Shown in pieces: positions 1-64,000 of a DNA stretch of 64,000 nt. This DNA is from Lepidodermella squamata (taxonomy: Eukaryota; Animalia; Gastrotricha), in NCBI GenBank assembly GCA_047495785.1, contig JBLDXI010000009.1, positions 124,001-188,000 of the forward strand, written 5' to 3'. Numbering within the stretch: position 1 is the first letter of the stretch; each line of letters starts with the position of its first letter. The translations under genes and the position numbers were made by a program. The notes beneath the pieces were generated by a model that had not been told where the DNA came from, made no database searches, and saw only the letters and a list, made by a program, of their open reading frames with translations.

Positions 1-3000
1 ACGAGAAGAATATTAATGGCATCCTCGCTGACGAAATGGGCCTCGGAAAAACCATTCAAACCATCTCACTTCTCGCTCACCTTGCTTGCGCGAAGGGTGT
101 ATGGGGTCCTCATATTATTATTGTGCCCGCATCCGTACTTCTCAACTGGGAAATGGAATTCAAACGCTGGCTACCAGCATTCAAGGTAAGATCACGAAAA
201 CGTGCGATTAACTTTTGCAAAAATTTTATTTTTAAAGGTGCTCACTTATTATGGATCGGTGAAAGATCGCAAGGAAAAACGGCGCGGTTGGACTGATCCG
301 AATGCATTCCATGTTTGTATTACAAGTTATCAGCTGGCAGTTATTGACCAAGGTGTGCTTCGCCGGCGAAGGTGGCACTATATGATTTTGGACGAAGCGC
401 AAAACATCAAGAACTTTCGATCTCGCCGCTGGCAGGCGTTGTTGTCAATGCAAAGCATGCACCGGTTGCTATTGACCGGCACGCCGTTGCAGAACAGCCT
501 CATGGAACTGTGGTCGCTGATGCACTTTTTGATGCCACAGCTGTTTCAGTCAAGTGATGATTTCCGTGACTGGTTCGCCAACCCGCTCGCTTCGATGGTC
601 GAGGGCGATCGCGAGTTCTCGGAGAATCTCATCGTTCGTCTTCACAAAGTTCTTCGGCCGTTCTTGTTGCGGCGTCTTAAAAAAGACGTCGAACGGCAGC
701 TGCCCTCTAAAGAGGAGCACATTGTGCCGTGTCGGCTGTCTCGCCGCCAAAGATTCCTTTATGACGACTTCATGTCCCGAGCCAGCACCCGCGCCGTTCT
801 CCAGGGCGGCCAGTTTGTCTCCGTGCTTGGCGTGCTCGTGCAGTTGCGAAAGGTCTGCAACCACCCTGATCTCTTCGAGCCGCGGCCTGTCAACTCGCCG
901 TTCGTCTTGCCGGACCCGATCGTGTACACATCACCAGCCCTTCTAGCCGACATCCCGGTGAAAAACAACCAGGCTCTGGAGTGGCTTATTGGTGAATATG
1001 TACAACAGCCAACTCTTACCGGTTTTGATTTCGATCGTCGTGCTGAGCTTTGCCCGTCTAAGCGGCTGTTTTATGACACTTATGTCAATCCCGCCACTGA
1101 AGTATCGACAAAACACGACGTGATGACAGCTCTCGTGCAGCGTCGCGTTCGTCTCCAGGCTTTCCGAGCGCTGGCCGGAAACTCGGCCGTGCCGACTGAC
1201 GTCGAAACTCACGGTGCTGATTTAGCGAACGGAAAATCAGTTGGACGGCTGGCCGGTTCTTCGATGTTGAAACCGCCTGGTATTGTTTATCCGTTGAAAT
1301 GGGACAAAGATCAGGCCGGAGTTTCAAACGGCAGCAGTTCAGAATCCAGCAATGGTCAGGCTCAGAAGCCATTCGTTGAGATTTGCCAGAGACTGGAAGT
1401 GTCCGATCCAAACGCCATCGCAATACCTCCCACAGATGTCGTACTGCGTGTTTGCGCGGAGGAGAACGAAACAGCTAGTTTTCTCGCAGTGCTGAATGAG
1501 CAGCGCTGCAGGACCCTGGCATCGCGGCCCCTCTTTGGCCCTGATCTTCTTCGATTAGTATCAACGTCTGAGCACGTCCGACGGTCGTGGCGCGACTCGT
1601 GTGACAGCGTTGAAAATCTGAATTTATGCAGTGACGAAACCGCCTTATCGCCAATTCTACAAACTTTCGCTATTGCCCTGTACCCAGTCGTGGGCAAACG
1701 ACCAGTGTTCTACTCTTCGATTCGAAGCTCGAAACGATTTGCTGAGGATTTGACTCTGGTAAAACCGAGCAATGCGCCGTCGATGAATCGAATGGAGCAT
1801 TTGGTTCATGTTCGGAAGTTGCTCAACTTTCCAGAATTACGGCTCATTCAATACGATTGCGGGAAACTGCAAGCTCTTGCAGAGTTGCTGCGAGCTCTTC
1901 GAACTGACGGCCATCGCGTTCTCGTTTTCACGCAAATGTCTCGCATGTTGGACGTTCTCGAGCAGTTTTTGTCATTCCATGGCTTTGCTTACCTGCGTTT
2001 GGACGGTTCGACGAAGCTGGAAAATCGCCAAGTCCTGGTCGAGCGTTTCAATCAGGATAAGCGCATTTTCTGTTTCATCTTATCGACTCGTGCCGGTGGT
2101 CTTGGCATCAATTTGACCGGCGCTGATACTGTCATTTTTTACGATTCGGATTGGAATCCGACTACAGACGCACAGGCGCAGGATCGCTGCCACCGTATCG
2201 GACAGACGCGGGACGTTCATATTTACCGCCTGGTCTCAGAGCGGACTGTCGAGGAGAATGTTATCAAACGAGCGGCGCAAAAGCGTTTGCTGAATGAACT
2301 TGCGATTGAGGGCGGTGATTTCACGACGGCTCGGTTGAAGGAAAATGCGATTCGCGACATTTTCGGCGCTGATCTATTTGAGGGCACTGCGCCTGAAAGC
2401 GAGAACGCCCAGTCGATCGACATCAAAGAGTTGGAAGAGCCAGATTTGGCCGAAACTGCTCCCGCGCAGCAAATTGTTGCGCTCGAAGAAGCGATGTTGC
2501 AGGCTGAAGGCGCAACCGGCTGTGACGAGGCCGACATCGCTGCGGCGAGACAGGCTCGTCGCGAGCAGATGGCTGAAAATGCTGACAACGACTTCTTCCT
2601 GGAGACTGAACTACCTACTGGTCAGGAGGCGCCAGTCACACCCGCACAGAGTCAGCCGTCGACATCGACCGCTGTCACTCCAGCTGCTGAAATGCCGAAA
2701 GACGAAGTCAGCGTGCTTGAACAACAAGTAATGATCGAATTTTTAGCTCACAATAGTATTTTTAATTCATCGAAATTTCAGCTGCGACCTGTCGAGCGAC
2801 TCGCTCTTGACATTGTTGAGCGGTACATCTCAGCGGCTCAGCAAGTCGAACACGTCCCCGCTTCTGCTAACGGGCAGCAGGGCGAGTCTGACGTTGAGTT
2901 GGACGCGACGTTGCGCAGCGATTTCGAGCTCGAGCGGCTCAAGTCGGTGCAAATTGGCTTGGCAAAGAAGGCGGCTGCGGCATCGAGCAGTGACGAAAGC

Positions 3001-3924
3001 AGCGCGAGCGACATGGACGAGGAAGACCAGGAAGCAGTGGACATTACGCTGACGTACGACCGCAGCGCAGGACAGGTGAACTTGATGCGTAGTAGGCTCC
3101 CAGGTAGGGGTTTAGCTTCGTGGCGCAAGCGTCGCAATGGCCCGTGGGGTGTGGACGGGGAGGGTATTCTAGGTAGGAAGGTTGGCACGAAGCGCAACAT
3201 AATTGCGGCTACAAACGACGCCGACGAGCATAAAGCACCGCGCCGTGGGCCGCCCGGCCGCCCGCCCGGGTTGAGCACGAAGATTGTGCATCTCGAGTCT
3301 GGCCCTAAGCGGGGCAGGGGTCGGCCGCCGAACCCGGAGACGTTGAAGCGGCGGCAACACGAAGCTGCGTTGCGAAAGTACAAGCTGTCAGGCAAATACG
3401 GCGAGTACGCGTCTGCGATGAAGAAAATGCGACGCGAACGCTCTTCCAATATCCGCCGCACCAATCTTCCCGCGAACGGTGAGAAGCGTCGACCGGGTCG
3501 GCCGCGCAAAAACCGCCCTGAGAGGGTGCAGTTCAGAGATGAAGTGTCCGAGAAAGAGTCATCGCCCTCGCCGTCGCCATCGCCGTCTGAAAGCTCACAG
3601 CAGCAGGAAGACGCGTCACGCATGTCGTTTTCAGACAACGAACAGGAAGCTGATTATGGTAATGAGTCACTTTCGGTAAGCGAGGCGTCGAATCAGACCC
3701 CTGCGACGAGCTCTAGCCGGGCGAACCCCGGCGGGCCTTTCTCGCTGACCCCGCAGCGCCGTCTGACCGTGACGTTGCCAAGCGACGGCGACGCGGATGG
3801 CGAAGTCATGACTGGTGGCAAACCGATTCGCGGGTTCGTGGCCCACGTCGACGAAGACGATGACGAGAACGGCGCGGCGGGGCTGACGGCGTCGGTGATG
3901 TCGTTTCCGAACCCGTTTGCATGA
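1..3924 (+). CDS. SRCAP: SWR1-type ATPase domino/SRCAP, short SRCAP/DOM-B-like isoform with C-terminal AT-hooks (5' part outside window)
   Basis: Snf2 motifs [40 protein letters not shown], long insertion, [44 protein letters not shown]. Introns 186-237 and 2728-2781 (54 nt, in-frame). Read-through of the donor at 3076 gives a tail with [26 protein letters not shown], stop at 3922-3924 and AATAAA at 4027-4032. Confidence 0.9.
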
Positions 3925-6900
3925 TGATGCTAGTGTGTGACTGTTTGCTAATTTTATCTATATTTGACCGATTTGCAAGGCGGAATTTGTCTTCTCTATC
4001 ACTATCGTTTCTCAACTTGTTGCCGGAATAAAGCGAGCTTTCAGCCCTGGCCATTTGCGACACGAAGCTAAACGCGGTTGTTTGTTCAAACTAGGCTGGG
4101 TAGCCCATTTATTACATTAATATTACTAATGATTTGGCGACCACTCTTGACTAACTCGCGTTTTGTCGTCCGCAGGCGTGGATCGACGAATGGACGGGCG
4201 ACCTCATGCCGGTATGATTCAACGATGTAGCCATTAACCACCCATTAATTACTACTGGTTGTCTTCTGTGTTCAGATCTGGCTGCCACCGACCCCGCCGT
4301 CAGAACTCAATACCGACGGCGCGCCGCTGCATGACGGCTTCTGTGAGGGATGCATGTGCTGTTGCGACGATTTCGACACTTTGACAACATCTCTGAGCAA
4401 CCCGGCAGTGTTCCTCTACCATGCAGTGCCAATGCTCGACTCCGAGCTACCGCCTGTTCATTTACAGAACCCGGCCGCGCCTGTTCTCAATCGAATCCGG
4501 GCTGCGGTTATCGCCGCTAGTCCTCAGGCCAAGCGGCCGGTCAACGACGAAAATGCTCACGTAAGCTTGATTTGAATTATTGATTTATTGAGATGAATAA
4601 GTCATGGTTGATTTTTGCAGCGCGTTCCGGGCGACAGTGTCAGCGCTCTGTTGAGCGACCAAAACTCGCTGACAGCTATGCCTGGTGACGAAAAGAAACG
4701 AAAATCGCAGTCGAGGAAGCGAACAGGTGCATCTTTGGCGGATGACTGCCCATCAGCACCGCGATCGCCGTTTGAGCGCCCAACTGCTGCTTTGCTCCGA
4801 GTTCGCGATGAAATGCAGCGAAGTCGCCGGCAACAGTCGACTTCGGTTTTGTCGTTGCCGCCGGGTTCCGTCCTTGTTGCCGGAAAAGCGCTTCAACCTG
4901 CTGAGAGCATACCGCTGAGCTTTTCGCTATCCAACGCGATCTCGCGGTTCAGCCCTCTCGGTCACGATTGGCTCATTTCGGTTTGTTTTATCGGTATTTT
5001 TTTAAGACGATTTTTCATGTGTCATTTATAGGAGGAATGGGGAATTCTGGTTGCGCTGTCAAGTTTGATGAACGTACCGACATCGCTGACCCCGGTTCAG
5101 CCGGGTCACGTCGTGAACTGGGATGCGATTGCCGACTTCATTTCTTCCTCTGCCCTTGGTCCCTACCGTGCCGCCAAGATGTGCCGACACCATTTCGACA
5201 GTGCTGTGTTACCTCGAGAAGACGCCCGTCAACAGACTCTCGACCCGCTGGGCGCCATTCTCGTCGGCGGTGACTCATCTGGCCGGCCCACCCCTCCGCC
5301 TGGTTCCGGCAAGAAGCGAGCGGACAAGCGGCGGCAGCAGCAAATGTTGAACGAGCAGCAAATGCTACCGGTTGCCATGAATTCGAACGAGCGCACGGCG
5401 TCGATGCACGCGCAGGACGGCGGCGCCTCGGTAACAGGCTTCCACATGGCCAGGCTCTCGTCGGCTCTGGAAGCTATCACCCGGTTCCGACCGCACAGCC
5501 CACATGTGCCGACTGGCCGGGGCAGTGCGGCTGCCGCTCGCCCGTTCGCCGCCCACTGCCCACTGCTGAACGACATCGACTGGGACAATCCTATGATGCC
5601 AGTGAGTGTGGCCGCGCACCGACAAGCCACGCGGCAAACTCGTCGCCTTCAGCAACACATGCACACGATGCAGCAACAGCAGCACCACACGCCGCATCAG
5701 CTGTACGGCCGTGGGTCGCTCGGACCGGATGGTGGCGTTCAAATGTCGCCGGCCACGGATTCTGCGGGCGGACCGGGCGGAACGCCGCAACACGGCCGTG
5801 CTCTCAGTGACCTCGTCAAATCTCGGTCTACGAATGTTACGATAATGGCGTCGCCGGCTCAGGCAGCTCAGGCGCCGGCGAGCCTGGTCGACTCTTTACT
5901 GATCTCAACACCGCCTTACCCGCAGCAAGTTGCGCCGCAACCGCCCCAGCGTCAGTCTTCCCTCGTCAGTGGCGTGCCATCTCAGCAGCAACAGCAGCAA
6001 GCTCAGCAGATGCAACAGCAGCAGAGGAATATTCAAATTCAAAACCACTCTGCGACGATGAACAGGTCGAATTCGCAGTCGGAAGCGAATGCGAATGCCA
6101 CGTCTGTGACTCGGCTGCTCAGCGTTCAACAGTCACCATCAGTTAGCCAACAGCAGCAACAACAGCAACAGCAGCAAGCTCAACAACAACAACAGCAGCA
6201 ACAAAGCCAGCTGCAACTTCAACAGCAGATGCCGGCGCCTCAACAACAGCAAGCCGTGACGTCAAGAAGCGCCATTTTGTCACCCGCCCCGTCGTCGCAA
6301 GCAGCCGTGTCGAACCAGCCGACAATTTTGACGGCTACCACGGGTGCCGGGGTGCGCCAAACCTCGACGCCCACCGCTCGGCTGCAGCTGACGTCAACTG
6401 GCGCTCCGTTGGGCCGCGTCGCCAGTGCTGGCAACATCGCTGGGCAACAAGGCGGAAACGCGACTGGCCAGCCGTCGCATCAAGTCGCCCAACTGCGCCT
6501 GCAAGTAGCGGCATCGGCAGCCCAGGCGGCGCTGAAGAACGCGACCGGCACTGGACAGGGCGGCAACAACGGTGGCGGCGAAGTGGTGTCTGTGGTTGTG
6601 ACCGGCCCGAGTGGACCGGGTAGTGCCATAAGAGGCGGAACGCCCGTTGAAGCTTTACTTCGCCGATCACCTACCGTGCTGTCGGCAAGTACGACAATAC
6701 GAGCGGTTGGGGCTCGGCATATCGCCCAGCTGCTGCCGTCGGGGGCGACTGGGAGCGGCGGGTTCGTCGCTGTTCAGCAACAGCCGCAACAGTCGATGAA
6801 CCAGCAGTCTCAAATAGTGTCGATTTCCAGCGCCGGCCCTGGCGGCAATGGCTCCGGCCAACCTGCTACTATCGTGCTGAGCACGGCCGGCGGGGCGGGC

Positions 6901-7684
6901 GGTCCCCACGCCTACTCGCAATTTCGATCGTCTCCGCAGCCTCGACCCGGCTTGCGATATGCCGATGCGTCGGGAATTTCCTCAGTGCGACTGGCAGGCG
7001 GCGCTGCAGTCGGCGTGGTTTCATCACCCCTGCGGCAGCAAATCGCGGCTATCCGACCGGCGAATCCGGCCGGGGTTCTGACCGTGGCGACTTGTATGCC
7101 TGCGCCATCGACTCCGAGCGCAACTCCGACGACAGCGGTGACGCCATCGACCACGGCCACCTCGGTGGTCGCCTCGGTTTCGGCTTCTGCGGTGCCGAAC
7201 AACCAGCAGCAAGCGTCTCCGCCGGTACACTTAGTGTCAACGCAACAGCTGCCGGCCTCGAGCGCGCAAGCCACGCAACCTACGACGACTACGGTGATGT
7301 CGCAGCCGTCCGTGGTGGGTTCTCCTCATCCTACTACTATGCCTTGATTGTTTTGTTGACTTCATTTGGCTCATATGTGTACTGTATGTGAAATAGAGTT
7401 CGGCGACGTCGACGCTGTCGAACGCGCTGACCGGCGGGCGGCCGGCTCCGACGCTGACGCTCGGCAACACGACGACGCGGCTGCAGCAGCAACTCGACCC
7501 CGCCAGCGTGGTCGTGTCCGACGGCGACGACGACGACGGCACGGGCGGCGGCACCGAGGACGACTCGGCCGACGGCAGCTCGCCCGCGCAGCCACCGACG
7601 CGCGGCCGCCCGCCGACCCGGCGCTTACAACGCGGGGCTGCCCGGGGCGGCGGCACACGCGGCAAGCAGACCCGCCGCCAGTAA
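1..7684 (+). CDS. EP400: Same locus, long p400/DOM-A-like isoform with SANT-like domain and polyQ tail
   Basis: Phase-0 donor 3076 to acceptor 4175 (branch-like TGACTAAC ~4148-4155). Exons 4176-4211, 4276-4560, 4621-4980, 5032-7314, 7397-7684 splice in frame, giving MP|IWLPPTPP, the p400-type SANT region DWLIS|[38 protein letters not shown]...[14 protein letters not shown], and polyQ tracts. Retaining the last intron stops at 7347. Confidence 0.85.
4027..4032 (+). terminator. Intronic polyadenylation signal for the short domino isoform
   Basis: AATAAA about 100 nt after the stop at 3924 and about 140 nt before the acceptor at 4175; T-rich sequence follows. Confidence 0.65.
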
Positions 7685-7933
7685 TAACTGATTTTTTTCA
7701 TCATTGGCGCTGTTTGTTATTCGCAATACTTGGTCGTCCGTAACATCTTTCGTCCTCGTCGTTATGTTTAGTTTCTCTCTCGACTTCTTATATACCATTT
7801 TTGATGCGCGAGCGTGTATCTTCTTATCGGTGATGCTTATAATAATTAAAGGCTCATGATTTTGACGTTTAACCGACTTTTTTTCTCACCCATGGTGTAA
7901 TTTTTGACGTAGAGAAATTTAACAAACAAAAAT

Positions 7934-8976
7934 ATGGCATCAGAGAGGACGGCTCAAGAAAGTGAAAATGACAAAACCAAAAGTCAGGATGACGGCGATG
8001 CTGATTTGGAAGCTATCCTAGACAGTAAGTAGTCGCAGATATTACAATTACATAGAATGTTATACAGAAAAGAGTTTATTCAAGATCACACTTGAAAAAC
8101 ACTAGCCAAATTGCAGAGCTGAAAGTTTAACATAATAAATCCTAATTTAATTGAAACCAGGTGCATATGAAGACTTGAAGAAGGTAGAGAGTTCGAAAAA
8201 CGACCCGCCGCCGCCTCCACCGCCTAAGGCTGAACCTTCGAAGCAGCAAGCTAAAGCAGCCCCTTCCGCCCAATTCAACGAAAACAACTTGGACGAGTTT
8301 TTATCGACGATGGAAACTGAATTTCGGCGGCTCATGAGCAACCCCGAAGATCCAGCCGCATTGGCTGATATCGAAAAGTTGACCCGGGAGCTTGAGAAAT
8401 CGGCCCGTGAAGATGGCGCAGCAGGTGGTGGCGAGTTGCCGGATTTTGCCAAGCTATTCGGCTCAAACCCAGAAGCCTTTTTGGCGAATATGGCCGCAAC
8501 GGCTGGGGATCCATCAACGGCTAGTAGCGAAGGCCAGGCTGGTGATCCATCAGCTGGCATCATGGGCGCGCTACTCTCGCAACTGCTCAGCCACGACCTG
8601 TTGTACCCTGCGATTGTGCAGTTGCGCGAGCGGTACCCAGCGTGGCTTGAAAGCAATAAATCATCGGCTGACTTCGATCGCTGCTCGCGCCAGTTCGAAG
8701 TCGTCAAGCGATTATGCGTGACTTACGAGCAGCAACAAGCTGCGGGCAAGGAATCGCCGGAAAACATCTCCACTATAATTACACTTGTTCAAGAGGTTTG
8801 CATTGACTCGACCTGAATGTATAAGCTAATTTTTGTTAACACAGCTTCAGGCATGCGGAGACCCGCCACCAGAACTACTCGAGTCAGATTTGCCGATTCT
8901 AGGCGGCACGGCTGAATCATCCGACCAGGCTGCGTCCAATGGCGATTCTGGCGAACAAGAATGCAAAGTGCAATGA
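7934..8976 (+). CDS. PEX19: Peroxisomal biogenesis factor 19
   Basis: Three exons (introns 8025-8160 and ~8796-8844). N-terminal DADLEAILDSAYEDL (PEX3-binding-type helix), LLSHDLLYPAIVQLRERYPAWLESNK, LQACGDPPPEL, C-terminal CaaX box CKVQ-stop. Confidence 0.92.
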
Positions 8977-9442
8977 TATCGCTTGCGACTTGCTTTGTTT
9001 AAATTCTTTCAAATTTTTGTGCACGCCACAGATGCTCCTTAAAAATATTACGGTTATCGAAAAAATAATAAAATGTAACGTTATTTTCACCGGTTGCGGT
9101 TCTTGTTTGCTAGTTATGTGTTCGATTCAATGGAATCGTTGTAGTCACTATGACTGGTGTACTATTCCAGGGTAAACATTGAAGCCTGATAAAAACCAGT
9201 ATGGTCCTTTGTGTTAAATGCTCTAGGCGAAACTTGCGGTACTTGACATGCAGCGGTGAGCGAACAAAAGGACTCAGCCAGACATCACATGCAAATTAGC
9301 GCTGATTTGTATAATGAGTAGATACGCCATACATTGCTAAAATAATGAAAGAATAGGGTTATACCGGTAGATCAAGTTTAATTTCATTTTTGTGATCAAT
9401 TCGACTTCAGTTTATATTAGAATATTTGAACTTGCTCAGTCT

Positions 9443-11948
9443 ATGCATCTTGACGAACTTCTGGAAAAGCTGAACCCTTACGGTTAGATACATGCTCATG
9501 TATGATTGGTTACAAAGTTATCATCCTGAACAATTTCAGGTAGTTATCAGCTCACGACATGGGTTATTTTGGCGATATTCAATTGCTTTCCACCAGCATG
9601 GCATTCCTTCTCGATGTAAGAAGATCCTACTTCAAACGGCTTTCATTTAAACTTTCTTTCATCATAGCGCCTTCATTGGCTACTACCCATCTGGCTTCAC
9701 ATGCTTTATCACCAATGATACCTACTTTAATTCTTCCAACGAGGTAATCTCTTTATCATAACCAACGCCGAAATCATCCCTAGAATTAAAGCCTACTCTG
9801 CCTTTTTTAACCAGCTCAATTACACCGTCTTAACAGCATTGGAAATCATGCCCAATGAAGCTGACAAGCAGCAGTGTTATCGCCCACGCGCGATGTCCGA
9901 CATGGACAAGGGCTATCAATACTATCTGGAAGCAAATAGAACCGGGGATGCGATGATTGTCAAAGAGCAGTGCCCATTCGGTACCATGGTTTACGCAGAT
10001 AGCGACCCAATCACATCTTCAATAGTAACAGAGGTCTGCAAAAATGTTGCGAATGGTGAAATTTAATAACGCTTTTCCGACTCAAAGTTTAATCTAGTCT
10101 GCGATCGCGAAATAATTTTTGTGTTGGTAAGTGCTGTCGAAGGGGCTGGAGGTAAAACTGTTTGAACCTGTTTTGGCGATATCAACAAAATGTGATATAG
10201 AAATCATCGGCTGCGTAATTTTCGGCTGGCTTTCCGATTACATGGGTCGCAAATTGGCATACTTCATTGCAGCAGGTACGCTTTTCCTCGGTGGAATGGG
10301 CTGTACGCTGTCGGTACATTGGTCCCTACTCGGACTCTGCCGCTTGATCAGCGGCGCTGGCCTTATCGGCATGAACAATGTTGGGTTCATCTTCGCGTCA
10401 GAAATGTTCCCACCCAAGCAGCGTACCATTCTCGCAACGTTACACGAACTTGTTTGGGGAATGTAAGTTAAGTGCATGAACGTATAATTATTTAACTGAA
10501 AACGTCCTTATTTTTTCAGAGCCGTCGTCTCGTTAGCAGGAATAGGATATTTCGTGCGTGACTGGCGAAACTTGAGCCTGACGTTAACAATTCCGATCAT
10601 TGGCCTTGTCCCGTTCTGGGGGTAGGTATCGGCCATTTCTCTGATTTTTCTTGTTTTAGTCTTCCCAACTCGAGAATATACTGATCTCAGACTTGTTCCT
10701 AGGTTGATCCAGGAATCGCTTCACTGGCTGTTGTGTAACGAAGCGGCTCCGGTTAGGCGCCGTCGTCGTCGCTCCGGAAACGCGCCGGCTGGTGACAACC
10801 TCGACGAGGCGTGCCGAATCGTTAAATGGGTAGCTAACTACAACCAGGTGACCGTGACCGAGGCTGATGTAGCTTCGACTTTGTTTCACAATTCGGCTCG
10901 CTCGGGTGTCCGGCCGAACACTCCCACTGGCCATAATCGAAGTAACGGCCAAAACCAGCAGACAGGAATTCGACACTGGCCTGTATACCGGCTAGTTGCG
11001 ACACCGCGCATGCGCTACATTTCGATATCAGTGACGTTACTTTGGTTTGCTAACAGCTTGGCCTATTACGGCTTGCAGTATTCGGCGCAATTACTACGCG
11101 CCGATTTTTACATGTCTTACTTCGCACTGGCCGTCGTTGAGCTGCCGTCAACTTTCGTCGTTCTACTTGTCATGCCTAAGCAAGTCTTGAAATATTATGA
11201 TCATCTGAACTGCTGGTTAACTCATCTCATTTTAAAAAAAAGGATCGGCAGAAAATGGACAATATTCGGATTCCACGTTCTTGCCGGCGTTTGCTGTGCA
11301 GTGGTTCCTTTCATCCCCAGTAATTATTAGGCGATTTTAGGCTTCATCTCACTTTAGTGAATTTTCAGTTGAATATTCCGACATTTCCGTGGCGACAGCT
11401 ATATTGGGAAAATTTGCAGTCTGCTCTTCGTTTACAGGTAAGTTTCGCAGGTGAGATCATACCAGCGGGTTCTATAAACTTCTTCATTCCGCAGCGATGT
11501 ACGTTTTTGCAGTTGAGCTATTTCCTACCGAAATAAGGTTTGATATTACGCTACAAATATCCAATTTCATAGATAATTTTCTACAAAACAGAGGATTCGG
11601 CTTTGGATTCTGCTCGCTACTTGGCCGCATCGGCCTTGTGGTGGCACCGTTCGTCAACTGGCTCGGCGTTGGTGGTGATGAGACAGCGTCTATTGTTAGA
11701 ATGATGCTTTACGGTTTGGTTTTAATTTTGACGGCTGTAACTATATTTTGGCTTCCCGAAACAAACAACTGCCCCTTGGCTGACACTATAGAGGTTATTT
11801 CAAACTTTTTCTCTATCAACTCGGATGAGTCCAAATTGTTTATACTTGACAGCAAACGGAGAATTTTGACGATTACTGCGCCGCCTCGAGAGCAAGAGGT
11901 GTCGTCTCCTTATTATCGACAGTTCACGACGAAACAAACAGACTCTAA
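9443..11948 (+). CDS. SLC22-like organic ion transporter (MFS), paralog 1
   Basis: MHLDELLEKLNPYG, EFNLVCDR, GWLSDYMGRK, SEMFP, ESLHWL, NSLAYYGL, VELFPTEIRG, LPETNNCPLADTIE; multi-exon with short introns. Confidence 0.88.
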
Positions 11949-12728
11949 AGAAATGAACTGATTACTTTTTAAAATTTGACAATTTTCCAGCTTGAAGTAA
12001 AGTCAACTCAAAAGCAGGTTAAAAAATGGTCATAACTATGCCTTACGTTGAGATTAGACATAAACTGGGGTAAACAGGAAACAGAGAATTTTACTCTCAG
12101 TTTGTTTTGCGATTCTTGGTTTAGCCTTATCTGCCGCTCCCATACGCTGACCTGGATTGATGTCAGGCGGCGTCAGTTTACTTATATGAAAGTGTGATGA
12201 AAATATGTCGATGGTATGGAATTTGAATGAAAAAATCAAATTATTCGAAAGACACCTGTGTAGCATAGCACAGTATCTAAAGCTGAAAAAAGATAAAATC
12301 AGCATATCGCATATTTCGAATGTTCAATGTCCCAAAATATTACGGGTGGACAGTGTCAAATGCAACCGTTGAATAATAGTTGCTGTCTATATGTTTATCT
12401 CGCGCTCTCATGTGGCGGGTGCGATAAACACATGAGAGACTAGGTACCTATCTAACGGTGTTACTAGAATCCTTAACTCACATCAAAACAGCTCTCCGCT
12501 TTGAAGATAATGGCGGTCAGATGATAAGACCGGTAGACGGTAAGAGAGGACAGCTCTCGTAATATTGCGTACTTTCCCGTCTCGAAACCAGCTTGTTGTC
12601 AATTATCCAACCAGGGACTTTGAACCTGATTATATCGAAATAGAGACGGCGATTTGAGCTGGGTGTTAGAATCCGGCTCTTCTGCGTATAGATTATCCCT
12701 TTCAAACTAATGATCTGCGCGTATCAAC

Positions 12729-15168
12729 ATGCATCTTGACAATCTTCTCGATCATCTCAATCCGTACGGTCCTTTCCAGGTAATAGCAAAAAGTGGATGC
12801 TTTGACACGTGATTTCAACTCTTGATCCCTAATATGTATCTCAGATAATCACATGGTTTGTGTTGTCAATTTTCACTTGCTTTCCACCGGCATGGCATCA
12901 ATTTGCGATAACATTTACGGCTTTCCGCCCGACTGAATTCAACTGCGCAGGTGGCCTCAATGGCTCGGCACTGCTCCAATCAGACAACTCCATCCACCGG
13001 TTGTCACCAATCGCCGGCCAACAGTGCCATTTCACTCGAGAACACTATTCAAGCAACTCGAGTGATGCGCAGTTGCTATCCGCTTCCAATGAGACATGCT
13101 CAGACAGCGGATGGTGGTACTCGGAAAATGACCCGGTTGACACTAGTCTAATAAAGCAGTGGGACTTGGTGTGCCACCGCGAGTACTTGTACGAGATCAT
13201 TAATACGGCTGAAGGAACTGGTGAGGTCATCGGCTGCATAGTCTTCGGCTACATTGCTGATAGGTAAACATGTTTTTTTTCAGCTGAGCAATACAAAATT
13301 GAAAAGGTGGTCCAATCAAGATGATCGATTACTTATCGTTGTTTCCTATAGGTTTGGACGAAAGGTAGGATTTTTCGGTTCGGCAGCTGCGTTATTCGCA
13401 AGCGGTCTGCTTTGCGCCTTCGCACCGATCCCCGCTCTCGCAGTGATAGCTCGGTTTGTGATCGGCATGGCTTTGACTGGCATGAATAATATTGGATTCT
13501 TAATGAACGCGGAACTATTCACACCAAACGTAATACAGCGTCGAATTTTATGATTAATTGCCAAGTTTGTACTAAAATTTCAGGCAAGGACCTTGTTTTC
13601 AACCGGCGGAGAGCTCATGTGGGCTTTGTAAGTTTTACATAGGCCTGAATCAAATTGTTTGCTAATTTTGTTGTGATTTACTGATAGAGCTGTCGTCTCA
13701 CTGGCTGGCATCGGCTATGGAATTCGCGATGCCATGTGGCTTGTGATTGCTATAACGCTTCCACTTGTTCTCATCACGCCCTTCTGGTGGTTTTTAAACG
13801 AGTCGATCCACTGGAACCTGTCGAAAGGCCGCATTGACAGTGTGAGGCATTCTCTGAAACGCATCGCTCGATTCAACAAGGTGACACTCGATGAAGAGCT
13901 GGTACAGCGCATTCTTGAGGAAGACGTCGAGCATGAGCGGCAAACGATCAAAAGCCAGCGATCCGTGACTAGTTCGAAACGGCCGAGTAAGGATGCATCG
14001 GTAGTGCATGACGCCAGTAGGACTGCTTCGATCACCTTGGCAGTAGCACCGCCGCCTTTCTCTTCCTCGCCATTGTCATCGCGCTCTTCGTCATCGTCGA
14101 CACTAGACGAGGCGAGCGGTGGAGTTCTCGACCTGTTTCGCACCCCGAAATTGCGGCTGATCACAATATTCCTAACGCTGCTGTGGTTCGCCAACACTAT
14201 GTGCTACTACGGCCTGCAACTAGCTGCGCAAGACATCGATGGGGTCGATTTTTACCTGTCTTTTTTCATTCTCGCTGTGGTTGAGGTGCCTTCTATTTTC
14301 GTCATGATCCCATCTATGCATTGGTATGATGAATTTAATTTCTAAATTTCTTTTAATTGATTATGGTACCGATTCAAACTGACAGGTTCGGCAGACGATG
14401 GGCTATAATTATTTATCAAATCTTGGGCGGTATTTCAATAGCGGCCGTTTCTTTCATACCGTCAGGTTTGTTCACAATTGATCCCACGAACCTTATACCT
14501 ACGATTTGTTCATCTTTTAACCAGGCCACGAAGTATTGACAATCAGCATTGCGGCATTTGGCAAATTTGCGGTCTGCTGCTCATTCAGTATGAAAACTAA
14601 CCTTCAATTTGCGAAACTTAAATGTATCGAATTCTTTCATTCACTCTTTAGCGGCTCTATATGTTTACGCTGTTGAACTTTTCCCAACTGTGCTGCGCGG
14701 AACAGGCTTCGGTGTTATCTCTGTTATAGGACGCGTCGGCATGATTGTGGCACCGCTGGTCAACAGCCTTGGATATGGCGAGGCGTAAGTTCAATTTTGT
14801 TTCAAGATGCACCCCATTTAAAAAGGAACAACGTCTTGCTTCATAGGGGATCTTCTGCACCCTGGCTTCGAAACATAATCTACGCGGCGAGTATGTTTAT
14901 AACTGGATTTTTGACGGTTAGTTTCAACGATTTCCCAACTTGAATAATATGCCTTATGCCTGTACTCGACACAGCTTCCACTGCCAGAAACCAACCATAA
15001 CCCATTAGCTGATACTATTGCGGTAAATACATACCATTTTATCTAGTTGTGGATATCATCTCGTTATTGTTTGTTTCACAGGAAATGGAAAACTATGCGG
15101 AATATTGCCGAGACTATCACCATGCAGCTGAGTTGAAGAAGCCCACTAAATCCGACGCTGAAAACTAG
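12729..15168 (+). CDS. SLC22-like organic ion transporter, paralog 2
   Basis: MHLDNLLDHLNPYGPFQ, QWDLVC, GYIADRFGRK, AELFTP, ESIHW, NTMCYYGL, VELFPTVLRG, LPETNHNPLADTI; intron positions shared with paralogs 1 and 3. Confidence 0.9.
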
Positions 15169-16003
15169 AGTGTTTAGAGCTAAACTAATTAAAAATGTGA
15201 TTAATTTCTGCACCAATTCAATAGCTGAATATTTGTTCTAATACCTGTAATAAACTTGCACTTGAAACTTTATGCCTTTCTATAATTGACATGGACAGCA
15301 ACGGTAAAAGGCAAAAGGAAAAAAAAACTGCATGAAAACTGCAGGTCACACGCAATGTTAAGCGAAATCAACTAATGTCCTTGCATTACGGGTTATACAA
15401 AACACAATTAACATATTGTCGAATAAGAGTTTATGAGAGTTTTCCCTTGATGTTAACAGCCTTTCTGTCCGAATAGGCTAGGCAATATTTATGCGGTGGT
15501 ATATTGATCCTATCACCTCCCTTAAAAATGTTAACAAAGTGAATATAGCGAGGAAGGAAGATGAAGAAGGCCATGCGGTGAAAGGGCAGCGAGAAAAAAT
15601 AACAGAATCCGTAAACAAGTGAACGACTTTAAACCATGAATAACCTATAACCTCATTTCAAATCCCATCTTCTGTACGTACATTTTCATTCACTTTTTGC
15701 AGTAATTACTTTCTCAACTAAATGGACACGATCATATGAGTTTACGACAAATACTACGAACGTTGTAGGTATAGGAGCATTTTTGTACGCAATTTTCGAG
15801 CAGAGCAGATTCACTGGCTTTTTACCGCAACGTTCAATAAGCTTCGAAAAGCATAACGTCATATCGTCGTGAGAGGCCGATCCTTATCACAACTCTCGTT
15901 ACCGAAGCCCGTCCTTATCAGCCACAGCTATGAACAGCTCTATATGTTAATAGATATTCATCGTTTATAAGCAGCACGGCCAACTAAATATCTACTTTCT
16001 ACT

Positions 16004-17889
16004 ATGGTTTCAGAAGTCTTTAAATACGTTATTCGGGAATGCCGTCGGAGAACATTTGACGCACGCCGGCTGACCCGTGAACTGCAAACAATGCCCGAAC
16101 AACACTACGAACAACAGTTCAACAATGATTTCGCAGAACGCGTTGTTCGTGCTCGAACATCATTCGACGCGTACCATTTGTTTTGCGACCTTTGGTTGAA
16201 GTTGAGCAATGAAACTATCGTTTGGGTGATTGTCACCGTCGAGCGTTATGACAATACGTTATTTGCTAGCTTCATAGCTCGGAATTTGTGGCAAGTTATG
16301 AAATCCCCTGAGAACTCCAACATGGCGGTCACTGCTAAGCAAGAAATGCGAGAAATACTAGATCAGCCGCGCAATCAATGTAGAACGGTATAACAGCCAC
16401 TCCTGTTTTCAATTAACTATTCTATTCCCTCCACTTGGAACTGCAGTTACGTGAAATGATGGAAAATGATCCACTACCTGACAGGTATTCCATCTTTTGC
16501 AGTTTCATCACTTTTCCTAACTCCATTTTTTTTAAATTTTCCTTTGATCAACACAGGCCTCATGCCGCAGGTAGGTCTTGGACTGCGTTCTAATGAACTA
16601 TTTGTTATTGATTTTGCACCGTTAGAGCCCACACTAACCGAACTACTACCTCAAAGTAGCCTCGCCGAGTGAGTTCTTGCCTTAAATCATCCTCGACTTT
16701 GTTACATTTCTCTTGGTCGCACCAGGCCTAGGGCTAACGAATCTGCTGTGGTTATCGACGGTATCGAATTTTAATTATGAATTCGAGGCTTGATTTTAAT
16801 ACGATGACTTTCAGCGTTGGGAAGTGTTCTCGGAACTCTACCCCAATCAGGTCCAGCCACTGAACAACCTTTAGGAATGATTGGAAGGTATCATCTTTGA
16901 GTTTTTATAAGCATCTGAAAAATAGTAATTTTTGAATCCCATGTTTAGCAATTCCTTTCAACATGCTGATCTTCCAGTTGCTCCAGTTGCTCCAGTTGCA
17001 GAGTCATCCATGGGTATATAATTTTGAAAGCCCATCCTTTAGTTCCTAGTTAGTAAGGTTCACGGCAATAGGTCACGGCAATGAACGGAATGGTCTTTTC
17101 GCGTCGTAGCGATATATTCCAGTTTCTAATTCTGATTCTGTTTCACAACAGTTAGCATTAGGTTAGTTCTCGGCGCCTCACCTCAGAGGTCGTAAAATCT
17201 ACTAGTTTATCCGGTTTAGATTTAATATATCGCAGAAGCGCAGTATGAGAATTATTGACAATACTTGTGGGCAGCCGGTTCCAAGCTGCGCGCCCACGCT
17301 TTGTAAAGCTGAACTGAAAGCTCGGATGTTCAAATCGTTTCATCACAACAGCATGAGCTGGTAAACGGCGATTTGAAGATATTTCGAAGAATGTCGAAAA
17401 GCTAGCATCCACACAGCCTAGGTACATTTTGTGGCATAGCGTAAGGTCAGGTTGAAAGCGTCTAATTTCAAGAGGACACAGTCTTTCATAATACGAGGCA
17501 ACTTCAATCAATGAATAGTAGTCACTTCTATACAACAGGGGTTTTGTGAACCGGGCTTGAACTAATCTCAGTTCCTATTTTCTAATACAGAAGGTGTATT
17601 ACCAAATCAGCCACTCGCTATTTTACCTGATGGCGAGGGAATGTCGGCACCTTCAGTAACTGCTTTGGTTGATTCCAAGTATGTTTTACTAGTTTAACTA
17701 TGTGACTATTATCATTATTATTGTAATTTCAATACCTCAGTGACTCAATGCAACGCAATTTAGGAGCCCAGAATTACGTGGCTGATTTGCAAAGGAATAA
17801 TACTCAGAGTAAGTTCTGCCGACCGCTTTAACTGTTGATCAGCTGAATTGTTTTTTGTTTCAGACTTGAGCGACTTGAGCCCAAGATAA
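16004..17889 (+). CDS. CARD-like domain plus Pro-rich micro-exon linker, no kinase (truncated paralog of 20403-23285)
   Basis: Ten exons (16004-16387, 16447-16484, 16557-16570, 16626-16668, ~16726/16732-16760, 16815-16887, 16949-17013, 17591-17678, 17741-17808, 17864-17889) collinear with the downstream copy; internal exon-length differences are multiples of 3; TAA at 17887-17889; AATAAA at 17991. Confidence 0.7.
17121..17563 (-). mobile_element. 5'-truncated non-LTR retrotransposon fragment (CR1/L2/Jockey-type ORF2 C-terminus) in an intron
   Basis: ORF 17158-17535 has SYYERL...LEIRR..DL..CHK..LG...F......R..H......FSFTKR...AWNRLP, typical of LINE ORF2 ends; (AGAATC)-like tail near 17125-17140; absent from the homologous intron of the paralog (21427-21583). 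Confidence 0.8.
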
Positions 17890-18187
17890 TGCTTCTTAAA
17901 GGCAGCAACCTGGCGATGAGCAGACATTGACGCTGCTAAAGCAGTGATTATCTCCTCATAGCGTGTAAAAACACGAAATCGAAGCACTGAAATAAATTTT
18001 AAAGTGACTAATTTCGAACTTTTTTCTCAGGATCAACTCTCAAACCGAATTCAAATCCACCGAAATTAAAATTACAGGTCCGAAATCTCCAAAACCGAAA
18101 ATTAGTAGATATGTATACAGTACCTGTAATAAAATTGCACTTGAAACATGTATGCCCGTCTATATCGACGTCGACGGCAACGGTAAG

Positions 18188-18688
18188 GCAGATGCGACCG
18201 GGTAACAGCACTTTACCACTCCGCGCCCGGGCCTCTTTAAAACTTGCCCGTATGCGACATTTACTGTAAATTTAACAAATTCGAAAGAATCACGCTTCAC
18301 CGCACACTGGCAGGCCAAGGTGTTGGCCCGAGCACGGCGGAGAACAATGGGAACCAGCACTATTGTTAAGCACTCGCGCACGCCTTACCTGGGCCGCCGG
18401 CTTCGGGCCGGGACTTGATACAGTTATCAAGTCGAGCGTTGGTTGTAGGATGGCCCAAGCCCGGCGACCCAAGCCCGACGGCTCGATTCCAGAGGCCCGA
18501 GCCCGGCGGCCCGAGTTAGTGCTGGTTCCCATTGTTCATCTCCGCCGTGCTCGGGCCAACACCTTGGCCGGCCCGTGTGCGGTGAAGCGCGATTCTTTCG
18601 AATTTGTTAAATTTACAGCAAATGTCACATACGGGCAAGTTTTAAAGAGGCCCGAGTGCGGAGCGGCAAATCATTCTTACCCGTCTGC
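18188..18688. mobile_element. Fold-back/MITE-like element with ~170-bp inverted arms
   Basis: 18188-18362 is the near-perfect reverse complement of 18517-18688 (e.g. AAAACTTGCCCGTATG / CATACGGGCAAGTTTT; GGGAACCAGCACTA / TAGTGCTGGTTCCC); nested GC-rich IR ~18390-18408 vs ~18494-18512. No transposase. Confidence 0.8.
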
Positions 18689-18787
18689 GTACGGGCCGGC
18701 CCGAACGCGTACGGGCAGAATTCGGACTCGGGCCCCAACAAGAACATTTCAAATCCTATCATCTGATGAAATTTAGCGCTACCTATA

Positions 18788-19209
18788 CCGTAGTTACCGA
18801 AATACTAACCCGGGCTTATACAAAAATGATACCTCGAAAAATGGGGAAAAGTAGGCTTCTATTCAACACTAGGCTTCTATTTGAGATAGGCCTATGCAAC
18901 GGAGACCTGACGTTACTTTCCGTCTTTCAATCTCAAAACTCATCAAAGTATTCATTATTAGTTATTAGCTAGGTCGTCTAATAGCTGGAAATCAAGACTA
19001 ATAAGGAAAGCTTTCACTAAAATCATCATAAACAGCAGATTATTAAATAGCAGATTAAACAGCGCATTTTTCGTTTTTAAATACCGTTCAGCGCAGCAGA
19101 GCACACGTGCCGTAGTAGCATAGGACTATGCATCGACGAATTTCAATTTACCTAGGCTTCTAATCGAGACAGGCTTCTAAACGAGTGGGGGCTTATATTT
19201 CGGTAACTA
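18788..19209. mobile_element. Tc1/pogo-type MITE
   Basis: Left end TA|CCGTAGTTACCGAAATA; right end TATTTCGGTAACTA followed by (TA)n (14-bp TIR); internal AGGCTTCTA repeats near both ends. Confidence 0.7.
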
Positions 19210-20402
19210 TATATATATATATATATATATTTTATTGTTATGAACAACAACAGCCCGCTGTTATTTATAAATAACAGTTGCCATAACGACACTGGAGTAA
19301 CTAGAATTTCTTTGGATATGTGTTTTAAGGTTTAGGATTATTTCATTTAACAGGTTCGTAGAGGAAAGAATTAATCATCTTGCTGCTGCGATAGGCTATT
19401 TCCGAAAGGATTCGATGGATGGTCGGTTTGTCGATTCCTAAATTGCGCAATGCGTCCACTGCCGGCTTGCAAATCGAGGCGCGAGATCCGAAATATAACC
19501 CCAGGACGGTTATCTTTTTCAGCTTCCTTGTTTTGTTGATATCTTCAATTCAAAAGTTTATTTCCGATAAATTTCATCAATCCTTTTATTCAAAAAAACA
19601 GGTTATTAAACATATCATCTGAGTGCAAACTTTCATTCAATTTTGGCGCAGTAAGTACTTTCTCAACTGAATGAACATGCTCATATGAATTAACCACTAA
19701 TACTACAAAAACGTTGTAGGTATACATAATAATGGCACGAGTTTCGCTTTTTTTACGCATTTTTAGACTCACGATGAGCATAATAGATTCACACTGGCTT
19801 TTTCCACTACGTGCAAGTGTCGAAAAGCAGCCGATTTAACACCCAAAAAACTTGGATTCATATCGTCGTGAGAGGCCGATCCTTATCGCAACTCTTATTG
19901 TTAATGCAGGCCGTCCTTATCACAGCCACGGCAGTGAAACTTAATCAGCTCTATATGTTATAATAGAAATTCATTTATTCGTTTAATCCAGGGGCTCTGT
20001 CCATCTTTCGAAGATACCACCCCTCGCCTACAATTACCGGACGATGTTGAAGCTACATATATATCCTCCTACCTTAACTACCTAACTACCCTTTGACTGG
20101 GTCTTTGACCATAATTAATAATAAATGTAAATAAAATATTAATCTGATAATATCTGCACGGAGTGTGACGTAGTGTGAGTATGCAATATAAATCGAACGA
20201 CGCACGCATATGCCTCTCGACGCTTACGTTATTCACTATATCGCCAAAGAAATATGATCATATTTGTGGTGCGCCCAAAGCTCAACCGTGGCCGGTGCTT
20301 TTTTATTACTTTTGAAACGATAAAACAAACAGCTCCTTCTTCTTCCTCTGTTAATAGAAATTCATCGTTTAAGCTCGGCCATCTAAATACCTACTTCCCT
20401 CT

Positions 20403-23285
20403 ATGGTTTTTGGTGGCTTTGAGCGCGTTATTCGGGAATGCCGTCGGAGAACATTTGACGCGCGCCGGCTGACCCGTGAACTGCAAACAATGCCCGAACA
20501 CTACGACCAACAGTTCAACAATGATTTTGTAGAACGCGTTGTTCGCGCTCGTACATCATTCGAGGCCTTGCATACTTTCTGTGACCTTTGGGCACGGTTG
20601 AGCAATGACACTATCATTTGGGTGATCGTCACCGTCGAGCGCTATGACCCTAGCTTTGCTAGCTTCATAGTTCGGAATTTGTGGCAAGTTCTAAAATCTC
20701 CTGAGAACTCCGACATGGCGGTCGCTGCTAAGCGAGAAATGCGAGAAATACTAAGTCAGCCGCGCAATCAATGTAGAACGGTATAACAGTCACTACTTTA
20801 AACTGTAACTATCCCATTCTATTTCCTCCATTTGGAACTACAGCTGCGTAACATGATGGAAACTGATCCACTGCCTGATAGGTATTCTATTTTTTCTAGT
20901 TTCATCACTTTTCCTAACTCGATTCTTTCAATTACCCCTTGATCAACACAGTCCTCTTGCCGCCGCGGGTAGGTCTTGGGCTGTGTTCTCTTGGAGTATT
21001 TTTAATATTTTGCACCGTTAGAGCCAGCCGCGCCCATATTAACCGAAATCCTAAATGAAAGAAACCGCCCAGGGTGAATTCTTGCCTTAAACCATCCTCG
21101 AATTCTCAAATAATACATTTCTCTTGGGCTTAGGGCTAACGAATCTGCTGTGGTTATGGACGGTATCGAATTAATTCTGAATACGAGGAGGCTTGATTTT
21201 AATACGATAATTTTTAGAGTTGGACGGTGTTCTTGGACTACCACCCCAATCAGGTCCTGGGCAACCATTAGAAATGATTGGAAGGTATTTTTTTTTATAA
21301 TTGTGTGTTATAAGCATATTCAAAGTTAGTAATTTTTAAACCCCATGTTTAGCGATTCCCTTCAACGTGTTGGTCCTCCAGTTGCTCCAGTTGCCCCAGT
21401 TGCTCCAGTTGCTCCACCATCAATGGGTATGTAATTTTGAGAGCGCATCCCCTAGTTAGTAAGGGCAAGTAAGGGTAAAATTGCGATAAAATCACGGTCT
21501 CAGCGACCTATTAGCATAAGTATATGCGGTCTTTTCGTGTCGTATCGATATACTCATGCTTTTTATCTCAGTTCCCATTACAGACCGTGTATTACCAAAT
21601 CAGCCGTTCGGTGTTTTACCTGATGGTGAGGGAATGTCGGCGCCTGCAATAGCTGCTTTGGCTGATTCCAAGTATGTTTTACTATTAGTTGTACTGTGAC
21701 TATCATCACCAATTGATTGTAACTCTAATACCACAGTGACTCAATGCAACGCGATTTAGGTGGCCAGAATTATTTGGCTGATTTGCGAAGAAATAATGCT
21801 CAGAGTAAGTTCTGCCGCCCGCCTCAGCCTCAGCCTGTTGATCAGCTGAATCGTTTTTGTTTCAGACTTGAGCGAGTTGATGATTGACAACCCGACCCAG
21901 AATGCTTTTTCAAGGCAACAACCTGGCGATGATCAACCTTCACCGACTGCCTCCTCTAATCAATCCCAACTTCACGCAGTGCAGCCACTCTCGGCCATGG
22001 CGAATCGCTTTAATGTCACAAACGAGTTAGGAAGTGGTAATTATTAGGGCCAGACGATTTGTTAACGTTTTTAAGTTTTGCAATTTCAAAACAAGGTGCA
22101 CAAGGCAGAGCCTTCATGGCGACCAGGCGAATTGATAACTCACAAGTCGTGCTCAAAGAAGTTCGCTTGCAAAAGATGAACAACGAGGCTGACCGCATTA
22201 GAGCTCGCCGAGAGGTATACATGCATTTATAGCATGGTAGAGTTATAGTTCATATGAGGTTATTTTCAGTCAAGGCTGCTCTCTAAACTAAGTCATCCTA
22301 ACATCATCGAAGTATTTACTGTATACCAAGGACCTAGTAAGTTATTGCAGATTTTCTGAAACCAACTGTCATCTATTTGATGTTTCAGGCCTCCTCTGCC
22401 TCGAATTGGAGTACTGCGCTGGCGGCGAGCTTTATCAGGCGATCAGATTGTACCGCCAAGCTGAGCCCCACGTTCAGTTGGACGAGCAACAACAGGTAAA
22501 TCATCCTTAGAATTATGAATAATATGGTAATATGACAACCTAATGAATATACCAACTATTTATGGGTTTTGAAAAAGATTGCGTTAACTGAAGTTTGAAT
22601 GAAATATTCTCATTTTAGATCAAACCTTGGATAAAACAACTGTCGGAGGCAACTAATTACTTGCATAGCAGAGGAATCGTTCATCGTGATATTAAACCTC
22701 ATGTAAAAATGGGAAAAGCGCGAAAATTGCTCTTATAAACCCCTTACCCACTTCCAGAATATTTTATTCAAAGATGCTGCACGGACGACGCTGAAGCTTA
22801 TCGATTTTGGAATGGCGAGGCAGTATGAAAGGTATTGAACTAACATATTTTGTTCATATAATTGTTTGCCATCCCAGGGACACAGCGACGAGTTTTTCTA
22901 CAACTGAATCACAAGGTTTGGTTGGAACCCTGCCTTACATGGCGCCGGAAGTATTCCAGAACGAAAGCGCTGAACTGGGCAACAATTACAAACGAGATGT
23001 TTGGGCTGTTGGAATTGTTCTCTACGAGCTAGCCATGCTGGACATCCCTTACAATAGTACAGACAAGTACGCCATCATCACTCAGATAATTAAGTAAGCT
23101 TCATCAGCAAATTATAATACCCACAATTAAACATGACCGTTGCCCGCAACAGCTATAGATTGCAACCCTTGAGCGAACTGCGCACCAGCCCATTGTTACG
23201 CAACTTGTGCGGGTTCATGCTAACGAGGAACCCCAACGATCGGCCCTCAATGTCGGATGCTTTGCAACACGAGTGGTTTCATTAA
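20403..23285 (+). CDS. CARD-like domain / Pro-rich linker / NEK-like Ser/Thr kinase
   Basis: Exons 20403-20780, 20844-20881, 20952-20968, 21022-21073, 21134-21162, 21218-21284, 21353-21426, 21584-21671, 21737-21804, 21866-22036 splice in frame into a kinase with LGSGAQG, VVLKEV, RRESRLLSKLSHPNII, EYCAGGEL, HRDIKPHN, DFG, GTLPYMAPE, DVWAVGIVLYEL, DRPS; stop 23283-23285. Confidence 0.85.
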
Positions 23286-23792
23286 CCAGCGCGCTGCCAT
23301 CAAATATAAATTACCTAAAATGGCTCTAGAAATGAGTTTAAAATGGTTCTATTCGATGTTCTATTTGATGCAAATGTTTACTAGCAAATAAAAATGGAAA
23401 GATTCAACATATCCTGATTTTTCTATTCTTCCAGCAAAGGTTCTCGTTATCCAGTGCTCCACTCGTTGGCAGTCGGAAAATTTGATAGCATGTAAAAGAA
23501 ACCTGGATTATATGAACAATTGAGCTCCTTATGCAGCTGAAATTCGAGTCTGGAAACACAGATTTCCCCCAATCCCTTTTTCCTAGTTACTACAGCAGTA
23601 ATTTAGGAACCACCATATATTTCTCAACTAACGCCTATATAAATAAGTATCTTCAACTTGCCCGTTAACCAGATTTGAACCTTACCAGAGACAACCTAGT
23701 GATCTAATTCTTTTAATTTGCCAAATAATTGGAACTCAATTTGTCCCTTTTACTGGCCTGAACGGCAATTCGGACATCAATACATTAGCATT

Positions 23793-23908
23793 CCCTCAGA
23801 CATGTATACTGTGATTACGAATTTTTTCACCTCTGTTTCCAAGTACTGATGTCTGGGGCCCCCTCAGACATCAGTAAATGGAAACGCAGGGTCCCCAGAC
23901 ATCAGTAC
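23793..23908. repeat. Short palindromic element upstream of the P450
   Basis: CTGTTTCCA..TACTGATGTCTG...CAGACATCAGTA..TGGAAACGCAG hairpin (23833-23889), plus further CAGACAT(CAGTAC) copies at ~23797 and ~23893-23908. Confidence 0.65.
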
Positions 23909-23990
23909 ATTATAGCATGCACGTATAAAAGTGCGTTTTTTGCCCCCGAGTTCAGACGATATTTTCAGCTTGTTTATTCCGGCAAAGGCC

Positions 23991-24028
23991 TATAAAAGCC
24001 GCCGTTCCTGGTTAGGAAAGGATCATTC
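23991..24028 (+). promoter_or_regulatory. TATA box and initiator-like motif of the P450
   Basis: TATAAAA at 23991-23997, TCATTC at 24023-24028, ATG at 24084. Confidence 0.5.
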
Positions 24029-24083
24029 GAAAAGTCTAACTAATATTTCAGTATACCTTCTGATATTCCTCATCTTGTGAAAA

Positions 24084-25612
24084 ATGATTGCTGTCGCTCT
24101 AGCGTTATCCGTTGTCGGATTTCTGTTTTATTCATCAAGGCGATTTCTTGGCGACAAGCGGTACAACCTTCCGCCCGGTCCAACGCCGGTACCATGGCTC
24201 GGCAACTTGAATTTGCTGATGGCTCTGCGAGGAAAGAAAGCGCTGTGGGAGTTCTACCGCGACATGGCCAATAAGTACGGACCAATCTTCACGTTTTACA
24301 TGGGCCCCATCCGAATGGTTGGTCTAAACGATGCAAAGGTAATCCACGAAGCGTTGGTTGAGAAGGGCAAAACCTTCAGTTGGCGCATCGAGCCGAGACT
24401 GCCGGGCTACGAGAAGATGCCGAATGCGATAGCGTTCGCTAGCCACGACGTTTGGCGAAAGAACAGGCGCTTCGCTGCTAAAGCAATGCGAGATTTCGGT
24501 AAGTTGAGCTGCAATATTCTTGATCTTTAAATAATAATTGAATTTTCCCATAAGGCATGGGCAAGGAACCTATGGCTGTCAAGATCCACGAAGAGGTGGA
24601 AGCCTTGTTCGAGGAGCTGCGCCAATTGAAGAAGCCTTTCAACCCATCGACCCTGCTGTCAAACGTTGTTTCGAATGTTGTTTGCTCGCTTGTTCTTGGC
24701 AAGCGTCTTCACTACGACGATCCTAATTTCAAGGAAGTAATGAATTTTGTACGGCCGTTGACTGAACACTCAACCGTGGAGAGTACTTCATTTCTGCTGT
24801 TTCCCGCTCTGAAACACTTCAAGACACCGGGGCAAGTCACGGCAATGCAGGAATGCGTAGATTTTGTGACGAAATTGGTCGCGCAAGCCATTGAAGAACA
24901 TCGTGCAGATTACAACAGAGATAACATTCGCGACTTTCCTGATATGTACTTACAATCGCATTCAGAACCCGATGGCGAACCCATCGACATGAAAGATTTC
25001 GGCACAATTATGATGGAGCTATTCTTGGCTGGTACCGAAACTACTGCAACTGCTCTGACGTGGGCGCTATTCTATTTGACCAAGAACCCCGAACTTCAAA
25101 GGAAGTGTCAGGAAGAGATCGACAGTGTCATTGATACTGATCGCTTGCCCACGTTACAAGATAGGCAAAAACTGGTGTACGTTGACGCCGTTATGCATGA
25201 AGTTCTGCGACACGCTGTCATCGGCCCGATGGCATTGTTCCACTCCAATTTGGACGAGCCCGCCACCGTCGCCGGCTACGACATCCCGCCAAATACAATG
25301 GTCATGTATAATATCGGCACTCAGCATTTCGACGAGACGTATTGGGAATCTGCCACCGAATTCAAGCCAGAGCGATGGATCAGTCCTGACAACAAATTAC
25401 TTTCCCATTCGTCGCATTTCATGCCGTTCGGCCTTGGACCCCGCGTTTGCGTCGGTGAGAGCCTAGCTCGCATGGAGTTTTTCATCTTTCTCACCGCTAT
25501 GCTACATCGCTTCGATTTCAAAATGACCACGCCCGACGTCAAGTACGAAGATGGTTTCTGCGGCCTCGTTCACAAAGCCCCATATTACGAAATTACAGCT
25601 GAAAGTCGTTAA
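24084..25612 (+). CDS. Cytochrome P450, clan 2 (CYP2-like)
   Basis: N-terminal anchor, PPGPTPVPWLGN, WRKNR, one intron 24499-24554, AGTETT, EVLR, PERW, heme motif FGLGPRVCVG. Confidence 0.95.
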
Positions 25613-25851
25613 AATGGAATATTACTATTTGACTCTTCCTTTCATGATGTTATATGACAACCCCGAAGCATCTATCAATATTTTTTTACTGAAATAAATT
25701 CTTCACGATTCAATTGGCTCTGCAGTTTTATTTTATTCCCACTGACATGGTGAAGATGTTAATTATTTCAAATTAATTTTTAGTTTGATCCCGACATAAT
25801 AATTTAAAATTTTTAATAACGTTATAGGTCAACGTGTATCAAGCACTTCTT

Positions 25852-28071
25852 TTATGATGATTTGCCAACTTGAGCAATCTTGTCTCTTTTCTCAGCATCA
25901 TGATATTCCTTGCAGAACTTGGCGTAATGTTCAGCTTGCTACAATTTCAAGAAAGCAACCAAGTCAGAGAATACATGGAAACGTTCGTTAACTTGCCTCT
26001 ATGGTCGCAGCTAGAGGCTGCTTGTTAGTTTCCGGCAGTGGAAGCTGAACAATTCAGAATGATTTTTTCTGCTCAAAGTTGCGGTGTAACATAAAACATA
26101 CCGTCATGAAACCAGTGCCAATCAACGCAACACCATAAATGACCATACGCGCCCATGAGGGGAAGACGGATGATCTTAGGAAATCATATTTGAGTTATCA
26201 ATCGGTCAGAAAAAAAAGACTATTTACGCTTCGCCGTAACCGATACTGTTGATAAAAGGAGCTACGATTATTCCAGCGCGACCAATAATTGAAACTGTAC
26301 CAAAACCGGTACCCCTAATGCATGTTGGGAAGAGTTCAGCAGCGTACACATAAACACCCGCTGATAAAATGCCGTAGAAATAGACAATAAAATTGAACTA
26401 TAAATAAGTTCTTACTGAATGATGCACTCGCTGCAAATTTGCCGAAAGCCGCAATGCAAAAGGATAGGATTTTCATGTCGTCGGGAATGAACGGAACGAC
26501 GGCGCAGGAGACGCCAGCCAGGATTTGGAAAATAATGATAGACCATCTTCGACCAATACTACAACCTTGGCATAAGCGATTTTAATTTACAAATGAGAAA
26601 AAACTACGTACAAAATCAGTGCTGGAACGATGACAAATGTTGAGGGAATTTCAACGGCTGCCAGAATCAAGAAGCTGACATAAAAGTCAACGCCCTCCGA
26701 CAACTGAGCTGCAAGCATCAATCCGTAGTAGCACATGGTGTTGGCGAACCATATGATGGTGATTAGAATCGTAGTCAATCTCAGCCTCGGCGTGCGAACC
26801 AGATCGAGCAAGCCGTAAGTCTTAGCCGTCTTAGGCTGGGCAGGTGAGCCATCAGCTAGCAATGCATCGCCCACACTGGGCTCATACTCAGTCAACTCAG
26901 CTCTCTCCGTTTGCAGAGCGCTCAGCAAGAGTTCTTCATCCAACGGCTTTTTGTTGAACTTCGCGATGCGTTTCAACGTTGCCGAAGCCTCTTTCAGTCT
27001 ACCTGTAGACAGCTGCCACTGAAGGGATTCGACGATAAACCTGAATATGATTATAAGTAAGGCTTTTCACCCGCGAGGCTTTAAAAAATATTACCACCAC
27101 GTAGGAATCATCAGCAATATCGGTAAAGTGCAAGCTAGCATAAAGCTGAACTCATCCCGAAAAATGTAGCCCACTCCAGCGAGAGTTGTTACGGAACTGT
27201 TGGAAGAAATGTCCACATTTGAGACCGAAATGTTATTCATAAGAAAATTCGATTTGAAACTTGCCACGCCCAAAACATTTGGGATCCCGTAGAAAAGATC
27301 GTCCTCAGATTGGGAGCGAAAAGTTCGGTGTTCATCAGAAATCCATTGCTCATTACACCGGTAAGTCCGATGCCAATGAAGAAGCGGGCTATCAAAGTTA
27401 CGACGTAATGAGGTGCGAAGGCGCATACGATTCCACTAACAAAGAGAAGAACGGCTGATGAGAAGAAAGTCGGCTTCCGACCAAATCTATCTGCAACAAT
27501 GCCCATGAGCATGCACCCGACAACTTCACCTAAAATTATGAAAACAGACATGCTGTAGTGTTGATAGCTAAAGGAATCTAACCTAATCCTTCGGATGAAC
27601 TGATTATAGCTAGTAGCTGCTCGCGTGCGCACACAAGGCCAAATTGTGTAACAAGACTACTTTTCACAGGGTCTTCATCCGTATACCACATCGACTCGAT
27701 TGGGCAGGTTTCATTGGTGATGGAGATTAATTGGGCTTCTTCAATCACTGAACCAGAGTAGCGGTAGGTGGACGCCAGGCATGGGTGGTCTGCAATTGAT
27801 TGTCGAACGATGGTAAAATTCGATAGAACCCCGCTGGAATCCGCTTCCGTCACGGTTGACGTACTGTTGCCACAAGAGTACTTTGAAGGGAAATAGCCAG
27901 TGAACACAATAGCGAACTGATGGAAAGACGGCGGGAGAGTGGCAAACACCGAAACCAGCACATAGTTGATAAACTGAATTCAAATTTTGTTATGCCTGTA
28001 ATTATGGGATAGGAATCGAATCGAACCTGGTAAGGACCAGTAAGTTGCTCTAAAAAATTATCCAGCTTCAT
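25852..28071 (-). CDS. SLC22-like organic ion transporter, paralog 3
   Basis: MKLDNFLEQLTGPYQ, QFGLVC, GIVADRFGRK, TELFAP, NTMCYYGL, AELFPT, LPETNKQPLAATIE; convergent with the P450. Confidence 0.9.
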
Positions 28072-28489
28072 TTTTGCCTAAATACCCGTTATTCGGCACG
28101 ACACCGTATGGACACCATGTGCTAACTGTCGTATGAAGTCTTAGTAGCCACCACAGCTTTTTTATAATGCCAACTCCGCGCATGGCCGTACAAGTGCATA
28201 CGGCACGAACGGCACTGGTCTCTTATTATAACGCAAGTGATTGCTTATATTACAACGCTAAGCCTAGCCTAGCGGCCACTTCAAAAACCTGCTTGACACG
28301 CCTTAGAAAGGAGGAGGCTTTTATTAGGATGATGCAGAAAAAGCCATAGATGATCTTGCAAATTGATGTTGAGCTGATTCCGTGGCAGCATAAGAGGCTC
28401 AACATCAGTCCACTGAAAATGACCCATGTGAGATGGAGGGCTCTCACATTTTAAACAAAAACGCTATTGATAATGTCTGTTTCTTTTAA

Positions 28490-29897
28490 CCCGTTTAGAC
28501 CGGCATCTAGGATTTTGATGCTACGGTCATAATCTTTCCAGGAATTAATGTTGGCATCATAAATATGAAAAAAAAATTTTTTGGTGACCCCACCCCTAAC
28601 CGTCTCCGAGTTACGCAATGTCCCATTTATGGGACGCTCGGTCATTCTACAAGGCAAATTTAGAAAAAACCATATAAATCATGATTTTGTCATACTAGAG
28701 ACTCCAGGGGTCAATAAAAGAGTGAGAAATAGGAGGCAAACTATCTCTTTCATTATTTTGGGTGAACGGACAAGTCCAGAACGTCCTCAGTGGCCAAAAT
28801 ACTGTCAAAAAAGTGTCAAATTATGTCAATAATTGCATTTTAATTATTTTAAATGCAGGAATGCCCTTAATTTATAATCTATTTGCTGATTTAATCACCT
28901 CCGATTGTACCTCAGTGATCCCAAGTAAGAGTGAACTTCTTATTGCTAGAATAGCGCACTTCTCATGCAATACAATTAAGTTTAAATAGCAAAAAACAAT
29001 AAAAAATGATGGGCAAATTGGCAAAATTAGGCCTTTTACTTGCTTTCATGAGGCCCACTGCTGTAGGGAATTTGTGCAATGAGAGGAAAACATAGCATTT
29101 ACTTCCTGGTAATATTATGATCAATTAGCGCGCAAAATCTGCTCAATATCGCCTCCTGGGGCTATCGATATCGGTAATATCACTGATTTCCTACATCGAT
29201 AATCGGCTTTGCAGGCGAAAAATTTAGTGAAAATAGACTTGTAATAGCTCAAAATGAAGGCAATAATGGGATCTACGTGATAGAATTGACCATCGGCACC
29301 ATGCGATGCTTGATGACGAAAAAAAACAATAAAAAACGATATTATTAACATCAAAGTGAAATATGCCGCCATATATTATGCGGTACAAAGTGCCAAGTAG
29401 CTATTACAGCAAAATTTCAGGTACAGATCGCCTGGACTGTCTTTCATTTATCTCATAATAGCTTAATTATTGTCAAAATCACCACCTGAGCTCAAAACAT
29501 TAGCGATTTGACAATATGCAATATGCGTCTAAGAATGACCGAGCGTCCCATAAATGGGACGGCCCTTATTACGTAACACAGGTGGCAGATGGGTTGATAA
29601 AAATTATTCCGTTGGAATCAGCATTAAAAGTTGTTCTAGGCATCATATGTACAGGTAATTAATGTTGATACTTTTTCTGTTAGCAAAAAAATCATTTTTT
29701 GGTCAAAAAAGCACATTTTTGACAGTCAATTTTTTACCAGTTAGGTAATAGTAGTGGGTGCCAATTTTTTTCTGTAGCTTCCCAACATCAGTCCAAATGA
29801 TTATAACACCCAGGAGTAGGCTTATTTCGCGCTTAACATAGTTATATCCGGCTTCGGAAAAGTACGTCCCAAATATGGGACGCCCGGTTAAAACGGG
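28490..29897. mobile_element. Non-autonomous piggyBac element (~1.4 kb)
   Basis: TTAA|CCCGTTTAGACCGG ... CCGGTTAAAACGGG|TTAA (TTAA at 28486-28489 and 29898-29901; TIR 12/14). Perfect 29-bp internal IR 28620-28648 / 29532-29560. No transposase ORF. Confidence 0.9.
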
Positions 29898-32800
29898 TTA
29901 AATCAAGTTTTAAATGAATACAAAGACGTGGCAATACAACGTATTTTATCCTATGTAGAAATTAGTTTCGAGTCAACTTCAAATCATGCCATTCATCCAA
30001 GGGAGTTAGCGGTCATTTTAGAACATTATAAAACCTTCAAGTGAACGGGCTCACGACCCTTCTTGCTTGTTGCCATTGTCTCGATTACTTGTTTCAATAA
30101 ATAATAAAGACATGAAAAAAATCACAACTTTCCGTATCTTTTACGTCGATGTCTTTACAAATGATCTTTGTTTTTCGTGCGTGCAAGACTTACTGAGGCA
30201 ACGTGATTGCAATTTTTCTTCAGCACCTCTGATCACCCTGTTCTCCTTGAATAAGCGCTTTCTTTTTCGCGCAGTTTTATGCGAGACTTCTTTGCTAAAA
30301 ACACGCTGTATATAACGCACGAAATAATCACGCGCATCTCGATCCGAATGAGCATTTAGCGGAAATGTAAATATTTGCGTAGGTTTATAGGCCAAAAAAT
30401 CTGCGTACGAGCCGAGGCGTCTTTTGGAGGCTAGACTGAAGATATTATCTAAGAAAATGCGTGTATGTTAAATTCATAATGTCGCATACTGGTACCGCGC
30501 CCGCCAACGTGACGTGGAGCGTGAAAAAATATATCATGTAATTTAACGCGTCAAATGAGCAGCAGTTCGAGTCAACCTCTTGAAAATCTATTTGTTTTCT
30601 GTTTCATCATCGGAGCGCTGCTGCTGCTGCTGCTGCTGCCGATAATGGCGATAATAAGCCAATAATGATAATGATGACAATATAATAATAAAAATAATGA
30701 TGCTGATGACGATAATAATATATGGGCGAAAGTGTCGCAGAGCAATATCCATCTCGGCGATGCGAGAAGACACGAATTTAGCGGCGGGTAAACGCGCGAG
30801 CAAACGCGCGATCCAGGCCATTATTTAATTTCATCCCATTATTTTTGCTACGGAGGTCTTTATTTTCTCTCGTACTCGTCAACGCGCCGTCATCGCCGCC
30901 ATCATATCGTCTTCGCATCGAGGTGATAAAGCTAGAGTTTTTATTGCTGCTCGCTGATACCAAGCCGAGCCCTAATAAAAATTTTCATCTTGATCGCGCG
31001 CTCTCGCGATGCTCTGCTACTACTGCTGCTGCCGTTCGATTGATTACAGACGGCGATGTGACGCGATAAATATAGCTCAGGCATGGATGGACTGACTGAA
31101 CGCGATGAAAAAATTCGGCCCTCATGGATATTGCACGCGAGCGCCCATTTCTTCGATATAACCATGGCGATTATATGCCTTGGCGCGCCGAAAAAAAACG
31201 CCGTGTAATAGAGACCAATGGCGAGCATCATGGCAACGACGACGACGACAACTATTACTGCTGCTTATCATATGAAATGCTGCTGGAGGGGCATCATCGC
31301 ATAGCCGTACCTCGGTCGGCGTTGGCTCTTCTTGCTATTGTTTAATAACATTAGGCCATGTTTGTTTGGCGTATTTTTGCTAACAATGCGCGCGCGGCGT
31401 CGACACCGCACCGGAATCATTGGCAATCGATGCTGCGACGTGCTGTTGACCGCCGTCGATCGACGTGCCGCCCGCCCGCCCGCGTCGCCGCCTTATTGCA
31501 GCCGAGAAAAAAGCGATAACCAATAAACGGCGCCACTGCGCCTATCGCTCAAACAATGAGCAATGACTCGACTGATGCCCGCGATGTGTTTTCACTACGA
31601 TGAGAGGATGAGACAAGCAGCCATAGCAGTAGCCACCAGTGTGTGATGCGCGTAATAATTTCACTCCCACCGCCGGCTGCAGCAGCTGGACAACCGGGTG
31701 GCTAATCGGGCGTCGAAAAATCGCGGCTCGCAGCTCGCTTCACTTGAGCGTCTGCGCGTCCCTAGCTGCCGATGGCGCCAAAATCAATCAGGCTCCGTCT
31801 TTATGCTATTACTTGCCGGTGCAGCTGTCGCCGTAGATTTTTTCAGGCGCCTTGCTTTTACTTCGTTTACTTACTCATTTATTTCGCCTGCCGCATAGAG
31901 TATGACAGTTGTTGTCCTGCCACTACTACTACTACTCATCCACCACTACATATTACCACTGCTATTTTCTTATGCGCGGTATAACTGCCGCCTCTGTATA
32001 GTCACAAATTTTGGCATTTGATGGCGCGCGGTGGCACTCGGTGATGCTTGATTGTTTTAGCATCGAACATGATGGCGCAAAGTTAAAGACGCGCCGGCTT
32101 TTAATCGCCAAGCAGCAGCAGCAGCGCGCTACTTCATTTGCTGGCTCCGCCGACGTGGAACTTTTTTTGTTGTTGCCATCGTTTTTGCTTTTGCGATGTA
32201 GTTCATCATCATCATCAGCTGTTTATCGCGCGCGCGCTCGCTACTTGCCGCCGGACATGCGCGTGCAAGTGCCGACCAAGTGGCGCCGCGCCGTTTTATG
32301 TCGGCTAATAAGCGAGCGAACGTCGCGGTATTTTTTTTTCTTGACAGCAAAAGCGCCGGCGCCACTGCTCGGGTTACTCCGTTGGGACGTGCGATCACTT
32401 GTTAGAGCTAGCCGGCGAGCACTTGTTGTAATTTTCTCGTCGAATAGATTTTTAATAATTTCTTGCAACAAAACCACCGAGCACCACGCCCAGCAGCCGC
32501 AGCATAAACAAGACGGGCGCGGCTTCTGGACTCTCTCGATATCATCAATTATTGCGATCATCGTTAGTGCCGTCGCCTAACACGCCGCACTGTCGCGATG
32601 TCTTGATGGCACGCGGCGATGGCTAGCCATTCCGTGGCAGCAGCGACAACGAAACCGTGCGTGCTTTCTCGATAACACTCATCCGTGGTATCCTATACTG
32701 TTTTAGTTAGTCGGTTACTTATTACTATTACTTATTACTATCTCTGTGTGTACGTCGTAAAGTCAGTCAGTCAGTCAGTCAGTGACACCATAGCGTAGTG

Positions 32801-32928
32801 GTCTATTATTATTTTCACTGGTGTATTGTCGGTGTTAGTTTTTCCGCCTCTGCGGTTGTGTCATGTACTACTACTAGCATACTAGAGAACGCACCCAATC
32901 AGCGCCATGATGCTCATGATCGTTTTTG

Positions 32929-35900
32929 ATGCGTTCTAGAACCGTCAACCCTCTCCTGGGCCTGTTCACGTCGCCGCAGCCGCCCGGCGACGCCGTCGGG
33001 CAGGTCGGCGCCATGTCGATGGACACGACGACAGCGGCGACGACGCTGCTGGCAGCGGCACTCAGTTCGAACGCGACGACGCCGGTCGACGAGAACCAGG
33101 TGTTCGACATCGAGTCGGCCACGCTCGCCTTCGCGCTCACCGTGCTCATGTCCGTCGGCATCGGGCTCAACTGCGTGCTGCTGCTGATCGTCGTCTGCCA
33201 CCCTCGCGTTCGCCAACTCGTCAACGCCTTCATCGGCCACTACGCCGCCATCTCCGTGCTCAAGTGCGTCTTCTGCATCGTGTTCGCCACCAGTTTGACG
33301 ACACGCTTCGAAGCGTCACTCTGCGAGAAGGTCGGCGGTAGCTATGTCGTTCTCACCAGCGTCGAAGGTACAGTATATACTTATATTGTAAGGTTATTAC
33401 CAATTTGAATCGCTTCTTTCACTTTCAGTTTTCAACCTGCTTGCGATGGTCTGTGCCGAGGCTTATTTTTTCGGCCAGGCCAATGTTGGTCGAGATGGTC
33501 GCGGCTCGTTTTGCTGCGTGATGATCGGCCTCTTCCTCATTTATCTCGGCAGTGTTATTCTTCATTTAGGTATGCTGCCGACGCCAATGAATCCATTACA
33601 GTCGGATATAATTATTTGATCCTTATTTAGTTTCCTAAATAGTTTTATTAGCAAGAGAAAGAATGCCTCAAATGAGGGCACCAGCAATTATTAGTTGAGA
33701 AATCTTGAGTAAATATGTTGGAAACTCGATTTGGTGCTACCAAAATCCCTCCGCGGATCAACGATGTTCTTAAATGTGTAGATTCCCGAATTTCGGTTTC
33801 CGTTGGGAAAGCAAGTAAGGAGGAATCGGTGGTTCCACTGTTATTTCCTCCTTAACTTTGATTTAAAACCGTATTGAATTAGGCCATTTCTATTTCTGCA
33901 AACTTATACAAATGCTGCTGATCAACTTAAATTGTATTGACAGGCTTTTGAACCAGTTTTATCGGGACATGCTTTTGATAGAAAATATTCCTGGCTGGAA
34001 TTTTCCAGATTCCATTCCTATCTGTTTAGCTTGATGGCCCGAGCTACAACCGTGTTCTGAACTCAAAGCTGGCGATAAAATGTGTGGCTCAGATGTAATT
34101 AGGACATGGTATTTAGAGCTTAATTCCAGTATATACTTGCATTCGATTAGATTTCTTTAATGCATTTTATTATTAATTTGTAAAATTGATTATTTTTTAG
34201 GCCCGACAATCATAGCCGGTGGAATAGGGTTTAATCGAACGGCGGGCAGCTGCATATTCGGCTTCAAATCAATTCAGACTTACGTGGCGCACGCCATTTG
34301 GGTGGTGATAACAACGCTGGGTGTCGCCGCCGTCTTTTACTACCTGTCAGTGGTGTACCGCGAGGTGCAGTCATGCCGGCCGCACCGCATTGCCTCACTG
34401 GTGCGCGCCTCGGTACCGACAACCACGCGCAACCAACACCCAGTGGACCAGCTCACCGTTAAGCGGATAGGTTAGCGCTAACGGCTTTGGCCGAATATTG
34501 GCAAATTTACAGTATTACACTTCGCATTAGCCAAACTAAATTTCGTATTCAAATTCGATTCACAATATTAATTAATTGCTAATAATGATATAAACATGAA
34601 ATTTAACCTTAATTTATCTATTTGTTTACAGTATCCGACTCGCAACGGCGCGCATTGGTGCTTATTCTCGTGACATGTGCATTTGTGTTGACGTCATACC
34701 CGCTGTTCTTGCTCACGCTATTCGACTGGACCTTCGCCGTCGATGGCTCCATCTACCGCATTTTCACGTTCTTCTCGTGGACGAACACGCTCATCAACCC
34801 GATTCTGTTTCTCGTCGTTGATCGCAAGTTCGGCCTCATACGCCTCCTTAAACCGTGCCACCAAACTAACCGATCTCGCGACTCCGCCTCGCCGTCACTG
34901 CTGAGCGTTGGCGGCCAGGTGAACTCGCGGCCCCCATCATACCTCATTCGCAATAGCGTGCCTCGACAAGCCAGCAACCCGGCGCTGGCGTCGGGCGCTC
35001 CTTCAGCGCCTGCGCCCGGCCCTGGCTCCACTTCCAATTTGCCCAACGAAAGAACCGGTCTGCTCGTCAAGGCCACGCCCGATCGGCCTTGTTACGAGCT
35101 GCGTGAGGAGGAAGACATGACTCTGAGTTGCGGCGGGGGAGGCGCCAAAGCCGCAGCCAAGCACAACGCTGTCGCTAACCAGCCACCTGTACTACACGAG
35201 TGGCAGAGCCGTGTTGGAGGTCGCCTCTATCTTCAAGGCGAGGTAAAAGCAGAATTTACTGCAAATCAAATTATAAAGTAACTGCCCGGGTTTCAAACTG
35301 GAAAACTTCAACTTGAAAGAACCGATTTCATGATTTGATATTTTCAAGCACTGAAGTGGGCAACTTTTAACGCGTTGAGCTTCATGTGACAAATGCAACT
35401 GTAGGTGAAATTCGAATGATAACTTTGTCAAACATAGAAACCCGCATTAAATCTTACCAACTCCGAAATGTTTCCAAGCTTGGAAAAAAATTGCTTGATT
35501 CACTTATCAAAAATGATCACCCTTCATCTTATACACCTCGCGGGGTGTTTGCCGCACATGAGTCACTATATTTTTTTATGTTCTACACACTCTGTTTTTG
35601 TCTCTTTTTCCAAATGCCTACAGTTCGGTGCTGATGCTGCTGATGAGTCGGCGATGCTGGTCGACGGTCCTGGCACGGTGATTCTATTTGATCGGCTCAA
35701 CAACGTTGGCGACTACGTGCCGCCGGCGCAGATGATGGCGGCCACTTCGAACTCCTCGCTTGCGGCAGGGGCGCCGACAACGCCCGGTGGCACCTCGCGG
35801 CACGCCGTATTGCTACGAAACGTCAATTCAACGATAACATCGTGTTCGAACAACACTTATGGCAACATAGTTGTTGGCAAGGCGTCTCCAGGTGCTTCCT

Positions 35901-36340
35901 ACGCGCAGCAACAACAAGCGTCACAAACCCCAGTCCGCATCTATCGGCCGCACTCCGTCGTCACGGCTATCGACTCGTTGGGTAAACAGCCGGCTGTGAT
36001 GATGCAGCCTCAGCCAGTGCAGCAGCAGCAACGCCTAGTCATGCAGCAACACCAACCGGTGCAAAACATGCAACTGCCTACGTTGCGAATCGTCGCCAAC
36101 CCCACCAATGCGGGCTACCGAGCAGCGAGCACCATTATGAATACGTCGAGTAGCAGCGCCGGTGGGGGAGTTGGCGGGCGGAATAATATGCCGAATACAG
36201 CCTCGTTCATCGGCACCGAGGACAGTCTCGAGGAGATCGCCGCCTTGGGACAAATGTACAGCGTCTCCAACGTTATGAATATTTCGGGGCATTCTAGGAG
36301 CAGTGGCGATCGAATAATAGATGACGAAACAACTTGTTAG
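32929..36340 (+). CDS. Orphan rhodopsin-class GPCR with very long C-tail
   Basis: Exons 32929(or 33013)-33367, 33429-33569, 34201-34470, 34632-35242, 35624-36340 in frame. Seven hydrophobic helices, TM1 GLN, Cys at top of TM3 and in ECL2, EAY replacing DRY, TM6 SYP, TM7 NPILF. The unspliced form stops at 35281. Confidence 0.82.
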
Positions 36341-39300
36341 ATCGAATTATACTGATTACCTGATTAGTGCCAAAATATAATAAGACTCATTTCGTGATTT
36401 TTTTCTAGCCAAACAGATTTGCGTATATTTATATTTTCATATAAAACGGCAAGGTTGCATGTTTTCTTATTATTATCAACACAGATCACTAGTTTTTTTT
36501 GTAACAAAACGTTTAACAATTTCTGCGAAGATTGCATCTCATATATTTCCTATAAAATGTTTCATAAATCATTTCTGTATGTTAAACGATTCGCAGCAAT
36601 TTTTATCTCGTAAAGAAATACGATGGAAAAAAACAATAAAGACACAAGTTCGATCACTTATTCTTTTCACGTTCACTTTGGATACATGAGTTCATCAGTC
36701 GAGCGGAACATGTTTGAATTATGACGTATTAATTAAATTGTCGCCGTCAACATCGCTCAAGCTGATTCGCGCAAATTGGTGAATAGCAGGCAAGCGCTAA
36801 CAAAGTCGCTCTAATATCACATACGTTCTCTGTACTACAGAGAGAGACTATGAACCCTTTTTTTTTCTTTCGATGAATTTAATAGTGCAATGTTGACGCT
36901 CATGTTTACTCGCGGTTATAGCTAATTAGGAGGCGAGATTTTACATACTTACGCCGGAAACAAATAACCCGAGAGCGTTGGTGTCGGTGGAATCTCTTTT
37001 TTTACTCTTCAGATAACGTAACCACCTGTCGATTTTTTGCAATACTATTGTCCTCTGGGTCCTTACAGATAAGTTCAAGTACTTCGTACTTTCGCCGGCA
37101 TGAAATAGTTTTAATGCTGTAGACATCATTGTACCATTGAGAATATGTCGTCTGCTTGTATATGTGCGTTATTCGAAAACGTTCGCCAATGGGGAATAGC
37201 ACGGATATATACACTATACAAATCAGTTTAGAGGCTGTATTCGAAAAGCTTGTTCTCACCATGTTATTCACATTTTTGTAAGAAATCATTTACCTGATGG
37301 TAACAAACGTTGCCACGCCGGCGCTGGTTTCCATGAATTGCCTTCTTACTTTTATTCAGACCAATTTTTTGATCCACTTATTTTCGATAAAAGGCAAACA
37401 CGGATTTAGCGCCGGCTCGTTCGCGCGTCTTGTCACTTGTTTGCGCATAAGCCGTCATTTTTACACTGAATTTTACACCAACGATCAGAGTTACGGCGAA
37501 TGCTTTGTAGCAAGGGAAAACATATCAGTATAAAGCAGAATTAGATCGTATCTCGGATACAAGCATATGGTGCTGCTAAACATTAATATGAGGATTTTTT
37601 GAATGGTTTTCGCGCAGACTTTTTAGCTTATTCGGTGGAGTATTTTTTGTTGAGAATGGGAGAATCGAAGAAAGCTCGGGTAAAATAGACACATCTTTTG
37701 CGCAACCTCATAACAGTTCGAACAAATATAGTTATCATTTTTTAAAGATCGCCAGATTTGGAGAATCCTCTAGCTTGGTATCATCGTTCGGATGAAGACA
37801 ATGCATCTTAGCAGCGCCACTGTTTGATAAGGCCGAGAAAATCTCACATTAAAGCCCCAATTAAACAATTTAACGCGACCAGATTTTTCGGAAAAATCAT
37901 TCAAATTAAATAAAACTATTGGCTCAAATATTTTCGCTCTTATTAACGGATAATGATTCTTCCCAACTGTATAGCTTTCTCAGCTTCGGTTTGTTGTTCC
38001 ATTAGTTTGTTCCAATATAGTAAGCCCATCGCTTACAGTATCCCAGGGTTCAAGTCCGTTCGAAAATATTCAACAATTAATTTTCGAATTTTTAGTATTT
38101 CGAGGTTGAAGTGTTAATAGCCCCGGGCTGCTATAGGAACATATAAAGTCAGGACATAATCTTTCAAATGAAACCTTACAAGTAACAGCTTTTGCCTCGC
38201 TTAAATTACGCGATTAATTCAGTAGTAAAAAAATAGCGCCTTGACCGGAAAATTAGACCTATATTAAAACTCAATTCGCGACCTATACTCCTTGGCTTTC
38301 ATAATATTACCACCATATTTTAGAAACTACCATATCTATAAACGGGAATTTCCTAGTTAATTACGTGCGATGATTTACGCACCACTTTTTTTTGAGCAAT
38401 ATTCTCATTCAAGATAATGCATAGGTAGTTCTGTGTTTTTCTTCTTGACTTAGATATAAGTATAGGACGAGGCTCCGGGCATTTCAGCGCAGGTGATTGT
38501 AACGCGTTCGATGAGCGAGCGCCATTGCGTGATGCCGCGCCGCGCGTTGCCATGAAGTCGCAAAAGCCGGCACATGATTTTGCGCGCCGCGCCGTCTGCG
38601 CTAGGCGTACGCGCATGCGACGAAGCCTTCAACGCCGGGACGCTTCGATCAACTGATGCATGATAACTGCGCGATCGCAGTCGCTGCATATTACCGAGCT
38701 TAATCATAAATAAATAAACAGGTGTGCGGCCGGGACGCGCCATTATGGCGCGCGCGGCCCGGGGAATCAATACGTATGACACGCCCGGGGTAAAATACAG
38801 AAGAAACCAGCCATGTACTGCTACTACCACAACTACTACAACGAAAACTACTACTAGTCAACTGCTCACGCCATTGCCGATGCAGCGGCGTCGACTTGAT
38901 CGAACGCGAGTAGCGTAATGATTTTTTTTCGAAAAAGCAAGCCTGTGCGCTCATGTTGCTGCATAGCCGCAAGCTTCTTAATGGAGCAACCAGACCACTA
39001 GATGCTAAGACGCCGCCACCACCGCCCCCGGTAATGACAATGGACGGATTTCGTCGATCGCAGCACGCCGTTATTGCGCGCGCTAAGAAAAACAGCGTCG
39101 TGCTTGCGCTGGCGCACGTCAGCGCCGGGCCCACAGGTTGCAAGTCAGTTAAAAAAATAGTTCAATACAACCAACTTCACCCGAGTGGGCTGCGATGGAT
39201 CCATCGAGCTCGCATTAGCCGGCACAGGCTTATTTCTGTTTGCAAAAAAGCTCGGCGGTTCCGTGCAAGCGAATTTACACCTGTCATCATCAGCACGGCA

Positions 39301-39561
39301 TTGAGTACCTCGCATTTTTTGAGAATCGCGGATAACCGCCTCTCGAGATACTAATCATCAGAAGCCTCATTACCATTATCGAGCATTACTTGTTAAACAA
39401 TAATTTCATCTTGTCACCGGCGATTTTAGACATATATTTAAATACAATTTTTAATAGAAAAGTTTACTTGTGCGCCCTGGCAAATAATGGCCGATTTCTT
39501 GGCGTAGTCGATGCTCATGTAGGACGCCGCTTGCTGTGAGCCAAGAAATACCCACGCTAAA

Positions 39562-42500
39562 ATGCACAATACAGCCGGGTGTCAAGTTCCATTTCTGGTG
39601 TCTTTTATACCAGAGGCGACGTACTTTTTCTACAAAATAGCGCTGTCGGTGTTGGAACCGACCGTACGCCTGCTCATCTACCGCGGCGTGTGTATCGACG
39701 TCGCGACAGCCTACCTCAACCAGAACAACACAATCGACAATATCACTGACACGTCGCCGTGTCGCGCCACACTGGCGCCGTACCCCGACCTTGAGGACCG
39801 GGTGCAGAGCGAGGCCGCCGACTATATGATCATATCGAAAATTCTCATGAACGTCCCCGCAATTATACTGGGATTTTTCTGTGGTGGTTGGTCAGATATT
39901 GTTGGTCGGCGGCTTCCAATGTTCCTGACGTGTGCCGGCAGTTGCCTGGCAGTCATCTTCTACATGCTGAGCTTGGTATGTTACGCAATTTCTGATTTAT
40001 TTGACAAGATTTCTTGTTAGAAATGAAGGTTTAAGGGTGCAAATAATACATTGTCAGTTGGCGATGCTTTTTCATTAATTCACATTCCTCGAGAAGATTG
40101 GGAGAATTAGGCTGAAATATTGAAATGAGTACATAGTAGAGTATATTGAAGACATTGTAAATTGGGTGTCCTTTCGGTGTCAAGAGGCATGGTACATATT
40201 AACCACTAATGGGAAATGATTGCTTTGCGTGACATCATGTAGCCATGCGAGAAAATCACTGTGAGTCCTGGAAAGGTCGCTGCGTATTCGCTACGCCAGC
40301 AATCATTTTTTATCGGACTAAATTCGCAATTAATTAGCCTCATTCCAAAAGAAATCGGGCCGCTGAAATGTGAATTGCAAGTTGAAATTTGACATTGAAA
40401 CGAAAAGTTTTACTTCACTACTCTGCAAGTGCACGTCCGAACCCTTTCGGGTTTTGACGAAAGTAACGAAAAAGCAAACCGAAACATGCAGCCATCCGCC
40501 CCCACAACGGAGAATATTTTGGGTTTGTTTTAAAATTCAAAGTATGCCAAAGAAAGATAGGACTTTTTCGCCATTCGCATAGATTTATAGCATTTTTGCT
40601 CCGGTAAATTATACAAGGCTGCAAAATATTGATAGCTTTTTCCAAGCTGGCAAGAAAACAGTTTCTAATAATAAGTAACCCGTTGCCTTGCCATAGTCTT
40701 CAATTTTCTGGATTCAAGAATCCATCATGAGGAAACTGTCTTCGAAATTAGGGTAGGGACTTGAATATGTCAATTTCCCACTATCGATCACAGCCGAAAA
40801 TCGATTACCTAGCATGTGACTCCTAAAAGCAATAGATGTATGTATGTATGTATGTATTTTATTCACTTTCCTTCACATTTTACATTTACAACATTTTTTA
40901 ATAATTTTTTTACAAAAATTGAATTTATAAACAGAACACAATACTACATATGATCATGGGTAGAAATAGAGTTGATTAATTTTTTTTTTTTTACAAAGTT
41001 TTTATTTTTATTACAAAACACAATCATATACAAGATAGGTGAAGGAAAGATGAGGTTGCAAAGGGCAAGTCGCCTTGCCACTAAAATGAACCTCTGAAAC
41101 GTTACTCTATAACGTTACTCTTTCTCATACTTTGATTTACCTTTGTCTTTGTAGCTTGTTGGCGGCGCAGCTATTCCATTTGTCTTGGTGGCAACTTTCG
41201 TTCATAGCGTGTTCGGTCGCAACTCCGTGATCACCATGGCTGTGCATTCAAGCGTTACCGATCTGACGACGAAAGAGGAGCGCACAAAGAGGCTCGGACG
41301 ACTGCTCGCGATGAACTTTCTCGGGCAGTTCTGCGGTTCTTTACTGCTCGGAATCTTGCTAGACCGCGTGCGCTTCATAGTCATACTCGTCGTCGTCTTT
41401 GTGCTGTTCGCGCTGTGCTGCCTGTTCATCGCCATTTTCCTGCCCGAGACCGTGCCAACAGCATCGCCCCTCCTATCCAACCCCGTGCAGTTGGCCGAGT
41501 CGTCGAAGGAGTTGTGCCAGATACACCACATCCGCGACTCGGTGAACGTGGTCACGAAGCCGCGCGTCAACCAGCTACGCCTCTACCTTATTATCTGCCT
41601 CATCTGCCTCTGTGTAAATCAAACGTGCAAAGCCGGCGAGGTCGACGTGACGATGTTGTTCGTGCGCCACCGGCCGCTCGAGTGGGAAAAGTCCGAGTAC
41701 GGCTACCTGCTCGCTGTCAACTTCGCCGCCATCGGCCTATGCCTGCTCTTCGTTCTTCCATTGCTTAGCGGCCGGCTGGCTATTCGCGACACGACCATCA
41801 TCATCGGAGTGGTTTGCTTCAAGATCGTTCGCCTCGTTATCATGGCCTTTGCGCGGCAGTCGTGGCTCGTGTACGTTTCGACGCTGCTCGACTCTCCCAT
41901 CGGCATGGTGATATCATGCCTCAAGTCCATTATCAGTAAGATCACTGACGAGTCGGAGACGGGTAAAGCTTTCGCCATCCAAGCATCAATCGAAACAGCT
42001 TCGGGCATGTTCGGCGCCATGCTGTTCAACAGCATCTACGATCTTTCATTCCGCTCTTTCTTGGGCACTACATTCCTCGTCGAGGCTGCCATCTACGTTG
42101 GCCTTCTCGCCATCGCTGTTTGGATGTGGAAAACACTTGATTCACAGTGCAAGGTAAGGATTGAGCCAAGCCAAATTTCAATCACATGCTTTTATCACGT
42201 CAAACTTGACCTTTCGAAATTTTCAGCCTTTATTAAGAGAGAATAATAAGGTTTGTGTTTGCAGTTGTTGAGCGTCTTTCGCGGACTTGGGACATTTCTC
42301 AGCTCACTCACTGTTTTAATCACGATGAGATTGCAATTTAAATTTTAAAGTCCAAAACTTATGTCAATTGAAAAATTCTGTCATTTGTATACACGCTGCA
42401 GTGTAATTTCACTATACAGTCTCCACGGAATTCACCAATGAAATCCGTGTCCGAAGTACTAAACAGATGAAATTTGGGCGATAGAAGGCGTATAAACCGG

Positions 42501-43087
42501 ATGTGAAATGTCGCTTATTTTACACTATGCATCAGGATGTGTGGCTTACATCAATGTGAAATTCAGTGAGAATCAAGAAGACCGAACAGCTGTTAAGCGT
42601 TTCCCTTGTTTTTTTTAATTAGAACGAGTATGGCCAATTCAACGTTGATAGCGAGGAAGGCGCCACGTTGCGCACCCCTGACGATGGCGCTACTGCCGAT
42701 GAAACACTGGCTGTCAACAACCCGTTAGGCGGCTTGAAAGGCGGCGCCACCCGACATGACTACGGCGGCACAGCGGCGCAGACGCATTGGGGCGCCGAAT
42801 ACCAGGCGCAGGCGCCAAGTGCCAACGAAGTAGCCAGTTGGGTCGAGCAATCGCAGCCGCCGCCACCTTCGCAAAATCCGCACAATCCATTCTTGAACAT
42901 TTCGGAACCCGTCGCACCCATCAGCGCACCTCCATCGGCGCCAACGCGAGCAGGAGTAGCTGCTGCAAGCCGCGTACAAGAGGCGCCTCTTGCGTCGATA
43001 GCCCGGCCGCGGCCGACGGCGTCACGGCGCCAGGCCGATGACGCGACTGGGGGCGACCAAATCGGTGCTTTGTCACAATTCCGCTGA
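39562..43087 (+). CDS. SLC46/PCFT-like MFS transporter
   Basis: Exons 39562-39975, 41155-42153, 42623-43087; luminal Cys pair, VQSEAA, GGWSDIVGRR, SVTDLTTKEERTKRLG, LKSIISKITDESETGKAFA. Confidence 0.85.
40836..41100 (-). mobile_element. Probable retroelement 3'-end remnants in the SLC46 intron
   Basis: (TACA)n tail next to AATAAA on the minus strand (~40837-40863) and a second poly-A tail (~40980-40992); no coding remnant recognised. Confidence 0.35.
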
Positions 43088-44022
43088 GTCATTTTACACG
43101 TTGTGATAAAATTATTGTTTGCGTCGTGGGGCTACTCAATTGCGACTTCACTGGGAAGCAACAAAACGGGCTGTAGTATTTCCTCAAACCATTGATTTTT
43201 CTCGCGGCAGTGATGTCTCCTCTGTCATATCGGTGTGGTTATGATGATGATTGGTCAGTGTGAATTCGCGATTCTCGTGCCGAAAACACAAAAATCACGA
43301 CGCCCTCTTAATTGAGCTTTTTTAGTGATAACTACCAAAGAATTTGTTTTCGTTTAGTCGTTTCACTATCGGCGAGATTGCTGTGTTAATACCCCCTAAT
43401 TATACTGTCAATAATTTCCGGATGGCCAAGGGCGCCATCATAAGCTTGTGAACGTGTTTGTTTCTTTTCAGAATAACCTGCATGTATGAAGAAGAAATGA
43501 AGCCTTTGTTTGATTGTGATGTTGTTGTCAACCCCGCTATAGATAGGGCCTATTCTGTTATTGATTACATATTCTACTGTCAAGTAACGGCGTCTTCGTT
43601 ATAATTTTGATAAAAAAGTTTGTAGGGATAACTCGCGACATGTATTCGTTCCCTTTTGAATTGTTTCCCATACAGGAATAAAATCGCCGTACATATCGTT
43701 GAAGCCATCCGAGTGGATGTTGATTAAAAGCTGGCATCTATTTTGCAATTATTGTCTAACTCTATATGAATAGCAATTATGATTTTCAATATTTTATTCA
43801 ACCAATTTGTTCGTCATTTAATCGTTGATATAGTTTTTAACGGATTCAATTGTTGCTTTGATCATTATTTATAACAAAAGTAAATTGAAATTAAACTGAT
43901 AATATTAAGAGAAATAATCATTCCGCTTTGAATTATTATGCAAAAAAATCAAGCCTTGAGAACGCAGGAGGTATCCCGATAATTATGAGCAACAAAAATC
44001 AGCGCGAGATGTCGCTCAGTCG

Positions 44023-46336
44023 TCACACGCATTTCGAAGACACGAGGAGACGTAGCAAATCTTCACTTGACGTATAGCGCGGCGTTTTGTACTGATTGCT
44101 GATCGCACCATTTCGCTCGAGCGTGAATTGCTTCATCTTCTCAAAGGTTCCACTCTCGACCACAAATATCTATAATGAATACGGTTATTGAATATTGAAA
44201 ACAAAATCATGCTAGAACCTTGGGACAATCTAGAGATCCCTTTGTACGAAAAGATTTGTATGGATAACTGATATCACCAAGAATTGCGTCGAAAAGCGCT
44301 ATTTCGTCCACGGTCAATTGTCTGGAAACTCCAAGCAGCTCCACGAACAGGACGTAAAACAAGCCCTGTGGTGCTGAAAAAATAATTAAAATTCGGTACA
44401 TCTTCTATAATCGCTACGGTTATCACGAATCCGAACTCACCGTTCAATTCTGCTCCATTGTCGACAGCTCGCGCCAAACTGGCTCCTTCCGAGGTCGTAA
44501 AATTCACGAGCCCGCCGCAGCCAGTGATGAGAGGCGATAGTTTGGACAGCGCAGTGAATATCATGTCTTCGGATGTTTTCTCCCCTCGCAAGTCAAGTAT
44601 ACTGCCAACTGAAAATAATTATTAAAAATGAGCATAGATGCTGAAATTTTGATGCTATACCACGTGAGCAGAATTGTATTACTGGCGTAACATCGTTCCG
44701 AAACGCCCTCACTTCGATCAGGTCACCCATGCGATATCTATAAAAGCCCATTGGTGATGTGATGACGAGTTCGTAACGTTTGCCCAATTTCAATTGCTCC
44801 AAAAACAGCGTAGGCGGCTGTGATGAACCGATGTCTTCCTCGGCGATGAACTCCATGAAAGTCAACTGCGGCTGCAGAGTGTACAGCTGTTCGCCATCGC
44901 GCCTCGGCTCCATGTTCAAGCCGAAAATGCCTTCAGATGCACCGTAGAAAGCTGAGAAAAATCTGACATCTGACCCGGCGTACCAGCGTAAGCGTGGCAT
45001 GTGAACAGCGTGAGCTCCAGTAGTGCAGCACGAAATCAGGCTGACACGCGGCCAAAGCCGTTTTACAATGCCATCGAAACCAGCTTTGAATTCTCTTTCA
45101 ATAACATCGGCCCTGTCGCCGTCAGCCCAGATTAATCGCCGAGCAACGAAGTCATCAACCATATCACGCGGGATGTCGCTAGTTTCAGGAAGCTGTGTCA
45201 CCGTTCCGTTCCGAACATCTTGAACAAGCGACGGCCAGTTGCGTTGCAAGAAATCGAAGGCAAAAAGCATGGCGCCAGCAAATGAGCCATCGATGCGGCC
45301 GAGGTCAGGATCGAGCAGGGCGAAGAGCCAGTGCAGGTAGAGCTGCGACTGCTCACTCATGTAAACGTCACTGAGTGCGCTAGGCACAGTTCGATGGAGC
45401 ATTAGCAAACGGAACCGCTGCTTTTTCGTCATGCCACTAGCTGGGCCGATTGGAATATTCGTACGTTCGGTATAACGCCAGCGCGGTGTGAGAAGGAAAG
45501 AAGCTGCTTTGAGAGGCGCAAGAAATGGCTCGGTTCGAATGCAGTTCATTATGTACATGTACGGAAAGAAGAAGTACCTATGGTCAATAAAATTATCCTG
45601 AATCGTACTCTACATAATATTTTGAGCGAGAAATTACTTTATCATAAACATGTATCCAATGGTGGGCGACGGCAAAAGTTTGCATTTTCCTGTAATTGTC
45701 AGTTGAAATGAATTTTTTCATTTTAATTTGAATTGTTTAAAACGAACCCGTTGTTCCGGAAGAAACGTTGAACTTCTCTACCTTATCCTTCGTAAGTAGG
45801 TTCTGTTCACCTTCCACAAGCCTATCCACATATGGCCGATAATCCTCGTACGTAGTCAAAGGCAGCATATTTCGGTATTCTTCGCGATCTTTCACCTTAC
45901 CGAAACCGTATTTCTTCCCGAATTCCGTGCCAGCGTTATGACGCAAAAGTCGGAGTAGTAGCGAATCTTGATATTGACGCGGTTTTTTCGCCGCTCGGTT
46001 GGCGAGCATCCAGCCGTAGTGACCACACCAGAACAGGCTAAATAAGGCGGTGTAATGCGAAAAGGCTGTTAACATTGAGTGATGCCTTGAAATTGGTACA
46101 AGTGCCAGTACGAAGCAGCTGATCGAGCTGAAGAAAACTGGGAAGGAAGCGCAGGCCATCAGGCAGTAAAGAGTCACAAGAGCGATGGCACTGGGCGTTT
46201 GCTCGAACACGCCAAATCCTGACTGATAAGCGTGCCAAAAGGCGCGCAATGAAGCTGAGGCCAGGGTCAAGCCAACTATTAAAAGTATCACCCCAACTGC
46301 TGTGAATGGAACAGTCAATCGATTGGTACAAATCAT
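44023..46336 (-). CDS. GH3-domain protein (GHDC-like adenylate-forming family) with N-terminal hydrophobic segments
   Basis: LLRHNAGTEFGKKY, PLTTYEDYRPYV, SSGTTG|KCK, WPRV, FYGASEG, YELVITSPMGFYRYRMGD, GEKTSE, Y...R..G.L..P, QYKTPR; 2-3 hydrophobic stretches in the first ~110 aa. Confidence 0.9.
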
Positions 46337-46627
46337 TGCAAATATCTCTATTCAAGAGAAAAAGTATGTCTTTGTGCGCTTATGAAATGATCTTTAGTGT
46401 TCTGTTGTGAGCTCTTTCCTTCTCTCTCGCGATACTGGGTGATGCAACACGTTCAGCAAATTTCGCTATCGATGCCGGTTTCACTTTGAAGTCTGTTACA
46501 CAATTCACATGATATGCTTTATCTGGTAGCGTATGCTGAAACAATTTCTGTTTATTTATAGTCTTATAGTGATGATAACAGGTAAATGTACATGGGCGAA
46601 GGTTTATATAACTAAATAACAACACGA

Positions 46628-46952
46628 TCATTGTTCTTTCCCTAGGAAGATGGCGATTCGGTGTTTACAAATAGAATAGCCGTAATTCTTGATGCAGATG
46701 TCAAGCTGGCGACGTCTGTTCTCCTTACGAATCTCGCTGGTGAGTTTCATCAAACCGTCCAGGTCTTTACTGTCAATCAATGACCCAATCAAACTTCCTG
46801 AAAATTTATTAGGTATGCCTGTTAAACATAAATTTACGAAATAATCTGTGAAACTCACTAAGACTGGCTGCATCCTCGGTAGATTCACACAAACTGCCAG
46901 TAAACATCAGGCTGGCAATAAGTAATAGGATAGCTGCCAGCATGCTCACCAT
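46628..46952 (-). CDS. Small secreted two-Cys protein S1 (unassigned family)
   Basis: Signal peptide MVSMLAAILLLIASLMFTGSLC; phase-1 intron 46858-46798; exon 2 RSLIGSLIDSKDLDGLMKLTSEIRKENRRRQLDICIKNYGYSICKH...; AATAAA downstream at ~46551. Confidence 0.65.
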
Positions 46953-49353
46953 TTAAATTTTATAATCGCTACTACGAAGAAATGAAAAAGGCTGTAAAAT
47001 ACATACAACATAAATTCCGCTTGTAGACCAAATTAGATTATGAAATCGGAAACAATGTTATTTTAGGGGAAAATGTATTAATAAAAGCAACGCTTTATCG
47101 ACGAATGAGGGAGTGAAGTAGAGGCAAACGTTAAGTGAGCCCTATAATTCCTCACTAATGCAAAAAACGGTGGCTATCTCCCAGAGCACCCAAAGCGGCG
47201 ACGCCCACTCTTCGATGCGCGTGGTTGATTGCTCATCGTCTCGTGCAATGAATTTCGTCAATAATTCTACTATTGTTCAGTTTTTATCAGTTTCGGGAAA
47301 AATCTTAAGAAACAACTCGAATTGAGGTTTTGATTAGTAGGAAATACGCAAGGTATTATTTTTAGAGTTGCGTATGCTAATTTTTGTAAATTGATGTTTC
47401 ACTTGGTGCTCGTAATGCGAGTTATAATGGGCGACCAGGTATGCGGATGAATCGCATTGTCGCTAACATCAACCCGCCGGATGTAGCGTGTGGGCGCGCC
47501 GCAGATTTTTAATTTTCGATACATCTTATGAATCGCGCTTTCGCAGGATATCGACTGGTTCGCATTTGATCGGGTCACTGGCCTAGAGCAGGTCATGCGC
47601 CCTAGGAAATCGCGAACTAAGTCACTATTTATTTCAACACATGGCTTGAGCTCGAATCCCGAAACTGCGCGGCGCCTACTATAAATTTACAATTTACGTC
47701 AAGTTTTTGTTGTTTATAGTCGGCAGGTTCCTTTAGATGTATGAATGTACATTTTTAATTAAACATATATATGTTAGAGAAGAGAGAATTTGATGATCAC
47801 GATACGCGTGGGTGGTAGTAAATGAAGCCACATCGATACAAGTACGCTCCTAGATACATGCGTTAATATCCAATTAGTTCAGTTTAAGTTTACGTCACAA
47901 TCAAGGTTCTCTGAAGGGGGAGAGAGAGAGATAGAGACCGGAGCAATATATTTTTGGATTTTGCTTGTAATATAATCGTTGAAAGTAAATTGTTGGTTAC
48001 ACAGGAATAATGTTTTGAGCCGATAAAATGAGCGAAAGATGCGGAATGATGCGAAAGATGCAAAAAGATATATGTACCAATAGTGAAGGTCCTCGTACAA
48101 ACTCGTATCTTTGCGCACACAGCGCGCATGCACCCATCCGCTCATAAACTGATTTATTTTTCCCTCGTATGTTGTAATTTTTTTTTGCTCGGTTACGTCG
48201 TCAAAAAAAGCGATGGCGGCACGTTGAGACGAACCCTCTCTCCCAAACATCGCTAAGCCGTCAAGCTGAATGTATGAGTTATAAAGGCTTTAACAGAGGC
48301 AAAAAATGCCCTGATGCTTGCCCGCAATTAGGTCAAATATTATGACTTATATGCCCGCATTTGACCCAGAAAACACGAATGGCTTTAGCATCCAATTATC
48401 GGCCTCTTCAGAGTAATAAATAAATGTGAAAGCAACATTGTGCAGTTGCTATTATACTGGTTGAAAGCCAAATATGCCAACCATTTCCTTTAGGTAAAAT
48501 CGCTGACTAATAGCTAATAGCTAGATCGGTGTTTTGCTCTTTGCAGTCGTATTTCTATGAACAGCCTTTGTGATGGAGCGTCTGCGCTGACTGTTGAATT
48601 GCGGAGAGCCTTATAATTGCTGGTTCTTTTTAATCAAAATTACATTTACATGTAATGTGTGGTTCGTCAATAAAATCCGAAAAATGAAATTACCAACCAA
48701 GCGATAATGAAACATTTCATTATTATTCTCTCGAATTTGAACCTCTTTTTGAGTTCGTTTATTATTTGCATTGCGTTTCTGTGAAATGTCCACTGATTTC
48801 TTATCGGGTAAATAAAGGACCTTCATTCTACAATATACAGATTTTTGTGAGTAATCTTCACAAAAACAGTAGTAATTGTCCAAAGGCCTCATCATCAGCC
48901 TCATCTTAACCAGATGGAACGACAGCCGAGATACAAACGGCAGGTGTGGCACTGTCACTGCATTGCCATAAGAGAAGACATATTAGCGGCTGTGCCATTG
49001 GCTATACTGTTAATAAATACTGCAAAAAAAGAGTCACAGGTGTACGCGTCTCCTAGGCTGTAATTTCGAAAGTTTCGATTCTAGGTTGGATTGAGTGGTT
49101 GGAAAAGTAAAAACCAGGTGATTTTCGATCGCTCGTTATTCTTGAACGATTAATCGCAATCAATCATTTCCGGCAGTTCGAGATAGCACTTGAAACGATG
49201 AACACACGGTCGCCCGTAAATCCACGTTTCTAGGCTCAGCGTCCTCCTCGGGTTTATCATCGTCTACACCTGATGCGGCTGTATCTTCCTCCGCGGTTCC
49301 AGGCCTGGCATGATCTTCGGCTTCATCTTCGCCTAAACCTGACGAGGTTGTTT

Positions 49354-49518
49354 CAGGTGTTTGCGAAAGCCGATCTGGTATTTTGACAGGAAGCTGTTCA
49401 GGTGAGGTTTTAGTTGTTCACCAAGGCAACGTTTGAAGAGTTTCAGGCAGCCAGGTAGGATCGAGATAGGACGGCAGTTGCTTGAAAAATGTTGCGACTT
49501 TTTCGAACTTAGCGGGTA
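49354..49518 (-). mobile_element. LINE reverse-transcriptase fragment
   Basis: Translates as YPLSSKKSQHFSSNCRPISILPGCLKLFKRCLGEQLKPHLNSFLSKYQIGFRKH, matching the non-LTR RT N-terminal pattern (NYRPISIL..SKLFE...Q.GFR). Confidence 0.8.
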
Positions 49519-49646
49519 TCTTTTTTCAAAATAATATTAATGCATTTCAACAATTTATATCAACGTAAATAATAATTATTTTTGGAGAAAAAAATTGCTG
49601 TTGCCATGGCTTCGCCTCTAAAAACGAAGCCGTACTCTTCAGGCTT

Positions 49647-50232
49647 CAAGCTGAAAACCCCAGGAGAATTATCGGTGACAGGCCTAACTCTCAACCCAAG
49701 CCCTGTTAAATCACCAGATTTGGTGTCAGCATCTAACATCCATCCATCCATCCATCCATCCTAGTTCTGTTAATGTGAACCTTAGAAGCGCAATCGGCTG
49801 GTTTCGCTTCTCACCGTTTATATCTTGAGGTATTTGGCTGACATAATGCCACTTTCGATTAAAAGCTTCAGTCGCGGAAACGCCTGTAGCCACCGCGTAG
49901 GCGTGGTTGGCCATACTCCTATATCTGTAGGAATGCTCAGAGGAACCAACAATCGTTTGTCCTAGTCGTCCCCAGTCAGAGCCAGTTATGCTCGTTCAAA
50001 AGAAGGGCTGTGCAGTCAGCACATTTCTCCTGGATGCTAGTCGGACTAGTCTTCAACTTTATGAAGCCTGCTGGCTTAGTCAGTACCCTACCATACTACA
50101 CCATCATCCATATCACACCAAATAAGATATAATGGTTACATCTGAAAGGTATTTAATGTCGTAAACAACCCACAATGAATGAATGAATGAATCTATCTCA
50201 CTCAATCTAACAAGCTGAAAACCCCAGGAGAA
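49647..50232 (+). repeat. Two copies of a 22-bp motif with neighbouring microsatellites (probable SINE/LINE remnants)
   Basis: CAAGCTGAAAACCCCAGGAGAA at 49647-49668 and 50211-50232; (CATC)n at ~49737-49761; (GAAT)n at ~50174-50192. Confidence 0.6.
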
Positions 50233-50740
50233 CGGTCAACCCTGAAATCTCATTTTCACAACTATTGTCTCAGGATTTGCAAATTGCCTTCGACAGTGTG
50301 GCTTTGCTCTGCCCAATGATTTAATTTTAATTTGGTCCGTTGGGGATCTGAGGTTCTCCTGGTCTCAAGGTATGAGGCAGGCAGGCTGAACCCCTTCGCT
50401 GGGATAATGGCAGCCTCTTTACCTACGGATAGCACTACGCAAGGCCGTACTTTTCTCATTCGTCCAACAAAGCCACTTACCTGCGACAAATCGTCGTCGA
50501 GCAGGTGCCCGAGTGTAACAAATTTGTAACTATTAATTTTGCATCTAACACCGATATCAGCGTCGAAATCTCGCAGTGAGAAATCCGAACCAGTCCACGA
50601 GCTATGGACGGGCGAAGTCAGTACCGAGGCACTGAACTCATCTTATTACGCTTCTTATGATCATATTCTCCTTATTGACCTATATCGTGTATTTGCTTAT
50701 AGAATAATTTATACGTTCATTCGGTTTTCATTTTCGGAAA

Positions 50741-52250
50741 ATGGCTGATCGTGAAACACTTTGCTACCGGGCTAAGTTGGCCGAACAAGCTGAGCGTTAT
50801 CAAGGCAAAGCAAATTTTATAACTTGTATAATTTATAGCCATGTGTTATTTCAGACATGGTCGATGCCATTCGAAGTGTTGCATCTCTTGACGTTGAGCT
50901 CACCGTCGAGGAGCGAAATTTGCTGAGCGTCGCATACAAAAATCTGATCGGCAGAAATCGGAATGCATGGAGGACTTTAACCAGTATTTCGAAAGACGAA
51001 AATCCACATCACGAAAGACTTTTAACGGAATACATTGACCAGGTATTCGGATTTATTATTTGCATTCATATTGAACACGCAAGATTATTCGACTAGGTAG
51101 CTGACGGGTATTTTGTGTCACTTTATAAAAAAACCAACAACTAAAATCTCCGTGATGTAACACAGAAGAAAGCTTTCGAATTGAAAAAGCTTACATTCTA
51201 AAATATTAACCCAATGATCAATTAGCAATTTGTGAACTCATACTTGACTCAAAATCGTTCAAAAATGTGTAAAATCGCCAAAATAGGAACGTACCTGAAT
51301 TGAAATCCTGAGTACGTTACATATAAGACGATAGTTATAAGACTATGATTACAAGCTTGTTTCTGTTGTCAGGTTGAGAAAGAATTGAAATCAGCATGCA
51401 AAGATGTTATCAATCTTTGCGACAATCACCTTCTACCAGGTACTGATATCAGCTAAATTGACACATAATGGTTTAATTAATTATATTTTATAGCCGCAAC
51501 AACTGCCGAGGCAAAAGTCTTTTTCTTCAAAATGAAAGGGGACTACTTCCGTTACGGTAACTATTGATATCACTATTGAAATATCCGATCTTACGTTCAA
51601 GCACATCAAGTTGCGGAGATTTCTTCAGGCAGCGAGAAGCATGATACTGCTGAACAGAGGTATTCTTGGATAGGACCTTCTTAATATTAAAATTTAATCC
51701 GGACTCTGCTTACTCAGTTTGTTAGCGTACAAGACTGGTGAGCATTTTCTTTAGAACACTGTACTTTAAAAACACAACTAAATAATCAAGCTAGCGATTT
51801 GGCGACCAGTGAGCTGGCTCCTACCCACCCAATAAGGTATCTAGACTAAATAATATGCATCACACAGGTATTCATTTTGATTTTGATTGGAAGACTTGGA
51901 CTGGCGTTGAATTTCTCGGTATTTTACTATGAGATATTGGCTTCTCCCGAGAGAGCATGTCGTCTTGCACGAGCGGCGTTTGATGACGCAATCGGTAAAT
52001 GCTTATTCACGCATTTTCACGCTATAATCTAAACCAATTATTCTCAATACAATTATAGCTGGATTGGACAGTCTCTCAGAGGAAGAAAACTACAAGGATG
52101 CTACGCTTATCATGCAGCTTTTACGAGACAATCTCACCTTATGGAGTACGGACATCGATGACAGTGAGTTAATTTACTCAAGATTCCATCTGAATATGAC
52201 GCGAATTTTTTGCAGAAGACGTAAAAGAAGACCTGCAAGATGTTGAATAA
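50741..52250 (+). CDS. YWHAE: 14-3-3 protein, epsilon-like, divergent
   Basis: [75 protein letters not shown]-terminal EDLQDVE; 10 exons, first intron GC-AG (50805-50854). Confidence 0.9.
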
Positions 52251-53148
52251 ATGGCTGGTTATCAGTACTAAAACTGTTATTAACTGTATCCGCCAATCTT
52301 CGTCCAGCTGCAATATTAACTACCCTCGTGCCAGAAATTGTCTATTTATTAGTTGATGCTTGAGTTGCGATGATCCCATCTCCGTAATCGTATTTTTGCT
52401 TCACAGAGATGTGAATTACTCAATGCAGCAGCAGAGATGAAAGAAAAAATCATGTTTTTTGTTGATGGCATAACCCGCAGGTTATTTGGCTCGAATTACC
52501 TCTTTGTGTCCGAACTCGCTCTCATCATGCGCTTTGGAAAATATGAAATATGATAATAAAAGTAACAACCAATATTTGAGTTGCCGGTTTTGGTATTGCA
52601 GCAGAGTTACAGCTGATTTTATTTTGGGAGAAGAATGACTTGTCGAAGCAACTTTGCAAGTTCAAACTTGCAAACTTCAAAATGCGTTGAAGTTCTCTAC
52701 AAAGATCCATTTGAGCTATTCCAACTTTTTCGTTGGACCATTGTTTCTTCTTTCCTTCCTTTCCTTTCCGATTTGTTGGGTCTACCAAGTTTAGCGGATT
52801 CGTTAGGATTTTTTGCGTACCTAACCTGTTTCTTTTTAATTGATTTAATTATTGATAGCATTATTTACTATTATCTACTTGATATCATTATCCCACGAAC
52901 ATTGATATAAACACGTATCCTTCGTGAACATAGGAGCCAAGCACACTTATTTCGTTTTGCTTTCATCGCGAAAACAAGAATGCATGATTTTTACTGTTCC
53001 TTGCTAATTTTATTACATACTAATTATTTCAGATCAATGTGCTAAATTGAATTATTCTGATTATAATTAAGGATCAGGAAATGCAAGCCTGTTGTGCCTG
53101 TCGTAGATCTTCCATGAAGCGATTAATTCAGCGGAAATATGTCACATT

Positions 53149-53597
53149 TCAAGCGTCACCTTGCATTATCTCGCTTGCAAGCAACTGCATCCAAAGCTTG
53201 AACGATGTATTGTTCTTGCAAATAGCGAGTGATCCAAGTTGTCGAACACATTTTTTTAGCCTACGACGATAATTTGCATTGCCAATCTCTTTTTCCAATC
53301 TTTCCAAAGCGGTAAAATCTTGACTTATGGTCATTTCGCGGATGTAGCTTCCTGTGAAAGGTTCAAAAAGATGATTGTACTCAAATGTAAATAAATAGCC
53401 CTGTATTTTTCCTTACGCAACAAATTTACAGTCCCTTTCTGTTGAGGAATAAGGTTGGAAGTCTGACGAGAGTTGTCATTCATGTATACATTTTCACGCT
53501 TGTCAAAGATGAAAGGCAAGTGTAAAGGCTGGCACAGCACCGTTAGGATGAAATCAAGCGCCAGCAATAGCAGCCCGATCCTACTAGTAACAGTCAT
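53149..53597 (-). CDS. Small secreted two-Cys protein S2 (unassigned family)
   Basis: Signal peptide MTVTSRIGLLLLALDFILTVLC; phase-1 intron 53416-53352; RSYIREMTISQDFTALERLEKEIGNANYRRRLKKCVRQLGSLAICKNNTSFKLWMQLLASEIMQ. Confidence 0.72.
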
Positions 53598-53861
53598 TCT
53601 GAACTAACTGGTCCTTCGACGGGTCGATTGCTATAGTGCTATGCTATAAAAGTTGTGAAGTTAATAATCGGATCTTTCAAAAAACATATAAATTGAAGTG
53701 AAGTAATACCGCGTTTTTTAATAAAAGATGATTCTGTGACAGCGCCATGTTTACTTTGAGGATCAATAATTCAATTGATGGTCGGAATACTGATTTTCAA
53801 ACAATAATTTCGAACTCCAAACAATAAAAATGTAAGAAGAGACTAAAACGATATTGTGAAG

Positions 53862-54308
53862 CTAGTTCATAATGTCCTTTGCCAGTAATTGCGCCCAAAT
53901 ATAGAAGCCTGTGGTGTTTTCGCAGATTTTAGTTGAGCCGAACTTCTCGACGCATCTCCGCAGCTTTTTAACCCGATCATCGATTCTTCGAACATCGCTG
54001 ACAAGCTTTTGCAAACCAAAAGTATCGTTCCGATTGATCATTTCTTTCACCATGGTAGCTGAAAATGTCATCGATAGATGATTATAAGTTGATGCTAAAA
54101 AAAACCAGTGGAAGTTACTCATCAACTGCTTGTAAAGCCGCCCGTTCGAAGATTGCTCGGTTTTCAGTAGCAAATTTGTTTGAACGGGAGGCAATGATGT
54201 TGAGACGCTGAACGATGAGCTATCTGTTGAACCTACCGCAATGCAAAGCAAGATACTTGAAATGATGAATTTGTTTGCTAGTTTCGAACTGGAGCAATGA
54301 ACAACCAT
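53862..54308 (-). CDS. Small secreted two-Cys protein S3 (unassigned family)
   Basis: Hydrophobic signal KFIISSILLCIAVGS; phase-1 intron 54118-54059; TTMVKEMINRNDTFGLQKLVSDVRRIDDRVKKLRRCVEKFGSTKICENTTGFYIWAQLLAKDIMN. Confidence 0.72.
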   Translation of the reverse strand: MVVHCSSSKLANKFIISSILLCIAVGSTDSSSFSVSTSLPPVQTNLLLKTEQSSNGRLYKQLMSNFHWFFLASTYNHLSMTFSATMVKEMINRNDTFGLQKLVSDVRRIDDRVKKLRRCVEKFGSTKICENTTGFYIWAQLLAKDIMN

Positions 54309-54865
54309 TTTATTGTTGGCTTTGTTTTAGGTGCTTTCTCTGCGATTTGCTGGCCAATGACACCGAAGGACACAATCAATAGCATTACTATCATATATAT
54401 ATGTATATTGGAAGCTATTGGTAAATCGATGGAACATGACGCGAAGCTTTAGATTTGACATACTATAGTTCAGAGAGTGGTGTTGAAAAACATTGGCCCT
54501 TAGGGAACAAAAAGTGTGATTGATTACTGGTTGATTACACTACGTTGGCTGTTGAATTATCAACTATTGCAAACAAGCGTTGATATGACGGGGAGTCCAC
54601 AGCTGTTGATCTCTGAGTTGGAAACGAACTCGAAACTCGTCAGAAACTCAACGCAATTTCTTATACAAGCCGTATGCGTATTTTTCACGCTACTCTTTCT
54701 GAGTTTTAGATCTATCCCGGACCTGACATTTGATTCTATATCCAAATATCGGTCCTATAATCCAGTTTATTGAGGCTCACAATTTTTCGGGCAGTCCGAC
54801 ATCATTTACAAGCAAAAGAATCACGGAAATAGCGTAATGGCTATGATTATGATCAGCCATGGGTA

Positions 54866-55805
54866 CCGTCACTTGGGGTAATCTGGGTCAGTGGGGCTAT
54901 TCGGACGAATGTTCATGAAAACGGGAGAATGAGCATGGCTCAAAAACTACCCGGCCGTTGGCAGTGAAATTTTGCACGGAGTTAGGTGGAAAGACGACCC
55001 ATATGCTATAAAAATTTCATGGCCTGAGAGTAAGTGGTTGTAAAGATATGGCCTTACCTTTCAGGTGTAAGTTTGACTCAGTTTAAGGACTGTTCTGCGT
55101 TGAATTACCTGGACCCGAAGAGAATTTTGCTGGACCTGCGCCCAATTTTTCCTGAATCTACAGACGCTAGGGCACCCATGAAAATTAAAAACGCCCCGAT
55201 CCGACTCGTACTTTTGTCTAATTAATTGCGTCCTTTTAGCCCCACGAAAAAATGATGTTGTGGGGCTATTCGGTCTGCCATTTGAATATGCTAATGAACT
55301 GCGTTCTTCAAAAGTTTCTTACTGATTACTGCGGACTTTAACTTCATTTCCATTTTAATTTTTGAATGAGCTGGAAAGGCTGCAGAAGACTAATTTACTG
55401 GTGTCATACGACAGTGCCAATTAATTAATTACGACTATAATTGACAAATAATTCAACTAAAAATCAGTGTTTTAGTTTGCTCAAATTCTTGGGCATAAAA
55501 ATAATAATAAAAAAATTTTGCGGAAAAAAATGCTCCGCGGCGTGGGCTCGAACCCTGCTTTCGTACTTTGCTATGCTTTCTAGAAGCACATCCCAAGCCA
55601 CTCGACCACTGAACACAGCATATTAGTAATATTTGAATTGAATATTTATGTATCATTAATAGCCCCACACCTGTCCGAATAGCCCCATCTGTGGGGCTAT
55701 TCGGAATCCTGGTTCCATTGGAATCATGACCTTCTGAAACGTGTAAAAATGCAAAAAAATCAGGGGGTAATTTTTTTTCGCCGTCCGGATAGCCCCAACT
55801 GACGG
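54866..55805. mobile_element. Non-autonomous Tc1/pogo-type DNA transposon (~940 bp)
   Basis: TA|CCGTCA ... TGACGG|TA ends; subterminal motif TGGGGCTATTCGG in both orientations (~54892, ~55261, ~55675-55705, ~55785). Confidence 0.8.
55531..55615 (-). pseudogene. Degenerate tRNA-like sequence inside the transposon
   Basis: Minus strand: A-box-like GTGGTCGAGTGG, B-box-like GGTTCGAGCCC, imperfect acceptor stem TGTTCAG/CGGAGCA, stem TGCT-TCTAGAA-AGCA, then a T7 run; T-arm poorly paired. Confidence 0.5.
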
Positions 55806-56692
55806 TACTATCCAAGCTTGAAAAACGGGTGATCCGTTGTGTACAATTCCGAAGTGACGCGTTTCTTGTTTGTTGACGCGTTTGGGCGGCAGTTCGAGGA
55901 ACGCGTCCCAGATTTAATTTTCGCGTAATTCCAAGTGACGCAATCTATTATTGCGCTCTTGCTTTCTGGTTTTCAACCTATGTTGTCCATAAAAAGTTTG
56001 CCCGGGATTTCCCCTGTATATTTTTGGGTACGATGATACCTATGACTGTTTCAGATGCTCTCAGAATTATTTTCAGCCCGACATGTACCATTCCAGCGAA
56101 TTCTGATGAACATTGGTTCTGCCCTAGCTCGGAGATTTATGTGACTTAGATGGACAATTCTTTCGCCATGCACCTAGCTTAGGATAGCTAAGTCACATTA
56201 ATGCGGTTAAAAATTTGAATCCTCGTCGACCAGAATTCTAACTTGAATTTTACGTGTCGTTTTTAGCCAAGTGTTGCGCTGGCAACTTGCCAATAAACAC
56301 ACGGGAAAACAATTATATTTTTTCGGGTGTTTTCTGCTTGCTCTCGTCTACGATATCATATGTTAGGCGTGAAAACTTTCCATCTCACCTATGGTATAAA
56401 ACGAAAAATATATGACATAGCAAACATCCTGTAGGCCACTACTACAAGTGCAGTTCGACTTAAGCAACGCTGCAAATCCCGAACAACGCACAGTTGAGTC
56501 GTATCGCCAGATAATTTCAGTTTTATTTCTAATATTTAACGTCACATGGACAAGTGCAGCAGGAACGAAGTCGGCGGCTACCAATTAGCCTTTGCTGCTA
56601 ACCTTGAATCACAATGTTTTAGAATAAAAGCAAGAGTAACGCTACTAGCGGTTGGAATGCGGACACCGGATCAACGTTTTTTGAGCGAGATC

Positions 56693-57515
56693 TCAGTCCT
56701 TGCGCAGCTGGAACTCGCGGAAGGTGGTGCCTTGAGCAGTAATAATGCCAATGACCAGCCCATCACCAGTGTAGATGTCGCGTTCAGCAGCGCCAACAAA
56801 AGCGTCATGGGCTAGCTGCACAGCACGCTCCACTGTCAGCTCAGGGCGGTCCAAGTGGCCGCCAGCAGTCTTCGACTCGTTTTTAAAACCGATCTGACAG
56901 TCGAGGAACGGCTGGAGGATGGCCGAGGCCGTGCCTCCGACACGGTAGGCCTCCCGTTCGTAGGAGCCAATTGGGTCAAAGCTGTAAACGGCACCACGGC
57001 CCTTGTCATCGAGGCCGGCTACTAGATTGTAGGTGTAGTAAGGAAAGAACCTTCGGTAGTACAGCATTTTTGACAACATGCTCGCGATCGCTTGGGTCGA
57101 TTCAATGCGACTATTCTCGTAATCGTAGAGCTGCAAAACAGGAATAGGTACTCAGAATCAAAAATGAATTTCCTTGTTGAAAAACCTTGACACGTGACTC
57201 CATCATTTTCACGACAGTAAGAACATCTCCAGAGTAGCCGCAGCTGGCCAATAGAGTCGTAGGAGTCCTTAAATCAGAACAATTTTATAGGCAGCAATTT
57301 GATTTTCAAACAAACTAACAGCTTAAATTGTTTAGGAAAGTTACGCGAATGGATCTGGAATCCACAGCTCAAACGGGTATCAGAAGCAACCAGGGCGAAG
57401 TCCTCGCCTGCGATAGCCAGGATTGTTCTTAACAACAAATAAGAAGTTACTTCGTTGACCATCAAAGTTCAGCGAAAACTCACCCTCCGCTCTCTTCGTA
57501 AGGCGAGAAGCTCAT
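56693..57515 (-). CDS. PSMB1: Proteasome subunit beta type-1 (beta6)
   Basis: [11 protein letters not shown]|[50 protein letters not shown]-terminal LRKD. Confidence 0.95.
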
Positions 57516-58040
57516 TTTTCGTTGAAATTACTCTAAAATGGCAAAGACATTGGGATCTCACTCGCTCTCATTATTGCGGCAATTCATTTCGGAGGCTGCG
57601 CAACAAAAATGTTTTCCGAACAACGACAATCTTGAAGAAAACTAGTTCGTTCATACCGGGCATATATGAATAAATGTACAGGCAAAAATATATCTTTTGA
57701 TGATTTCAGATAATATATGCATCAGTGAGGCTAAAAATACTTCGCAGGGTCAGGCAAAACAAAAATTAAAGTGAATATGATGACTGTGAATTACTAACGA
57801 AATAGCATACCAGTTGGACGACAATACGTAAACAATACACGAGTAATATGGCTGAATCTGGGAGACATTTTGAGGAAAAACTTTCAGGACTGACCTAACG
57901 AGTAAATGCCAAGATGGCATAAACAAAGGAATGGCTGCGAATGGAAGCGTGTTCTCAAAATGAGTTTGTAATCAAAATGAACGTCTGTTGGACGGCAGAT
58001 CACAAGCATTAGCATGCAAGTAACTCCAAAGCCTTGATAT

Positions 58041-59805
58041 TCATGATGTGCGAGGGGTTGCAGCGGGCGGAGAAGCGCTTGTTTCTGCGCCGTTAGTTGA
58101 GCTTGAACCTTGCTTGTTCATTTCAAGACGGCGTTTAATAACATTGCTGTACTCTCGCTGCTTTGATTGACGCATCTGTGGCTTTGGCATCTCACGCTTT
58201 AATTGACCATCCCACTCGAGGTCTACGAGACCACCTTGGCGCGCAATATCAGCTTTCACGCGATTGGCGAATTCCACGGCCGATTCGCCGTCTCGACGCT
58301 TTGTTGGTGGCAGATACCAAACATCGCAAACAATTGCCCAAGATGTCATCATCAGTAGCTGTGGTAGTGAAACACTAAAGAAATATTACTCATCCGACCG
58401 CAATCTTTACCAAGTGCTGCAACATGGATTGCTTGCTGCTATTCCAGAACGGATCACCAAAGATAGGATTATACTGAGGAGCGGCAGTTAAACGATGTAA
58501 CAATGTCGCAAATCAACAATAAAATTTAGTACCTTAATTGCCACAGGATATATTGTGCAATCCAGTTCGAAGCTACCCTTCTTGAACATGAAAACGCAGG
58601 TATTGTTGACGCAAGTTCCCTCAGGAAAGATTAGGATGGGCATAGTGGTTGGATCCATGACGTGAGCATTGAGTTTCCGCGAAACAGCAGTTCTGTCTTT
58701 AACCTCGCCTCGTTCGAACCAAATGTGTCTTGCTCCTTTATTTAGAGCTTGCTGCATAATTCCGAGAAGGCCACCATGCTTCTGCCCGACCAATGCATAG
58801 TTGCTATCGGTCATGAGTATCACAGCGTCGATGGGAGAAGTGTGATTAGCAACGCAAACACCGCCTTGTTTGGGAGCGTTCTCTTCGTTATGGAAGGTTA
58901 TGATGGCCGAGAATGTTCTAGCTAGAATGCGGCTGGCCATTAATGCAGAACGACAGTAAAGTTTGCGCTTCATCCTGCCATTATATAATAATTATAAATT
59001 ACGAAACCTCGTGACAATGACATACTCTCCGTCGGGAAAATATCCAATTGCAGCCATCGAGACTAGCAGCCAAACCATTCCAAGGAGAAAAAGGCCCATT
59101 CGGAAAGGTAATAACAAGAAGTAACGTATAAAGAATCCAACAGTCCAGAGAACTGAAAGCCGAAAACTATACAAAATACTGAGATGGAAACAATTTTCTT
59201 TTCCTACAGTAAATCCACACCTTAAAAATTGATAGTTTTGATTAGTCCTAGTCAACAGATTCCATGATGGCAGTTCTAGAATGAGAGGATGGTTTATGTA
59301 ATCGAAAAAGCAGATTCTGAAAAAAACGATACCTGCCGCATCAAATCCGGTAGTAACGTCATCTTCAATTATCGCTTCGATTCCACTGCGGACAAAATAG
59401 AGCGGATCTGTTAGCTGGAATTCAGCACCAGGAATATTATCCGTGCACAGCGATGGAACACGATTGCGCAATGGTCGCTTGTCATCATCATCGGCTGGTA
59501 ACCAGAGTAAAATATAAAACCTCAGCATAACAGCGGTGTATTCTAACTAACCTGATGCTGAAAATGGTTCTTCGTGGACCACGCCTTCTTGTTGGATTTT
59601 CTCTTTGCCCCACTGTTAATGATGAAAAATATAGTTCAACTCTGATATTCCGCTGCTCTCTTACCTGAAACACTCTGATGAGTAAGCCCACATAAAACTT
59701 TCGAATTCCCAGCGATTTACCCGATGATGCAAGTATTATGATAAGCAGAGTTATGATCACGAAAGGTAGCGCGATGATAGAAATCAGGGGTAGAAGAAGA
59801 GCCAT
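58041..59805 (-). CDS. GPAT4: Glycerol-3-phosphate acyltransferase 3/4 (AGPAT6/9 type)
   Basis: GKSLGIRKFYV, EAIIEDDVT, WNLLTRTN, catalytic NHTSPID, HIWFER, PILIFPEGTCVNN, MMTSWAIVCDVWYLPP, GGLVDLEWDGQLKR. GPAT3 vs GPAT4 cannot be resolved. Confidence 0.92.
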
Positions 59806-62111
59806 TGTTAAACAGCGCTTCTAATTCAAATTAAAATGGAAATTTGTTAATCTGCTATGAAGTTAACTATAATTGGGACATCCTAAAGTGGTCTTATTAT
59901 TGCGACCTAGTAGATTTTTACAGCTGGAAAGCTGGAGTCCATGGAAGAAGTTTGAGGTTACTCGATAATTATTACTGCCTAATTGTATCATACATCCTAT
60001 GTACTCGATCGGCATGATTGCTAATCCCAAGCGTTTTCCCCGATTCTGACAACCTGAAATTTCCTATAAAAAATTCTGGAGAGATAAGAGGGTGGGAAGT
60101 GAGAAGTAAGATGCATGCACTGCGCCAAGTCAGCCGTCCACCATTGATCAGGATCAGGATGAGGAATTAAGAATAGAGGTAATCTTATAAGTTATAAGGT
60201 AAAGCTGTGGAAATATTATAGAAAAATTTACAGCACATTCAAGGGGCAAACATGGTAAATAGTTCACAAATAAATATTGGACAGAGGACTGAATTATTTC
60301 AGCTCTCAATTTGGACTATTCTAAGCAGAATGACGAGAGTTACGATCGGAAGCTGAGGGCAGGTGAGAAACATCATATTCCTCCTAGCTCCTAGCCACCA
60401 GAATTTAAAGGACTCGAGATCCGAAACAGGACACAGGTAGGAGACATCAGGCAGAAGAGAATTGAGCAACGTTCAAAAATCAGCTGTGAAGTTTTGCAAA
60501 ACCTGAGAAGAAGTTGTCAAAACCAAAAACAATTATCGCGCCTATTTTTTTCGTAAACAATTAATCATTAAAAGTTGACATTGAGAATTTTTGGTTCATT
60601 TGTTGTCCGATAGTTGTTTTTGTTTGCCGCGGTATTTGTCCGTCGCGAGAAGAATTCGATCCTCTTCTTGGAAGCTGGTTCCGAAACCCCGACCCCGAAA
60701 GAGCTCAACAAAGCACAACACGCCGATATTAGGGTGCTCATGTTGAAGACGGACGCTTTTCCCGTTGCGAGCCTCTGATTCACGACCTTCGATGGATTTC
60801 GCTTGGTGGAAGAAGAAAAGTTCAAGCTGGTCTGACAGTTTCTGCTCGTTGAAGCCCCTGACTCGAGTCTAGACCTACCTATACATCGCAGATTTCACAA
60901 AGAAAGAAGCCGCGAGGGAAACAAGTCAGAAAACACAAAGATGTCATCCTATAGACCGCAGCAATGCCCCCAGCCAACTTTCTCCACGTTCCTCACATGT
61001 TCCTCACACACGTTCCTCATTGGCCCGGCGGCTTGGGGTAGGACCTAACGGAACCTAGCAGCGGGTTTTCATCAGCACTAACTTCTACTTATCCGAGAAG
61101 TCTCATCATTTGTTATGGATTGTTATGGACCAATGCCAGTTGATAGAAACAAAAATTACATTTGCATCACCTTCCGTTGGCGTGCTGCCAACTTTTGCTG
61201 CTAAGTTCAGCTTTTACCATGTAAAAAGGGTGCAGGGACCCCATTTGTTAACAAGCACATAACAAACGTGAGAATTTGATATATAACGTAACAAATGATG
61301 CTGATTACGATGGTGCTTTTTATTTTAGCAGCAGCATCACCTGGACAGGTGTGGATCGAAATAACCAGGTAAGGTGGCTTACCTGAGAAGGTAGGGTGCG
61401 TCCCATGACCTCGAGATAATTTTGTTCGGATTCTCCGTCGTAAATTACTGGTATTCCCCAAGTTTTTTGAATTTCTGATATACATAACTCACGAAATGAG
61501 AAATATAATGATATTACACTGAGTTGCAATTTCCGTCATTTGTTGATGTCAGTCAATAATGAGAGTTACTCGCTTGGAAGCGGAAACTTGGATTCTTCAA
61601 CATTGCATTATCAATTTTAATGGAATTATCACTATTTGTACATTTGATCGAAGTCCGATATTGCAGGATCCCTCTATGAAATCGCTCGACCTTGTGCATG
61701 ATCGTGTGTTTAAGTGACCTTGCAAGGCCTTGCATGATTACGTTAGGAGTTTTCTTCTAGGGCAGCACGCCACATTGACATGGTAGTGTGGTAGTTGAAA
61801 TGGTAACAGCAACCGATAATGAGAATTCTTATTCAACTCCAATAAGGGCCGTTTCTATCATACAATTGCCGATGTCGAGGCGAAAATGTTATCTAACAGG
61901 ATACCTAGTGGTTATGTGTAAATTGTAGAGGACAACTATTAAGAATGCACCAGAACCATTTATTACTGCTAGGTATAAATAATAATCATAGAGCTTGGAT
62001 TCTCGGCGATAACAGGCAACTCAAACATGCAGCTTCGATTTTGCACATGATAAAAAATCAATCGTTGAATATTGGCGGAAGAAAGTGTCCGTAATGAACG
62101 ACTAGCAAATA

Positions 62112-64000
62112 TCAAATAGCGGCTTCAGGTCGACTAAGGTTCGTCTGACCATTTGTTCCATTGCCAAGAGAGCCGAGAGGAGACGTTACGAATCGGCCAT
62201 TACTTTCTGCAAGGAGGCGCAATTGCGATCGCATCAGAGATAACGCTGACGAATTGCCGACAAATGATGAACCAGCCTTAAATGTTTCCGAAATTAATCA
62301 ACAGTCTTAAGAATATACTTCAAGCTCACATTCAGCTCACTGGCCGTGCCTGAGTAAGATCGAGTGTTCGAACCCACAGAGGCGGTTACGCTTACCAACT
62401 TTACAATTGCACGTGCCCTTTCTAGATATTTTCTATATCTCTGTTCCATTATCAGTGTCTCGTTCTTCCGCCGCGCAATCTCAGCTTTAAGCGACTGGAC
62501 CAGCTTAAAATAAACAAGCAAGCTATGTGATGTCAAAAAATTGCGCTAGAATTTACATTGTCTTTGTCAGAATCATCGATAATGCCCGCTTCGAATCCGT
62601 CGCCATTATAGTCATCCTTCAGGCTGGGCAGGGTTGGAAGTGTTTCGTAACTAGCTGTAGTTGATTCAGCTGCGGCAAGTCTCAGCTTTGCGTTTTCATC
62701 GACCAAAGATCGATTTTGAGAGAGTGCATTCATCAGTTGCTCACGGGTTTCAGCCAACTTGGCAGTGGCTTCTTCAAATTGGCGCTGGAGCAAATCAAAC
62801 CTTAAGCTTGAACCAACACCATCGTCATCTGACAGCATATAAAACATTTTCAAGTTACTTGTGAGATCTTCCATCAATAAAACAAACCCAGCAACTGCTT
62901 TTCCGTGTTAGGAGTGGAGCCATCTGAGTTAACATCGTTTACGCCAGAGCGTCGCTTCGAAACTGAACGCAGCCTATTAAGTTGGTCCTGTAATGATGCA
63001 TTCTCGTTCAGAACAGTTTGCAAGCGTTCTTCGACAGTTCGCAGTTTACGCTGAGCAGCACTCGACTGCTCAACTTTGCGCTGCAGTTGCTCTATTTGAG
63101 ACTCGGCAATCGATAAGCGCTCGACGGCGTGCTGAAGATTCAGCTTATAGTCATTAATATTAAACCATAAAGCGAAATTACCCTGGCGACGTCAAGCTCG
63201 TCTCTCAGCCGTTTTACTTCACGGCTGGCAGTAGCCAATTCCGTCACACGAGCTCGCAACTGAGCCGCCTCATGCTCGGCTGCTTCGGCTTTTTGCCTCC
63301 ACTCATCTCTAGCTGTATCAATTTTTTCCAGCTCATCGCGCAATCTTTCGTTTTCATCTAGGACGGAACTTCGTTGCCGCGCCATTTCCCTGAGTGAGTG
63401 TAAAATATTTCGTTTCAACGCGCATGTGTGAGTAGGAAATTGAGCTTACCCCGAAGCAGATTCAACTTTCTGAAGCTCATCCTCCAGGTCGCCTTTAATT
63501 CTTGCAGAAACTACTGATTCAGTTCTAATTCGCATTGAACTCAGCTCCATTTCTAGACGTTTCACTTTTTCTGCCAATTCATCACGGCCTTGTAAAGCTG
63601 ATTGTAACTGGATACGCAAATTCTGTTCCATTCATAGATTTTATAGGTAATAAAATATCTTCATATTATTTGACGTCGTGCGTTACCTTTGTGTCATCAG
63701 CGTTACTTTCGACCACGATCGGACGCACCGGTTCGTCGACAGCGTCACTATGGTCATCTGTGCGTTCCAACACCTGAATCAACACAAGACCGATTAATCA
63801 TAACCAAAATGTACAAATATTGGGAATGTATGCATACCAATTTCACCGCCTCCATCACGCCAGCTTGAATGTCGGTTTCTAGGTTTAAAATAGCTTCAAT
63901 AAAGTGTTGCCGTCTGGAACAGCTGACAGCACATCCCACAGTGAGCTGTAAAAATCGATACACTGATTCGACAACCGGAGCCGTTCCATCGCTAGACGAG
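62112..64000 (-). CDS. HOOK: Hook-family dynein adaptor (5' part outside window)
   Basis: Hook-domain end FLQLTVGCAVSCSRRQHFIEAILNLETDIQAGVMEAV, coiled coils with LRDELD, Hook-type MEQRYRKYLERARAIVK; stop at 62112-62114. Confidence 0.8.

What the first reader, a model, noticed from the sequence alone, without database searches (positions are those of the whole stretch)
3076..7684. One domino gene encodes both an SRCAP-type (AT-hook) and a p400-type (SANT/polyQ) remodeller via intronic polyadenylation
Seen in the sequence: at the phase-0 donor 3076 the frame either reads on for ~280 codons with three AT-hook-like motifs (~3241, ~3307, ~3484), a stop at 3924 and AATAAA at 4027, or splices to 4176 and continues through [10 protein letters not shown], a p400-type SANT region and polyQ. 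Established: vertebrates split these functions into SRCAP (AT-hooks; H2A.Z exchange) and EP400 (SANT, polyQ; TIP60 complex), and Drosophila domino makes DOM-A and DOM-B by alternative processing. Inference: if this animal is not an insect, the one-gene/two-complexes switch, with intact AT-hooks, may be ancestral and the vertebrate paralogs a subfunctionalised pair. Ordinary annotation would split or miss this.
Basis: partly seen in the sequence, partly recalled or inferred. Interest (0 to 1): 0.75.

Follow-up and report, generated by a model that had tools for sequence, protein, structure and literature searches.

The report
Domino remodeller gene with two tails
This invertebrate has a single Domino/SRCAP/p400-type chromatin remodeller gene that can end either in a short AT-hook tail or, by splicing past it, in a long p400-like SANT/polyQ tail. 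The same switch point is present in gene models or transcripts from sponges and corals to sea squirts, so the two vertebrate genes SRCAP and EP400 probably descend from two isoforms of one gene.

Summary
These are the phase-0 donor CAG|GTGAAC at 3076, a 282-codon in-frame read-through with three basic-flanked GRP cores, a stop at 3922-3924, AATAAA at 4027, and an acceptor at 4176 leading to MP|IWLPPTPP, a p400-type SANT region and polyQ.

The read-through is coding-like: 62% GC against 26-39% in the gene's short introns, and 0 stops against 15 in each other forward frame. The 3075/4176 junction rebuilds a peptide that is continuous in Domino and EP400 proteins of other animals. The genome holds one such gene.

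Read-through isoforms starting with Val (the GTN of the unspliced donor) at the homologous residue occur in public models or transcripts of molluscs, an annelid, a brachiopod, echinoderms, a tunicate, arthropods, a coral-like cnidarian and a sponge. I confirmed the exon layout in DNA for a sea slug and a tunicate, and the downstream half in a sea urchin.

The link to SRCAP rests on AT-hook motifs only.

Verdict: a real new member of the known DOM-A/DOM-B kind. It also shows the switch is ancestral to animals, where papers I found describe it only in arthropods.

The parts
1..185 (+). Exon, start of the Snf2 N-lobe. The gene begins about 2.1 kb upstream of the window; its HSA domain lies at L012:7949-8059.
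186..237 (+). Constitutive intron, 52 nt, GTAAGA..AG, GC 0.27
238..2727 (+). Exon with the split Snf2 ATPase: SNF2-rel_dom at residues 4-212 and Helicase_C at 543-655 of the exon, separated by a long insert
2728..2781 (+). Intron, 54 nt, in frame and without a stop. It aligns as a gap against homologues.
2782..3075 (+). Last exon common to both forms. It starts with the LRPVERLAL motif and ends ..LTYDRSAGQ.
3076..3081 (+). Phase-0 switch donor CAG|GTGAAC. It departs from the GTAAG/GTATG donors of the neighbouring introns. The same GTGAA is found at the homologous site in a sea slug and a tunicate.
3076..3924 (+). Read-through terminal coding segment (B-type tail): 282 codons plus TGA. It is basic and Ser-rich and starts VN.., like B-type tails elsewhere.
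3256..3264 (+). AT-hook-like core 1 (PPGRPPG, weak)
3319..3327 (+). AT-hook core 2 (KRGRGRPPN, canonical)
3496..3504 (+). AT-hook core 3 ([10 protein letters not shown])
3676..3681 (+). Rival phase-0 donor TCG|GTAAGC inside the read-through ORF. It is compatible with acceptor 4176, and its use is untested.
4027..4032 (+). AATAAA, 103 nt after the stop; candidate intronic poly(A) signal
4176..4211 (+). 12-codon mini-exon [12 protein letters not shown] (acceptor AG 4174-4175, donor GTATGA). There is a stop at 4152-4154 and no start codon upstream in frame, so it must be spliced to an upstream exon.
4276..4560 (+). Exon starting IWLPPTPP (W.PPTPP motif at 4279-4299)
4621..4980 (+). Exon with the conserved [15 protein letters not shown] piece and the first SANT residues (..DWLIS)
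5032..7314 (+). Large exon: second part of the p400-type SANT region (5032-5232), then Q-rich runs (about 5980-6025 and 6150-6235) and a low-complexity tail. Its end is at 7311 or 7314.
7397..7684 (+). Probable last exon of the long form (GC3 0.92, contains RGRPP), with stop at 7682-7684. The splice is not verified; the alternative end is the stop at 7345-7347.

Best explanation
The window holds the 3' two thirds of the only SWR1/Domino-type remodeller gene of this genome (HSA domain, then a split Snf2 ATPase). After the last common exon, one phase-0 donor (CAG|GTGAAC at 3076) decides the C-terminus.

If the donor is not used, translation runs on for 282 codons through a basic tail with three AT-hook-like cores. 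The message presumably ends at the AATAAA at 4027. This is the B-type form, the counterpart of DOM-B and, by motif, of SRCAP.

If the donor is spliced to 4176, the AT-hook segment is removed as part of an 1100-nt intron. The protein then continues through a 12-codon mini-exon, the W.PPTPP motif, a p400-type SANT region and polyQ. This is the A-type form, the counterpart of DOM-A and EP400.

Shown here: the coding character of both tails, the conserved junction peptide, single-copy status, and the same layout in other phyla. Inferred: that both mRNAs are made here, that splicing competes with cleavage/polyadenylation, and, from the Drosophila work, that the two forms build an H2A.Z-exchange complex and a TIP60/NuA4-type acetyltransferase complex.
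For: - Domains: SNF2-rel_dom plus Helicase_C with a long insert and HSA upstream.
- Read-through is exon-like: GC 0.62 against 0.26-0.39 for introns, 0 stops against 15 in each other forward frame, best codon score in frame.
- Hook density: 0 of 5000 shuffles reach it.
- A-type tail: SANT matches EP400 at 5.5e-10. The exons are colinear with 20+ W.PPTPP/SANT proteins.
- Junction: the window's ..TYDRSAGQ | [12 protein letters not shown] | IWLPPTPP aligns with the continuous sequence in homologues and in human EP400 8qr1_A. The 10 residues before the Met score at about p = 0.002 against the homologue profile, and no in-frame start lies upstream of them.
- Homologous read-through forms starting Q/K|V: arthropods, gastropods, bivalves, octopus, Owenia, Lingula, sea stars, sea urchin, sea cucumber, Clavelina, a coral-like mRNA contig and the Oscarella transcriptome.
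- DNA check: Plakobranchus has CAG|GTGAAA, a 717-codon read-through, a 12-codon mini-exon and then the W.PPTPP exon. Clavelina has CAG|GTGAAT.
- One gene only.
- AATAAA at 4027 is the only + strand copy in the 8 kb of the gene.
Against: - No protein of this species or a close relative is in the protein collections, so selection on the read-through ORF could not be measured.
- The tail shows no alignable similarity to any other B-type or SRCAP tail. AT-hooks are short motifs that can arise repeatedly in basic disordered tails, and several B-type tails lack them (Lingula, Owenia, Octopus, coral, sponge).
- A single AATAAA in 250 nt is weak evidence; by my estimate about 0.2 would be expected by chance.
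- A stronger-looking phase-0 donor at 3676 could join the hooks to the A-type tail.
- The genome is reported by another agent to use spliced-leader trans-splicing, so 4176 could also serve as a trans-splice acceptor.
Confidence: 0.8

Rival explanations
1. Gene fission or an operon. The upstream gene always ends at 3924 as a pure SWR1/SRCAP-like enzyme. The SANT/polyQ part is a separate gene starting at the Met at 4206 ([10 protein letters not shown]), perhaps SL trans-spliced at 4176.
For: AATAAA lies 145 nt before the acceptor. The mini-exon has an ATG two codons before its end. Annotators made exactly such separate genes in Plakobranchus and Lytechinus pictus. Another agent reports SL RNA genes in this genome (untested here).
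Against: The ten codons before that Met encode residues conserved in homologues (about p = 0.002), yet they have a stop and no start upstream in frame. They are therefore translated only when spliced to 3075. A SANT protein without the HSA domain would lack the actin/Arp4 platform that Eaf1, DOM-A and EP400 have (Scacchetti 2020, PMC7239659).
Confidence: 0.07
2. There is only one protein. The AT-hook segment is a constitutive or cassette exon joined to the A-type tail through the donor TCG|GTAAGC at 3676, so hooks, SANT and polyQ sit on one polypeptide.
For: The donor at 3676 is phase 0 and closer to consensus than the one at 3076. A few public models (P0266, P0306) carry a read-through start and W.PPTPP/SANT together.
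Against: That junction would break the conserved ..NQ + IW.S..MP peptide. Among the 150 representatives, no protein has both strict AT-hooks after the ATPase and W.PPTPP. Segment 3676-3921 is as GC-rich as the exons. The mixed models are predictions and may be merged isoforms.
Confidence: 0.08
3. Only the long A-type form is made, and the open frame 3076-3921 is an unexpressed relic or chance ORF inside a long intron.
For: No transcript evidence exists. The tail has no detectable homologue.
Against: The segment has 282 open codons, exon-like GC, an in-frame codon signal and three hooks. All other introns of the gene are 51-85 nt. Homologous read-through isoforms are transcribed in other animals: a coral-like mRNA contig and the Oscarella transcriptome.
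Confidence: 0.05

Closest known systems
[quoted passage not shown]
   Same: One gene with a shared HSA domain and split ATPase. The long tail has SANT and polyQ; the short alternative tail is basic and disordered. Insect B-type forms (for example Anopheles P0076) diverge at the same residue..NQ|VN...
   Different: This is a non-arthropod lineage on a very long branch. The B-type tail here carries three AT-hook-like cores, which the dipteran tails in the panel lack. Complex composition and function are untested here. D. melanogaster's own sequence was not examined.
Vertebrate SRCAP
   Same: SWR1-type ATPase. The C-terminal tail carries AT-hooks, usually three, and has no W.PPTPP or SANT.
   Different: SRCAP tails have the hooks 450-1300 residues after the ATPase. 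They lack the ..TY.REDA.NQ junction peptide and show no alignable similarity to this tail. The resemblance is at motif level only.
Vertebrate EP400 (p400), scaffold of TIP60
   Same: The post-ATPase region is colinear: LTY.RED.., MP.W.PPTPP, the ..LL.(I/V)R.E.. piece, a SANT region, then Q-rich sequence.
   Different: EP400 is a separate gene with a more diverged ATPase; it is not among the 150 best ATPase matches, whereas SRCAP is. Here the tail is one of two outputs of a single gene.
Yeast Swr1 plus Eaf1 (SWR1 and NuA4 complexes)
   Same: The same two functions, H2A.Z exchange and an HSA-SANT platform for a Tip60/Esa1 acetyltransferase, as argued by Auger 2008 and cited in PMC7239659.
   Different: In yeast these are two unrelated genes. 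Here the SANT platform is fused behind the ATPase and selected by RNA processing.

Membership tests
SWR1/SRCAP/Domino subfamily of Snf2 ATPases | HSA domain N-terminal to the ATPase | tested here: met
   PF07529 HSA, E = 1.6e-14, at L012:7949-8059, about 1 kb upstream of the window
SWR1/SRCAP/Domino subfamily of Snf2 ATPases | Snf2 ATPase split by a long insertion between the two lobes | tested here: met
   SNF2-rel_dom at residues 4-212 and Helicase_C at 543-655 of exon 238-2727
SWR1/SRCAP/Domino subfamily of Snf2 ATPases | Closest relatives are SRCAP/Domino proteins | tested here: met
   The best 150 of 1.84 billion representatives include named SRCAP and 'helicase domino' proteins at 55-68% identity in the C-lobe
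DOM-A / EP400-type tail | W.PPTPP motif followed by a p400-type SANT region and Q-rich sequence | tested here: met
   IWLPPTPP at 4276-4299. SANT matches EP400 at 5.5e-10 and 24 Domino proteins at 1e-9 to 1e-15. PolyQ runs lie at about 5980-6235. Pfam gave no SANT hit on single exons, because the domain is split by intron 4981-5031.
DOM-B-type alternative tail | Alternative C-terminus beginning at the conserved phase-0 donor after ..TY.REDA.NQ, by read-through (first residue Val) | tested here: met
   The window reads ..SAGQ|VNLMRS... The same Q/K|V start is seen in many phyla and was checked in DNA for Plakobranchus and Clavelina.
DOM-B-type alternative tail | Both mRNA forms are actually produced (alternative splicing versus intronic polyadenylation) | not testable with these tools
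No proteins of this species are in the collections.
SRCAP-type tail | AT-hook DNA-binding motifs in the C-terminal tail | tested here: inconclusive
   Three basic-flanked GRP cores, one canonical RGRP. There is no Pfam AT_hook hit at E <= 0.1 and no alignable similarity to SRCAP tails.
Two-complex system (SWR1-like and NuA4/TIP60-like) | Each isoform nucleates its own complex with its own activity | not testable with these tools
   Known only from Drosophila biochemistry (PMC7239659)
Single-gene state (no separate SRCAP and EP400 paralogues) | No second SWR1-type ATPase, SANT tail or AT-hook tail in the genome | tested here: met
   Only the window's locus matches at 100%; the next ATPase hits are 36-51% identical, and the lobe pairs I inspected are adjacent. 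The split C10 hit is a chromodomain CHD. Each tail finds only itself.

The most novel reading that the evidence does not exclude
The vertebrate SRCAP/EP400 pair is the fixed outcome of an alternative-3'-end switch that already existed in the first animals. One phase-0 donor after ..TY.REDA.NQ is either read through into a basic, often AT-hook-bearing terminal exon, or spliced to an 11-12-codon mini-exon and the W.PPTPP/SANT tail. In the three DNAs I read, that donor is GTGAA, which departs from the consensus. After the vertebrate duplication each copy would have kept one isoform (subfunctionalisation). That would make the fly arrangement ancestral, not convergent as the 2020 eLife digest puts it.
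Probability: 0.7. Interest if true: 0.65.

Novelty: new member of a known kind. Interest (0 to 1): 0.55.

Why it matters
Papers that I could search describe the DOM-A/DOM-B division of labour for Drosophila. They note alternative C-termini only in other arthropods, and the digest calls the fly solution convergent with the vertebrate gene pair (PMC7239659). This locus, together with the comparison it prompted, indicates the opposite. The switch sits at the same codon, with the same mini-exon, in gene models or transcripts from sponge and coral to tunicate, and sea slug and tunicate DNA also share the same unusual donor. SRCAP and EP400 would then be a clear case of two isoforms turned into two genes.

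It also has a practical side. Annotation pipelines often cut the gene in two, or name isoforms of one gene 'SRCAP-like', 'domino-like' and 'p400-like'. That misleads orthology tables and counts of remodellers. Finally, the off-consensus donor followed by a poly(A) signal offers a simple, testable control point for the balance between H2A.Z deposition and TIP60-type acetylation.

Tried and rejected
- Word search with the last common exon plus read-through (380 aa) gave no hit.
- The best ATPase hit, P0001, is an artefactual double C-lobe. P0109's apparent coverage of the tail is not real homology.
- The ant isoform X7 (P0173) is a truncated A-type form, not a B-type form.
- phmmer of the read-through tail against all fetched proteins found nothing, so a shared 'SRCAP tail' domain is rejected.
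- PDB searches with the tail and the W.PPTPP exon alone gave only noise.
- The rotifer proteins (P0101, P0128) continue similarly after the junction, so their 'V' is probably an ordinary exon. I do not count them.
- A tree of the C-lobe left the window unplaced on a very long branch, so I cannot name the phylum. Other agents' guesses of rotifer or gastrotrich are untested.
- The C10/C48 split-lobe hits were checked as possible second SWR1 genes and are CHD.
Full report
**What is in the sequence.** The window starts inside a Snf2 ATPase gene on the + strand. I read the following model from the DNA:
- exon to 185, then a 52-nt intron
- exon 238-2727, with Pfam SNF2-rel_dom and Helicase_C separated by about 330 residues
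- an in-frame 54-nt intron, 2728-2781
- exon 2782-3075

Upstream of the window the same gene has an HSA domain. At 3076 there is a GT directly after a complete codon. The frame stays open for 282 more codons to TGA at 3922-3924. AATAAA lies at 4027-4032 and is the only + strand copy in the first 8.1 kb.

The open stretch contains three GRP cores flanked by Lys/Arg, at 3256, 3319 and 3496. The second is a canonical RGRP. No shuffle out of 5000 reached this density.

Downstream lies an acceptor (AG 4174-4175) and a 36-nt exon encoding [12 protein letters not shown]. After it come:
- exon 4276-4560, starting IWLPPTPP
- exon 4621-4980
- a large exon from 5032, with a SANT-like start and polyQ
- probably a last exon, 7397-7684

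**Is the read-through coding?** Yes, as far as sequence can tell:
- GC is 0.62, like the exons (0.53-0.63). The five short introns have 0.26-0.39 and the stretch after the stop has 0.43.
- The read-through frame has 0 stops, against 15 in each of the other two forward frames.
- A codon model trained on the ATPase exons scores best in that frame.
- All other introns of the gene are 51-85 nt, so an 1100-nt 'intron' that is three quarters open frame stands out.

**Is 3075 really joined to 4176?** I could not get reads, so I used homology. The exhaustive protein search with the C-lobe plus tail returned 150 SWR1-family representatives. In every protein with W.PPTPP, the sequence runs without a break through ..L(T)Y.REDA.NQ, then (I/V)(W/Y)(I/V)S.....(E)MP(M/I), then W.PPTPP..DNDIYID. 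Human EP400 in the PDB shows the same run.

The window's exon end (..LTYDRSAGQ), mini-exon and next exon fit this pattern residue for residue; the Ciona savignyi protein is the closest match. The ten residues before the Met of the mini-exon score at about p = 0.002 against the homologue profile. They have a stop at 4152-4154 and no start codon upstream in frame. They can therefore only be translated after splicing to an upstream exon.

This favours donor 3076 over the better-looking phase-0 donor at 3676. It also argues against a separate downstream gene.

The later exons are colinear with Domino and EP400. The SANT half matches EP400 at 5.5e-10, and the SANT region is split by intron 4981-5031, which explains why Pfam found no SANT hit on single exons.

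**One gene only.** In the 121-Mb assembly the ATPase finds only its own locus at high identity. All other hits are 36-51% identical, and the lobe pairs I inspected are adjacent. The one split pair (C10, with a twin on C48) carries chromodomains and is therefore a CHD. Each of the three tail pieces finds only itself.

**The same switch elsewhere.** Proteins in the panel fall into three tail classes:
- W.PPTPP plus SANT
- vertebrate SRCAP, with two or three AT-hooks far downstream and no junction peptide
- a class that shares everything up to ..NQ and then continues with Val and a basic, Ser-rich tail

Val is what an unspliced GTN donor encodes. The window's read-through starts VN.., like many of these.

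With names from the cluster look-ups and a second word search, this read-through class includes:
- insects and spiders
- gastropods (Biomphalaria, Bulinus, Elysia, Plakobranchus, Nucella, Batillaria)
- bivalves (Mytilus, Sinanodonta, Mya) and Octopus
- the annelid Owenia and the brachiopod Lingula
- sea stars, a sea urchin and a sea cucumber
- the tunicate Clavelina
- an mRNA-like Logan contig 74% identical to a coral Domino over 2154 residues
- a complete ORF from the Oscarella sponge transcriptome

The same taxa also have the W.PPTPP form.

I checked DNA in three cases.
- **Plakobranchus:** ..TCT CAG|GTGAAA, a 717-codon read-through, then 5.4 kb on a 12-codon mini-exon (cag|ATG TTC .. ATG CCG|gtaagt), then the W.PPTPP exon.
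- **Clavelina:** AAT CAG|GTGAAT, with W.PPTPP and SANT exons after the read-through end of its first copy.
- **Lytechinus pictus:** a 3527-residue 'SRCAP-like' model ends 8.9 kb before an 11-codon mini-exon. NCBI starts a separate 'p400-like' gene at the Met of that mini-exon.

The donor reads GTGAA in all three genomes where I could see it: this window, the sea slug and the tunicate. That is off the GTAAG/GTATG pattern of the neighbouring introns in this gene.

**AT-hooks.** Basic-flanked GRP cores occur in the read-through tails of gastropods, Mytilus, sea stars (KRGRGRPRK), L. pictus, Clavelina and some insects. They are absent from those of Lingula, Owenia, Octopus, the coral and the sponge.

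The window's tail, with three hooks, is the richest I saw outside vertebrate SRCAP. It aligns with none of the other tails. The link to SRCAP is therefore plausible but only motif-deep, and such motifs can arise repeatedly.

**Mechanism.**
- Shown: two coding continuations from one donor, and conservation of the splice junction.
- Inferred: competition between U1 recognition of an off-consensus donor and cleavage at the AATAAA 103 nt after the stop, giving a short AT-hook form and a long SANT/polyQ form.
- Inferred from Drosophila (PMC7239659; 10.1101/052746; 10.1101/2024.07.30.605802): the short form would drive ATP-dependent H2A.Z exchange, and the long form would scaffold a TIP60/NuA4-type acetyltransferase complex.

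**What is known.** DOM-A = p400-like and DOM-B = SRCAP-like is established for flies. Scacchetti et al. mention alternative C-termini in four insects and a spider and suggest spread 'throughout the Arthropoda'. Their digest calls the fly and vertebrate solutions convergent. My searches found no paper extending this beyond arthropods or proposing isoform-to-paralogue subfunctionalisation.

Public gene models already contain both forms in many phyla, under mixed names. This locus is thus a new member of a known kind. The wider pattern is an under-described but easily verified point.

**Limits.**
- There is no transcript evidence for this species.
- The taxon is unresolved: the gene sits on a long branch, and other agents guess rotifer or gastrotrich.
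- The sponge and coral cases rest on transcripts or contigs without matching genomic DNA.
- Vertebrate intron positions were not examined.
- The 3' end of the long form (7347 or 7684) is unsettled. Phase-0 donors at 7312 and 7315 fit the acceptor at 7396/7397.

Noticed in passing
L014:1-16496 (Clavelina lepadiformis contig): There are two tandem copies of the C-terminal half of the Domino gene with near-identical read-through tails (P0179, P0091). Only the first is followed by W.PPTPP (1605) and SANT (3719) exons. This could be a recent tandem duplicate that keeps only the B-type end, or an assembly artefact.
   Followed up: partly
L015:42459-47092 and L017:10001-23379: Public annotation cuts the A-type tail off as a separate gene that starts at a Met of the mini-exon (the first codon in Plakobranchus, the penultimate in Lytechinus pictus, 'E1A-binding protein p400-like'). 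Isoforms of one Mytilus trossulus gene are named both 'SRCAP-like' and 'domino-like'.
   Followed up: partly
P0266, P0306, P0283 (public models): A few models carry both a read-through start (..NQ|V..) and, further on, W.PPTPP/SANT. Either the isoforms were merged by prediction, or a second donor inside the B-type exon is sometimes used, as donor 3676 could be here.
   Followed up: no
window:2728-2781: This 54-nt intron is in frame and free of stops, so retaining it would add 18 residues without breaking the protein.
   Followed up: no
P0070, P0183, P0189, P0065 C-termini: A-type proteins of oysters, mussels, sea urchins and crinoids end with a shared ..(P)Y(A/T)MR(T/L)R.. motif. The window's last exon lacks it and instead has an RGRPP core, a fourth hook-like motif on the long form.
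   Followed up: no
G000:C10:1942234-1944488 and G000:C48:496757-499069: Two CHD-type remodeller loci give identical scores to the query, which suggests a very recent duplicate or an uncollapsed haplotype.
   Followed up: partly
window:7685-7940: The next gene's ATG (about 7934) follows the Domino stop by only about 250 nt, and no AATAAA lies between them. The long form must use a variant poly(A) signal, for example AATTAAA near 7846.
   Followed up: no

Follow-up and report, generated by a model that had tools for sequence, protein, structure and literature searches.

Two neighbouring genes in a 64-kb stretch of Lepidodermella squamata DNA (the window, 64,000 nt in all) have ten exons in common, and one of them continues from there into a protein kinase. 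The question raised by this locus is whether the shorter gene, copy A, is a kinase-less protein maintained by selection or the relic of a partial duplication, and what such a protein could do beside its catalytic neighbour, copy B. The original prediction held that A is preserved as a truncated protein, and that the pair forms a sensor/decoy signalling system combining a CARD-like death-fold domain with a NEK-like kinase. Its account of the two genes is largely borne out by our results; its reading of the N-terminal domain is not.

Gene models and extent of the duplication

Copy B extends from 20403 to 23285 on the + strand and has 17 exons, introns that are GT-AG without exception, and an ORF of 593 aa. 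Exon 1 (20403-20780) encodes a 126-aa orphan N-domain, predicted to be all-helical. Exons 2-10 (20844-22036 overall, at 20844-20881, 20952-20968, 21022-21073, 21134-21162, 21218-21284, 21353-21426, 21584-21671, 21737-21804 and 21866-22036) encode a Pro-rich linker of ~190 aa, which carries a few conserved motifs and is probably disordered, and which is built from micro-exons such as the 17-nt exon 3; exon 10 enters the Gly-loop of the kinase. The Ser/Thr protein kinase domain, with its catalytic motifs intact, is encoded by exons 11-17 (22096-23285 overall, at 22096-22214, 22270-22336, 22389-22495, 22619-22702, 22758-22831, 22878-23093 and 23153-23285, the last closing with a TAA at 23283-23285). 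This gene model agrees with the predicted arrangement of a helical domain, a Pro-rich linker made of micro-exons and a kinase with all its motifs in place.

Copy A lies at 16004-17889 on the same strand. Its 10 exons (16004-16387, 16447-16484, 16557-16570, 16626-16668, 16732-16760, 16815-16887, 16949-17013, 17591-17678, 17741-17808 and 17864-17889) are separated by GT-AG introns throughout and form an ORF of 275 aa ending in a TAA at 17887-17889. The first encodes a 128-aa version of the orphan helical N-domain, with 83% amino acid identity to that of B, and exons 2-10 (16447-17889) encode the Pro-rich linker in a maintained frame, including a 14-nt micro-exon at 16557-16570. As had been proposed, these are the first ten exons of B with their splice sites kept, and the protein halts before the kinase, no remnant of which was found 3' of copy A. 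Intron 7 (17014-17590, + strand) is 577 nt long in A and 157 nt in B because A carries a 443-nt insert there, a high-copy repeat by its depth of ~1700-1960 against ~30-70 in the flanks in X2, a DNA run used for insert depth and variant checks. The insert contains an antisense ORF of 125 aa (17158-17535), and a Pfam search of its ORFs and of those of the intergenic repeats gave no match. It is probably the 3' fragment of a LINE in antisense orientation, a call based on what we take to be a WN.LP-type tail motif. The claim that splice sites had survived around a LINE insertion is thus upheld for the sites themselves, the identity of the insert being only probable.

Judged from the alignments, the pair is the product of a tandem duplication, A being a copy of no more than the first ten exons and the promoter-proximal region. 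The duplicated unit, ~15684-17925 in A and 19631-21936 in B, runs from the upstream region through exon 10 and gives the copies ~2.2 kb in common at 80-85% identity. The upstream region of A (15684-16003, + strand, promoter/5' UTR) was duplicated along with the gene: 15684-15961 aligns with 19631-19974 at 69% identity and 15945-15997 with 20349-20396 at 83%, the homologous region of B (19631-20402, + strand) being split by an insert of ~374 nt (19975-20348). At the other end, 17888-17919 matches 21901-21932 at 91% and there is no match past that point; homology stops inside exon 10, at the duplication or deletion breakpoint and in part of the 3' UTR of A (17890-17930, + strand), and the end of A has degenerated, stops being present in two frames close to the breakpoint. 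The AATAAA at 17991, which had been assigned to A as its own, is present in the window and falls inside a polymorphic segment of 198 nt (17923-18120, + strand) that is replaced by other letters in both X1, a second run described below, and X2: an X2 contig links 17922 to 18121 through 75 different letters, and an X1 contig departs at 17922. A and B are the only copies of the family in the 64-kb window.

Transcripts and selection on the shorter copy

Both copies are spliced in RNA-like contigs. These contigs come from X1, probably an RNA run (its RNA status is a guess), and give neither expression level, strand nor transcript ends. Introns are skipped at GT..AG in A across exons 2-3-4 (the 14-nt exon included), 6-7, 8-9 and 9-10, and in B across exons 2-3-4, 9-10 and 11-12. 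X1 contigs are identical to B over 20368-20662, with a contig start at 20368, 35 nt ahead of the ATG of B. Among the X1 joints listed, that between exons 10 and 11 of B is missing, so it is not strictly proven that one mRNA extends from the N-domain as far as the kinase end. X1 and X2 also contain a third, mosaic copy of the family, to which some A-like contigs (exons 7-8) belong rather than to A; one A-like variant of X1 is shorter by 6 nt, which again keeps the frame. That the mosaic contig stems from a chimeric read-through transcript from A to B was considered and rejected, because the same variants (21910-21942) occur in the DNA run and are accounted for by a third genomic copy or an allele.

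The frame and splice sites of copy A are under selection. Despite ~15% divergence, exons 1-9 of A have no frameshift, premature stop or lost splice site, and we reject on this ground its description as an unprocessed pseudogene. Exon 1 measures 384 nt in A and 378 in B, and the internal exons that differ in length (14/17, 43/52, 73/67 and 65/74 nt in A/B) do so by multiples of 3, exactly as predicted. The six exon indels between the copies are all divisible by 3, as are only 4 of the 13 intron indels, and indels per nt are ~3.7-fold fewer in exons than in introns. When neutral decay was simulated over the whole of the A branch, the ORF and its 18 splice sites survived in none of 20,000 runs; survival was 8e-4 with half of the branch neutral and 0.029 with a quarter. 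Pairwise dN/dS, another check proposed at the outset, is 0.60 (about 0.55-0.64; Fisher p=0.011), and with the protein P0001 as outgroup the N-domain has undergone 6 changes on the A branch and 4 on the B branch, so that A is not evolving faster than B. The constraint on the pair is weak, with exon identity (85.4%) barely above that of introns (83.7%). In-frame indels, kept splice sites, simulated decay and spliced junctions lead us to conclude that A is a selected, expressed, kinase-less paralog rather than a decaying relic, in keeping with the original view of a truncated protein under selection.

The kinase and the N-terminal domain

On sequence grounds the kinase of copy B belongs to the eukaryotic protein kinase superfamily: the spliced ORF carries the motifs GSGAQG, VLK, RRE, HRDIKPHN, DFG and APE, exon 16 alone matches PF00069 (Pkinase) at E 7.6e-10, and Pkinase scores above PK_Tyr_Ser-Thr. 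Its family was compared exon by exon, by matches to solved structures and with the best 60 considered for each exon. MAP3K12 (1.2e-7), NEK7 (2.2e-7) and MKK6 (4e-7) tie for exon 16, which encodes the activation segment; exon 17 best matches PLK2, CaMKII and Aurora, exon 14 matches GCN2, CK2 and CaMK, and the search with exon 11 gave no match. Classification by single exons is thus inconsistent among families. The HRDIKPxNI, DFGxAR and RNPxDRPS motifs of copy B resemble those of NEKs, and its C-lobe (DVWAVG..YEL, RNPNDRPS, HEWF) has a NEK/STE/CAMK-type look rather than a TKL-type one. Of the intact, NEK-like kinase that had been predicted, the intact motifs stand and the NEK-like assignment is plausible, NEK7 being tied with two other kinases and the remaining exons favouring PLK2/CaMKII/Aurora or GCN2/CK2. 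No IRAK or RIPK chain appears among the best 60 matches of exons 14, 16 and 17, and an IRAK/Pelle-type or RIPK (TKL) kinase was rejected on this basis and on the higher Pkinase score.

The N-domain was matched to no Pfam family at E<=1 in either copy, CARD, Death, DED and PYD included. A HMMER search of 1.84 billion representatives found one credible relative, P0001, at 49% identity; P0002, a weak match, is a repeat protein from bacteria with a GrpE/DnaK/FtsY context and was rejected as irrelevant. Neither the word-index search nor a scan of metagenome contigs with the family alignment gave a match, the family profile found only syntaxin (E 1.4) and no death fold among sequences of solved structures, and a protein atlas searched by features did not recognise the domain (best score 0.82, to an unrelated protein). 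In the P0001 locus an N-domain exon lies 3' of the end of a kinase gene of the same family, a gene whose intron is at the same position, so that the family forms a tandem array there too. As far as these searches extend, the kinase family with this N-domain is lineage-restricted.

The AF2 models of the two N-domains have pLDDT 45 and 55.7, the latter for copy A, and both predict 7 helices in ~120 aa. No fold match reached significance when both models were run by Foldseek against the PDB, or in the VIA-wide and atlas fold searches. For the better model, death folds are absent from the best 50 Foldseek rows, the best 50 VIA rows and the atlas rows, and its best VIA-wide Z, 5.4, is within noise. 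Harmonin-homology domains (Z 4.2-5.0) and HDOD domains (TM < 0.5) are at noise level. The poorer model yields ~10 death-fold chains among weak Foldseek rows (E 4-9, TM 0.2-0.39). The predicted CARD or death fold gained no significant match by profile or by structural search, the proposed comparison of AlphaFold models with death folds included, and the label 'CARD-like' is unsupported by these sequences and models. A resemblance in helix pattern is a poor ground for reading 'CARD'.

Possible roles of copy A and known systems

We lean towards viewing the locus as a lineage-restricted tandem pair in which A would be a domain-only modulator, as competitor or regulator, of signalling by B. Copy B joins the orphan helical N-domain of ~125 aa, through its linker, to an active-looking Ser/Thr kinase; A, consisting of the non-catalytic parts of B, could not phosphorylate, and would most likely compete for, or bridge to, binders of the N-domain and of the linker motifs. 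Either B or some third protein may be its putative partner, and its effect on B may be dominant-negative or scaffolding. This role is suggested by analogy with primate CARD-only proteins, which act in this way on caspase-1, and with microProteins, which do so on their multi-domain parents.

It is rather unlikely that A has a function unrelated to B, for example as an adaptor in another pathway, through sub- or neo-functionalisation that involves no competition. The copied promoter block of A and the insert disrupting the upstream region of B imply that their regulation may differ, and 21 of ~126 N-domain positions differ between the copies; however, the 83% identity of the N-domains and the conserved linker motifs (LPDGEGMSAP and DSNDSMQR.LG.QNY.ADL.RNN.QNLS) suggest partners in common. 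A relic without function is unlikely, too, in which A would be a partial duplicate whose transcription goes on from the copied promoter and whose ORF was left open by chance or by past gene conversion from B. The near-equal identity of exons and introns, the dN/dS of ~0.6, the degenerate end of A and the mosaic A/B-like contigs, which hint at exchange between copies, are what such a relic would lead one to expect. Against this stand the simulated decay, even with only a quarter of the branch neutral, the exclusively in-frame exon indels and the comparable pace of the two N-domains; moreover, 80-85% identity bears no sign of recent conversion, and the A-like variant in X1 is shortened in frame.

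A further alternative takes the N-domain for a CARD or other death fold that has diverged, with B signalling by homotypic filament assembly and A acting as a decoy of the CARD-only type. In IRAK/Pelle proteins a helical module at the N-terminus is followed by a Pro/Ser-rich linker and then by a kinase, a layout that is echoed by B, and the all-helical prediction and the weak death-fold rows of the poorer model point the same way, as does the analogy with COPs (PMC3775265). We nevertheless consider this alternative highly improbable: neither Pfam, the sequences of solved structures nor the atlas gives a death-fold match, the better model retrieves none in its best 50 Foldseek rows, best 50 VIA rows or atlas rows, seven helices are predicted instead of the six that make up the antiparallel Greek-key bundle (~90 aa) of death folds, and the kinase pieces, for which exon 16 prefers Pkinase to PK_Tyr_Ser-Thr, never match IRAK or RIPK in the best 60 of each. 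A broader candidate, which we hold to be very doubtful, is that the N-domain is a homotypic assembly module not seen before, either a strongly diverged death fold or a new helical fold, which would recruit the kinase to higher-order complexes that A caps or seeds, as a lineage-specific sensor/decoy system independent of vertebrate CARD-only proteins.

As it stands, the locus is a well-documented, lineage-restricted gene pair, and annotation should call both copies as coding genes, with the 14- and 17-nt micro-exons included. If A does modulate B, it would be a compact natural domain-only regulator, derived from a partial tandem duplicate of a kinase gene, outside vertebrates and plants, and the orphan helical domain would gain a function.

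Among known systems, IRAK/Pelle and RIPK proteins differ from copy B, which has no death-domain profile match and whose kinase pieces miss both families. CARD-only proteins (COP/CARD16, INCA/CARD17 and ICEBERG/CARD18, by CASP1) and PYD-only proteins resemble A: they are young, lineage-restricted tandem duplicates that keep only the N-terminal interaction part of an enzyme gene, lie adjacent to the parent and are expressed, and COPs are described as non-enzymatic decoys arising from adjacent duplication (PMC3775265). Unlike them, A has a domain that is not demonstrably a CARD or death fold, a parent enzyme that is a kinase rather than a caspase, a long linker that was kept, and a decoy role that is put forward by analogy. 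MicroProteins are domain-only derivatives of larger proteins; they titrate these multi-domain relatives, keep interaction parts and have lost the effector domain (PMC5381583, PMC9638782). Copy A likewise derives by duplication from the adjacent multi-domain parent, retains non-catalytic parts and lacks the effector domain, the interaction of its domain being presumed by analogy; at 275 aa it is larger than the usual microProtein (<20 kDa, ~180 aa or less).

Structure and origin of the two copies

Rebuilt from the window, the kinase-bearing gene, copy B (20403-23285), comprises 17 exons with GT-AG at all introns and a spliced ORF of 593 aa. Exon 1 encodes the N-domain (126 aa), exons 2-9 (38, 17, 52, 29, 67, 74, 88 and 68 nt) a Pro/Ala/Gly-rich linker with a (PVA)n run, exon 10 the end of the linker and the kinase Gly-loop, and exons 11-17 the rest of the kinase, whose motifs are GSGAQG, VLK, the alphaC Glu, HRDIKPHN, DFG, APE and DRPS. 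Its upstream kinase-less paralog, copy A (16004-17889), has ten exons, GT-AG throughout, and a 275-aa ORF ending in TAA at 17887-17889. The exon-length pairs listed in the original prediction agree exactly with these models, and tblastn with copy B as query found no further copies in the window.

The two are homologous over ~15684 to ~17925 (A) and 19631 to ~21936 (B), so that the duplicated unit consists of ~320 nt of upstream sequence, exons 1-9 and the initial 60-70 nt of exon 10. Copy A has a degenerate C-terminus: right before the breakpoint, stops in two frames result from an 11-nt difference together with a TCA-to-TAA change. Upstream, copy B carries an extra insert of ~374 nt (19975-20348) that parts two conserved blocks. 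Two public sequencing runs hold the stretch: X2, which is DNA-like (76% of sampled words), and X1, which is RNA only by guess (23%); one X2 allele has an additional 29-nt insertion after 19984. Intron 7 measures 577 nt in A (17014-17590) and 157 nt in B, with a 443-nt insert in A that is high-copy in X2. This insert contains an antisense ORF of 125 aa (17158-17535) with no Pfam match; the stretch in which it ends, ...AAWNRLPTSIV..., is similar to the C-terminal tail found in LINE ORF2 proteins.

In the spacer between the two copies, X2 depth reaches thousands, against ~36-70 for the genes, which indicates that the spacer is mostly repeats; an inverted-repeat element at ~18193-18701 shows opposite-strand joints in X2. 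No kinase remnant was detected between A and B (tblastn, E<=50; blastn, word size 7), and copy A may have arisen as a partial duplicate, or as a complete one whose 3' part was lost. The family is also tandemly arrayed elsewhere, since the 3' part of a kinase gene from the same family (1-300 of L001, a public Logan contig) is followed, head-to-tail, by an N-domain exon 1 (702-1085) ~400 nt past that gene's last two exons, which share 39-41% identity and an intron position with copy B exons 16-17. A mosaic X1 contig has A-like exons 7-8 and B-like exons 9-10 (window 16949-17678 and 21737-21973), its exon 7 being 6 nt shorter than that of A, again in frame. Its exon-10 variants (21910, 21912, 21933 and 21942) are also present in X2 DNA at about half depth, which rules out a chimeric transcript; the contig represents either a divergent allele or a third copy in the genome, suggesting more paralogs or gene conversion.

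Retention and probable transcription of copy A

Identity between the copies is 85.4% in exons and 83.7% in introns, a difference that indicates weak constraint. All six exon indels (3, 3, 3, 9, 6 and 9 nt) preserve the frame, whereas among the 13 intron indels just four have a length divisible by three, and indel events per nt are ~3.7 times as frequent in introns. Nei-Gojobori dN/dS is 0.60 overall (N-domain 0.55, linker 0.64; dS ~0.26), and the overall non-synonymous deficit is significant (Fisher p=0.011). With P0001, the protein encoded at L001, as outgroup, the N-domain accumulated six changes on the A branch and four on the B branch, so that A is not evolving faster than its kinase-bearing counterpart. 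We also simulated neutral decay on the A branch with substitution and indel rates taken from introns, counting as survivors those runs that kept the ORF and all 18 splice dinucleotides. With the whole branch neutral none of 20,000 runs survived, with half of it neutral 16 of 20,000, and with a quarter neutral 2.9%; over most of its history, copy A has therefore been retained as a protein-coding gene. In-frame indels, splice sites, simulation and relative rate all favour selection on a truncated gene, as had been proposed, over decay.

Copy A also appears to be expressed, with X1 taken as RNA. X1 contigs, which do not reach to level, strand or transcript ends, omit introns at GT..AG. For copy A they join exon 2 to the 14-nt exon 3 and on to exon 4, 6 to 7, 8 to 9, and 9 to 10 (17808 to 17864; shorter side 59 nt, one other letter at 17777). 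For copy B, to which X1 contigs are identical over 20368-20662, they join exon 2 through the 17-nt exon 3 to exon 4, 11 to 12 and, in two contigs, 9 to 10; the 10-11 joint is absent among the X1 contig matches listed. Since exon 10, spliced to exon 9, contains both the linker end and the Gly-loop, a kinase-only transcript starting at the ATG near 21998 is not needed, though one may exist.

The polyadenylation signal first proposed for copy A, AATAAA at 17991, is present in the window but lies within a 198-nt segment (17923-18120) that is replaced in both public runs: in an X2 contig 75 different letters take its place, and an X1 contig departs at 17922. In those alleles the 3' end of A must use another signal. 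Only a few bases separate the start of the segment from the point where A/B homology breaks off.

Identity of the N-domain and the kinase

The N-domain had been read as CARD-like, a reading that found no support. Neither copy's N-domain matches a Pfam family at E<=1 (CARD, Death, DED and PYRIN all fail), the family profile matched no solved-structure sequence, and a word-index search, a scan of metagenome contigs and a comparison with atlas features each returned no match. Among 1.84 billion representatives scanned in full with HMMER, P0001 was the sole credible match (E 3.6e-24, 49% identity); a weak bacterial repeat protein was rejected as a relative. AlphaFold2 models from a three-sequence alignment have seven helices in both copies, at low confidence (B: pLDDT 45, pTM 0.29; A: pLDDT 55.7, pTM 0.41). 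Foldseek against the PDB gave no E-value below 2; about ten death-fold chains appear at E 4-9 for the poorer model (B) and none among the matches listed for the better one (A). The top VIA-align Z over 48,161 chains, 5.4, falls in the range that the tool itself notes as noise for helical models, and all atlas fold matches have TM <0.5. As modelled, the N-domain is an orphan all-alpha module whose predicted fold matches no known one significantly, and a CARD assignment is unsupported, though with alignments this shallow it may yet be correct. All three known N-domain sequences share Cys13, His57 and Cys60 (copy B exon 1, 20403-20780). These residues could conceivably form a metal site, although among three sequences the invariance may mean nothing.

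Several kinase motifs of copy B resemble, by eye, those of NEKs. Pfam assigns exon 16 to Pkinase (E 7.6e-10), ahead of PK_Tyr_Ser-Thr. Matches to solved-structure sequences, made exon by exon, give MAP3K12, NEK7 and MKK6 for exon 16, their E-values differing less than fourfold, and exons 14 (GCN2, CK2, CaMK) and 17 (PLK2, CaMKII, Aurora) favour other kinases; exon 11 gave no match. The predicted NEK-like character is one of several candidate affinities. IRAK and RIPK chains are absent among the kinase-exon matches listed.

Nothing in the neighbourhood points to a death-fold pathway: Pex19 (8151-8813, plus strand), a cytochrome P450 with two large exons (24084-25612, plus) and an MFS/sugar transporter (27237-27961, ~27.2-28.0 kb, minus). 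Several plus-strand ORFs of 100-208 aa without a Pfam family (10131-14345) may represent exons of an uncharacterised gene lying upstream of copy A.

Possible function and known systems

The best-supported reading is a kinase gene, restricted to its lineage, with a tandem duplicate of its 5' part that has been kept and is expressed as a kinase-less protein of N-domain plus linker. From the original interpretation, the selected, expressed paralog survives and the CARD lacks support; membership of the pair in the death-fold family is unsupported. The N-domains of A and B are 83% identical, and A conserves the linker motifs LPDGEGMSAP and DSNDSMQR.LG.QNY.ADL.RNN.QNLS. With these parts kept, the most economical function would be competition or scaffolding, copy A acting at the non-catalytic contacts of B. 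The pair may in this respect work like a domain-only decoy system. Primate CARD-only proteins adjoin CASP1 and follow a decoy logic (PMC3775265) that A beside B would share, as it would that of microProteins, which are domain-only regulators (PMC5381583, PMC9638782); in both comparisons it is the functional step that we infer.
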